NCBI GenBank assembly: GCA_902769585.1
Contig: CACXPT010000024.1
Coordinates: 12,682-44,681 of the forward strand
Length of the DNA stretch: 32,000 bases
Direction: 5' to 3'
From: an uncultured bacterium
Lineage (GTDB): Bacteria; Verrucomicrobiota; Kiritimatiellia; RFP12; UBA1067
In this document: positions 1 through 32,000 of the stretch, piece by piece
Layout: each line of letters starts with the position of its first letter
Numbering within the stretch: position 1 is the first letter of the stretch
Program-made: the position numbers and the translations under genes
Notes under the pieces: model-generated
Seen by the model: only the letters and a program-made list of their open reading frames with translations
The model's database searches: none
Told to the model about the DNA's origin: nothing

Positions 1-2
1 GG

Positions 3-140
3 CATCACGATGTGCTGGCGCTGTGGATACCTGATACGCCGGAGTCGCCTACCGTGTGCGCCACGCGGGCGATGGCCGCGCGGCTCAAGGACGTGGAATA
101 TCCGTTGCGGTTGGTGGCGGACGGCAAGGTGGAGAAGTGA
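3..140 (+). CDS. 3' end of an upstream gene cut by the window edge; product unknown
   Basis: The frame is open from the window edge to TGA at 138-140 and reads ...HHDVLALWIPDTPESPTVCATRAMAARLKDVEYPLRLVADGKVEK*. Third-position G/C bias matches the neighbouring genes. The stop overlaps the Shine-Dalgarno of the next gene. It is too short for the ORF track, and no family was recognised. Confidence 0.4.
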   Translation, partial: HHDVLALWIPDTPESPTVCATRAMAARLKDVEYPLRLVADGKVEK

Positions 141-151
141 GGAGCTTGCGA

Positions 152-1021
152 ATGGTCAGCTGTGAAAACTTGGCGGCCCGTGCCAGCATGATGCGGACGA
201 TCCGCGCCTTCTTCGATTCGCGTGGATTCGTGGAGGTGGAGACTCCGGTGCGGATACCCGCTCCCGCGCCGGAACCGCACATAGATTGTCCGGCGAGCGG
301 AGATTGGTTCCTGCGCGCTTCGCCGGAGCTGCAGATGAAGCGTCTGCTCGCCGCCGGGCTTCCGCGCATCTACCAGATCGGACCATGCTTCCGAGAAGGC
401 GAGAGGGGAAGACGCCATGCGCCGGAGTTCACCATGCTCGAATGGTACCGCGCGGAGGCTGGGTACATGGAGATAGCGCGCGACATGGAGGAGCTTGTGG
501 GCGAGGTCCTGCAAGCGCGCTGGGGCGCGTCGGGGCCGCAGCCGTTCGCGTGGATCACGGTCCGCGAGGCGTATCGGCGGTGGGCGGGCTGGGATCCGGT
601 AGAGGAATGGGACCAGGACCGCTTCGACTTCGACATGGCCACCAAGATAGAACCGAATCTTCCGAAGGAGCCGCTGTTCCTTGCAGACTATCCCGCGCCT
701 GCCGCGTCGCTCTCGAAGCTGAAGGAGGGTGATCCGCGAGTGGCGGAACGCTGGGAACTGTACGTCGACGGAATGGAGCTCGCGAACGCGTTCACTGAGC
801 TGACGGATGCCGCCGAGCAGCGGCGGCGCTTCGAGGCCGCGCGCGAGGAGAGGCGTGCCCTCGGCGAGGCCGACTATCCGCTCGACGAGGAATTCCTCGC
901 GGATCTGCAGCGCATGCCGCCAGCCGGCGGCGTGGCGCTTGGGGTGGACCGTCTCGCGATGCTCGCGTGCGGGGCTGCCTCCATCGACGAGGTCAGGGAT
1001 ATGATATACTACCGCAAATGA
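152..1021 (+). CDS. epmA: EF-P--(R)-beta-lysine ligase (GenX/PoxA-type class II lysyl-tRNA synthetase paralogue)
   Basis: This is ORF 56..1021 with the start moved to ATG 152, which has GAGGAG at 139-144; the 5' extension overlaps the previous gene. It carries class II aaRS motif 2 (FREGERGRRHAPEFTMLEWY) and motif 3 (GVALGVDRLAML). There is no anticodon-binding domain and the protein is about 290 aa. Confidence 0.85.
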   Translation: MVSCENLAARASMMRTIRAFFDSRGFVEVETPVRIPAPAPEPHIDCPASGDWFLRASPELQMKRLLAAGLPRIYQIGPCFREGERGRRHAPEFTMLEWYRAEAGYMEIARDMEELVGEVLQARWGASGPQPFAWITVREAYRRWAGWDPVEEWDQDRFDFDMATKIEPNLPKEPLFLADYPAPAASLSKLKEGDPRVAERWELYVDGMELANAFTELTDAAEQRRRFEAAREERRALGEADYPLDEEFLADLQRMPPAGGVALGVDRLAMLACGAASIDEVRDMIYYRK

Positions 1022-1053
1022 CAAGAATCTTTCTTGAAGGAGCTTTATAAAAA

Positions 1054-2790
1054 ATGAACTTGCGTAGCAAATGGGAATTCGGAGAGGCGCGCGAGTGCCG
1101 CCGCGGTCTGCTGTGCGGCATGGGCATCAGTCCGGAGGAGCAGGCGCGTCCGCTCATCGGCATCGTCAACAGCTGGAACGAGTACAACCCCGGCCACGTG
1201 CATTTGAAGGCGCTCGCGGAGCGCGTGAAGCAGGGCGTGCGCGACGCGGGCGGCTTCCCCGTGGAGGTGATGACCACCGGCATCTGCGACGGCATGGTGC
1301 TGAAGGACCCGAAGTACGTGGAGATCCCCTCGCGCAACTCGATCGCCGACCAGGTGGAGATCACCGCCGAGGGCAACTTCTTCGACGGCATGGTGATGCT
1401 CTCTACGTGCGACTCCATCGTGCCCGGACACCTGATGGCGGCGGCGCGGCTCGACATCCCGACCGTGGTGGTGACGGGCGGCTACATGCCGCTCGGCACG
1501 TTCCGCGGACGCGAGGTGCTGCACATTCACGCGCAGGACAAGGTAGGCACGATGAAGGCCGGGAAGATCGACCCAGACGAGTACAACGGCCTCATCGAGC
1601 ACTCCTGGGGCACGTGCGGCGGGTGCACCTCGATGACGACGGCCAACTCCATGTGCATGGTTGCCGAGGCGCTCGGAATGTCGCTCCCCGGCAACTCCAC
1701 CGTGAGCGCCGTCTCGAGCGAGCTCGCCCTCATCGCTTACCGCGCCGGCGAGCGCGTGATGGCGCTCGTGAAGGATGGGATCACGGCGCGGAAGATCATC
1801 ACGCCCGCCTCGATCCGCAACGCGATCAAGATGGACATGGCGGTGGCGGCGAGCTCGAACCTCATCCTCCACATCCCGGCCATCGCGCACGAGGCCGGCT
1901 ACGACGAGCCGTGGTGGAAGTACTTCGACGAGGCGTCGAACGAGATCCCGCTCCTCGCGCACCTCGCGCCGAGCGGTCCGTACAATTTGCATGATCTCGA
2001 CCTCGCGGGCGGGCTGCCGGCCGTGTTGAAGGAACTGCTGCCGAAGCTCGACGGCGACTGCCTCACTGTGACCGGCAAGACCCTCGCCGAGAACGTTGCG
2101 GGTGCGCGGCGGTACCCGATTTCCGGCGCGGGGCGCGCCGGAAACGTTTGCGGTGCCGCTGGGGACAACGTTTGCGGCGCGCCCCGCGCCGCATCAGAGA
2201 ATGTGATCCACACGCTGGCGGAGCCGGTGATGCGCAAGCCAGGCATCGGCGTCCTCTACGGCAACCTCGCGCCGGAGGGGGCGATCATCAAGATCGCCGC
2301 CGTGCCCGAGCACCTTTTCACGTTCACGGGTCCCGCGCGCGTGTTCGACTCGCTCCATGCCGCGCTCGACGCGCTGCGCGCGGGCGAGGTGAAACCGGGC
2401 GACGCGTGCGTGCTGCGCTTCATGGGACTCAAGGGACGCTTCGGCACGACGGCGTTCACGTTCCAGGAGGAGCTGAAGGGGCACGCCGAGCTGTACAACT
2501 CCTGCGCCGTGATCACGGACGGACGCTTCTCGGGCGGCACTTCGGGCCTCTCGGTGGGATACGTCTCGCCCGAAGCCGCGCTGGTGGGTCCGCTCGGCCT
2601 TGTGAAGGACGGCGACACGATCGTGATCGACATCCCGAACCGACGCATCGACATGCAGGTGGACGATGCGGAACTCGCGCGGCGCAAGGCGTCGTTCAGC
2701 TGGACGTTCGACGAATCGGCCTATCCGCGCTACCTGCGCCTCTTCGTGAAGAACGTCGGGTCGATGGCCCACGGCGGAATCTGGGAATAG
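1054..2790 (+). CDS. ilvD: IlvD/Edd family dehydratase (dihydroxy-acid or sugar-acid dehydratase) carrying an in-frame repeat insertion
   Basis: The ORF is 578 aa with GAAGGAG at 1036-1042. Family motifs present: [34 protein letters not shown] and [22 protein letters not shown]. The segment [25 protein letters not shown] (about 2122-2196) is encoded by the palindromic repeat rather than by family sequence. Confidence 0.88.
2121..2195. repeat. REPIN-like inverted doublet of the 19-nt GC-rich palindromic core, inside the IlvD/Edd CDS
   Basis: The forward core CCGGCGCGGGGCGCGCCGG lies at 2123-2141 and the inverted core GCGGCGCGCCCCGCGCCGC at 2174-2192. The 16-nt arms 2124-2139 and 2176-2191 are exact reverse complements. 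The spacer contains a duplicated AACGTTTGCGG. Confidence 0.9.
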
Positions 2791-2837
2791 AGAAGAGTGG
2801 ATAGTGAAGAGTGAATAGGTAAAAAGAAGAACGAGAG

Positions 2838-4090
2838 ATGATGAACACAAGAAGGCAGTTTCTGCAGTTTGCGGGTGGGGGATTTGCGGCCGCATGGGCG
2901 ACATTTCATGCGCGGGCGCTCGCCGACGTGGCGGCGCCGCGTCCGCCGCTGCGCCTCGGCGTGGTGAGCGACATCCACATCCGCAACAACGGCAAGACGG
3001 AGAACGGCTACGTCGCCGGCTCCACCGGCACGTTCCGCGCCGCCCTGGAGTATTTCCGCGAGCGCCGCGTGGACGCCGTGGTGATCGCCGGCGACATGGC
3101 CGACACCGGAAAGATGTCCGAGCTGGACCGCGTGGGACAGGTCTGGCGCGAGGTGTTCCCCGACTGCAAAGGGTTGGACGGCGCGCGCGTGGAGCCGATC
3201 TTCGTGTACGGCAACCACGACCGCCTCGCGTGGAAGTGGCCCCTGCGGGGGGCGGCCGCCAAGGATCCCGAGAAGGTCGCATACGAGAAGGACATCCCGG
3301 CATACGCCGCCGCGCACGCGGCCGAGCTCGACCTGCACGGGCCGCGTCCGTTCTTCTGCGTGCAGCACCCGCATCCGAAGGGGACGCTCTTCAGCTACTG
3401 GGGCAAGGGGGCCTCACCGACGACCGTTCCGTGTGGCAGGGCGCGTTCACGGCCGTCAACACGTGCACGCTACTGCAGATCTCGACGCCCTACGGCGGCG
3501 AGTGGCAGTGCGTGAATTCGCGCCGCAAGGACACGAGCCAGGCCCGTCACATGGGTGCGACGAGCCGCAAGGGACGTCAGGGCATGGTGATGGACGTGTG
3601 GCCCGACCGGCTGGAGATCGAGCGGCGCGAGTTCGCGCTCGGCGAGGTGGCGGGGCCAGTGCGTACGGTGCCGGTACCAGCAAATCCGGCGAATCCCGTC
3701 TATGGCTACGCCGCGCAGGCCGCGCGGACCAGTGCGCCGAAGTTCCCTGTGGGCGCGGCGGTGTCTGTGACGCGTCAGCGTGGTCAGAACACGAAGAAGG
3801 AGATGGAGGACCAGATCGTGGTCGAGTTCCCCTCCGCGTGCGCCGGCGGCGAGAAAGGCCGCGTGCTGCTCTATGAAATCCGTGCGCTCGTGGAAGAACG
3901 CGAGGTGGGCATGTGGAGGCTGGCGCAGGAACTCCACTTCCATCCGCTTGGGCGCGTGCCGACGTCCTCGCGCCTGGTGATCGGCGCAGACGAGGTGCCT
4001 GCGGGCGCGGTGACGTTCCGCGTGACGCCAGTCGGGTTCTTCCACAAAGGCGAACCGATCAAAGGCACGTTGCAGGCGAAGCGATCGTGA
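2838..4090 (+). pseudogene. Tat-signal metallophosphoesterase (calcineurin-like), frameshifted at a G5 run
   Basis: The N-terminal part is ORF 2838..3515: RRQFLQF twin-arginine signal, then VVSDIHI, AGDMAD, VYGNHD and VQHPHPKG motifs. It continues in the frame of ORF 2894..4090 (LTDDRSVWQGAFTAVN...GMVMDVWPDRLEIERREF). The switch is at GGGGG 3407-3411. Adding one G gives ...SYWGKGGLTDDRSVWQG.... No GHxH motif was seen. Confidence 0.7.
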
Positions 4091-6069
4091 GTGACGTGTT
4101 GGTCATCGGCGGCGGACTGGCCGGGTGGCGCGCGGCGGAGGCCGCCGTGGCGTCGGGTTGTTCCGTGACGCTGGTCGCCAACGGGTCGGGCAATTCGCCG
4201 GAGATCCACGCGCTCAATGTGCCGGTGGGGCCGGGCGACTCGGTGGAGCTGTTCGTCGAGGACACACTGAAGAGCGGTGGCGGCTCGTGCGATCCAGCGC
4301 TGGTGGAGGTGCTGTGCCGCGAGTCGGTGAAGCTGGCGGACGAGTTTCCGTTCGACCGCAACGCCGACGGATCGTACAAGATGATCCAGCCGCTTGGCTG
4401 CAGCGTGCCGCGTTGCGTCTCGATCGACCACAAGATCGGCGCGTGGGCGCTTGCAAAGATCAAGCGCGCACTCGTCGGGAAGGTCGAGGTGGTGGAAGGG
4501 CGCGTGACCGGGCTGGAGGCGGGAGGAACCGGCGCGGGGCGCGCCGGTAACGTTTGCGGCGCGCCTCGCGCCGCAATTTCACCTCCGCATCCGTTCTTCC
4601 CGGGTCGAGATTATTTCATGCTTTCCCTTGTCAATGTCTCGCGGGGTGAACATGTCGACTATTGGGAACTTCCAAATTGCGTTTATCACGTATGTTTTCG
4701 CCTCGCCGATTCCGTCGCTGTGTCCGTAAGGCGCGCATGGTCAGACGAACGCGAGGAGTTGGAAGCTCGTCGACGTGGGGAAGGGCCTCCGCTAAGCGAG
4801 GAAGAGTATCGTTCGCTTTTGGGATTACTGTCAGAGAAGATCGGGAGTTACCTCGATGCAGGGAATGGCTCATGCCTTTTGGCTCGGACTGGGATTGCAG
4901 ATTGGTTGCGTGATGCGATTTTCAACGATGATGGTTTAAGGTATGTCATTCACGCCGTTGGGATCATGCCAAACCATGTGCATGTCATCGTCCAGCCGTT
5001 GGAAGGCTTTCGCTTGCGGGAGATCGTCCGGCAGTGGAAGGGGATTAGTGCACACGCAATCAACAAGGTGTTGGGGCGCTCCGGGAAGGTCTGGATGGGC
5101 GATTTTTACAATCGGATCATTCGCGATGCCGATGAATATGCCAATCAGGTGGAATACGTGTTTGGGAATGACATGGTCTCGGCGTGGAAGAGGTCCGATC
5201 CGGCGCGGGGCGCGCCGGAAACGTGTGGGGTGGTGCCGGCGCGGGGCGCGCCGGAAACGTGTGGGGTGGTGCCGGCGCGGGGCGCGCCGGGAACGTTTGC
5301 GGCGCGCCTCGCGCCGCAAAAGGGAGCGGCGGAACGTTGCCTTTTTGCTCGTGCCGTTGTGTTGGCGACGGGCGGATGGTGTGGGAAGTACGCCTTCAGC
5401 GACAATCCGCCGGAACTGCGCGGGGATGGCATCGCGCTCGCGCAGTCGCTCGGCGCGGCGGTGCGCGACCTGGACGCCGTGCAGTACGAACCGACCGTCG
5501 CGCTCGCGCCGGCGCGATTGCGCGGCATCCCCGTGATCACCACGATGCTCCACGAGGGTGCGACCTTTCGCAATTGCTTCGGCAAGGAATTCCTGCCGGA
5601 CAAGCACGCCAACAAGGACGCGATCTCGCGGGCGATCCGCAGTGAGATCGAGGCTGGACGTGGTGTTCCGGCGCGGGGCGCGCCGGAAACGTGTGTGGGG
5701 AAGCCGGCGCGGGGCGCGCCGGAAACGTGCGGTGTCTGGTACGATGCCACTGGCGTGCCGCGCGAGATTCTCGAAACCCGCTATGCGGACACCGTGCGGC
5801 GCTACGCGGCGTGCGGCGTCGACATCACGCGCGAGCCGATGCTCGTGGCGCCTGCGCCTCACACATCGCTTGGCGGCGTCGTCATCGACGCGCGATGCCG
5901 CGTGCTGCGTGCGGACAGCACGCCCGTCCCCGGCCTCTTCGCCGCCGGCGAGGTGACGGGTGGCGTGCATGGCCGCAACCGCGTGGGCGGCAACGCAGGC
6001 ACGGAAGTTCTTGTGTTCGGTCGAATCGCGGGCGAGTCTGCGGCGCAATACGGGAAGCGGCCTCAATGA
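4087..6069 (+). CDS. FAD-dependent oxidoreductase (NadB/SdhA/FrdA flavoprotein-like), interrupted in-frame by three repeat/transposase insertions
   Basis: The start is GTG 4087, overlapping the upstream TGA (GTGA). The Rossmann motif is DVLVIGGGLAGWRAAEAA. AVVLATGG is present. The C-terminal signature is GLFAAGEVTGGVHGRNRVGGNAGTEVLVFGRIAG. The host-like segments 4087-4527, about 5335-5667 and 5740-6069 are all in one frame with the inserts. The 3' end overlaps the convergent RND gene by 7 nt. Confidence 0.75.
   Translation: MSDVLVIGGGLAGWRAAEAAVASGCSVTLVANGSGNSPEIHALNVPVGPGDSVELFVEDTLKSGGGSCDPALVEVLCRESVKLADEFPFDRNADGSYKMIQPLGCSVPRCVSIDHKIGAWALAKIKRALVGKVEVVEGRVTGLEAGGTGAGRAGNVCGAPRAAISPPHPFFPGRDYFMLSLVNVSRGEHVDYWELPNCVYHVCFRLADSVAVSVRRAWSDEREELEARRRGEGPPLSEEEYRSLLGLLSEKIGSYLDAGNGSCLLARTGIADWLRDAIFNDDGLRYVIHAVGIMPNHVHVIVQPLEGFRLREIVRQWKGISAHAINKVLGRSGKVWMGDFYNRIIRDADEYANQVEYVFGNDMVSAWKRSDPARGAPETCGVVPARGAPETCGVVPARGAPGTFAARLAPQKGAAERCLFARAVVLATGGWCGKYAFSDNPPELRGDGIALAQSLGAAVRDLDAVQYEPTVALAPARLRGIPVITTMLHEGATFRNCFGKEFLPDKHANKDAISRAIRSEIEAGRGVPARGAPETCVGKPARGAPETCGVWYDATGVPREILETRYADTVRRYAACGVDITREPMLVAPAPHTSLGGVVIDARCRVLRADSTPVPGLFAAGEVTGGVHGRNRVGGNAGTEVLVFGRIAGESAAQYGKRPQ
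4529..4574. repeat. REPIN-like hairpin (forward plus inverted core) flanking the transposase module on the left
   Basis: The forward core CCGGCGCGGGGCGCGCCGG lies at 4529-4547, the spacer TAACGTTT at 4548-4555, and the inverted core GCGGCGCGCCTCGCGCCGC at 4556-4574. The inverted core has one C-to-T mismatch to a perfect palindrome. Confidence 0.9.
4618..5199 (+). CDS. REP-associated tyrosine transposase (RAYT; IS200-like HUH/Y1) module, in-frame with the host ORF and lacking its own stop codon
   Basis: It starts at ATG 4618. The first strand is VYHVCFRL. The HUH motif is IMPNHVHVIV. The catalytic-Tyr region is VWMGDFYNRIIRDADEYANQVEYVFGND, comparable to E. coli RayT WQPRFWEHAIRNTKDYRHHVDYIYINP. 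GC content is visibly lower than in the flanks. Repeat cores flank it on both sides. The coding frame runs straight into the repeats at 5200. Confidence 0.8.
5200..5317. repeat. Repeat cluster: two identical 36-nt direct units followed by a full REPIN-like hairpin
   Basis: Segments 5200-5235 and 5236-5271 are both CCGGCGCGGGGCGCGCCGGAAACGTGTGGGGTGGTG, and each translates as [13 protein letters not shown] forward core follows at 5272-5290, then GAACGTTT, then the inverted core at 5299-5317. Confidence 0.92.
5668..5739. repeat. Two direct 36-nt repeat units inside the flavoprotein CDS (third insertion site)
   Basis: Perfect forward cores lie at 5668-5686 and 5704-5722. The units translate as [12 protein letters not shown] and [12 protein letters not shown]. 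The total is 72 nt, or 24 codons. Confidence 0.9.
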
Positions 6070-9000
6070 AGACGGCGAATCAGTTCGCGTAGTCGCTGGA
6101 AGATGGCGTAGAGGCCGGGGGTGAAGCAGATGCCTACGAAGGTGGCGGCGAGCATTCCCGAGAAGGTGGAGATGCCGATCGCCTTCTGCGAGCCCGCGCC
6201 TGCGCCTGAGGCGAGGACGAGCGGCAGGACGCCGCAGAGGAAGCTCCATGCCGTCATCTGCACGGCGCGGAAGCGGAGGTCCGCGCCCTTCATCGCGGCG
6301 TCCGTCACGGATAGGCCCGTATCGCGCTGCTGCTTGGCGAACTCGACCATGAGGATCGCGTTCTTTGCGGAGAGGCCGATCAGCATCACCATGCCGAGCT
6401 GCGCGTAGATGCTCATCGGCGTGCCTGTGACCCATAGCCCCACGTACGCGCCGCCGAGCGCGAAGAGGATGGAGCACATCACGGAGAGCGGTACGGTCCA
6501 GCTTTCGTACTGCGCCACCAGGAAGAGGTAGGCGAAGAGCGCCGCCATGCCCATCAGGAATCCGAGCCGGCCCTCGTTCTCCTTCTCCTGTCTACTCATC
6601 TCGCTCCACTCTATGTGGTATCCCTCTGGCGGCGTAAGCTTCTCGATGGCCTTTATGAGAGTGAGCCCTGCGACTCCAGGTGCGGCCTGCGCATTGAGGC
6701 TTGCGGACGGCATCTTGTCGAAGCGCGTCACCTGCTTGGGGCCGACCTCGTAGGTGATGTTCGCGATGGCCGAGAGCGGTACGGACGCGCCGCTCGCTGT
6801 CGTAACATGGAGGTCCGCGACATCCTCCACCGAAGCGCGGTACGAGCCGGCAGACTGCACGATCACCTCGTACGCGCTACCGCCGAGCGTGAAGTCGTTC
6901 ACGTACACGCTCGCGAGCTTGTTCTGGAGCATGGCGAAGACTGCGCTTGGCGAGACGCCGAGGATCTCGGCCTTCCTGCGGTCGAGGGTAAGGCGTAGCT
7001 GTGGGGTGTCCGCGCGGAAGGTGTTCATCACCATGGCCGCCTCTGGAAGGGCGGAGACCTGACGAGCGAACTTCTCGGCGGTTGCGGCAAGTTCGGCGCT
7101 CGTGGCACCTGCGTCGGAGCAGAGGTTGAAGCCCACGCCGCCCACGCGGCCGAGACCCATGATGGGGGGTGATGTGAAGCAGCGGATGCGCGCGGCGTGG
7201 ACGTCCGCCGTGCGGCGCATGATCTCGGCGATGATCGCCTTGACGGACTTGTCGGGCGTGCGGCGCATGTCCCAGTGGTCCAGCGCCACCATGCCCTGTC
7301 CACAGTTCTCGCCGGAGCCTGACATGGCGCCAGAGCCAGACATGAGCATGATGCCGGCGATTCCGGGGATGTCCTTGATGCGCGCCTGGATGTCCTCCAG
7401 CACCTGGTTGGTGCGCTTGAGTGTTGCGCCCTGGGCGAGTTCGATGTCGATGGTGATGTTGCCCTTGTCCTCGTCCGGCAGCAGCGTCTCCTTCACCATG
7501 TCCTTCGCGAACCACACGCCGGCGCATGCGGCGGCGAAGAGAAGCGCCGTCACGATGCCGCGCCGCACGAGCAGTCCTGCGACCGCGAGGTATACCTTGC
7601 GGGAGCCGTCGATCGCGATGTTGACGGGCGCGAACAGACGGGATGGCTTGCCGGGCTTGCGCAGGAGGAGCGAGCAGAGTACTGGGGAGAGGGTGAGCGC
7701 CACGCATGTGGAGAGCGAGAGGGCCACGCACATCGTGAACGCGAACTGGATGTACATCTTGCCGACCATGCCGCCGTAGAAGACGAGCGGGATGTAGCAG
7801 GCTATGGTCACGAGCGTGGTGGCGATGACGGCGCTGGTGATCTGGCGCATGGACTTCTTTGCGGCCTCCTTCGCGGAAAGCCCTTCCGTAGCCATGAGGG
7901 TCTGGGTGTTCTCCACCACTACGATGGCGTCGTCCACGAGCGAGCCAATCACGAGGATGAGACCGAACATCGTGAGGATGTTGATCGTGTAGCCGAACGC
8001 CCACACGAAGATGAAAGTTGCGAGCAGCGATACCGGGATGGCGGCGGCAGGGACGATGGTGGCGCGCCAGTCCTGCAGGAAGAGCCAGGTGATCAGCACG
8101 ACGAGGCCGAGTGCCATGAAGAGGGTGGAGACGATCGCCTTCATGAAGACGAGCGTGAACGCGGTCGCGTCGTGCACGGTCTCCATCTCCACGCCTGCGG
8201 GGAGGCGCTTGTCCCATTCAGCCAGCTCAGCCTTCACGCGCTTGACCACGGCGAGGGCATTCGCCTCTGGCGTCTTGTACACGGAGAGGACGATCGCCTC
8301 CTTGCCGTTCATGAGCGACTTGCCGGAATAGCTCTTCGAGCCGAGCTCGATGCGCGCCACGTCGCCGAGCAGCACCTGTCCGCCGGTGGCTGGGTCGCTG
8401 CGGACGACAATGTCGGCGAACTCGTCGGCGGATTTCAGCCGGCCTTCGGCGTTGAGCTTGTAGGAGAGGTAGCGGCTCGCGTACTCGCTGCCGACCGTGC
8501 CGGCGGCGGCCTGGACGTTCTGCTTCTCGATGGCGGAGGAGACATCGGTGATAGAGAGGTTGAGCGAGGCCATGCGCACTGGGTCGAGCCAGATGCGCAT
8601 CGCGTACTCGCGCGAGGCCATCACTTCTGCGACGGAGACGCCATCGAGGCGCATGACCGCTTCCTTTATGTTCTTCTCCACGTAGTCGCCGAGCTGCTGG
8701 AGGGACTGCTTGGTGCCGTCCGTGGTGAAGGCCCAGAGGGCGAGCATGTCCGAGTTGCGCTTCTGGACGGAGATGCCCTGTTGCTTGACGGTGGAGGGGA
8801 GCTTGCGCTCGGCGCGCTTCACGGCGTTCTGTAGGTTGACGAGCGCCATGTCGGTGTCGGCGCCGCTCTTGAACGTGACGGAGCAGGAGTAGCTGCCGTT
8901 GTTGTCGCAGGAAGACGAGTAGTAGAGGAGGTTCTCCACGCCGTTGATCTGGTCCTCCACGGGGATGGCGATGGAATCGGCGACGACCTGCGCGCTAGCG

Positions 9001-9155
9001 CCTGGGTAGGAGGCGGAGACGCGGATCGTGGCGGGGGCGAGCTCAGGGTACTCGGCCACGGGAAGGTCGAAGAGGGCGATGCCTCCGCAGAGGGACATGA
9101 GGATGACCAGCACGAACGCGAATCGGGGACGGTCTATGAAGAATTGCGAAATCAT
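6063..9155 (-). CDS. RND efflux transporter permease (AcrB/HAE1-like)
   Basis: This is ORF 6063..9329 with the start moved to ATG 9155, which has GGAGG immediately upstream. The N-terminus MISQFFIDRPRFAFVLVILMSLCGGIALFDLPVAEYPELAPATIRVSASYPGASAQ is typical of the family. The protein is about 1030 aa with 12-TM RND topology blocks throughout. Confidence 0.95.
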   Translation of the reverse strand: MISQFFIDRPRFAFVLVILMSLCGGIALFDLPVAEYPELAPATIRVSASYPGASAQVVADSIAIPVEDQINGVENLLYYSSSCDNNGSYSCSVTFKSGADTDMALVNLQNAVKRAERKLPSTVKQQGISVQKRNSDMLALWAFTTDGTKQSLQQLGDYVEKNIKEAVMRLDGVSVAEVMASREYAMRIWLDPVRMASLNLSITDVSSAIEKQNVQAAAGTVGSEYASRYLSYKLNAEGRLKSADEFADIVVRSDPATGGQVLLGDVARIELGSKSYSGKSLMNGKEAIVLSVYKTPEANALAVVKRVKAELAEWDKRLPAGVEMETVHDATAFTLVFMKAIVSTLFMALGLVVLITWLFLQDWRATIVPAAAIPVSLLATFIFVWAFGYTINILTMFGLILVIGSLVDDAIVVVENTQTLMATEGLSAKEAAKKSMRQITSAVIATTLVTIACYIPLVFYGGMVGKMYIQFAFTMCVALSLSTCVALTLSPVLCSLLLRKPGKPSRLFAPVNIAIDGSRKVYLAVAGLLVRRGIVTALLFAAACAGVWFAKDMVKETLLPDEDKGNITIDIELAQGATLKRTNQVLEDIQARIKDIPGIAGIMLMSGSGAMSGSGENCGQGMVALDHWDMRRTPDKSVKAIIAEIMRRTADVHAARIRCFTSPPIMGLGRVGGVGFNLCSDAGATSAELAATAEKFARQVSALPEAAMVMNTFRADTPQLRLTLDRRKAEILGVSPSAVFAMLQNKLASVYVNDFTLGGSAYEVIVQSAGSYRASVEDVADLHVTTASGASVPLSAIANITYEVGPKQVTRFDKMPSASLNAQAAPGVAGLTLIKAIEKLTPPEGYHIEWSEMSRQEKENEGRLGFLMGMAALFAYLFLVAQYESWTVPLSVMCSILFALGGAYVGLWVTGTPMSIYAQLGMVMLIGLSAKNAILMVEFAKQQRDTGLSVTDAAMKGADLRFRAVQMTAWSFLCGVLPLVLASGAGAGSQKAIGISTFSGMLAATFVGICFTPGLYAIFQRLRELIRRLH

Positions 9156-9161
9156 GCCTCC

Positions 9162-9170
9162 ATTATAGCA
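9162..9170 (-). promoter_or_regulatory. Extended -10 box TGCTATAAT six nt upstream of the RND start codon
   Basis: The minus strand reads TGCTATAAT-GGAGGC-ATG. A sigma70-type transcription start would fall at or next to the ATG at 9155. No good -35 element is present. Confidence 0.35.
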
Positions 9171-9184
9171 TAGTCGCGGCGAGG

Positions 9185-9214
9185 TTGGACGGGGTGAGGG
9201 TATTGTGGTAAAAT
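9185..9214 (+). promoter_or_regulatory. Sigma70-like promoter for the small ORF and adaptor transcript
   Basis: The -35 is TTGGAC at 9185-9190. An 18-nt spacer follows. The extended -10 TGGTAAAAT lies at 9206-9214. An AAAGGA ribosome-binding site and ATG 9235 lie downstream. Confidence 0.45.
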
Positions 9215-9234
9215 GTGCGCAAAGGAAACAAGCC

Positions 9235-9507
9235 ATGATGACGAGAAAAGAAGAGAGCAGCGAGTTCTGGATGCTCACGAAGGGCATCTTGCAGGATACG
9301 CGCGTCGATACAGACGAGGCGTTGGTCATAAAGCGCTGGCTGGAGGAACATCAACGTGCGGGCGAGTTCGCCCATGTGATCGAGACGCTCGGGAAGTTCT
9401 TGACGGACCGCTATATTGATCGTTTCGAGTCTAAGAACTTGTGCGACATGATCGGCGGCGTGCTTACTACGCTTCGCCAGGCCGCGACGTCCGAGCAGGT
9501 CTGCTAA
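9235..9507 (+). CDS. Small hypothetical protein (about 90 aa) encoded directly upstream of the RND adaptor gene
   Basis: It lies within ORF 9205..9507. AAGGA precedes the ATG pair at 9235/9238. The sequence MMTRKEESSEFWMLTKGILQDTRVDTDEALVIKRWLEEHQRAGEFAHVIETLGKFLTDRYIDRF... has balanced, protein-like composition, and local GC is lower. No family was recognised with confidence. Confidence 0.5.
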   Translation: MMTRKEESSEFWMLTKGILQDTRVDTDEALVIKRWLEEHQRAGEFAHVIETLGKFLTDRYIDRFESKNLCDMIGGVLTTLRQAATSEQVC

Positions 9508-9527
9508 TCCGTTTTCTGGGATATGCC

Positions 9528-10598
9528 ATGGAGATGAAACTCGTGCGGTTTCTTGGTGTGCTGGCGGCTGGGGTCGCCTGTGCGTCGCATGCGGCGACGG
9601 TGACGCTGCCGGTGGCGGAGGTGGCGCAGGCCCCCGATCCGCAGACGAAGACCTTTCCCGCAAAGGTGCTGCCTGTGCAGCGCGTGGACGTGACTCCGGA
9701 GGTGAGCGGCGACATCATCGAGGTATGCTTCAAGGACGGTGCGCTCGTGAAGGCGAACGACGTCCTCTACAGGCTTCTCTCGATCAGGTACACGAGCGCT
9801 CTCAAGAACGCTCAGGCGAAGGTTGCCGAGTGCAAGGCGAAGAAGGAGTTCGCCGACGCGGCCTACGAACGCCACACGAAGCTTTCCTCGGGGGCCGTCT
9901 CGCAGAACGTGATGGATAGCGTCAAGAGCGAGCGCGAGATCGCCACGGCCGCGCTCGCCGCCGCCGAGGCGGAGCTGGCGGTGGCCGACTACAACCTGAA
10001 GCGGTGCCAGATACGCACGCCCATCGACGGACGCACCGGCACCACGCGCCTCACGAAAGGCAATCCTGCCTCGCCGTCCACTCCGCTCGTGACGGTGGTG
10101 CAGCTCCAGCCTATCCGCGTGCGATTCTCTCTCTCGAACGCGGACTACCTCACGATGTTCGGCGCGCACGGTCGGACGATCGCCGAGAAGGGGGAAGTGA
10201 CCGTGACGCTTGCGAACGGGACGCCGTACGCCGAGACTGGGACGATCGAGTACACGGAGAACATTACGGACGAGACGACGGACACTATACGCGTGTATGC
10301 CACCTTCCCCAATGCCGACTACATCCTCAAGCCCTACGCGGCGGTTGGCGTGACGCTTCGCCACAAGGACGGCGTGAAGAAGTGCGCCGTGCCGCCGTCC
10401 GCCGTCATGCAGGACTCGGAAGGGGCATGCGTTTGGGTCGTCGGGAAGGACGGCAAGGCCGAAAAGCGCCGTATCGTGCGCGGACGCCTCTCGGGCGACC
10501 TCCAGTTCGTCGAGTCCGGTCTTACGGCCGGCGAGCGCATCGTGACCGACGGCACGCACAAGGTGTCGTCCGGCGATACGGTGACGCCGGCAAAGTGA
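9528..10598 (+). CDS. RND efflux periplasmic adaptor subunit (MFP/HlyD-type)
   Basis: This is ORF 9441..10598 with the start at ATG 9528. The signal peptide is MEMKLVRFLGVLAAGVACASHA. A lipoyl/hairpin-type region follows (VSGDIIEVCFKDGALVKANDVLYRL...coiled coil...IRTPIDGRTG), then beta-barrel segments (LQPIRVRFSLS). Confidence 0.9.
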   Translation: MEMKLVRFLGVLAAGVACASHAATVTLPVAEVAQAPDPQTKTFPAKVLPVQRVDVTPEVSGDIIEVCFKDGALVKANDVLYRLLSIRYTSALKNAQAKVAECKAKKEFADAAYERHTKLSSGAVSQNVMDSVKSEREIATAALAAAEAELAVADYNLKRCQIRTPIDGRTGTTRLTKGNPASPSTPLVTVVQLQPIRVRFSLSNADYLTMFGAHGRTIAEKGEVTVTLANGTPYAETGTIEYTENITDETTDTIRVYATFPNADYILKPYAAVGVTLRHKDGVKKCAVPPSAVMQDSEGACVWVVGKDGKAEKRRIVRGRLSGDLQFVESGLTAGERIVTDGTHKVSSGDTVTPAK

Positions 10599-10669
10599 TG
10601 GCCGGATCAACGGTGCGTCAGCGCACCGGGGCACGGCACACGTGACGGACAAGTAAAAGGAGAAGCAAA

Positions 10670-11767
10670 ATGACGTGCACAAGCAGAAGAGACTTTATTC
10701 TGTCGGCGGCGGCTGCCGCCGCAACGGGAGTCTTGGCCGGCGGCTCTGCGGCGGTCACGCCGGACTGGAATCCGCCGGGACGCTGGCGCGGCGTGAACCT
10801 GCTCGGGATGTTCCGGTGCCACTACACCGGTCTGGCGGACGATCCGCGCGTGGACGGACATTTCGTCGAATGGGAGTTCAAGGCGCTGCGCGAGTGGGGC
10901 TTCAACTTCGCGCGCCTCCCGCTGGACTACCGCGCCCTGACGGCAGGCGATGACTGGTACAACCTCGCGGAAGACAAGATGCGGTTCCTCGACGAGGCCG
11001 TCGGCTGGGGACACCAGTACGGCATCCACGTCCAGCTATGCTTCCACCGCATCCCCGGCTACTGCATCCTGGACCAGTCCGAGGCTTTTCCGCTCGGCAC
11101 GAGCCCTGTCGCGCAGGATGCCGCGTGCAGGATGTGGGCGGCTTTCGCGAAGCGGTGGAAGGACGTGCCGAACGAGGAGCTCTCCTTCAACCTGTTCAAC
11201 GAGCCGACGCGGCACACGTCCGGCAAGAACTACCTCCCGCTCGTGAAGATGCTGATCGCCGCGATCCGCAAGGAGGATCCGAAGCGCTACATCATGGTGG
11301 ACGGCAACTCGTGCGCGTCCACGCCGTTGCCGGAACTCTACTCCTTGCCGGCCGTGGGCCAGGCGTTCCGCGGGTATACGCCGCACGTCATAACGCACTT
11401 CGGGGCGGATTACATCGCGGGCATCCCTCCGAACCCGCCGACGTGGCCGCTCGCGCCGGGTTATGGAACGCCCTTCGGACGCAAGTCGCCGGAAGAGTCC
11501 GTCGCCAAGTACCAGTCCGCCATCGACGCGGGCGAGTACTGCATGGTCGGCGAGTTCGGCTGCCGGAACAAGACGCCGCACGGCGTGACACTGGCATGGA
11601 TGGAGCACTGCCTCAAGCTCTGGAAGTCGAAGAACCTAGGCTGGGCGCTCTGGAACCTGCGCGGGCACAACGGTTTCTTGGATTCGGGCCGCATGGACGT
11701 CGCCTACGAGGACTTCAACGGGCACAAGCTAGACCGCAAGATGCTCGAACTGCTGCAGCGGTATTGA
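10670..11767 (+). CDS. Tat-secreted glycoside hydrolase family 5 (cellulase/mannanase-type)
   Basis: AAAGGAG lies at 10656-10662. The twin-arginine signal is SRRDFILSAAAAAATG. The acid/base motif is FNLFNEP and the nucleophile motif is VGEFGC. Confidence 0.85.
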   Translation: MTCTSRRDFILSAAAAAATGVLAGGSAAVTPDWNPPGRWRGVNLLGMFRCHYTGLADDPRVDGHFVEWEFKALREWGFNFARLPLDYRALTAGDDWYNLAEDKMRFLDEAVGWGHQYGIHVQLCFHRIPGYCILDQSEAFPLGTSPVAQDAACRMWAAFAKRWKDVPNEELSFNLFNEPTRHTSGKNYLPLVKMLIAAIRKEDPKRYIMVDGNSCASTPLPELYSLPAVGQAFRGYTPHVITHFGADYIAGIPPNPPTWPLAPGYGTPFGRKSPEESVAKYQSAIDAGEYCMVGEFGCRNKTPHGVTLAWMEHCLKLWKSKNLGWALWNLRGHNGFLDSGRMDVAYEDFNGHKLDRKMLELLQRY

Positions 11768-11832
11768 TCCGGCGCGGAATACGGAACCGCAAGACGAAGT
11801 CACGTAGTTCCTGCGTACGTCCGGCGGGATTT

Positions 11833-11841
11833 TGCTATACT
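11833..11841 (+). promoter_or_regulatory. Extended -10 box TGCTATACT seven nt upstream of the ATPase start codon
   Basis: The sequence TGCTATACT-ATGCGCC-ATG(11849) places a sigma70 transcription start at about the start codon. No Shine-Dalgarno sequence is present. Confidence 0.35.
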
Positions 11842-11848
11842 ATGCGCC

Positions 11849-13657
11849 ATGGAGAACATCAGGCCCATACTGTACGGCGTGGCGGACTATGCCGAGCTGC
11901 GCAAGGCGAACGCCTGGTTCGTGGACCGCACCGCGAAGATCCGCGACCTGGAAGCGACGCGCTACGCGATGTTTTTGCGTCCGCGCAGGTTCGGGAAGTC
12001 GCTCTGGACGTCCATTCTCGAGGCGTACTACGACGTGCGCTACGCCGACCGTTTCGACGAGTTTTTCTCTGGGACGGACATCGGGGCTAATCCGACGGAC
12101 GAGCACGGCAAGTATCTTGTGCTGAGATTCGACTTCGCGTCGATCACAAAGGACGAGGAAAAGGTTCAGGGAGACTTCGACTACAAGGCGTCGCTGCAGT
12201 GCGACACATTTGCGAGAAACTACAGAGAGATTCTCTCGGACGAGCTCGCAGACCGCATCCTGAACGCGCCGGACATCGGAAAGAAGCTTGCGCAGATATA
12301 CCTTGGCCTCAAGGGGACGGACAAAAAGCTCTACGTCATCATCGACGAATACGACAACTTCACGAACACCATACTCGCCGAGCATGGACAGGCCGTGTAT
12401 GACAGTCTCTGCCACGGCGATGGATTCTTCAAGGACTTCTTCACGTCGCTCAAGTCTGCGACTTCCGGTACCGAAGCGCCCGTGACGCGTCTATTCATAA
12501 CCGGCGTGTCGCCCGTGACGATGGACGACGTGACGAGCGGCTTCAACATCGGGACGAACATCTCGCTCGACCCGCAGTTCGCCGACCTGACCGGATTCCG
12601 CCACGATGACCTCCGCGCCATCGCCGACTACTACGCCCCGTGCTGCGGCTTCGACGCCGACAAGGCGTACAACGCAGCGCTCGCATGGTACGACAACTAC
12701 CGCTTCGGCAGCGTGGACGCGCCGGCGCTCGCCAACACGACGCTCGTCCTCTCGCTTTTCAGCCATCTGTGGCGCACGAAGCAGTTCCCCGACGACTTCA
12801 TCGACGAGAACCTGCGTACCGACTACGCGAAGATACGCCATCTCATCACGGCGGACAGGCGGCTCAACGGCAACTTCCATGTCCTTGAGAATCTGCTGGC
12901 GGGAGGTTCGCTGTCGGAGCGGCTCGTGAAGTCGTTTCAGGCACGGGAGCTTTCGCAGAAGGAGAACTTCACGTCGCTCCTCTATTGGCTCGGCATCACC
13001 ACGATCACTGGCGGCAAGTTCGGGAAGATGGAGTTCGGCGTCCCGAACGAGACGCTGAAGGAGCTCGCGGCGAAGATCATACCCGCAGCCTACGCCGATG
13101 TCCACAAGATCGACGAGAGGGTGTATGGCATCAATGACGGGCTCTGCGAGTTCGCCGACAATGGAAATTGGCGCGGATTTGTCGGGACGCTTGCAGAGAT
13201 CGCGAAGGAGAACTTCGCGGTGCGCGACGCGGTCGAGGGCGAGAAGGTGGTGCAGTCGACGCTCGTCGCGCTGCTCTGCGCCGCCGGCGGGCCGTATTTC
13301 GTCCGGCACGAGCGCGAGGCGGGCGGAGGGTTCTACGACATCGCCCTCGTGCCGCAGCTCTCCCGCTGGCCGGACATCGCGCACGCCGCGCTCATCGAGA
13401 TGAAGTACGTGAAGGCGGGCGATCCTGCGCCGACGGCGGAAGAGCTCGCGAAGATCAAGGCCGAGGCCATTGAGCAGCTTGATCGGTACTCTTCCGACCC
13501 GGCCCTTGTATCTGCTTGGCACCTTGCCCCTCAACCTTCAAACTCTCAACCTTCAAACTCTCAAACTCTCAAACTTTCAAACTTGCAAACAGTTGCCCTC
13601 CACCGTCTCGTCCTCGTGTTCCACGGAGGCGATGCGCTGCTGGCGGAAGAGGTGTAG
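11849..13657 (+). CDS. Predicted AAA-ATPase (PF09820-like) fused to a C-terminal PD-(D/E)XK nuclease-like domain (PDDEXK_9-like)
   Basis: The N-terminus is typical of the family: YGVADYAELRKANAWFVDRTAKIRDLE...FLRPRRFGKSLWTSILEAYYD. The C-terminus carries GGGFYDIALVP...AALIEMKYVKAG and VLVFHGGD. A low-complexity stretch, PQPSNSQPSNSQTLKLSNLQ, is encoded by a tandem repeat near the 3' end. Confidence 0.8.
   Translation: MENIRPILYGVADYAELRKANAWFVDRTAKIRDLEATRYAMFLRPRRFGKSLWTSILEAYYDVRYADRFDEFFSGTDIGANPTDEHGKYLVLRFDFASITKDEEKVQGDFDYKASLQCDTFARNYREILSDELADRILNAPDIGKKLAQIYLGLKGTDKKLYVIIDEYDNFTNTILAEHGQAVYDSLCHGDGFFKDFFTSLKSATSGTEAPVTRLFITGVSPVTMDDVTSGFNIGTNISLDPQFADLTGFRHDDLRAIADYYAPCCGFDADKAYNAALAWYDNYRFGSVDAPALANTTLVLSLFSHLWRTKQFPDDFIDENLRTDYAKIRHLITADRRLNGNFHVLENLLAGGSLSERLVKSFQARELSQKENFTSLLYWLGITTITGGKFGKMEFGVPNETLKELAAKIIPAAYADVHKIDERVYGINDGLCEFADNGNWRGFVGTLAEIAKENFAVRDAVEGEKVVQSTLVALLCAAGGPYFVRHEREAGGGFYDIALVPQLSRWPDIAHAALIEMKYVKAGDPAPTAEELAKIKAEAIEQLDRYSSDPALVSAWHLAPQPSNSQPSNSQTLKLSNLQTVALHRLVLVFHGGDALLAEEV
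13530..13590. repeat. Tandem repeat (15-mer x2, then 8-mer x3-4) within the ATPase/nuclease CDS
   Basis: CTCAACCTTCAAACT occurs at 13530-13544 and 13545-13559. CTCAAACT occurs at 13560-13567 and 13568-13575. TTCAAACT lies at 13576-13583 and TGCAAAC at 13584-13590. The tract is AT-richer than its surroundings. Confidence 0.9.
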
Positions 13658-13675
13658 GCAAAAGAAGGGGAATGA

Positions 13676-14890
13676 ATGGCGGGGTTCCGGTCGATGGCGA
13701 ATAGGAACATGAGGCCACAGACTGGCAACAAGCGCGTGGTGATCGCGCTGCAGATGGCGGGCAAGCCCGGACAACGAAAGATGTCCGGCATTCTAGACTA
13801 TCTGGCGGAAAAGGATCTGCGCTGGGAAATCCGATTCGTGCGGCATCGCGAAGACTTCTCGCCTGATTTCGTTCGCGCGCTCGCCGCAAATCCGGTAGAC
13901 GGCATCCTGTATTCGTTCGACACCGTACCGACCGTCGAGGCGGAGCTGGCGAAGATCGACATCCCGACCGTCGGCCTGGACGTGTTCGACCAGTCGCCGC
14001 TGTGCGGGCGCACGCGGAATCTGGCGCTTGTGGTCGGAGATTGCGCGGCAGTGGGGCAGGCGGCGGCGGACTTGCTGCTGGATTCAGGCGTCTTTCGCCG
14101 TTTCGCGTTTGTGCCGGACGTACATCACCGCATCTGGGGAAAACTTAGGGGTCGGGCATTCATGGAACGTCTGAAGGCGCATGGCTTTTCGGCGGATACC
14201 TATCGCCGCTCGCGCGGGGCTGCAAACGATGTCGCTGAGTTGGTGGCGTGGCTGAAGGGACGTCACAAGCCCTGCGGCGTGTTCGTCGCGTTCGACGACC
14301 GGGCGCTGGACGTGATGGAGGCCTGCCGCATGGCCGAGATTCGCGTGCCGCAGGATGTCGCCGTCGTCAGCGTGGACAACGACGAGATGCTGTGCGAACA
14401 TACGGTTCCCGCGTTGACGAGCATCCAGCCCGACCATGTGGCGCAGGGCCGCCTTGCGGCAGAACTGCTGTGCGGGATGATGGAGGGGCATGTCACAACC
14501 ATGGTTCGCCGCGAAAGTTGCGGCATCAGGCAGGTGGCGGTGCGCGAATCGACGCCGAAGGTCTCGAACGCCGGACGCCTTGTGCAGCGGGCTGTCGCCT
14601 ATATTCAGTCTCATGCGACGAAGGGGATCGGCGTCAGGGAGGTGGTCGCGCACCTCAAGTGTTCGCGCCGGCTGGCCGATCTCCGCTTCCGCGAACTGCA
14701 GGGGATGTCCATCCTCGAGGCCATCCGCAAAGTTCAGATGGACGAGGTGTGCCGCCTCCTGCGCACGACCAATCTTTCTACGTCCGCCATCGCCGCCCAG
14801 ACGGGCTTTGCCAGCGCGAAGCACCTCCCCGAACAGTTTAAGGCCGCTTTCGGTTGCTCGATGGGCGCGTATAGAACCACGATTGCCTAA
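13676..14890 (+). CDS. XylR-type regulator: LacI-like periplasmic-binding-fold sensor fused to an AraC-family HTH
   Basis: The sensor part has VVSVDNDEMLCEHTVPALTSIQPD, typical of Peripla_BP folds. The C-terminal AraC HTH reads LKCSRRLADLRFRELQGMSILEAIRKVQMDEVCRLL...IAAQTGFASAKHLPEQFKAAFGCSMGAYR. The start could instead be ATG 13694 or 13709. Confidence 0.8.
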   Translation: MAGFRSMANRNMRPQTGNKRVVIALQMAGKPGQRKMSGILDYLAEKDLRWEIRFVRHREDFSPDFVRALAANPVDGILYSFDTVPTVEAELAKIDIPTVGLDVFDQSPLCGRTRNLALVVGDCAAVGQAAADLLLDSGVFRRFAFVPDVHHRIWGKLRGRAFMERLKAHGFSADTYRRSRGAANDVAELVAWLKGRHKPCGVFVAFDDRALDVMEACRMAEIRVPQDVAVVSVDNDEMLCEHTVPALTSIQPDHVAQGRLAAELLCGMMEGHVTTMVRRESCGIRQVAVRESTPKVSNAGRLVQRAVAYIQSHATKGIGVREVVAHLKCSRRLADLRFRELQGMSILEAIRKVQMDEVCRLLRTTNLSTSAIAAQTGFASAKHLPEQFKAAFGCSMGAYRTTIA

Positions 14891-14906
14891 AATCGGGTTA
14901 TTTTTT
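14880..14906 (+). terminator. Weak intrinsic-terminator-like element after the regulator gene
   Basis: A 5-bp stem pairs CGATT (14880-14884) with AATCG (14891-14895). It is followed by GGTTATTTTTT. The stem is short and AT-rich. Confidence 0.25.
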
Positions 14907-14919
14907 GCCTGTAACGGGA

Positions 14920-14949
14920 TTGTGCGTGAGGATGGGTCTATGGTAAACT
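14920..14949 (+). promoter_or_regulatory. Sigma70-like promoter upstream of the repeat-protein/hydrolase gene string
   Basis: The -35 is TTGTGC at 14920-14925. An 18-nt spacer follows. The extended -10 TGGTAAACT lies at 14941-14949. AAAGGA and ATG 14985 lie downstream. Confidence 0.35.
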
Positions 14950-14984
14950 TCTAACCAACCTATGCCAAGAAAGGACATCGTGCG

Positions 14985-17510
14985 ATGATGGAAAAAGGAA
15001 TGGAAAGAGTTTTCGGCGAAAAGCTGTGTGCGGGTGTGCCGCCTGTATTTGTCGCCATAGCGCTCGCGATAGTCGCGCGGAGTGCGGCAGCCGTTGTGGT
15101 TGATGGCGTGGCGTATGATGCCACCACGGGGTACGTGCTGATGAGTGCGAACGATACTGGGGAATACAGTTCCGTGACAGGTGCATTACACTGGGTCGGA
15201 CAGACGGAGCCGCCTCAACCCGACAAGAACTATTTTATCCAAACTAGCAAAATCTTACGGACTCCGAAGAACGGGAATACCGCCGCATTTCCTCTCCTCA
15301 CGTTTGCCGGTCAGTCGCTGACGCTTGGCGGCGGACAGATCACGCATGCGCTCAACTCTGGCATGGGCGAGGACAAAACGCCTGGTATTGCATGGGGCAA
15401 TCTGCGGATATTGGGCGGCAAATACATCGCCGGTTGCCAGTTGAATGTCATTAAGAACAGCCAGATCTCATTTGTGCCGACCAGCTTGGGACCCGTCGAA
15501 TTTGACTTCAACCAGACTAGTCCTGGAACTAAAGGCACGGGACTCTATTTCAGGCAAACAACATTCTCCAACACTAGTTCGGGCGCGACGGCAATCTTTT
15601 ACAATTCAAAGCGGACCGACAGTACGGGAATAATCTTCCGCGACTGCGATTTTAGCGGCTTCAATGGATCGTTTCAATTCGGCAAGCAAGGGATAGGCAC
15701 ATCTACATACGCCGACTTCGGCAACGGAACCGTATTCCCCGGTACGGTTGTGATTGAGACCAATGCCGAGTTTCACGCAACGGCAACTTCTGGAAGCCTG
15801 ACGCTGGACGCCTTGACGATTAAGCAAGGTGGAGTTTTCTATTTTCCAAAGACAGGCGTGACATTGAATGTCGGGACTTTGCGTAACGAGGACGGACGCA
15901 TGGTGAGTTTAGACAGCGCGTCTGCGCCAGGAATCGTGAACGTGACGAACAATTTCGTGACGGATCGGACGCTTGTCTTGTCGGGGTTTGGCTACACCGT
16001 CACTACAGGTACTGCGCAAACGGCGTCGATACCGTTCATGTCGGTTCCCGAGGGGACAACGATACATGACGGTCTGTTCGAGTACAAGCCTGTTTCGGGT
16101 GGTCTGCCCAACATCGTCGTATCGTCAGAGACTGTCGGTGGCACGATTTGCCTAAGCGTTGCGAAGAAGGAGATTGAGACGATCAAGAACAGGGATTCCA
16201 GCGCGAATGGCGGCTCGTCGTTTCAGGAGTCCAGAACCTCCAACTGGTCGGATGGGCGGCAGCCGCATTCCGGGGTGGACTACGTGGTGGGTCTTTCTGG
16301 TTACGGCAACCAGCTGATGACGGGCGACACGACCGGCGCTGCCAACGCGGCGGCTGGTGCCTGCATGTTCGCGGGCGACTCCTTCACGGTGTTGGGCGGG
16401 ACGATGGCGCTCTGCGACGTCTACCTGAATGTCTTTTCAAACTTGACGGTGGTAGCTGGCGGCACGATATCCGCTTTTACCGGCCAGGGACGCGCTAACG
16501 TGTTGCGAGGTAACACGCTGACGCTTTTGCAGTCGTCTACATCGCCCTCTGCGCTGATCTCTTGCCAGGGCGGCGCATGGCTCGTGGTGGAGAATGAACT
16601 TCTTGGAAGCGCCGACCTGGACATCTGCCGCCATTCCAACGCTTCGAAAATGTACGCCTGCCTGATTGACCTGCGCGCGTTAAATACGAACTACACGGGG
16701 CGCATTACACTGGCTTGTGGCGGCTGGCGCACCGGGACGAACTGGGAAGGGGACAACATGTCCAGGCAAGTCACCCTCAACGTAGACGACGCGCGTAACC
16801 TGGGCGGCCCGCTGGCGTCTTTCACGTATGACGCGCTGCGCGTCCGAGATTGCCAGATCCTGTCGGTCACGAACGACGTGGCGTTCACGGAGCAGACGCG
16901 CGGGCTCTTCATCGATGGATGCGCCCGCTTCAACGTGGCTTCCGGCAAGACGCTGACGCTGGCGCAGCCGCTGACGTTCGCCGGCAAGTTGCGCAAGGAG
17001 GGCGCGGGCATGCTTGCGATGGGCGGCACGGTGGCCTTCACGGCGGACCGTCTTTCCGATCCGGACGGACTTGACGGCACAAACGTGCTGGAGGTGGTCG
17101 AAGGTTCCGTCAAACCCCTTTCCAAGACGGCTGCCGACGGTCTTGCCTTCTCGTTCGCAAGCGGAACATCTCTCGCGCTCGACATCGCGCCGTCCAATGC
17201 CGACATGGCGCAGTATGGCCTCTACGACGTGAAGGCGGATGCGCCCGTCACGCTAGCCGAGGGCATGCCCACGCTGCCGGTGACGCTCAACACGGACGGA
17301 ATCGCCGAACCGGCCCCTGTCTACGAAGTGGCGCTTGCGACGGTCAAGGACCGCACGCTGGCCACGGCATTGAAGGGACGGCTGTCCGTGACGAAGCCGT
17401 GGCCGAACTACGTGGCCGAGTTGTCCCTGCGCGACAATCCGGGCGATGGGAACAGCTGTACGGTTGTCGCGCGGATTCGTCTGGCCGGGCTGACGGTCAT
17501 TTTCCGGTAG
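14985..17510 (+). CDS. Large secreted autotransporter-associated beta-strand-repeat (PATR-like) protein, probably a beta-helical surface protein
   Basis: The ORF is 841 aa. A signal-peptide-like N-terminus is present (VPPVFVAIALAIVARSAAA). The sequence is Gly/Thr/Asn-rich and beta-helix-like throughout. The PATR-like segment is FAGKLRKEGAGMLAMGGTVAF. It ends in ...RIRLAGLTVIFR*. Confidence 0.7.
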   Translation: MMEKGMERVFGEKLCAGVPPVFVAIALAIVARSAAAVVVDGVAYDATTGYVLMSANDTGEYSSVTGALHWVGQTEPPQPDKNYFIQTSKILRTPKNGNTAAFPLLTFAGQSLTLGGGQITHALNSGMGEDKTPGIAWGNLRILGGKYIAGCQLNVIKNSQISFVPTSLGPVEFDFNQTSPGTKGTGLYFRQTTFSNTSSGATAIFYNSKRTDSTGIIFRDCDFSGFNGSFQFGKQGIGTSTYADFGNGTVFPGTVVIETNAEFHATATSGSLTLDALTIKQGGVFYFPKTGVTLNVGTLRNEDGRMVSLDSASAPGIVNVTNNFVTDRTLVLSGFGYTVTTGTAQTASIPFMSVPEGTTIHDGLFEYKPVSGGLPNIVVSSETVGGTICLSVAKKEIETIKNRDSSANGGSSFQESRTSNWSDGRQPHSGVDYVVGLSGYGNQLMTGDTTGAANAAAGACMFAGDSFTVLGGTMALCDVYLNVFSNLTVVAGGTISAFTGQGRANVLRGNTLTLLQSSTSPSALISCQGGAWLVVENELLGSADLDICRHSNASKMYACLIDLRALNTNYTGRITLACGGWRTGTNWEGDNMSRQVTLNVDDARNLGGPLASFTYDALRVRDCQILSVTNDVAFTEQTRGLFIDGCARFNVASGKTLTLAQPLTFAGKLRKEGAGMLAMGGTVAFTADRLSDPDGLDGTNVLEVVEGSVKPLSKTAADGLAFSFASGTSLALDIAPSNADMAQYGLYDVKADAPVTLAEGMPTLPVTLNTDGIAEPAPVYEVALATVKDRTLATALKGRLSVTKPWPNYVAELSLRDNPGDGNSCTVVARIRLAGLTVIFR

Positions 17511-17531
17511 AACGTCCACGAGAGGAATGTT

Positions 17532-20500
17532 ATGAAGCGACTGATCATTGCCGCCTGTCTTGCATGGGTGGCTGAGGCTGGGTTGTGCGCCGCAGGGCGC
17601 GTGACGGTGCTCGACATGGGCCTCGAAGCCGGCGTGACCAACAGGTTCGGCTGCGCGAGCGCGCCGGCGGCGTTCGTGCGCGCCTTGGGCGGCACGTACG
17701 ACGTGCGGGTCGTTCCCCATGCCACCGCGATTGCCGATGGTGCGTTCGACGCGGCCAAGACAGATCTGCTCGTCATACCTTCGGGTGCGCTCTTCCCGCA
17801 GAATGCCGCAAAGGAGATCGTTGGCTACTTGAAGAAGGGCGGCCTTCTGCTCACTTCCGGCGGCTATGCGTTCGACGAGCCGCGGGTGTTCAGGGACGGG
17901 GAGTGGAGTCTCTCGGACAGGGCGGCCATTCCAGAGCCTGTCTGCACGAATCCGGTCGCGATGCCGCCGCCGTCCGCATGGACGCATGTGACGTTCCCCG
18001 GATCGCGCACTGAGGTTGAAGAGGACCTTGCGCCTGACGGGCGCAAGGTCATGAAGATCTACACGAAGTTGATGCTGCGCTACAATCTGGGGACGATGGC
18101 GGTGTCTCCGAAGATGATGGCGGGCAGGAGCGCATTTGGCTTTAGGGCCAAGACGGATGCGGAGTTGAAGACTTTCCGCGTGGAGATCACCGAGCGCGAC
18201 GGCACCCGCTGGAGGGCGGACCTGCCGGCATCTTCCGAGTGGAAGGACTACCGCCTCGCCTGGGACACGTTTGAGTTCCATGCCGACAGCCCTACGAAGA
18301 AGACGCGTGGCAGGAAAGGCGACCACGTCCGCTTTCAGGACGCGGTGCGCCTCAGCTTCGGCGTCACGCATGGCGTCGGAAACAAGCTTCGCGTCCCCCA
18401 TGCGCTCTGGATTTCCGACGTGAACGTCGGGGACGATCCGTTCGCGGACAAGCGCACGGCCTTGGAGCATCCGGCTTGGATCAACACGCGCAACTATCCG
18501 CGAGGCTGGCATGACGAGCCGCGTCCCGACCAGATCGGCGTGTTCTCCCCCGCCTATCGTCTGGAAGGCGTCGCCGGCATCCGAAACGATCCTGCGACGG
18601 CAGACCTCTTCGCGCCGTTTGCGCGCACGGGGGACTTCGGCGGCTGGGATGCCTCCGCGATGCTCACGCCAAAGATAAACGCCCATGCCAAGAACAGGGC
18701 CGCCTACCGCCCCGTGCTCGCCTGCCGAGACGGCGAAGGGAACCTGCGCGGGCGTGCGGCATGCCTCGTCTACCATTACGACGGGATCTTCAAAGGGTCT
18801 TCATGGGCCCTGTTCGGCATCGACAACCGCGACCTTTTCGCGTCGCCGGAGGCGGACGGGCTGCTGCGCAGTATGGTAGACGCGCTCTTCCGGCGCGTCT
18901 ACCTGTCCGTGACGGCCCCCGTTTGGGCGTGCTATCGTCCCGGGGAAACCGCGACGTTCGCCACGCATGTCAAGAACTTCTCGCCTGTCGCCGCGTCGGG
19001 GACGGTCGTGTTCACGCTTGCGGACGAGCAGGGAGAGGTGGTGCAGCGGGCCGAGCGTCCGTTCTCCGCCGCATCGCGCACGGATCAGCGTCTCACGATG
19101 GACTGGCCCGTGCCGGCGGATGCGAAGGACTTCTACCGCCTGAAGGCCGAGCTTGTCATGGACGGCCGGATCGTCGATCGCGAGGAGACCGCCATAGCCG
19201 TCTGGAACGCGCAGACCATCGCACACGGGCCGAAGGTCGGCATGGACGGCACGTTCTTCACGGTCAACGGGAGAAAGCAGTTCCTCGTCGGCGCCCAGAT
19301 GTTCCTTGCCCGCCAAACGTCACACACCGCTGGATCGGCGATGCGGTTCTACGACGACTTCAAGGCAATGAATCGGGCGAGCATGACCGTCTCGCGCAAC
19401 TTCTTCGGCATTGACGCGAGGACGAAAGAGCCGGAGCGCACGCGAGTCGTTCGCCTCATGGACGCCTGCGTGTTGCTCTCGCAGAAGTTCTCCATCGTGA
19501 ACTACTTCACCCCGTGCTGCGGCAACGCGATTCCGCAGGACGAGGCCGGGCAGAAGGCGGAAGGGGACTTCGTGGCATTCTTTGCCGACCGTTACCGCGA
19601 CGTCCCCGGATTCATCATGGACGTGCGCAACGAGCCGCGCATTGAGCGCAAGGCGGGCGACGCGCGCAGCCTAAGGGAGATGGGCGAGGTGTTCCTCGCG
19701 TGGAGCCGCGCGACGGCGGAGGGCGCGCATCGCGGCAACATGGATGTCATCGCGGCGACGGGCTGGAGCCAGGGGTGGGGCGGCGGTCCGGTCATCAAGG
19801 ATCCTCCCACGGCGTCCATGCCGTTCGATTTCACCGACTGCCACTATTACGGCGACAACGAGAACCATATTGCGGAAATCAAGAAAATTGATCATCGCGT
19901 CTGGGGCAAGCCTGCGGTCATGGGCGAGTTCGGCTGCGCGTTCAACCCGATGCGCATACCGTATTCCGACTCCTTCGCCACCATTGAGGAGGCGTCGCGA
20001 CGCTACCGCTGTCAGGCCGTCCGTACGTTCGGCTGCGGCTACGCCTTCATGTGCCATTACGGGTGGACCGACCTCATCGAGGGCCTCTGCACGTTCGCCT
20101 TGTGCCACTGGGACGGCAATCCACGGCCTGTCGTGGACATCTACTCCAATATCAGTCGCACGTTCTCTTGGCTTACGCCCGTAGAGAACCCGCCGGATAC
20201 CGTCTTGCTGATTTCCGAAACGCGCCTTGAATACAGTCAGGACAAATGGGACGCGCTGGTCGTGTACCGTGCCGTCTGCAACGCGCTTGCCTGGCATGGC
20301 GTGAACTTTTCCGTTCTTCCGGAGTCCGAACGCGCCCGCGTGCCGGCTTCCGTGAAGCTGACGATCTGTTCGGACGAGTTCAATGACGCAAAGTTTGTCG
20401 ATCCCGTCGACGGCGTGGCGGTGTTGCGCAAGGCGATCGGCGACCGCATTCGCGCGTCTGGCGTGACCTCTACGCGGTTGGCCGGTGATCCCGACACACT

Positions 20501-20675
20501 TGAGACATACCGTGTTCCCGGCAAGGGAGCGACCGCCTGGCTGTTCTGGAACGGCGACGAGAAAAGGCCGGTGAACGTGGAACGGGACGGCCATCGGCTG
20601 ACCATCGGAGCAGAGCGCGGCGGCTATCTCCAGATTTCCGATGATGGACGCGTGGAGGTGGCAACCGAACTCTGA
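17532..20675 (+). CDS. Secreted multidomain putative glycoside hydrolase (clan GH-A TIM barrel with N-terminal accessory domains)
   Basis: GAGAGGAA lies upstream. The signal peptide is MKRLIIAACLAWVAEAGLCAA. The catalytic-type motifs are FIMDVRNEP (acid/base) and VMGEFGCAF (nucleophile). The upstream regions look like a GATase1/ThuA-like domain (DLLVIPSGALFP...GGLLLTSGGYAFDEP), a beta-sandwich domain and an Ig-like domain. Confidence 0.65.
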   Translation: MKRLIIAACLAWVAEAGLCAAGRVTVLDMGLEAGVTNRFGCASAPAAFVRALGGTYDVRVVPHATAIADGAFDAAKTDLLVIPSGALFPQNAAKEIVGYLKKGGLLLTSGGYAFDEPRVFRDGEWSLSDRAAIPEPVCTNPVAMPPPSAWTHVTFPGSRTEVEEDLAPDGRKVMKIYTKLMLRYNLGTMAVSPKMMAGRSAFGFRAKTDAELKTFRVEITERDGTRWRADLPASSEWKDYRLAWDTFEFHADSPTKKTRGRKGDHVRFQDAVRLSFGVTHGVGNKLRVPHALWISDVNVGDDPFADKRTALEHPAWINTRNYPRGWHDEPRPDQIGVFSPAYRLEGVAGIRNDPATADLFAPFARTGDFGGWDASAMLTPKINAHAKNRAAYRPVLACRDGEGNLRGRAACLVYHYDGIFKGSSWALFGIDNRDLFASPEADGLLRSMVDALFRRVYLSVTAPVWACYRPGETATFATHVKNFSPVAASGTVVFTLADEQGEVVQRAERPFSAASRTDQRLTMDWPVPADAKDFYRLKAELVMDGRIVDREETAIAVWNAQTIAHGPKVGMDGTFFTVNGRKQFLVGAQMFLARQTSHTAGSAMRFYDDFKAMNRASMTVSRNFFGIDARTKEPERTRVVRLMDACVLLSQKFSIVNYFTPCCGNAIPQDEAGQKAEGDFVAFFADRYRDVPGFIMDVRNEPRIERKAGDARSLREMGEVFLAWSRATAEGAHRGNMDVIAATGWSQGWGGGPVIKDPPTASMPFDFTDCHYYGDNENHIAEIKKIDHRVWGKPAVMGEFGCAFNPMRIPYSDSFATIEEASRRYRCQAVRTFGCGYAFMCHYGWTDLIEGLCTFALCHWDGNPRPVVDIYSNISRTFSWLTPVENPPDTVLLISETRLEYSQDKWDALVVYRAVCNALAWHGVNFSVLPESERARVPASVKLTICSDEFNDAKFVDPVDGVAVLRKAIGDRIRASGVTSTRLAGDPDTLETYRVPGKGATAWLFWNGDEKRPVNVERDGHRLTIGAERGGYLQISDDGRVEVATEL

Positions 20676-20745
20676 ACCCTCTGCGGTCCGATGACGGAAC
20701 TGCATGATATCTTCAATCAAAGGACAAGGAGTGATCGTGAACAAC

Positions 20746-21855
20746 ATGAAAACGTTTAGGTTTTGTTATTTGCTGTTGGCGGCGGGGATTTGCCTGTTGG
20801 CCGACGTGGCGCGCGCGGAGCGCACGTGGAAAATCCCCGAGGATTTCCAGTGGGGTGTCACGTTTGGGTTCTACGCGACGAACGGCTACTTCTCGTCATC
20901 CGTGGCGAAGGACGAGATCGAGGCAATCGCCCGTGCCGGCGCGACGTGGGTAACGGTCGTGCCGACGGTCTGGCAGGACGAGGGGGCGTCCGCGTTCCAG
21001 TACAAGGACTTCGCGCACACGCCGAACGACATCGAGCTCATGGACGCCATCGACCTCATCCACGCGAAGGGGATGAAGGTGCAGCTGCGCCCGATGCTGG
21101 AGTGCAAGGACGGTTACGGGCGTCTAGGCGTGTGGATGAACAAGGACCGCGAACGCATGCCGGGGCGCGTGAGCGACGGCCGCACGCGCTGGTTCGCCTC
21201 CATGCGCGAGCGAAGCGTTTACTATGCGCGGATTGCCCAGCGCACGAAGTGCGAGCTGTTCTGCCTTGACAGCGAGCTGGACAAGATGGTGGAGGAAAGC
21301 GCGAAGTGGAAGTCGGTCGTGGCGGCCGTGCGTGGCGTCTACTCCGGTCCTGTGACGAGCTGCCACACGCTCCACACGGGCGAGGTGGACTTCCTCGCCT
21401 TCCTGTCGAAGAAGGACCACTGGTTCTACGACCTCGACTTCCTCTCCATCTCCTACTACTGCTCGGCGCGGCGCAAGGACGAAATGGGGAAGGCGCTGAC
21501 CGTCGACGACATGGTGAATAACCTCGCCGGGGCGCACGCGCGGATGAAGGCGATTGCGGACGCCATGGGAAGGCCGATCATCTTCGGCGAATGCGGGTGC
21601 TCGTCCACGCAGGACGGCGCGCGGTCTCCTTCCGGCATCTTCACGGTCGTGGACGAGGACGAGCAGGCCAACTACATGGAGGCGCTCTTCCGCGTGTTCG
21701 CGCACGAATCCTGGTGCCGAGGCTTCCACTGGTGGAAGTGGGACCAGAACTCGCCGACGAAGCCGGACAGCACGCGCGAAAGCACGCTCGCCCGCGATTT
21801 CACGTTCCGTGGCAAGAAGGCCGAGGCCGTCTTCCGCCGTTGGGCACGGAAATAA
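20746..21855 (+). CDS. Secreted putative TIM-barrel glycoside hydrolase (family not resolved)
   Basis: This is ORF 20704..21855 with the start at ATG 20746, which has AAGGAG upstream. The signal peptide is MKTFRFCYLLLAAGICLLADVARA. The motifs FCLDSELD and IIFGECGC are spaced like GH-A acid/base and nucleophile strands. It ends in WWKWD. Confidence 0.55.
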   Translation: MKTFRFCYLLLAAGICLLADVARAERTWKIPEDFQWGVTFGFYATNGYFSSSVAKDEIEAIARAGATWVTVVPTVWQDEGASAFQYKDFAHTPNDIELMDAIDLIHAKGMKVQLRPMLECKDGYGRLGVWMNKDRERMPGRVSDGRTRWFASMRERSVYYARIAQRTKCELFCLDSELDKMVEESAKWKSVVAAVRGVYSGPVTSCHTLHTGEVDFLAFLSKKDHWFYDLDFLSISYYCSARRKDEMGKALTVDDMVNNLAGAHARMKAIADAMGRPIIFGECGCSSTQDGARSPSGIFTVVDEDEQANYMEALFRVFAHESWCRGFHWWKWDQNSPTKPDSTRESTLARDFTFRGKKAEAVFRRWARK

Positions 21856-21884
21856 AAGGGGAAGACGGCGGCTGGATGATACTG

Positions 21885-21913
21885 TTGCATGCACAGGGGT
21901 GATGTGGTACAAT
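21885..21913 (+). promoter_or_regulatory. Sigma70-like promoter of the AAA_14/DUF4143-type ATPase gene
   Basis: The -35 is TTGCAT at 21885-21890. A 17-nt spacer follows. The extended -10 TGGTACAAT lies at 21905-21913. The start codon is 45 nt downstream, after a purine-rich leader. Confidence 0.5.
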
Positions 21914-21958
21914 TATCGCGTTTCAAAAACATTGGAAAGCCAAGAAAGAAGAAAGAGC

Positions 21959-23272
21959 ATGATAAAACGCGATTATTATCTTGAGAAAATCAAAGATAAG
22001 ATGTGGAATGGGGCGGTGAAAATCATCACCGGTATTCGGCGTTGCGGGAAAAGCTACATTCTGAATGAGATATTTCGCGGCTATTTGCTTGAGTCTGGTG
22101 TTACGCCAGATCACATCATTTCAGTATCTCTTGAACTTGAGGAATTTGAATCGCTTCAGAATCCCCGTGAATTGAGTAGATATGTTCGTGAGCGTGTCCG
22201 TGACGGCGGTCGCTATTACGTCTTCATCGATGAAATACAGGAAGCGCGAAAAGTGTTGAAGGAGGGTGTCGATCCTGCAAAAACGGCCAAGGAGGACGAG
22301 CCGGGGATTTGGTTTACGTTCTATGATGTTCTGAATTCCCTGAACGCCAAGGCGAATCTTGACATCTACGTGACAGGCTCTAACTCAAAGATGCTATCAA
22401 AAGACGTTGCGACGAATTTCCGTGGCAGGAAAACGGAGATCGAGATGCACCCCTTGTCATTCTCGGAGTTTCACGAATGGAAGGGCGGCGATCTTTTGCG
22501 GGATTGGGACGAATACCTGACGTTTGGCGGAATGCCTCAGACAGTGCTGGAGAGGAACGAGAGGGAGAAAGTAGCTGTTCTCAACGAACTTTTCGGCAAT
22601 GTCTATATCAAGGACGTTGTTGAACGAAACGGGATTGCCGATGCGACGTTGCTGGAGTCGATCATAGACGTGGTGTCGAGTGCCGTCGGTTCGTTGACAA
22701 ATCCCAAGCGGCTGTCGGACACGATCATCAGCCGCGAGGGAGGAGGGCCGTCTGCGCCGACCGTCAGGAAATATCTTGGGTTCCTCAAGGAGGCATATAT
22801 CTTCAGGGAGGCAAAACGCTACGATGTCCGTGGCAGAAGATACCTCGACTATCCAATGAAGTATTATGCGGAAGATGTCGGACTGCGGAATGCGCGGCTG
22901 GGGTTTCGCGAGCAGGAGGAGACGCATCTGATGGAAAACGTCATTTTCAACGAGCTGGTACGACTCGGCTATTCAGTTGACGTCGGCGTCGTTGAGGTCT
23001 GGGACGAGGAAGGCGGGAAGAGCGTTGTGCGGCATCTTGAAATCGACTTCATCGTCAACACGGGATTTGAAAAGATCTACATCCAAAGCGCTTTCAGCGT
23101 TTCGGATGCGCAGTACAGGGCGCGGGAAGTGCTTCCTTTCAGCAAGACAGGCGACAACTTCAGGAAAATTGTCGTCACATCCGGGGCATCGCGCCTGTGG
23201 ACCGACGACATCGGCATCTCTTACGTCGGGGTTCTGACGTTTCTGCTGGATCCCGAAAGTGTGTTGCCGTGA
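21959..23272 (+). CDS. Stand-alone AAA+ ATPase of the AAA_14 + DUF4143 type (COG1373-like)
   Basis: This is ORF 21554..23272 with the start at ATG 21959. Walker A is GIRRCGKSY and Walker B is YYVFIDEIQ. The C-terminal half is typical of the family (YIFREAKRYDVRGRRYLDYPMKYYAEDVGLRN...LEIDFIV). GC content is visibly much lower than in neighbouring genes. Confidence 0.8.
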   Translation: MIKRDYYLEKIKDKMWNGAVKIITGIRRCGKSYILNEIFRGYLLESGVTPDHIISVSLELEEFESLQNPRELSRYVRERVRDGGRYYVFIDEIQEARKVLKEGVDPAKTAKEDEPGIWFTFYDVLNSLNAKANLDIYVTGSNSKMLSKDVATNFRGRKTEIEMHPLSFSEFHEWKGGDLLRDWDEYLTFGGMPQTVLERNEREKVAVLNELFGNVYIKDVVERNGIADATLLESIIDVVSSAVGSLTNPKRLSDTIISREGGGPSAPTVRKYLGFLKEAYIFREAKRYDVRGRRYLDYPMKYYAEDVGLRNARLGFREQEETHLMENVIFNELVRLGYSVDVGVVEVWDEEGGKSVVRHLEIDFIVNTGFEKIYIQSAFSVSDAQYRAREVLPFSKTGDNFRKIVVTSGASRLWTDDIGISYVGVLTFLLDPESVLP

Positions 23273-23284
23273 GACGGTCGACCG

Positions 23285-26407
<3,123 letters not shown>

Positions 26408-26411
26408 AGGA

Positions 26412-26437
26412 AGCCAAGATTATACCAAATCTTGGCT
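26412..26437 (-). promoter_or_regulatory. 9-bp inverted repeat embedding a TGGTATAAT box immediately upstream of secA
   Basis: AGCCAAGAT (26412-26420) is the exact reverse complement of ATCTTGGCT (26429-26437). The minus strand reads TGGTATAAT (26427 down to 26419), then 11 nt, then ATG at 26407. No Shine-Dalgarno sequence is present. Confidence 0.35.
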
Positions 26438-26453
26438 GTCAGCGGGGGATTTT

Positions 26454-27794
26454 TTACGCGGTTGCGGTTGGGGCGTAGACTTCGTCGTGCTGGCTGGCGT
26501 CGAGGCCGAGGTCCTCGCTTGCGGGCGAGACGCGCATGGGGATCATGCGGTTCGTGATCCAGTAGAGCAGCATGCTCACGATGAACGTGTAGGCTATGAC
26601 GATGGCCACGCCGGCGACGGCGGCGACGAACTCCATGAATCCCGCGTGCGTCCACGCAATCAGGCCGGTCTGTGCGAACACGCCGGTGAATATGGTCGCC
26701 ACGATGCCGCCCACGCCGTGCGTGGGGAACACGTCGAGCGCGTCGTCCACGCGCGAGTGCGCCTTCCAGTACACCGCCACGTTGCAGATGAGCGTGGTGA
26801 GGAAGGAGATGGTGAACGCCTGCCCCACAGTCACGACGTCGGCGCACGGCGTGATCGCCACGAGACCGACCACCGCGCCCACGGCGGCGCCCATGCCGGA
26901 CGGCTTGCGGCCGCGCAGGCAGTCGAAGAGAACCCACGCCATCATTGCCGTCGCGCCGGAGGTGTTCGTGTTGAGGAACGCCTTCACCGCGATGCCGTCG
27001 GCCGCCAGCGAGGAACCGCCGTTGAAGCCGAACCAGCCGAGCCACAGCATCGCCGCGCCGAGGATGACGAAGGGGATGTTGGCCGGAAGGTTGGGCGCGC
27101 CTGGCGTCTTCGTGCGTCGGCCGAGGAAGAGCGCGCCCGCGAGCGCCGCCACGCCGGAGGAGGCGTGCACGACGATACCGCCCGCGAAGTCGTGTATGCC
27201 GATGCCCATCAGGTTGTGGAGGAAGCCGTTCGGATGCCACGTCCAGTGCGCGAGCGGGCAGTATATGAACACGCAGAACAGGATCATGAACACGAGGTAG
27301 GCAGAGAAGCGCACGCGCTCGGCGAACGCGCCTGTGATCAGGGATGGCGTGATGATGGCGAACTTCATCTGGAAGAGCGCGAAGAGCGCCAGCGGGATGG
27401 TCGGCGCGAGGGTAGTGTTCACCTTTGCGCCCACGTCGCGGAACATGAAGAACTGCGCGGGGTTGCCGATGAGGCCGAGACCGCCCACGTCATCGCCGAA
27501 GCTCAAGGAAAAGCCGAACACCACCCAGACCATGGATATGATGCCCATCGCAATGAAGCTCTGGAGGATCGTGGAGATTACGTTCTTTCGCCCGACCATG
27601 CCGCCGTAGAAGAAGGAGAGACCGGGCGTCATCATCAGCACGAAGATCGTCGCCGTGATCATCCACGCCACGTTCGCCGCGTTGAACTTCTCGTCTGGCT
27701 CCCATATGCCGGGCGTCTCGGGAAAGAATGCCCCGATTGCCGCCACCAGTGCCACCAAGCCCATCAGAATCACGTACCGCTTCTTGATCTTCAT
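26454..27794 (-). CDS. amt: Ammonium transporter (Amt family)
   Basis: This is ORF 26454..27866 with the start at ATG 27794 (MKIKKRYV...). The Amt signature regions are LMMTPGLSFFYGGMV, DFAGGIVVHASSGVAALAGAL and WLGWFGFNGGS. Confidence 0.95.
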   Translation of the reverse strand: MKIKKRYVILMGLVALVAAIGAFFPETPGIWEPDEKFNAANVAWMITATIFVLMMTPGLSFFYGGMVGRKNVISTILQSFIAMGIISMVWVVFGFSLSFGDDVGGLGLIGNPAQFFMFRDVGAKVNTTLAPTIPLALFALFQMKFAIITPSLITGAFAERVRFSAYLVFMILFCVFIYCPLAHWTWHPNGFLHNLMGIGIHDFAGGIVVHASSGVAALAGALFLGRRTKTPGAPNLPANIPFVILGAAMLWLGWFGFNGGSSLAADGIAVKAFLNTNTSGATAMMAWVLFDCLRGRKPSGMGAAVGAVVGLVAITPCADVVTVGQAFTISFLTTLICNVAVYWKAHSRVDDALDVFPTHGVGGIVATIFTGVFAQTGLIAWTHAGFMEFVAAVAGVAIVIAYTFIVSMLLYWITNRMIPMRVSPASEDLGLDASQHDEVYAPTATA

Positions 27795-27800
27795 GTCTGT

Positions 27801-27819
27801 CCTTTCGGTTTGCGAAAGG
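27801..27819 (-). promoter_or_regulatory. Hairpin that can sequester the amt ribosome-binding site
   Basis: The minus-strand RNA is CCUUUCG-CAAAC-CGAAAGG followed by ACAGAC-AUG. The 3' arm contains the AAAGGA Shine-Dalgarno sequence. A TGCTATACC -10-like box (27826 down to 27818) overlaps the 5' arm. Confidence 0.35.
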
Positions 27820-27828
27820 TATAGCAAA

Positions 27829-27862
27829 GCCCGTGCCAACGCGAGACGCGTCGCGCACGGGC
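27829..27862 (-). terminator. GC-rich hairpin between the porin gene and amt (terminator or attenuator candidate)
   Basis: GCCCGTGC (27829-27836) pairs with GCACGGGC (27855-27862), and an inner stem pairs GCGA with TCGC. On the minus strand the hairpin is followed by UUUGCUAUACCUUU, which is only a modest U tract. Confidence 0.4.
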
Positions 27863-27935
27863 GCATTTTGTGGCATGGCCTTTACACGATCCGTCCGGCG
27901 GCGGCGGAACGCTTTACACGCCTTGTAGGCGAGGG

Positions 27936-29318
27936 TCAGAAACGGTAACTGACCGTGACGGCGACAGCATGGGAGAGCCCGTTCGATGTCTCGAGCTTGT
28001 AGCGTCCTCCTGTAGAGTCGCTTATGTATAGGGGGTCGCCCTCCATGAAAACAAGACCGTAGCTGGTGGAAATGTCGAGATTGCCCCATGCATATCCAAG
28101 ACCGAACGTCAGGATATGCCGGTTGCCGGGCGGCAACATGGACGTGCCGTGATACTTGCGGCAGGGATCCTGGTCGAATACGTACGAGCCCATGATTGTG
28201 AAGTTCTTCGTGAGGTCGTACGCGGCTCCAAAGCCTACGCGCCAGGCGTCGTTCCACTTGAGCGTCACGGTCTTGTCGTGGTTGCCTGGGAGGTTGAAGT
28301 TAATCCCCTCCATGCACGACCATTGCGTCCAGGTCAGTGCCGTTCCGAGATGGAGGTCGTCCAGCACGTCATAGTTCAGACCCATCGTCAGCGACTGCGG
28401 TAGACGGACCTTTGCTGATGCCGTACCGTTTGCGGAGGACGCTCCCTGGTCAACTTGACTGTGGGCATTCTGGACGGCATTGTTGTATGCGGTGGCATAG
28501 GCGCCTGGGAAATAGGCATCGTACGGTCCCGTGCCAGGAAGAATGCCTAAAGCGGCCAACCTGGCGTTTACGGCAGCCTCCACCTGCGGTCCGATGGCAG
28601 AGTCGTCATACCCTTCAACTCTCGTATGGTTGTGGCCTTTGATCTTGCAGTCGATGAACGACTTGTACATGACGCCGGCCGAGAGCTTCTCGGTAATCTT
28701 GTAGCGGGACGAGAGTTGCCATCCCAAGTCCGTCATTCCGTTATCGCCCTTTAGGTGATCGTGTATGGTGCCGTATTTGATGCCGTCGCTCACCGCCATC
28801 TGGTCGGAGTACTGGTCGAACGAAAAGTACATCAGGCGCATGCCTGCAGATACTGACCAGTCCTCTGTGACGGCATAGGACAGGTTCGGGTTGAATGCGA
28901 TGCCTTCGATGGTGGTTTCTAGGGTGTCCCACGCCATTGACCAGTACTTATGGTAATGTGTGCCAAGGCCGTATTCCGGCGCCACGCCTAGTCCTAGCGT
29001 AAAACCATATGGAAGCGGCTGGGCGACATAGGCATGAGGAAGGATGAAGCAACCCGGATCCATCTTGTAGTCTGAACGCCCATTCACTGATGTGTCCGCC
29101 GTCGGGTGCTCCGTCGTCATGCCGATCGTTATCACCGTGTTGGTAAGGTCGCTCAATGTGGCCGGATTGTAGAAGTTTGCCGAAGCGTCCACGGCCTTGC
29201 CCATGACACCGCCACCCAATGCATTCCCGCGCGCAGAACCCTCATAAAGGGCAAAGCCGGCCGAAAACGCCATGGATGACACGCCAGATGCCAAAACCAG
29301 CAGATAAACCTTCTTCAT
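27936..29318 (-). CDS. Outer-membrane transport protein of the OmpP1/FadL/TodX family
   Basis: The ORF is 460 aa. The signal peptide is MKKVYLLVLASGVSSMAFSAG. The family-type N-terminus is FALYEGSARGNALGG...FYNPATL. Amphipathic beta strands run throughout, and the C-terminal OMP signature is VTVSYRF*. GC content is lower than the window average. Confidence 0.85.
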   Translation of the reverse strand: MKKVYLLVLASGVSSMAFSAGFALYEGSARGNALGGGVMGKAVDASANFYNPATLSDLTNTVITIGMTTEHPTADTSVNGRSDYKMDPGCFILPHAYVAQPLPYGFTLGLGVAPEYGLGTHYHKYWSMAWDTLETTIEGIAFNPNLSYAVTEDWSVSAGMRLMYFSFDQYSDQMAVSDGIKYGTIHDHLKGDNGMTDLGWQLSSRYKITEKLSAGVMYKSFIDCKIKGHNHTRVEGYDDSAIGPQVEAAVNARLAALGILPGTGPYDAYFPGAYATAYNNAVQNAHSQVDQGASSANGTASAKVRLPQSLTMGLNYDVLDDLHLGTALTWTQWSCMEGINFNLPGNHDKTVTLKWNDAWRVGFGAAYDLTKNFTIMGSYVFDQDPCRKYHGTSMLPPGNRHILTFGLGYAWGNLDISTSYGLVFMEGDPLYISDSTGGRYKLETSNGLSHAVAVTVSYRF

Positions 29319-29355
29319 GAATCATCATTCCTTATTAGGGGTAACGATGTGTGAC

Positions 29356-29384
29356 ATTCTACACGATTTTGTCGCAGAAAGCAA
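29356..29384 (-). promoter_or_regulatory. Sigma70-like promoter of the porin (and possibly amt) transcript
   Basis: The minus strand has TTGCTT (29384 down to 29379), a 17-nt spacer, and TAGAAT (29361 down to 29356). The region is AT-rich intergenic. An AAGGAA ribosome-binding site lies just before ATG 29318. Confidence 0.5.
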
Positions 29385-29466
29385 GAAGGAATGTGTCAGA
29401 AATTGATTTTTTGTCTCAAATGGATAAAAAGTCGCGTGAATTGCTATAATATTAGATATTTTTCGC

Positions 29467-32000
29467 CTAGCGAACTATGATTGTCGTGCCGCCGGAGGAG
29501 ACGGTCACGTAGAGGCAGCCGTCCGCGACGACGGTTTTTGCCATCAGGCCCGGCTGCGACAGCTTCTCGGCCGGACGCACGCGAAGCGTCGCTGGCACCG
29601 TGATCGCTCCCTCCGCGGCGGCGATGAACAGCGTGTTGCCCGGCGCGATCTCGCCGTCGTCGAACGACGAGACGTCGAGCACCGCGTTGTCCGCCACCGT
29701 GAGCGCGCCCGTGATGTAGAAGTAGCCGTCCTGGTTTGCCGCCGGCGCGAGGGCGCCCGTCACCGCGAGGTCGCCGCCCTGCACGATGCCGCCGCCTGCG
29801 AGGCCGCCCACCGTGGCCGTGCCGCTCCCGACGGCGAGTCCGCCGCCCGCCAGCTCGACCATCGTGTTCGCGAGCGCCGCGGCCGCATCCACCTTGAGCG
29901 CCAGCACGCCCTTCCCGCGCTTCACGAGGCCGCCGTCCGTCGCCCCGCCGAGCGCGGGATCGGTCTCGATCGCCTGCGCGAACGTGAACTCCGCGTCCGA
30001 CGCGAAGCGGGAGGTGTCGACGACGAGTCCGTTCGTCGACGCGTAGACGTGCGTGAGCGCGCTTACCGTCCGGGCCGCCTCCGTGAGGCCGAGCGGAAGC
30101 AGCGTGCCGCCGTTGCCGTAGAGGATGCCCGTCGCGTCCGCGACGCTCTGCGTGAGCGCGCCGCCCACTTCCCACGTCGCGCCCGTGTTCAGGCGCGCCT
30201 CGGCGTAGTCGCCCGCGTAGCTGGCGAAATCCACGTTGCCCGTCACGGCGAAAAGACCGCCGTTCAGCTCGACGAAGACGTCGCTCGTGCGCCCGTACGG
30301 GCTGAAGGCGAACACGGCCTCGCCGCCGAACGCGAGCGTGCCGCCGTTCACCACGAGGTGGGACGTCGCCGTGCCGGGAGTCTTGACCGCCGTGTACCCC
30401 ATGCGCAGGTTGCCGGCGAAGAACGCCTCGCCGGTCGCAATACAAGCCACCCGTGTTGACGATCCGTCCGCCGTTCATCTGGAACGTCAGCTCGGTGCCC
30501 GCCTGGGAGTAGAAGCTCATGTAGAACTGCGACGTGAGGGAAATCGTGCCGTTGTTGAGAATGAGCGTGGCCTTCGCGTTTTTCGGGGACGAGTAGTTGC
30601 CGACGCCGATCTCGCGGCTGTTGACGTCGAGCGTCGGCGCGTTCTCGGGATCGTCCACCTCGCCCACGACGAACGTGCCCTCCGAGACGGAGAATCCGCG
30701 CACGGCCTTCGTCGGGCCGTCGCCGTTGGAAAAGCGCGTTCTCGACCCGTCTCCGGAGTTATTCTGCGCCGTATTGACCGCGAGCGTGTCCGTGCCGTGC
30801 AGGCGCAGGGTGCCGGTTCCCAGCTTCAGGAATGCGGACGTGCCGGTTCTCTCGATCTTGCCCACCGTCACGTCCGACGCGCTCTCGAACACGGCCGGAC
30901 GGCCCGCAGCCGCCTTGAACTGGAACCCGGGGATCTCCACGTCAGGCCCCGTGTAGAGGAGCGTGCCGAGGCCGAGCGTGAGCTGGTCGGGCGACTGGAT
31001 GAACGACAGGTCGTCCATCACCACGCGCCCGCTGCCCGTCGTGACCTTGCCCGTGAAGCCGGGGGCGACCTTCAGGTTCACCTGGCCGGCGTTCGTGACG
31101 ACATGCGTGTTGACCGTCACGTCCCGGTCTCCCGACACGCCGCCTTCGATGCGCAGCTCGTTTCCGTTCATCGTCTCCAAGGACGTGTTGTCCGCAAGCG
31201 TGATGGGCGAGGCCACCGTGTTGGTGCCGGACGTGTTGATGATCCGCGTGCAGCGTCCGCCGCCATCGAGCGTGATGGAGCCGCCGGAAAGCTTGTAGCC
31301 GTTCTTCGCCGAGGACGCCGCGAAGTCGAGAGAGCCCACCGTCACGTCGCCCGCGAGCGTCACGGGCACGTTCGCCTTCGTCGCCGGATTGAACACGGCC
31401 TTCGCGTTTTCGCCGGAGGGCGGCGCCGCGTTGTTCCAGTTGGCGGAATCCGCCCACGCGCCGCCCGCCGCGACGCTCGTCCACACGGGGACGCCGTCCG
31501 CCGCGTTCGCGGCGCTCGCGAACGTCACCACCACGGCCTTCATGCCGTCGAGGTCGCCGCCCGCAATCGTCTCCTGCCGCGCCGTCATCGTGAAGCGCGT
31601 CCCGGGAGGGACCCGGAAAAGCGAGAGGTCCACGTCCGCGTTCGAGGCGCTGTACACGAGCGCCGTGTAGGTGCCCACGCGCGGGACGCAGTCGAGGTCG
31701 TACTGGCCGCTGCGCGTCGTCACGGCGACGGGCGAGAGGACCGAGAGCGCGTTCGACACGACCACGCCCACGACTCCCTCCAGATCCACGCGCACCTCGA
31801 GCGTCACGGGCTCCGTGGCGCCGGCTTCGCCGAGCGTGAGGCTGCCGATCATGTTCGTGGCGACCCAGGTGCTCGCGATCGTTCCAGGGGCGAAGTCCGC
31901 CGCGAACGGCGCGGCGTAGACGTCAGAAATTACGTAGCGCGCGCCGTCCCGCACGTGGATGCCGCCCGTGAAGGTGCCGGCGGCGAACGTGGACTCGTAC
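29467..32000 (-). pseudogene. Large autotransporter-associated beta-strand-repeat protein; 5' end beyond the window; frameshifted near 30450
   Basis: ORF 29444..31954 carries protein-like sequence down to ...FQMNGGRIVNTG and then turns into Arg-rich nonsense. ORF 29467..30450 continues with plausible sequence (ACIATGEAFFAGNLRMGY...GGLVKRGKGVLALK...) in the +1 frame. The frame stays open upstream to the window edge. It ends in ...VSSGGTTIIVR*. Confidence 0.7.

Follow-up and report, generated by a model that had tools for sequence, protein, structure and literature searches.

In a rumen Kiritimatiellae bacterium, known from a metagenome-assembled genome (MAG), an IlvD/Edd-family dehydratase gene carries in-frame a palindromic pair of REP units of the same kind as those on either side of a nearby REP-associated Y1/HUH transposase (RAYT). 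The element is, in our judgement, probably a selfish REP doublet that was tolerated after insertion into a permissive linker, from a family served by the RAYT and reshaped by RAYT activity or by slippage. Five observations stand behind this reading: the repeat is the one that flanks the RAYT, it is absent from orthologues, it occurs as a series of length alleles, it lies in a linker, and the gene around it is under purifying selection. The RAYT is not encoded by a separate gene but sits in-frame inside a flavoprotein gene; this arrangement, found outside the element that was first flagged, is the more surprising of the two. All positions refer to the window, the whole stretch of 32,000 nucleotides that was analysed.

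Structure of the element

1054..2790, + strand: IlvD/Edd-family dehydratase gene, 578 aa, host of the element (ORF list, Pfam, NCBIfam)
2107..2202, + strand: variable segment, codons 352-383, RRYPI...SEN (DNA and protein alignments)
2124..2148, + strand: forward REP unit, left arm of the REPIN (repeat, inverted-pair and core-match searches)
2149..2166, no strand: 18-nt spacer (loop) separating the REP arms (inverted pair, ssDNA fold)
2167..2191, - strand: inverted REP unit, right arm of the REPIN (inverted-pair and core-match searches)

The original prediction placed a palindromic repeat at 2121-2195 within the IlvD/Edd gene, and the sequence there matches that description. The forward unit is made up of stem CCGGCGCG, loop GGG, stem CGCGCCGG and tail AAACGTT; forward and inverted units form arms of 25 nt each that are 96% complementary across an 18-nt spacer. 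An exact complementary core, first given as 16 nt, does exist and is slightly longer (17 nt, CGGCGCGGGGCGCGCCG). With up to 3 mismatches allowed, the 29-nt REP has 6 matches in the window vs. 0 in 100 shuffles, and the 15-nt core with up to 2 mismatches has 10 (shuffles: mean 1.28, maximum 5). These 10 cores all fall within the 3.6 kb between 2125 and 5720: in IlvD, on both RAYT flanks and once more in the flavoprotein gene. The tag beside the stem is ACGTTT (CGTT); GTAG and CGTC are found on neither strand.

As single-stranded DNA, the 81-nt element is predicted to fold into one long hairpin of -41.2 kcal/mol (shuffles -23.0 +/- 2.4, z = -7.75), and a single REP (34-nt unit) reaches -15.4 kcal/mol (z = -3.5); the RNA fold over 106 nt at the element has -63.9 kcal/mol (z = -3.9). 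The label REPIN-like is apt for such a REP doublet with its REPIN-type hairpin, which has no counterpart in the nearest orthologues. ORF 1054-2790 runs uninterrupted through the element, in agreement with the claim that neither a frameshift nor a stop is introduced; this is weak evidence, as the element is open in all six frames and the absence of stops is therefore uninformative. Aligning empty alleles (L003, L015) with filled ones (L001, L002, L025, L026) reveals that 96 nt (RRYPI...SEN) stand in place of an ancestral 18 nt (KVWNTD, 6 codons). The extra in-frame segment, taken at first for an insertion of about 75 nt, is thus real but not clean: the net gain is 78 nt, and the flanking codons have been replaced.

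The host protein and the site of insertion

Both family domains are present at full length in the host protein: ILVD_EDD_N (PF00920) at residues 32-347 (E 6.8e-108) and ILV_EDD_C (PF24877) at residues 383-574 (E 8.5e-55). The best PDB match is 6OVT (E 6e-101). The insert lies between the two domains, and in 6OVT the site falls between residues 399 and 407; the structural mapping that had been proposed is thereby in hand, based on the Pfam and PDB alignments and the published domain description. The site coincides with the inter-domain connecting loop known from descriptions of the IlvD/Edd family, a long loop that in 6-phosphogluconate dehydratase holds an extra beta-hairpin (PMC5770437). The extra peptide probably forms a disordered surface loop. 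An AlphaFold model of the insert-bearing protein (18-sequence alignment) had a mean pLDDT of 42.7 and was discarded as unusable.

The enzyme was called canonical, which is correct for the domains but not for one of the family motifs. The family has the PROSITE motifs C-D-K-x2-P-[GA] and T-D-[GA]-R-x-S (PMC5770437); the second is present here, while the first reads CDSIVPGH and departs from the CDK of PROSITE, with Ser in place of the carbamylated, Mg-binding Lys in the window protein and in 17 of 17 aligned close orthologues. Dihydroxy-acid dehydratase models are the top NCBIfam matches, yet they score below their cut-offs (TIGR00110, 522.5 vs. 618; NF002068, 530.9 vs. 644). The description as a central metabolic enzyme is unproven because of these scores and of the CDS where the family has CDK. 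Part of the score deficit is due to the 26-residue insert, and the sub-cut-off scores are mild evidence.

Whatever its substrate, the insert-bearing protein is under strong purifying selection and has, on the sequence comparison, retained its function: dN/dS is 0.023 at a dS of 0.30 between the window IlvD and that of L001, both of which carry inserts. An enzymatic activity is predicted. The codon-phase GC pattern is alike to the left and right of the insert.

Empty and filled alleles among relatives

The nearest IlvD orthologues have 552 aa, are 98% identical outside the insert, and carry ENVASAKVWNTDVIHTL at the site with no insert. Among metagenome IlvD loci, 78 of 80 have the short form; 27 of these were read directly, and in the remaining 51 the lack of an insert is deduced from how long the match is. 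All 27 directly read loci carry A-x-V-[WY]-N/R-x-[DE], down to ~74% identity. The segment is thus lineage-specific, missing from the nearest and the deeper orthologues, and not ancestral, as the original prediction had supposed; the comparison of strains that it had called for turned up both empty and filled alleles among relatives. We also considered that empty alleles had arisen by precise excision, and rejected this, as they keep the widely conserved KVWNxD motif that filled alleles have lost. In related strains the site has at least nine in-frame length alleles, which differ by whole REP units of 33 or 36 nt:

Empty allele: 552 aa
Window allele: 578 aa
L026: 581 aa
L001: 589 aa, one inverted unit more (33 nt)
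L025: 590 aa, one forward unit more (36 nt)
L055: +50 aa
L002: 594 aa, IlvD 86% identical
L024: 563 aa, GTAG-REP type with degenerate tag (GTGG)
L027: 589 aa, GTAG-tagged REP (GTAGGCAGGGCGCCCTCGCCCTGCC)
L048: 575 aa, decayed relic

The GTAG-REP (type 2) was seen, among the loci compared, only in L024 and L027; the peptide it encodes at this site, VGRAPSPC, is unrelated to that of the window REP. All filled alleles, including those with the GTAG-REP, have in common the left junction CGGTAYCCG or CGCTACTCC, and inserts with the left junction RRY[P/S] are present even in IlvD genes that are 86% and 78% identical, so that the insertion must be old or recurrent rather than private to a strain. A single old event spread by recombination and repeated site-specific insertion both fit. 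In the gene tree, which is star-like, the filled alleles do not form a single clade.

Since the source is a MAG, and short-read assemblies are often broken or mis-joined at repeats, the element might be a chimeric join induced by the repeat, or a binning artefact; the neighbouring metallophosphoesterase gene does have two deletions relative to sister contigs. We find this hardly credible: the identical 578-aa protein occurs on two further independent ENA contigs, with not one difference in the insert DNA, eight more alleles come from other samples, and the codon-phase GC pattern is unchanged across the insert.

Between alleles with a synonymous divergence of ~0.3, the insert differs by only 5-7%, and its conservation is thus about four times that of neutral sites. 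Homogenisation by the RAYT or gene conversion would fit this, but so would selection on the hairpin or the peptide. The original prediction proposed that a hairpin in the mRNA could affect translation, which we regard as speculation. A more general form of the idea is that the hairpin is selected for a function as nucleic acid, be it a ribosome pause for folding of the N-terminal Fe-S domain, mRNA stability or a binding site. The very stable predicted folds, both as RNA and as ssDNA, the location exactly at the domain junction and the conservation relative to synonymous sites would all agree with this. The hairpin is missing, however, in the closest relatives, whose protein is 98% identical, and in nearly all deeper orthologues; the number of units, their spacing and even the REP family vary among alleles, a misfit to one selected structure. 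An apparent compensatory change between the arms (G/C in the window, A/T in L001) had seemed to support the long hairpin and was rejected because the base in question (G or A) belongs to the loop of each single-REP hairpin, and because L026 joins an A arm to G-type arms; a compensatory pattern for the long hairpin is therefore lacking. A scan for terminators and promoters found nothing at the element, and an Rfam scan of window 1-7000 returned only microRNA look-alikes on the hairpins, far below threshold, and no known RNA family. We consider such a function quite improbable.

Selection on the peptide is a still less likely explanation. In that case the extra residues would form a linker of variable length, or a patch on the surface, through which inter-domain movement, oligomerisation or the binding of partners is tuned by the number of repeats, and it is true that whole-unit length polymorphism stays in-frame in many strains while the rest of the protein is under strong purifying selection. 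Against this, the sequence is merely what the REP encodes, a different frame of the same REP is used in the flavoprotein, an unrelated REP places the unrelated VGRAPSPC at the same site, and empty alleles dominate.

A RAYT embedded in a flavoprotein gene

4087..6069, + strand: FAD_binding_2 flavoprotein gene, 660 aa, in-frame through the RAYT and three REP clusters (Pfam)
4531..4572, no strand: compact REP doublet, forward and inverted units sharing AACGTT, left RAYT flank, translated (repeat and core-match searches)
4618..5190, + strand: RAYT domain (Pfam, NCBIfam)
5202..5315, no strand: REP array at the right RAYT flank, three forward units (36-nt period), then one inverted (repeat searches)
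5670..5720, + strand: tandem forward REP pair, in-frame, in the C-terminal half of the flavoprotein (core-match searches)

The RAYT lies 2.4 kb downstream of the IlvD element, whose REP flanks it on both sides (4531-4572 and 5202-5315) in a REPtron arrangement; the assignment of the element to a RAYT-associated family is borne out by this. Y1_Tnp matches at 30.5 bits (Pfam cut-off 23), and REP_Tyr_transpos is the top NCBIfam match at 51.9 bits (cut-off 80); JGI gives the name RayT to some homologues at 31-41% identity. The HVH motif is encoded at 4975-4983 and a catalytic-type Tyr (in FYNRIIRD) at 5107-5109. FAD_binding_2 and Y1_Tnp were both found by Pfam within one ORF, and the fusion proteins on record comprise the identical 660-aa P0184 and 17 others, a set sampled at the protein level and therefore subject to ascertainment bias. 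HVH and Tyr are kept in nearly all 18 fusion homologues. An empty flavoprotein orthologue has 386 aa.

The RAYT has a dN/dS of 0.074 against L110 and keeps a constant position in one host gene across lineages that are 55-92% identical, which fits vertical descent. At least 18 diverged homologues have the RAYT embedded in-frame in this way, and purifying selection acts on all three parts. In a confident structure model of the fusion, pLDDT is 86-97 over the RAYT domain and below 50 at residues 148-164, which correspond to the 4531-4572 doublet; no segment of at least 10 residues other than the three encoded by REPs falls below a pLDDT of 50, and in the model these three look like linkers. A Foldseek search of the model against the PDB returned only fumarate reductase and succinate dehydrogenase flavoproteins, the larger domain dominating the result. 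As in IlvD, REP number varies between strains: exactly one 36-nt unit (window 5200-5235) is absent from the near-identical strain L111, which differs by only ~25 SNPs over 5 kb, and the REPs at 5670-5720 are missing in L002 and L003, whereas L015 has a single unit at that site.

REPs elsewhere and their linkage to the RAYT

In-frame REPs are also found at three sites in the flavoprotein, at several in an MBL-fold protein and, on another contig, in the Era GTPase of the related MAG RUG572; IlvD and the flavoprotein read one and the same REP in different frames. Every REP copy in the window lies within an ORF whose codon-phase GC pattern is alike on both sides. The exact REP pattern occurs at 1-4 loci in each of six rumen MAGs labelled Kiritimatiellae or Lentisphaerae, which are fragmentary. 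Several REP copies in related MAGs appear to be intergenic.

In L048 the flavoprotein gene is without the RAYT, and the IlvD insert is degenerate, as is the flavoprotein insert at site 2, both still in-frame. L024 has the insert, with no flavoprotein or RAYT among the genes called in the 6 kb downstream of IlvD, and L028 and L029 have the RAYT and an empty IlvD site. These three loci led us to reject the idea that an IlvD insert always goes with a RAYT next to it; an adjacent RAYT is neither necessary nor sufficient for the insert.

These exceptions can also be read as support for a coding minisatellite, in which one ancient insertion was followed by slippage and recombination between strains alone, the RAYT having no role and its proximity being coincidence or a matter of gene conversion from its flanks. 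The single left junction in all filled alleles, even across genes 78-86% identical, would be expected from one insertion, differences by tandem units from slippage, and a star-like tree from recombination. Yet the RAYT is itself flanked by this very repeat, the repeat is also found in-frame at several more independent sites, in neighbouring genes and in Era of a related MAG, a second REP family occupies the same IlvD site, and REPs are degenerate where the RAYT is missing; the first copy and the inverted arm are beyond slippage in any case. We thus regard the minisatellite as unlikely, and retain the RAYT-served REP insertion as the preferred reading.

How the insert may have arisen and persisted

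Under that preferred reading the IlvD insert is most likely without any use to its host, and its persistence could have three reasons: REP DNA is stop-free in all six frames, selection would spare only those copies whose length is divisible by three, and the inter-domain loop would tolerate added length. Once filled, the IlvD site may act as a landing pad for REPs at which whole units (33 or 36 nt) are gained or lost; in other strains it is the second, GTAG-tagged REP type that occupies it. We infer that insertions and changes in copy number result either from the RAYT, which would cleave and rejoin single-stranded DNA at REP hairpins, or from replication slippage. Such cleavage and rejoining at REP hairpins has been observed in vitro for TnpA-REP of E. 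coli (PMC3333891).

We are inclined, with rather less assurance, to extend this reading to the system as a whole: in this clade of rumen Kiritimatiellae the RAYT would lack a separate gene and be a selected internal domain of the conserved FAD-binding flavoprotein, linked to it through REP arrays that are translated, and its REPs would habitually settle in-frame in permissive loops of conserved genes, both neighbouring and distant. If so, the IlvD hairpin is one visible product of a REP/RAYT system embedded in a protein, and the settling sites of its REPs are IlvD/Edd, the flavoprotein, the MBL-fold protein and Era. In the searchable literature we found no description of a domesticated transposase that is expressed only within a host enzyme. 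If the RAYT is translated only within the flavoprotein, transposase dosage would be tied to a metabolic operon. REPIN-RAYT systems figure in the literature as possibly beneficial replicators with vertical inheritance, and how they are expressed and controlled is not understood; the flavoprotein-RAYT arrangement offers a tractable system for the expression and role of a RAYT.

Comparison with known systems

RPE-1, a Rickettsia palindromic element (RPE), is ~100-150 bp long and is not known to have a cognate transposase; the unit here is ~25-36 nt, the phylum differs, and the candidate cognate RAYT is 2.4 kb away. The IlvD element works like an RPE and is probably not a member of the RPE family, from which size, phylum and transposase would set it apart. 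The resemblance to RPEs that was first suggested, i.e. in-frame palindromic repeats in apparently functional genes (PMC3733652), is correct as to the in-frame position in a functional gene, but in-frame REPs are not peculiar to Rickettsia (PMC3733652).

REP/REPIN-RAYT systems share with the present one a short GC-rich hairpin repeat, of which an inverted pair forms a larger hairpin (PMC2817692, PMC3116915, PMC3333891). They also share the repeats on both sides of a Y1/HUH transposase gene (REPtron), a copy number that varies in close strains, and degeneration of the repeats where the RAYT is missing. In contrast to those systems, copies near the RAYT are here intragenic and in-frame rather than extragenic, the tag is ACGTTT (CGTT) and not GTAG or CGTC, copy number is apparently low (1-4 exact-match loci per related MAG), and the RAYT lacks its own gene, lying in-frame in the flavoprotein gene.

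The phylum Verrucomicrobia belongs, with the Kiritimatiellae, to the PVC superphylum, and the closest published precedent for the IlvD element comes in part from there. Di Nocera et al. 2013 described intragenic REPs in several species and phyla, e.g. in Opitutus terrae, Thauera and Thioalkalivibrio; most intragenic GTAG repeats were in the verrucomicrobium O. terrae, over half of the intragenic REPs came as dimers or in groups and coded for 20-30 amino acids, and some genes had been hit twice (PMC3733652). Their repeats were enriched in replication and repair genes (PMC3733652), whereas those described here sit in Era and in a sugar-acid-type operon with IlvD/Edd, the flavoprotein and the MBL-fold protein. 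New with respect to that work are the allele series at one site defined at codon level, the two REP superfamilies found there and the in-frame RAYT.

The IS200/IS605 family, known for seamless excision, likewise has a transposase of the Y1 HUH type, which works on single-stranded DNA and recognises hairpins close to the ends of the element. Here TnpB and defined left and right ends with guide sequences were not identified, the mobile units are bare hairpins, and the NCBIfam IS200 model gives the RAYT only 22 bits. The nested RAYT, though not the IlvD element, is also reminiscent of a homing-endonuclease intein, as a DNA-acting enzyme in-frame at a conserved host site and variably present among relatives; it differs in that no splicing domains or motifs are evident in the fusion, its flanks are REP-encoded, low-confidence linkers, and the RAYT would remain an internal domain of the mature protein.

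The IlvD element is a well-resolved addition to the short list of palindromic repeats in protein-coding genes, and its natural alleles illustrate that an intragenic REP site can be hypervariable while the enzyme stays under strong purifying selection. The IlvD/Edd domain linker tolerates 11-50 extra residues, which is useful for protein engineering.

A REP doublet in the dehydratase reading frame

The original prediction was of a REPIN-like palindrome at 2121-2195, sitting in-frame in a canonical IlvD/Edd dehydratase gene and belonging to a RAYT-associated family. The palindrome and its frame were borne out: two inverted arms of 25 nt each are 96% complementary with 18 nt between them, and the ORF (1054-2790) reads continuously through the element, which is free of stop codons in all six frames. 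As single-stranded DNA the element folds into a single long hairpin (-41.2 kcal/mol, z = -7.75), while the RNA fold within its mRNA context gives -63.9 kcal/mol (z = -3.9). With up to 3 mismatches allowed, the window holds 6 occurrences of the 29-nt repeat unit (0 in 100 shuffles). The 15-nt REP core GGCGCGGGGCGCGCC occurs 10 times, against a shuffle mean of 1.3. That an assembly artefact placed the repeat in the gene is practically excluded, since the identical protein is found on other contigs from independent samples, with insert-region DNA that shows no difference from the window.

All 10 REP cores are confined to 3.6 kb, in four groups:

2124-2148 and 2167-2191, group 1, the inverted arms of the doublet in the IlvD gene
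4531-4572, group 2, a compact doublet
4618-5190, Y1/HUH transposase domain, 191 residues, with an HVH motif and the Tyr in FYNRIIRD
5202-5315, group 3, three forward units with a 36-nt period plus one inverted unit
5670-5720, group 4, a tandem pair

Groups 2 and 3 bracket the transposase domain, which is a REPtron arrangement; the same REP on both sides of a Y1/HUH domain directly supports the RAYT association. The domain scores above threshold for Pfam Y1_Tnp; its best NCBIfam model is the REP-associated tyrosine transposase, with a score below the cut-off, and some homologues (in Victivallales, Kiritimatiellae and Verrucomicrobia) carry the JGI name RayT. A scan of species-representative genomes for the exact REP found 1-4 loci in each of six MAGs from the rumen, whose labels read Kiritimatiellae, Lentisphaerae or uncultured; some copies look intergenic and others lie in-frame within genes. 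Among the latter is a single REP of the family in the Era GTPase of the MAG RUG572 (L007, 5805-5819; Pfam MMR_HSR1 and KH_2), after the NKCD motif, and the codon-phase GC pattern is equal on either side of it.

Where the insert lies in its host gene

The window ORF encodes a full-length IlvD/Edd dehydratase with both family domains (Pfam ILVD_EDD_N at residues 32-347, ILV_EDD_C at 383-574), and the segment that differs from orthologues, residues 352-383, falls exactly in the gap between them. Alignment to solved structures is interrupted at the same place (6OVT residues 399/407, 6NTE residues 360/362), which maps the insert to the inter-domain connecting loop. The family is known to have two domains connected by a long loop, and in 6-phosphogluconate dehydratase this loop carries an additional β-hairpin (PMC5770437), so insertions are known to be tolerated there.

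The enzyme is not, however, canonical in every respect. The window protein scores below the cut-offs of the NCBIfam dihydroxy-acid dehydratase models, and the family motif CDK, which contains a carbamylated Mg-binding lysine (PMC5770437), is replaced by CDS (1408-1416, residues 119-121) in the window protein and, without exception, in the 17 close orthologues that were aligned, with loss of that lysine. This clade may differ from canonical enzymes in substrate and metal site. Its neighbours in related contigs (a short-chain dehydrogenase, the flavoprotein, an MBL-fold protein, AllG and a sodium:solute symporter) suggest an operon for the catabolism of sugar acids or similar compounds; a role in central metabolism, as originally proposed, is conjectural.

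Synteny in this population breaks down on the 3' side of IlvD, because the downstream gene differs among the close strains L001, L024, L026, L027 and L003, being a flavoprotein, an SDF transporter, a GCE_fung esterase or a metallophosphoesterase. In the window the metallophosphoesterase gene (2838-4090, between the IlvD and flavoprotein genes) is broken, while it is intact (485 aa) in the near-identical contigs L111 and L112, relative to which 126 nt near 3280 and 79 nt near 3408 are missing from the window. The two overlapping ORFs are explained by the frameshift that the 79-nt deletion causes; the gene is a pseudogene unless the break is an error of assembly.

An allele series at one site

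The segment had been taken for a lineage-specific insertion, and orthologues 98% identical outside it do lack it, their site reading ENVASAKVWNTDVIHTL. Compared with such empty alleles, 96 nt (RRYPI...SEN codons) stand in place of 18 nt (KVWNTD), which makes the gene 78 nt longer. Among the 120 closest database proteins a length of ~552 aa strongly predominates, and the other long proteins that were aligned differ only in N-terminal extensions. In an unbiased DNA-level sample of metagenome loci the short form is found in 78 of 80, with 27 read directly and the other 51 scored as lacking the insert from match length; the motif A-x-V-[WY]-N/R-x-[DE] occurs in 27/27 of the directly read empty loci, down to ~74% identity. 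Since the short form prevails with the same motif, the empty state is ancestral.

The IlvD insertion site is hypervariable. The 90%-identity cluster of the window protein holds nine sequences of five lengths; together with fetched DNA of related loci it gives the following series, in which the reading frame is kept throughout.

IlvD alleles in the window and related contigs (L numbers)
L003, L015 and most others: 552 aa; empty, no REP
Window, L111, L112: 578 aa; forward and inverted REP with a spacer between them
L026: 581 aa; compact doublet and a single inverted unit
L001: 589 aa; an additional inverted unit of 33 nt
L025: 590 aa; an additional forward unit of 36 nt
L055: +50 aa (partial gene); two additional inverted units
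L002: 594 aa; a forward unit and three inverted ones; IlvD only 86% identical
L024 (7021-7115): 563 aa; single copy of a second REP type
L027 (1804-1976): 589 aa; three copies of the second REP type
L048 (2701-2810): 575 aa; degenerate 14-residue relic ARRYSVSGRDVTDVARVDEEC; IlvD 78% identical

The second REP type is GTAG-tagged (GTAGGCAGGGCGCCCTCGCCCTGCC, peptide VGRAPSPC) and stands behind the same RYP junction. All filled alleles have in common the left junction CGGTAYCCG (CGCTACTCC in L048), encoding RY[P/S], and they do not form a single clade in the flanking-gene tree. Either one old insertion has spread by recombination or insertion at a hot spot has been repeated; the shared junction favors the first. 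Because two REP superfamilies occupy one site, an existing REP may attract further REPs.

Unit turnover and the fate of the insert

We consider it most likely that the flagged element is a REP doublet carried in a permissive inter-domain loop, where it would have entered or been built up, and carried along without harm to the enzyme. In-frame survival would be easy, because all six frames are stop-free, the natural REP units at these loci are 33 and 36 nt long, and selection would purge every frame-shifting change. The insert-bearing gene probably remains functional, given a dN/dS of 0.023 between two filled alleles (dS 0.30).

The most plausible account of how whole units come and go, and of how a second REP type arrived, is that single strands would be cut and rejoined at REP hairpins in the manner of a RAYT, with replication slippage assisting. 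The E. coli enzyme performs such reactions in vitro, and this has been proposed as the source of BIME variability (PMC3333891). A pure minisatellite with no involvement of a RAYT would account for the unit changes and the shared junction, but leaves unexplained the identity with the RAYT-flanking repeats, the many other in-frame sites and the inverted arm, and we regard it as unlikely.

Alleles with a synonymous divergence of ~0.3 differ by only 5-7% in the insert, which does not fit simple neutrality; we attribute this, tentatively, to homogenization of REPs. Selection could produce the same low divergence if the element were a functional mRNA or DNA hairpin, but the nearest relatives mostly carry empty alleles, the alleles differ freely in unit number and in REP type and show no compensatory pattern, and there is no terminator or Rfam match, so that such a function seems improbable. 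Selection on an adaptive linker peptide would likewise account for the low divergence; the peptide is, however, merely the REP read in one frame, and another REP gives another peptide at the same site, which makes this reading more doubtful still.

A RAYT embedded in a flavoprotein gene

The transposase domain lies in the same frame as the FAD_binding_2 flavoprotein gene around it (4087-6069, 660 aa), whose orthologue without a RAYT is ~386 aa long. A database search returned the identical 660-aa fusion and 17 further distinct ones of 610-794 aa, 54-92% identical overall to the window protein, all with the RAYT in the same β-hairpin of the FAD domain. The REP-encoded junction peptides vary widely in length and REP frame, and the ORF is open in every fusion, in a sampling of called proteins that broken versions would escape. 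Purifying selection acts on all three parts: comparison of the window with the related locus L110 gives dN/dS values of 0.20 (flavoprotein N-part), 0.07 (RAYT) and 0.10 (C-part), with dS 0.25-0.48. An AlphaFold model from 75 sequences (mean pLDDT 79.8) is confident for the flavoprotein halves and the RAYT domain; pLDDT falls below 50 over at least 10 residues only in three REP-encoded segments (148-164, 370-413 and 532-544). We lean cautiously towards viewing this as a protein-embedded RAYT system.

In-frame palindromic repeats are classic for Rickettsia. REPs within genes of several species were described by Di Nocera et al. 2013 (PMC3733652), with the highest numbers in R. conorii and the verrucomicrobium Opitutus terrae, and with more than half forming dimers or groups that encode 20-30 residues. 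As an in-gene REP doublet, the flagged element alone belongs with these known cases; what goes beyond them is the allele series at one site, the two REP superfamilies there, a window REP tag that is neither GTAG nor CGTC, and the RAYT conserved in-frame within a flavoprotein. No report of an in-frame RAYT was found in the searchable literature, and in one survey TnpA proteins of unusual length were dropped as "gene fusions or annotation errors" (PMC6006769).

L111 differs from the window by only ~25 SNPs in 5 kb, yet it is short of exactly one 36-nt REP unit in the array to the right of the RAYT (window 5200-5235), and its fusion is 648 aa rather than 660 aa; this shows that a whole unit was gained or lost very recently with the frame preserved. 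Two more sites in the flavoprotein gene hold REPs, in different lineages. The L048 flavoprotein (3429-4655) has no RAYT and carries a degenerate in-frame 22-residue insert where the window has the REP pair; the L048 IlvD insert is likewise degenerate yet in-frame, and both would fit REP decay after loss of the RAYT. In the MBL-fold (Lactamase_B) gene downstream of the flavoprotein, in-frame REP arrays occur at several sites (L002 5189-5275 and 5821-5877, L028 3018-4511, L029 7010-8014), two of them common to L002 and L028 with differing REP content and more being lineage-specific; the protein ranges from 334 to 497 aa.

Follow-up and report, generated by a model that had tools for sequence, protein, structure and literature searches.

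How can a transposase gene lie in the middle of an enzyme gene, in the same orientation and reading frame and without a stop codon, and in what form would the two be made? This question is raised by a 32,000-nt stretch of a contig from an uncultured bacterium of the Kiritimatiellia (hereafter the window), in which a REP-associated tyrosine transposase (RAYT) is nested in a gene for a FAD-dependent flavoprotein. Among repeat systems, RAYTs with their REPs are the textbook example of an extragenic one, the RAYTs being regarded as single-copy, autonomous, domesticated genes. The known ways for an element to insert into genes without killing the host are protein splicing, as in inteins, and RNA splicing, as in IStrons. 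An earlier note on this DNA had held that a frame-preserving intragenic RAYT is not a described arrangement, and we indeed found no description of a nested in-frame RAYT in the literature searched.

One reading frame, two protein families

Frame analysis of the window confirms what the earlier note had claimed of the gene: it is a single uninterrupted ORF of 660 codons whose only frame 0 stop lies at 6067 (the two remaining forward frames of the same interval contain 11 and 9 stops), and the RAYT shares the orientation and frame of its host and has no stop of its own. The start codon, GTG 4087, matches the position of the ATG of the orthologues in the alignment and shares the sequence GTGA with the stop of the upstream ORF. 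Two Pfam families are present in this one polypeptide, FAD_binding_2 (8e-47, in two stretches) and Y1_Tnp (aa 286-342), and the order of the parts is that of a NadB/SdhA-like flavoprotein broken at a beta-hairpin by a REPIN, a RAYT and REPs (Table 1).

The ORF was aligned as DNA to the insertion-free L002 and to L003; the junctions of the cassette lie between LEAGG and TGAG on the left and between ERCLF and ARAVV on the right. The nesting is upheld and a pure insertion is not, since 273 codons have been substituted for 18 host codons, SQFTATVSDAQERVPPMV, and the host beta-meander has lost its middle strand (QFTATV) to the cassette. Across 144 aa of the N-terminal segment, the host sequence is 91% identical to the insertion-free orthologue P0003. 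An AF2 model of the whole chimera reached a mean pLDDT of 53, too low to inform on its fold.

Table 1. Parts of the chimeric ORF and the neighbouring dehydratase gene (positions in the window)
Feature	Position	Strand	Basis
IlvD/Edd-type dehydratase, 578 aa	1054..2790	+	NCBIfam dihydroxy-acid dehydratase 3.5e-159
Chimeric ORF, flavoprotein with nested REPIN-RAYT-REP cassette and second REP insertion	4087..6069	+	ORF, Pfam, alignment
Host N-terminal segment, aa 1-147, Rossmann FAD-binding, last residues ...RVTGLEAGG	4087..4527	+	alignment to L002/L003
Left REPIN, two inverted REP hairpins, read here as 15 aa	4529..4576	.	REP-core search, folding
RAYT leader with FFPGRDYF (4594-4617)	4577..4617	+	comparison with L006, L001
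RAYT domain (HUH/Y1 tyrosine transposase), no stop codon	4594..5199	+	Pfam, NCBIfam, AF2, Foldseek
Two tandem 36-nt REP units, each read as 12 aa	5200..5271	+	REP-core search
Right REPIN (5272-5319) with degenerate REP remnant and junction (QKGAAERCLF)	5272..5346	.	repeat comparison
Host middle segment, ARAVVLATGG ... EAGRGV	5347..5667	+	orthologue alignment
Site 2, two in-frame REP units	5668..5730	+	REP-core search, orthologue alignment
Host C-terminal segment including GLFAAGE...GGNAG, stop 6067	5731..6069	+	orthologue alignment

The transposase domain and its repeats

The assignment of the nested module to the IS200-like HUH/Y1 RAYTs, made earlier from its HUH motif and Tyr region, holds. 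Pfam Y1_Tnp matches it with 27.5-30.4 bits at a cut-off of 23, and its best NCBIfam family is REP_Tyr_transpos (9e-14), at 51.5 bits versus a curated cut-off of 80. In a Foldseek search with the AF2 model of the domain (pLDDT 85.5, pTM 0.80), the best PDB match is the E. coli RAYT in complex with REP (4er8_A, E=3e-6), and the next hits are about 29 chains of IS200/IS605 TnpA. The HUH motif HVHVIV lies at 4975-4992 (NHVHVIV, aa 296-302), and the M, P, N, H and H of this region are invariant in an alignment of 47 homologues. Likewise invariant in homologues are the Tyr and Asn of the Tyr motif YVFGND (5155-5172), which conforms to Y[IV]xxNP with ND rather than NP, Pro being replaced by Asp or Asn across the sub-clade of this RAYT.

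Limits of 4618-5199 had been proposed for the module; the 3' end stands, while at the 5' end coding begins at 4594 or earlier, upstream of ATG 4618, the sole ATG within the module. The leader FFPGRDYF shows four synonymous and no non-synonymous changes between the window and a second nested copy on the metagenome contig L006, and the L001 leader differs from that of the window by two synonymous changes, both at sites variable in L006; FPG[RKT] is kept in homologues at 40-47% identity. No in-frame ATG, GTG or TTG was found from the left REPIN to FFPGRDYF, and the Met of ATG 4618 is missing in the distant copy L010 and in more distant homologues. Since the leader varies only synonymously and lacks a start codon, translation of the RAYT most likely proceeds within the host polypeptide, of which it would be a part.

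Ten copies of the REP core GGCGCGGGGCGCGCCGG are present in the window versus 0.15 expected, at three loci, and 8 of them are inside the chimeric ORF. The repeat unit measures 36 nt (exactly so in the tandem array) or 33 nt; none of the six frames of the 36-nt unit has a stop, and five of those of the 33-nt unit are open. As DNA, the left REPIN folds with an MFE of -27 kcal/mol, and its 48 nt are a near-exact direct copy of 5272-5319. To the right of the RAYT, where three REPs had been counted before, there are indeed three forward cores, together with one inverted core (of the REPIN) and a remnant that extends to 5346. The inverted arm of the right REPIN codes for TFAARLAP, and we would guess that REP-encoded TFAARLA stands in for the lost host strand QFTATV.

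With REPINs on either side and a REP family dispersed within the window, the RAYT has the setting of a REPtron. Like those of E. coli (yafM), Pseudomonas and Stenotrophomonas, it combines an HUH/Y1 fold, HUH and Tyr motifs and inverted REP hairpins that flank the transposase. Classical REPtrons are extragenic and have a transposase gene that starts and stops autonomously, whereas this one lies inside a coding gene, in frame, lacks both a start and a stop, and is flanked by REPs that are read in the host frame.

REPs are found in coding sequence at other positions too. Site 2, which alignments to 7d6v and 1chu place in the turn from a helix to the VWYDAT strand, has two further 36-nt units in the window and is polymorphic among orthologues, with 0, 1, 2 or 3 copies of this REP, and site 1 is hypervariable across 120 orthologue clusters, some of which bear other in-frame REPs of a different, 12-aa family. 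The ilvD-like neighbour gene contains in frame a REPIN of the same family as those of the cassette (2122-2192, 23 codons; cores at 2125(+) and 2174(-)). This REPIN and site 2 are intragenic palindromic repeats, in frame in two unrelated genes; L002 was aligned as an insertion-free orthologue of the flavoprotein gene. That REPs are extragenic by definition, as had been stated, is contradicted by the in-frame intragenic REPs already published for Rickettsia and for Opitutus terrae, a relative from the PVC superphylum (PMC3733652). Such repeats of Opitutus terrae and other bacteria, and the Rickettsia palindromic elements (RPE; Ogata et al. 2000, as cited by Di Nocera et al. 2013, PMC3733652), are short GC-rich palindromes in frame in unrelated functional genes, often dimers or clusters encoding 20-80 aa. 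The REPs that orthologues have at site 1, like site 2 and the ilvD REPIN, are exactly of this kind; the published repeats come without a transposase, whereas the in-frame insertion in the window includes a transposase gene.

Nested copies in other genomes

On L006, the junctions of the nested RAYT are identical to those of the window and the REP copy numbers are different. On the much more distant L010 (P0177), likewise an independent metagenome contig, nesting occurs at the same site, with a RAYT 53% identical to that of the window and a host identity of ~65% as estimated from the alignment (54% for the whole protein). Comparison of the window with L006 gives a dN/dS of 0.14 in the host (dS 0.43, 363 codons; 0.20 for its N-terminal segment) and of 0.08-0.09 in the RAYT (dS 0.71-0.75). 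Over all pairs of two RAYT-bearing and two insertion-free alleles, the host ratio is 0.10-0.14, and among insertion-free orthologues 0.10-0.13; private non-synonymous/synonymous changes number 8/24 and 10/34 in the RAYT-bearing alleles and 7/16 and 6/21 in the insertion-free ones. As judged from these substitution patterns, host segments and RAYT are each shown to be under strong purifying selection, and comparison of the contigs shows the nested arrangement to be real, common to independent assemblies and old. One of three readings offered before, a surface beta-hairpin that tolerates the insertion, is supported by both the hypervariability of the site, with its other in-frame REPs, and a dN/dS as low as in insertion-free alleles. 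In the host gene tree the window and L006 do not group and the four compared alleles are about equidistant, so that the host flanks could have been renewed through recombination with alleles that lack the insertion. The GC3 of the RAYT (0.59 versus 0.79-0.87 for the host) is well under that of the host in 3/3 nested copies and could reflect repeated horizontal replacement instead of long residence.

A library-wide search found RAYTs nested in larger proteins, with at least 100 aa on either side, in 37 of the 150 best representatives (PVC bacteria), a fraction of 25% that is inflated because clustering at 50% identity puts each chimera in its own cluster. The split host domains that flank them belong to ValRS, AlaRS, UvrA, CarB, PdxA, HypF, MurC-Ddl, XseA, IspG, helicases, restriction-modification (RM) methylases and others, and nested RAYTs elsewhere have REPIN-encoded direct repeats on both flanks. 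In two ValRS copies, 62% identical, the RAYT lies at the same hairpin (between residues 204 and 209 of the solved ValRS structure 1GAX), and nesting at identical sites recurs within the ValRS, PdxA and AlaRS clusters. The same clade includes intergenic, free-standing relatives (L011, L012). At the level of sequence, the RAYT family is thus shown to be nested in frame in many host proteins, essential ones included.

How the nested transposase may be maintained

We consider it probable that the locus is a complete REPtron (REPIN, RAYT transposase and REP array) within a conserved FAD flavoprotein gene of the Kiritimatiellae, where it occupies an exposed beta-hairpin directly ahead of the AVVLATGG strand and is read in the host frame. 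Translation would yield a single polypeptide of ~660 aa in which the RAYT would form an inserted domain on Gly/Pro/Ala-rich, REP-encoded linkers and the flavoprotein would still fold and work, the host gene supplying promoter, start codon and stop codon for the RAYT. Only in-frame, stop-free insertions at permissive loops would survive, and once established they would be hard to lose. Equivalent REPs are spaced 671, 707 and 743 nt apart in the window and 695, 743 and 776 nt in L006, and REP-REP recombination across the RAYT would therefore delete 3n+2 bases in both and cause a host frameshift.

A recently inactivated flavoprotein gene, its frame open by chance in high-GC DNA with stop-free REPs, was another of the earlier readings, and we now regard it as very improbable. 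The GC-rich DNA is full of long spurious ORFs here, and the 18 host codons that are gone include a beta-strand. Furthermore, since REP units are open in all or nearly all frames, an open state needs only the same orientation and two in-frame junctions, so the neutral chance of roughly one in three per junction put forward before comes to ~1/18. This is not negligible for a single case, yet it is irrelevant because of L006 and L010, which are open likewise despite a dS of 0.4-0.7 and ~35% host protein divergence. In addition, the host dN/dS equals the insertion-free level, the RAYT is itself constrained, similar nesting occurs in essential genes, and a flavoprotein paralogue was sought in the window and not found; we rejected the inactivated gene on the strength of the two copies and of the selection on both partners. 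That the assembler joined a RAYT cassette to the gene via shared REP repeats is hardly credible, even if the cassette edges are near-identical 48-nt REPINs, the RAYT differs in GC content and the related data are mostly short metagenome contigs: the same nesting, in diverged sequence, appears in three independent assemblies of different projects and at recurrent sites in the ValRS, PdxA and AlaRS clusters, dropping the 743 nt between the REPINs breaks the frame, and none of the insertion-free alleles has a REPIN at site 1.

It is unlikely, though less so, that the RAYT is separately expressed from ATG 4618, fused to the C-terminal two-thirds of the flavoprotein, with a read-through product that is irrelevant or harmful. 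This ATG exists in the window, L006 and L001, and gene callers begin the L001 RAYT there, but FFPGRDYF, 5' of it, is under purifying selection and kept in distant homologues, the Met is missing in L010 and others, and purifying selection acts on the N-terminal segment of the host too. A plus-strand sigma-70-like promoter was sought within the gene and not found, and a Shine-Dalgarno before 4618 is not obvious in the sequence. The earlier suggestion of a transposase riding on host transcription and translation survives in spirit, without its internal start. We also give a small chance to loss of the cassette before the enzyme acts: the RAYT might excise it from the DNA in a subpopulation, the RNA might be processed at the hairpins of the REPINs, or the protein might be spliced or cleaved, and the in-frame state would then be less important. 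Precise excision as single-stranded circles is established for IS200/IS605 relatives, the REPINs on either side fold into strong hairpins, and inteins and IStrons are precedents for nested elements splicing out. However, excision between equivalent REPs would shift the frame by 3n+2 and leave the 18 codons lost, and nested copies are universally in-frame and stop-free, as expected for read-through translation. The Pfam scan of the whole ORF found no Hint or intein family, and an Rfam E-value scan of 3800-6300 no intron or self-splicing ribozyme, just sub-threshold hairpin look-alikes at the REPIN; identities as an intein and as an IStron or group I or II intron were rejected on these grounds.

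The nested REPtron has much in common with inteins that contain homing endonucleases: both are selfish elements with a DNA-cleaving enzyme, in-frame and stop-less in conserved, often essential genes, dependent on the host for expression, recurrent at one site among diverged orthologues and hard to delete imprecisely. Unlike inteins, it has no Hint domain, splice-junction residues or signs of protein splicing, its site is a variable surface hairpin and not a conserved active-site motif, and its enzyme is an HUH single-strand DNA transposase. With IStrons, which unite an IS200/IS605-type transposon and a group I intron, it shares an element of the IS200/IS605 superfamily that renders a gene insertion harmless; IStrons are removed by RNA self-splicing, whereas here there is no ribozyme and tolerance apparently arises at the protein level.

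We lean towards the view that the locus belongs to a class of mobile elements, so far unrecognised, that reside within genes of PVC bacteria, 'in-frame REPtrons', whose transposase, devoid of its own start and stop, would be made as an inserted domain of often essential host proteins (ValRS, AlaRS, IspG, UvrA, CarB). Such elements would enjoy guaranteed expression, withstand deletion with the host gene as their hostage, repeatedly target or be kept at the same hairpins and co-diverge with the host over long periods, in an intein-like life without splicing. Testable predictions follow, namely peptides of the chimera and a fusion protein that binds FAD and cleaves REPs. Annotation is affected as well, as proteins of this type have been thrown out: one survey explicitly dropped RAYT proteins that were 'unexpectedly long', taking them for fusions or errors of annotation (PMC6006769). 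In-frame REPtrons may be a natural source of domain insertions and HUH-tagged proteins and a possible reason for the stop-free, multiple-of-three REP units in these genomes. A transposase persisting as a translated domain of a host enzyme would be a different solution from those of inteins and IStrons, and looks like an undescribed mode of mobile-element life inside host proteins.

A REPtron inside a flavoprotein gene

Our analyses show a persistent, in-frame and stop-free REPtron, that is, a REP-associated HUH/Y1 tyrosine transposase (RAYT) with its flanking REPs, inside a conserved gene coding for a NadB/SdhA-like FAD flavoprotein (hereafter the host). The nesting of the RAYT within a single ORF, as claimed in the earlier note, is confirmed, since the only frame-0 stop lies at 6067 (the two other forward frames contain 11 and 9 stops) and the same polypeptide matches in Pfam both FAD_binding_2 (8e-47, in two stretches) and Y1_Tnp (amino acids 286-342, above the gathering score). 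Pfam detected no intein domain in this ORF, no ribozyme was found at the locus, and a promoter/terminator scan yielded no plus-strand promoter-like site inside the gene and a weak terminator-like hairpin at chance frequency. This hairpin lies where the cassette (REPIN, RAYT and REPs) ends on the right and has a T5 run behind it (GCGGCGGAACGTTGC CTTTTT); the stretch GGAACGTTGCCTTTTTGCT is unchanged in a second nested copy (L006). The hairpin is probably a remnant of a REPIN spacer.

The REP core, GGCGCGGGGCGCGCCGG, consists of an 8-bp stem closed by a GGG loop (single-stranded REP sequence, CCGGCGCGGGGCGCGCCGG); the window has 10 copies of it where 0.15 would be expected. All ten cores are intragenic and in frame, none being intergenic, since the two that lie outside the flavoprotein gene form a REPIN within a dehydratase gene. 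In-frame intragenic REPs have been published for Rickettsia, as RPEs, and for Opitutus terrae, another PVC bacterium, in which they are most numerous (PMC3733652); the earlier view that REPs are extragenic by definition is thus wrong. Of the two REP units, the 36-nt forward one has all six frames open and the 33-nt inverted one, seen in L006 and in a short contig with a separate RAYT copy (L001), five of six. As both lengths are multiples of three, changes in REP copy number never break the frame, and we rejected the frame kept across such changes as an independent sign of selection.

Positions of the features in the window
Feature	Positions	Remarks
IlvD/Edd-type dehydratase gene	1054-2790	
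69-nt REPIN	2122-2192	in frame, 23 codons, inside the dehydratase gene; last two of the ten cores
ORF with Metallophos match	2838-3515	match spans only profile positions 1-72 of 191
Conserved ORF (MVMDVWPDRLEIE...)	3557-4090	in another frame; also found in L006
Chimeric flavoprotein-RAYT ORF	4087-6069	one open frame, 660 codons; start GTG 4087 aligned with the ATG of orthologues and overlapping, as GTGA, the stop codon of the ORF before it
Left REPIN	4529-4576	inside ORF 4087-6069
FFPGRDYF	4594-4617	upstream of ATG 4618
RAYT domain	4594-5199	inside ORF 4087-6069; no stop codon
HUH motif HVHVIV	4975-4992	
Tyr motif YVFGND	5155-5172	
Two tandem 36-nt REP units	5200-5271	inside ORF 4087-6069
Right REPIN	5272-5319	near-exact direct copy of REPIN 4529-4576
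Terminator-like hairpin	5326-5346	
Two further 36-nt REP units (site 2)	~5668-5730	inside ORF 4087-6069
Tandem array (CTCAAACT...)	13530-13590	8/15-nt period, ~7 copies; not related to the REP family

Between ilvD and the flavoprotein gene there may be either a frameshift or two separate genes.

Insertion sites and the RAYT domain

Relatives retrieved with the host sequence alone number in the thousands; identities in the 120 top clusters are 69-89%, and most of these are 380-400 amino acids long (one is named Kiritimatiellae). Samples in which this lineage occurs seem to be of rumen or gut origin. The alignment to insertion-free orthologues envisaged in the earlier note, carried out at the DNA level with L002 and L003, fixed the cassette borders: the host ends after ...CTGGAGGCGGGAGG (LEAGG, 4527) and restarts at GCTCGTGCC (ARAVV, 5347). 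This site 1 comprises 273 codons in the window where orthologues have 18 (SQFTATVSDAQERVPPMV); the cassette has thus replaced host sequence in a beta-hairpin, which belongs to the beta-meander of the FAD domain and immediately precedes the conserved AVVLATGG strand. Site 2 corresponds, in alignments to 7d6v and 1chu, to the turn from the helix ...AIRSEIEAGRG to the strand VWYDAT. One in-frame copy of the window's REP (PARGAPETC) occupies it in ~35 of the 120 orthologue clusters, two copies are found in P0028 and the window, three in P0014, and other short inserts in further clusters among the 120. At site 1, about ten of these clusters carry 1-3 units of a different 12-amino acid repeat (ATGGTPVVPVRQ). 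As judged from these alignments, both sites are REP landing pads. The ‘empty’ site 1 of L002 and L003 itself consists of two DNA palindromes, GTCGCAGTTTACTGCGAC and GGACGCGCAGGAGCGCGTCC, and might be a hairpin target or an older REP scar. The REP-encoded TFAARLA may or may not replace a lost beta-strand. The AF2 model of the chimera, built from host alignment rows only, reached a pLDDT of 53 and is unusable; no structural claim on the chimera rests upon it.

An indexed protein search gave 56 relatives for the RAYT segment, several of which carry the name RayT. Among solved structures, the segment's own AF2 model (47 homologues; pLDDT 85.5) is most similar to the E. coli RAYT in complex with a REP hairpin (4er8_A), with IS200/IS605 TnpA chains next in rank. 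Profiles placed it in the Y1/HUH family only in part: Pfam Y1_Tnp exceeded its threshold, whereas the best NCBIfam family, REP_Tyr_transpos, scored below its cut-off. Measured against its homologues the domain is complete; its last residues are ...WKRSD, and the REPs begin right there without a stop codon. The homologous region reaches back beyond ATG 4618, the octapeptide FFPGRDYF being kept as FPG[RKT] in homologues at 40-47% identity; its DNA shows four synonymous changes with respect to L006, two with respect to L001 and no non-synonymous ones. A listing of in-frame start codons gave no ATG, GTG or TTG between the left REPIN and FFPGRDYF, and the Met of ATG 4618 is missing from a more divergent nested copy (L010) and from more distant homologues. 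Because this upstream peptide is conserved, lacks a start of its own and precedes a Met that is not kept, the RAYT appears to be translated from upstream, i.e., through the host gene. Of the earlier idea of a hitch-hiking transposase, reliance on host translation is supported, with a start at that of the host rather than internally at ATG 4618.

The RAYT stretch has a GC content of 0.50-0.58 versus 0.66-0.74 in the host, and a GC3 in the window of 0.59 versus 0.79-0.87. In every copy (window, L006, L010 and L001), RAYT GC3 is 0.52-0.61 versus 0.79-0.89 in the host flanks of the same ORF, a gap that persists through deep divergence. Codon-usage selection or repeated horizontal replacement could explain it. 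Neither the RAYT protein nor a 29-nt RAYT DNA pattern had a match in genome-contig scans. The closest separate RAYT (89% amino acid identity), on the 731-nt contig L001 (P0121), has three 33-nt inverted REP units upstream and breaks off precisely at the catalytic Tyr motif, where unrelated AT-rich sequence takes over (661-731); we rejected L001 as a second genomic context, as it is too short and its RAYT is truncated there.

Independent copies and the maintenance of the nested arrangement

An exact-pattern scan of metagenome contigs recovered L006 (JAEEGL011631853.1), with the same flavoprotein, nested RAYT and junctions, and the whole ORF open. Its REP numbers are different: to the left of the RAYT lie three forward units and a REPIN, to the right a 33-nt inverted unit is added, and site 2 has a single unit. 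In L010 (P0177, 680 amino acids), the host is ~65% identical to that of the window (an alignment-based estimate; 54% for the whole protein) and the RAYT 53%, the insertion lies at the same hairpin and the ORF is again open. Nei-Gojobori estimates between the window and L006 gave a dN/dS of 0.14 for the host (dS 0.43, 363 codons) and 0.08-0.09 for the RAYT (dS 0.71-0.75, 194-202 codons), so both partners are under purifying selection. Over the same host columns, all pairs of the window, L006 and two insertion-free alleles had dN/dS values of 0.10-0.14, with lineage-private non-synonymous/synonymous changes of 8/24 and 10/34 in RAYT-bearing alleles versus 7/16 and 6/21 in insertion-free ones. 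Constraint is not relaxed in RAYT-bearing host alleles.

These open, independent copies and the selection estimates rule out two readings of the locus. An assembly artefact would not recur with the same nesting at the same hairpin in L006 and L010, and a recently inactivated gene that is open only by chance is incompatible with both these copies and a host dN/dS like that of insertion-free alleles; no host paralogue exists within the window. By contrast, a tolerated domain insertion, also put forward earlier, is supported by the hypervariable, REP-bearing hairpin and the unrelaxed host constraint. As the four alleles lie at about equal distances from one another in each segment, the population probably recombines, and we rejected a clade of the window and L006 in the host gene. 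The site-1 hairpin is occupied in distant orthologues and empty in closer ones, a pattern that homing, allele transfer or independent insertion could produce.

We propose that the whole gene is made into one polypeptide, in which the RAYT domain would be looped out of the surface hairpin and tethered by REP-encoded Gly/Pro/Ala-rich linkers. The transposase would depend on host transcription and translation, and selection would act as a filter, leaving as survivors only in-frame, stop-free insertions in permissive loops. Equivalent REP positions across the RAYT are 671, 707 and 743 nt apart in the window and 695, 743 and 776 nt in L006, always 3n+2, so that a REP-REP recombination event removing the RAYT would frameshift the host gene. 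Such a penalty could stabilise the nested arrangement in these two copies, although the 3n+2 rule is not general, the flanking peptides being in the same frame in P0194 and P0207, two other nested-RAYT proteins.

Nested RAYTs in other host proteins

Scanned in full with phmmer, 1.84 billion cluster representatives yielded 5468 matches to the window RAYT. Among the best 150, 37 have at least 100 amino acids on both sides of the RAYT, 33 on one side, and 80 are free-standing; the nested fraction of 25% is inflated, as clustering at 50% identity gives each chimera its own cluster, but the diversity of hosts is real. In Pfam, the flanks among these 150 belong to ordinary proteins that the RAYT interrupts, among them the same flavoprotein, ValRS (2 representatives), AlaRS (5), UvrA, CarB (2), PdxA, HypF, MurC-Ddl, XseA, IspG, poly(A)/CCA polymerase, DinG-like helicases (3), chorismate-binding enzymes (2), an MqnA-like protein, Zn-ADH, B12-radical-SAM proteins, a TPP enzyme, GH38 proteins and several restriction-modification methylases. 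Named members belong to Opitutales and Phycisphaerae.

In the sequences inspected, the REPIN-encoded peptide brackets the RAYT as a direct repeat, such as GGTGILPVSLLEK[AT]HGQDAHATQ on each side in P0194. The two ValRS, 62% identical, share the RAYT position, and their RAYT parts are, by eye on the alignment, about equally diverged; the 248-residue insert falls between residues 204 and 209 of the T. thermophilus ValRS 1GAX, a hairpin turn. RAYT genes themselves also carry in-frame REP-encoded peptide repeats, as in P0161 (VDATPSSR... upstream of, inside and downstream of the RAYT) and P0124, and P0339, a ValRS with a nested RAYT, has a solo REP peptide, GILPACPEGVSP, at a second site. Circularly permuted RAYT ORFs came from several independent sources (P0125-P0128, P0156 and locus L008, 2238-3083), in the order C-terminal half (WKS...YV.RNN), REP-encoded repeats, N-terminal half (FPGK...HVHVIAEF) and REPs; in L008 the ORF lies immediately downstream of genes for a type I RM S subunit and AbiEi.

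Free-standing intergenic relatives exist as well (L011 and L012). Nested forms are spread over a rough NJ tree of RAYT domains, in which RAYTs from one host gene group together and close relatives also sit in different host genes. We found no genome with several nested RAYTs, the candidates P0232 and P0262 coming from different samples. A literature search (RAYT, REPIN, REPtron, intragenic, fusion) returned work on intragenic REPs and no description of a nested RAYT, in line with the earlier claim of novelty; it covered part of the journals, and an earlier report is possible. Quentin et al. 2018 (PMC6006769) excluded unexpectedly long members of the RAYT family, which they took for fused genes or errors of annotation. 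The flavoprotein of the window is apparently one instance of a wider, seemingly undescribed habit of a PVC clade of RAYTs.

Follow-up and report, generated by a model that had tools for sequence, protein, structure and literature searches.

What is a family of hairpin-forming repeats doing inside protein-coding genes, in frame with the enzymes that these genes encode? The question is raised by a 32-kb stretch of DNA (the window, meaning the whole stretch that was analysed). REP/RAYT systems are textbook repeats living between genes, and such REP-RAYT systems, also called REPtrons, were reportedly described by Nunvar in 2010. The relevant features of the window are the following.

1054-2790, plus strand: IlvD/Edd-family dehydratase gene, host of a solo REP doublet
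2123-2192, plus strand: IlvD REP doublet, with forward core 2123-2141, a degenerate middle and inverted core 2174-2192
4087-6069, plus strand: host ORF of 660 aa with GTG start, encoding an FrdA/SdhA/NadB-like FAD flavoprotein
4529-4574, plus strand: left REP doublet, with forward core 4529-4547, TAACGTTT and CCT-loop inverted core 4556-4574, encoding a 15-residue peptide
4597-5199, plus strand: segment coding for the RAYT (REP-associated Y1/HUH transposase), between the two main REP clusters
4597, 4972-4986 and 5137-5172: the RAYT motifs FPG (at 4597), NHVHV (HUH motif) and YANQVEYVFGND (catalytic-Tyr motif)
5200-5317, plus strand: right REP array, with direct 36-nt units at 5200, 5236 and 5272 and CCT-loop inverted core 5299-5317
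5293-5319, plus strand: codons for TFAARLAPQ, from the inverted REP; RAYT-free alleles have FTATVSD there according to alignments
5668-5739, plus strand: second in-frame REP site of the flavoprotein gene, two direct 36-nt units, encoding a 22-residue peptide
Starts at 2123, 4529, 5200, 5236, 5272, 5668 and 5704, plus strand: seven perfect forward cores of 19 nt, CCGGCGCGGGGCGCGCCGG
Start at 2174: inverted core with 2 mismatches to CCGGCGCGGGGCGCGCCGG
Starts at 4556 and 5299: inverted cores with 3 mismatches each and the CCT loop common to both

The window was searched for CCGGCGCGGGGCGCGCCGG with up to 2 mismatches, which yields 8 matches (0.01 expected); REP copies total 10, compared to an expectation of 0.01-0.9. 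Folded as single-stranded DNA, the core forms a hairpin of -11.2 kcal/mol (z -3.5). Hairpins of 17 bp and -27 kcal/mol (z -4.4) are predicted for the doublets 4529-4574 and 5272-5317, and the folds of the IlvD doublet and the right array reach -41.2 kcal/mol (z -7.4) and -59.2 kcal/mol (z -7.2), respectively. All three doublets thereby form one long hairpin each, as REPINs do (z -4.4 to -7.4). An earlier note on this DNA had listed seven perfect forward and three inverted copies, two of the latter with the same variant, and had proposed a self-complementary core as well as REPIN-like long hairpins. The sequence search returns exactly these copies and the predicted folds agree. The palindromic spacer NAACGTTT, which the note had assigned to the inverted doublets, is found in two of the three; in the IlvD doublet 32 nt separate the cores.

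The elements resemble REPs by being short, GC-rich, imperfect palindromes which are repeated and carry a conserved tag at the hairpin foot. This tag, (A)AACG(T), adjoins the hairpin foot in the window and in the related loci L010 and L012, where the AAACGTTTG-GGCGCGCCTCGCGCC motif of segment 5293-5319 is found again as well. The CCT-loop inverted copy represents a second, conserved hairpin type that also occurs in distant lineages. An exact 25-mer search returned a single locus in GTDB representative genomes and 7 loci in JGI metagenomes. A known RNA element or intron was considered and rejected: Rfam (E <=1, positions 1-8000) gave only sub-threshold matches of miRNA models on the hairpins.

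In one respect the window departs from the definition of REPs. Instead of being extragenic, 10 of 10 copies are located within two coding genes, and both ORFs have Pfam support on either side of each insert. In relatives the REP clusters are mostly genic, with 1-2 per locus being intergenic (arrays at 735-948 in L010 and 1270-1322 in L012), and one copy in L008 is probably non-coding. The assertion that no copy lies outside a coding sequence thus holds for the window and not for the family, because relatives have intergenic copies.

The product of the IlvD gene matches NCBIfam ilvD with E 1e-156. Its insert, a 24-residue peptide in the linker joining the two IlvD domains, has Pfam ILVD_EDD_N (aa 32-347) on one side and ILV_EDD_C (aa 383-574) on the other. 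The same site is empty in L010 and L011; L004 has 4 units there and L012 another REP variant.

The repeats respect the reading frame. Segments 5200-5235 and 5236-5271 are exactly identical and encode the same 12-residue peptide, as the earlier note had observed; the array translates into this peptide twice, followed by PARGAPGTFAARLAP, and TRF reports a period of 36 with 2.7 copies at 98% match. Seven tandem genic REP arrays across lineages have periods of 36, 36, 36, 36, 33, 60 and 39 nt, all of them multiples of three. An eighth genic pair of just 1.9 copies has a period of 31, and an intergenic array of a sister lineage one of 59/29. At four of four sites the unit number of close relatives differs by whole 12-codon steps. 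The right array comprises 3+1 units in the window, 4+1 in L013 and 3+2 in L007, and the site at 5668-5739 has 0, 1, 2 or 3 units in close orthologs. Moreover, all six frames of the window REP clusters together contain 1 stop codon where 5.8 are expected (P 0.023). Hairpin folding, array periods and 12-codon steps in copy number together support the view put forward earlier that the family is REP/REPIN-like, occupies genes in frame and has a frame-preserving unit length.

A transposase, which the earlier note had missed, lies in frame between the two main clusters. The segment 4597-5199 matches Pfam Y1_Tnp with 30.4 bits (cut-off 23); the best NCBIfam match is REP_Tyr_transpos (E 8e-14) with 51.8 bits, below the equivalog cut-off of 80. 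Comparison with TnpAREP (PDB 4ER8) gives E 0.003 with the HUH and Tyr regions aligned, and relatives carry the name RayT at JGI. Both motifs are intact in 18 of 18 nested homologs. It is the only RAYT copy within the window and the right array abuts the 3' end of its coding segment. Cognate REP hairpins are present on both sides of the RAYT in the window, L007, L010-L013 and L014, which is the arrangement of a REPtron. In the relatives P0125 and P0128, REPs are additionally found in frame inside tnpAREP, between the HUH and Tyr motifs.

The whole unit of REP doublet, RAYT and REP array (4529-5317, 789 nt) shares one frame with the flavoprotein, and the insert measures about 250 codons in an enzyme of 390 aa. 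Pfam finds FAD_binding_2 in two stretches plus Y1_Tnp, the database protein P0001 is identical, and the best Foldseek matches are FrdA/SdhA/NadB. In the AF2 model the host halves and the RAYT are folded, whereas the REP-encoded linkers (148-193 and 368-415), including the left doublet peptide, have pLDDT <50. The unit is placed in a surface beta-hairpin. The FTATVSD of RAYT-free alleles is a strand of this hairpin, and at the corresponding position of the RAYT-bearing allele the CCT-loop inverted copy encodes the host beta-strand. As to the surroundings, a neighbouring metallophosphoesterase gene is frameshifted in the window, and by BLAST contig L001 ends at window position 4348.

The RAYT occupies the same site, in frame, in 18 flavoprotein orthologs of 54-92% identity drawn from ENA, NCBI, JGI and Logan, with REP-encoded linker peptides that differ lineage by lineage and vary in copy number. 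The flavoprotein-nested RAYTs constitute one clade in a tree of a reduced sequence set. A clean insertion or excision finds no support at this site: in RAYT-bearing versus RAYT-free alleles a hairpin of 17-19 codons is replaced. Because the alleles differ by such a replacement, a simple RAYT-mediated insertion or excision is not supported here.

Taken together, we give a probability of roughly 0.8 to the explanation that the repeats are REP elements of a REP/RAYT system ('REPtron') that resides in coding sequence and not between genes. It builds on the anatomy of the elements, the conservation of frame, purifying selection on all three parts, copy-number polymorphism in whole units, hairpin stability and recurrence in other hosts, each of which is directly observed. 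The most economical account of the flavoprotein locus would be a single polypeptide consisting of the host N-half, a REP-encoded Gly/Ala/Pro/Arg linker, the RAYT, another REP-encoded linker and the host C-half, and the fused protein is presumably active. The solo arrays 5668-5739 and 2123-2192 add short translated inserts to loops or linkers.

The arrangement recurs in other proteins. Of the 150 best RAYT representatives, about one third reach 450 aa or more and have the RAYT in their interior. This fraction is taken from an exhaustive search of representatives, as a homolog search with the RAYT alone listed none of the fused proteins, apparently owing to its candidate step. Hosts of related nested RAYTs include ValRS, AlaRS, UvrA, CPSase, HypF and PdxA and span Planctomycetota, Verrucomicrobiota and Lentisphaerae. 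For ValRS, clusters from Phycisphaerae and other Planctomycetota were inspected, and most of the 120 listed carry Y1_Tnp, at one site in the 8 that were aligned; the same site is empty in close relatives. Among the RAYT-bearing ValRS is that of a cultured isolate, Anaerobaca lacustris. These numbers are subject to an ascertainment bias, as protein searches recover fused RAYTs only if they are in frame. Out-of-frame cases are invisible to such searches because fusions are detectable only in frame.

The RAYT might alternatively be made separately from an internal start (ATG 4618), the flavoprotein being two assembling pieces or an enzyme of which only the halves matter, with the shared frame incidental. 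The RAYT segment does not form an independent gene bounded by a start and a stop codon. It lacks a stop codon, as well as any start codon ahead of the conserved N-terminal FPG motif, and in 4 of 5 lineages there is no in-frame ATG, GTG or TTG between the host N-half and FPG. The sole in-frame candidate within the segment is ATG 4618, downstream of FPG. Candidates 7-13 codons past FPG exist as ATG in the window and L013 and as GTG in L010 and L012, and the segment has a distinct base composition, both of which speak for a separate start. However, a start at 4618 would delete FPG, which standalone relatives keep by starting upstream of it, and the distant clade does not conserve the Met. As a stop after the RAYT exists in no lineage, a RAYT from an internal start would continue into the host C-half all the same. 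Neither does a separate start require that the frame be kept over variable REP numbers, as it is in 18 flavoprotein lineages and the 8 aligned ValRS. We therefore regard separate production as unlikely.

Much less probable still is that the flavoprotein is a dead gene broken by a mobile element, with the long ORF a by-product of high GC. A ~250-codon insert in a 390-aa enzyme and the frameshifted metallophosphoesterase neighbour would fit such decay. Yet all three parts, RAYT and host halves alike, evolve under purifying selection. The RAYT has a dN/dS of 0.07-0.08, FAD_N of 0.13-0.20 and FAD_C of 0.09-0.11 (dS 0.25-0.73), and the values for the host halves (0.09-0.20) are in the same range as in RAYT-free alleles. 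Catalytic motifs are invariant in 23 sequences and the essential ValRS shares the architecture, the cultured isolate included. A pseudogene is thus ruled out by dN/dS. The RAYT stands apart in GC3, which is 0.57 compared to 0.81-0.87 in the host halves; in six lineages it is lower by 0.2-0.3 than elsewhere in the ORF. Such a low value is not accounted for by long vertical residence.

REPs occur in many copies, and the flavoprotein data are metagenomic throughout, such that a chimera joining a RAYT locus to a flavoprotein gene via shared REPs has to be considered. It is extremely improbable: independent assemblies, samples and assemblers agree (window, L013, L007, L010, L011 and L012), host and RAYT diverge co-linearly (identities correlate with r 0.56), the flavoprotein-nested RAYTs are one clade and the ValRS of the isolate has the same design. 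Independent assemblies plus an isolate genome rule out an assembly artefact. As for the peptides, identical repeat DNA is translated in two forward frames in the window and in a reverse frame in L006, and the peptide from the same REP DNA changes with the site, HVSGAPRAG being one reading. The conserved entity is the DNA hairpin and not the peptide. Hence the view that the repeated peptides are under selection as protein features, for example as low-complexity linkers, and have nothing to do with mobile DNA has a negligible chance of being right: the repeats are indeed translated, Gly/Ala/Pro/Arg-rich and in loops, but the same DNA also occurs in unrelated proteins and intergenic DNA, and a RAYT sits between the repeats.

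For the REPtron within coding sequence, a mechanism can be proposed by analogy to E. coli TnpAREP and IS200/IS605 TnpA. Y1 transposases function as dimers. The RAYT would bind REP hairpins on single-stranded DNA and would cut and join beside the conserved (A)AACG(T) tag, so that catalysis on the window REPs may be assumed on the same grounds. Cutting and joining could seed new REPs and let arrays grow or shrink. In gene-dense, high-GC genomes many such events would hit genes, and those surviving would be in frame, stop-free and in permissive loops. The multiple-of-three periods and the near absence of stops in six frames may thus be explained if only in-frame, stop-free events persist.

The locus shares many traits with described REP-RAYT systems such as that of E. 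coli TnpAREP (PDB 4ER8; Ton-Hoang 2012, PMC3333891) and with REPINs (Bertels & Rainey, PMC3116915). The transposase is of the Y1/HUH type with intact HUH and Tyr motifs, inverted GC-rich hairpin repeats lie on its flanks, doublets form long hairpins with a short conserved tag at the foot, and the REP sequence is lineage-specific. Unlike in REPtrons, the window RAYT is not free-standing but in frame with a host enzyme, and the window REPs are all in coding sequence. By motif reading, the window RAYT also resembles TnpAY1 subclass 2.4 / RAYT group 4, for which Quentin et al. 2018 (PMC6006769) give NH[IFV]H, WQ and YIxNNP together with REPs in frame inside tnpAREP between the HUH and Tyr motifs. 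The motifs to compare are NHVHV and YVFGND in the window and LWQ and YVxxNN in relatives, and P0125 and P0128 carry their in-frame REPs as this subclass does. RAYT nesting inside host genes is not described for subclass 2.4 in PMC6006769.

In-frame palindromes within genes are known from Rickettsia palindromic elements (RPEs; Ogata 2000, as cited in PMC3733652) and from the intragenic GTAG/CGTC REPs (Di Nocera et al. 2013, PMC3733652). As in the window, the genes are functional, gain extra loop peptides and vary in occupancy between relatives. In the form in which PMC3733652 relates them, both reports concern small repeats only and include no transposase nested in frame, and RPEs are longer than the window REPs with no known associated RAYT. 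Unlike either, the tandem 36-nt units of the window expand and contract inside genes. In a full-text search of the literature, in-frame REPs within genes turned out to be already described, and an in-frame nested RAYT was not found.

Inteins and homing endonuclease genes are comparable in that the enzyme of a selfish element is inserted in frame into a conserved and frequently essential host protein, at a single conserved position; as with inteins, presence or absence differs among close hosts and expression occurs via the host's own translation. The enzyme in the window is a ssDNA transposase, unlike the LAGLIDADG or HNH nucleases of inteins. An intein was ruled out, as a Pfam scan of the 718-aa ORF (E <=0.01) found no intein/Hint family, and the junctions are REP-encoded and variable. 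Because nothing suggests protein splicing, the insert is presumably retained in the mature protein. IStrons, which combine a group I intron with IS200/IS605 (PMC4227781), likewise contain an IS200-family element that is harmless to the interrupted gene. Unlike IStrons, which are removed by RNA splicing, the window unit would owe its harmlessness to in-frame translation. Rfam found no intron, no tnpB adjoins the RAYT and NCBIfam transpos_IS200 gives 22 bits at a cut-off of 55.

A broader reading, tentative and in our judgement possible rather than probable, is that REPtrons nested in frame represent a separate way of life for mobile or selfish DNA in the PVC superphylum, with a cassette that shed its own start and stop. 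If true, the cassette would survive in conserved and even essential genes, among them ValRS, AlaRS, UvrA, CPSase and the flavoprotein, through its translation into a surface-loop domain with linkers on both sides. It would achieve an intein-like stealth without splicing, with the transposase dose tied to host gene expression. The occurrence of both filled and empty alleles in hosts of 88-91% identity, as well as the low GC3 of the RAYT in every lineage, would in that case result from recurrent gain, loss or homing of the cassette at one site.

Here a host enzyme has a transposase built into its reading frame, where purifying selection retains it; in another branch of the superphylum the transposase resides in the ValRS of a cultured bacterium. 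Host expression and transposase dose would be coupled because the transposase shares the enzyme's reading frame. This would represent a third route to harmlessness within genes, beside protein splicing by inteins and RNA splicing by IStrons. The ValRS of Anaerobaca lacustris offers a system for asking if a RAYT works as an internal domain. Annotation pipelines that drop 'unexpectedly long' transposase fusions lose a real and widespread architecture. Finally, enzymes tolerate REP-encoded peptides at many sites, with changes of 12 codons between strains.

REPs (GC-rich hairpin repeats with a 19-nt core) and a RAYT (REP-associated Y1/HUH transposase) lie within protein-coding genes of the window:

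1054-2790, IlvD/Edd-family dehydratase ORF (Pfam, NCBIfam)
2123-2192, REP doublet in IlvD, in the gap between two Pfam domains
4087-6069, FAD_binding_2 flavoprotein ORF (GTG start, 660 aa; FrdA/SdhA/NadB-like fold)
Between the two main REP clusters, a Y1_Tnp domain (Pfam), absent from the earlier note

The top NCBIfam match of the RAYT segment (4597-5199) is REP_Tyr_transpos (E 8e-14, yet under the equivalog cut-off), and E. coli TnpAREP (PDB 4ER8) is its structural-database match. HUH (NHVHV, 4972-4986) and Tyr (5137-5172) motifs are intact. The order REPs-RAYT-REPs at 4529-5317 is that of a classical REPtron. Unlike there, the RAYT lacks a stop codon, and the flavoprotein frame runs through the entire unit on both sides. 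The segment is a compositional island (GC ~0.52 vs 0.68 in the flanks). In an AlphaFold model (mean pLDDT 68.6) host halves and RAYT are folded and the REP-encoded stretches 148-193 and 368-415 are unstructured. We infer that the RAYT would act on the window REPs and that host and RAYT would be translated as a single chain.

The neighbouring metallophosphoesterase gene (2838-4090) lacks 126 nt (3280/3281) and 79 nt (3409/3410) compared to the related contigs L001 and L013, and is thus frameshifted. L001 is otherwise 99.8% identical to the window; the missing DNA is ordinary coding sequence, including the GHSH-motif stretch. A pseudogene specific to this strain would explain this, as would an assembly error.

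As the earlier note stated, perfect forward copies of CCGGCGCGGGGCGCGCCGG start at 2123, 4529, 5200, 5236, 5272, 5668 and 5704. Together with an inverted copy at 2174 (2 mismatches) 8 copies are observed vs 0.01 expected. The inverted copies at 4556 and 5299 indeed have a variant in common, a CCT loop, and the 36-nt units 5200-5235 and 5236-5271 proved identical (TRF: period 36, 2.7 copies, 98% match). Folded as single-stranded DNA, the self-complementary core reaches -11.2 kcal/mol (z -3.5), the REPIN-like doublets form 17-bp hairpins of -27 kcal/mol (z -4.4), both in line with that note, and the IlvD doublet reaches -41.2 kcal/mol (z -7.4). No second repeat family of similar weight was found in the 32 kb. 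A 15-nt tandem repeat, CTCAAACTTCAAACT, at 13530-13590 (3.9 copies, 89% match) is unrelated to the REPs.

The window protein is present in the public collection (P0001). Another 17 flavoprotein orthologs combine FAD_binding_2 and Y1_Tnp in a single protein (610-794 aa, 54-92% identical overall). In the alignment, all filled (RAYT-bearing) orthologs have the identical RAYT site with the frame kept; the repeat peptides on either side differ between lineages and vary in copy number. In the DNA of five of them (L007, L010-L013), synteny is kept for IlvD/Edd, flavoprotein, Lactamase_B, AllG and SSF, while the REP family differs from lineage to lineage. The conserved gene order of window 1054-6069 and L010-L012 (IlvD/Edd dehydratase, in part metallophosphoesterase, FrdA-like flavoprotein, Lactamase_B, AllG, sodium:solute symporter) points to a cluster for sugar-acid catabolism. 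In relatives, Lactamase_B and AllG also hold in-frame REPs at similar positions.

The nearest RAYT-free orthologs (host parts 74-92% identical) exhibit a short hairpin, QFTATVSDAQERVPPM, at the RAYT site. Window, L010 and L012 have the CCT-loop hairpin in common, with AAACGTTTG just before it. It codes for the F-x-A-R-L-A-P strand found after the RAYT in every nested allele. The host hairpin strand has been replaced by REP-derived DNA. What separates filled from empty alleles is hence a replaced stretch of 17-19 codons rather than a clean insertion.

The main rival reading is internal initiation of the RAYT. Start candidates exist only 7-13 codons downstream of the conserved FPG motif, which is the RAYT beginning in standalone relatives. 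Between the host N-half and this motif no in-frame ATG, GTG or TTG is found in four of five lineages, and the Met at window 4618 is not conserved among the orthologs. In the three closest filled alleles (window, L013, L007; dS 0.25-0.73) dN/dS is 0.07-0.08 for the RAYT, 0.13-0.20 for the host N-half and 0.09-0.11 for the C-half, the same range as in RAYT-free alleles. This contradicts a flavoprotein pseudogene and shows the RAYT not to be decaying. An assembly chimera is contradicted by filled orthologs in ENA, NCBI, JGI and Logan assemblies.

Of the tandem REP arrays inside genes, seven have a period divisible by three: 36 nt (four arrays), 33, 60 and 39 nt. The eighth, a pair in AllG of L012, has a period of 31 with just 1.9 copies, and an intergenic array in L010 one of 59/29. 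Between close relatives the copy number shifts by whole units: flavoprotein site 2 holds 0, 1, 2 or 3 units, the IlvD site none, 2 or 4, or else another REP variant, and the arrays on both sides of the RAYT vary likewise. The six frames of the window REP clusters contain 1 stop codon vs 5.8 expected (P 0.023). REP DNA is read in two different forward frames in the window, and L006 uses a reverse one. The conserved entity is the REP DNA rather than the peptide, which contradicts a protein repeat.

That all copies are intragenic holds for the window. Relatives have intergenic REP clusters and at least one probably non-coding copy, making this a local feature. In L008 (JAEEGL013106825.1, 417-435) the DNA around a perfect copy is lower in GC and lacks a convincing ORF; among the copies found with the exact pattern, this is the one that is probably non-coding. 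In L006 (Ga0310695_10035884, 1283-1301) a copy lies between RdgB/HAM1-like and histidine-phosphatase-like parts of one 518-codon open frame and may bridge two genes into a single ORF. In the distant lineage L012, the site of window 2123-2192 is filled by that lineage's own REP variant in its IlvD ortholog (gene 1). This interdomain site is empty in L010 and L011, indicating either a permissive site reused repeatedly or ancient occupancy with later losses.

With the RAYT segment as query, 5456 matches were obtained in an exhaustive search across 1.84 billion representatives. Among the best 150, about one third are at least 450 aa long with the full RAYT internal. Pfam hosts include Val/Ile- and alanyl-tRNA synthetases, UvrA, carbamoyl-phosphate synthase, HypF, PdxA, a chorismate-binding enzyme, DinG-like helicases, DNA methylases and a radical-SAM protein, from sources named Opitutales, Planctomycetota and Phycisphaerae. 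Their junctions again consist of repeat peptides without Met. For ValRS, most of 120 listed 90%-identity clusters contain Y1_Tnp. The site is single in 8 aligned sequences, between GHFWYLRYPLVE and TTRPETMLGD, and empty in close relatives (73-89% identical). ValRS of the cultured Anaerobaca lacustris (GCA_030012215.1) carries a RAYT flanked by inverted hairpins in the DNA. Six proteins (P0123, P0124, P0126, P0132, P0136, P0143; contigs up to 21 kb) have called ORFs resembling circularly permuted RAYTs: REP peptides, RAYT C-part (WKS...Y motif), REP peptides, N-part to the HUH strand, REP peptides. This would arise if REPs divide the RAYT behind HUH (tandem/permuted) or if assemblies wrap around.

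Neighbour joining groups the 18 flavoprotein-nested RAYTs and one fragment in a single clade (exact in 17/40 bootstraps, at most one intruder in 25/40); host and RAYT pairwise identities correlate with r 0.56. GC3 in six flavoprotein lineages is 0.51-0.63 for the RAYT vs 0.74-0.90 for the two halves of the host in that ORF (A. lacustris ValRS: 0.72 vs 0.85). In every lineage examined (window, L007, L010-L013, L014) the RAYT is an island with GC3 lower by 0.2-0.3, which has not adopted host composition despite strong purifying selection. As filled and empty alleles moreover coexist in very similar hosts, there may be a homing-like cycle of RAYT gain and loss.

In-frame REPs and RPEs within genes are already known (PMC3733652), as are in-frame REPs inside tnpAREP itself (subclass 2.4, PMC6006769); the latter study excluded long fusions as annotation errors or gene fusions. 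A full-text literature search covering few subscription journals returned no description of RAYTs nested in frame in host genes, which, within that scope, appear to be new. Best supported is the reading of a REP/RAYT system which survives within coding sequence through being translated. REPs would become flexible linkers and the RAYT an inserted domain expressed via the host gene, while selection would keep those REP gains and losses that are in-frame, stop-free and in permissive loops.
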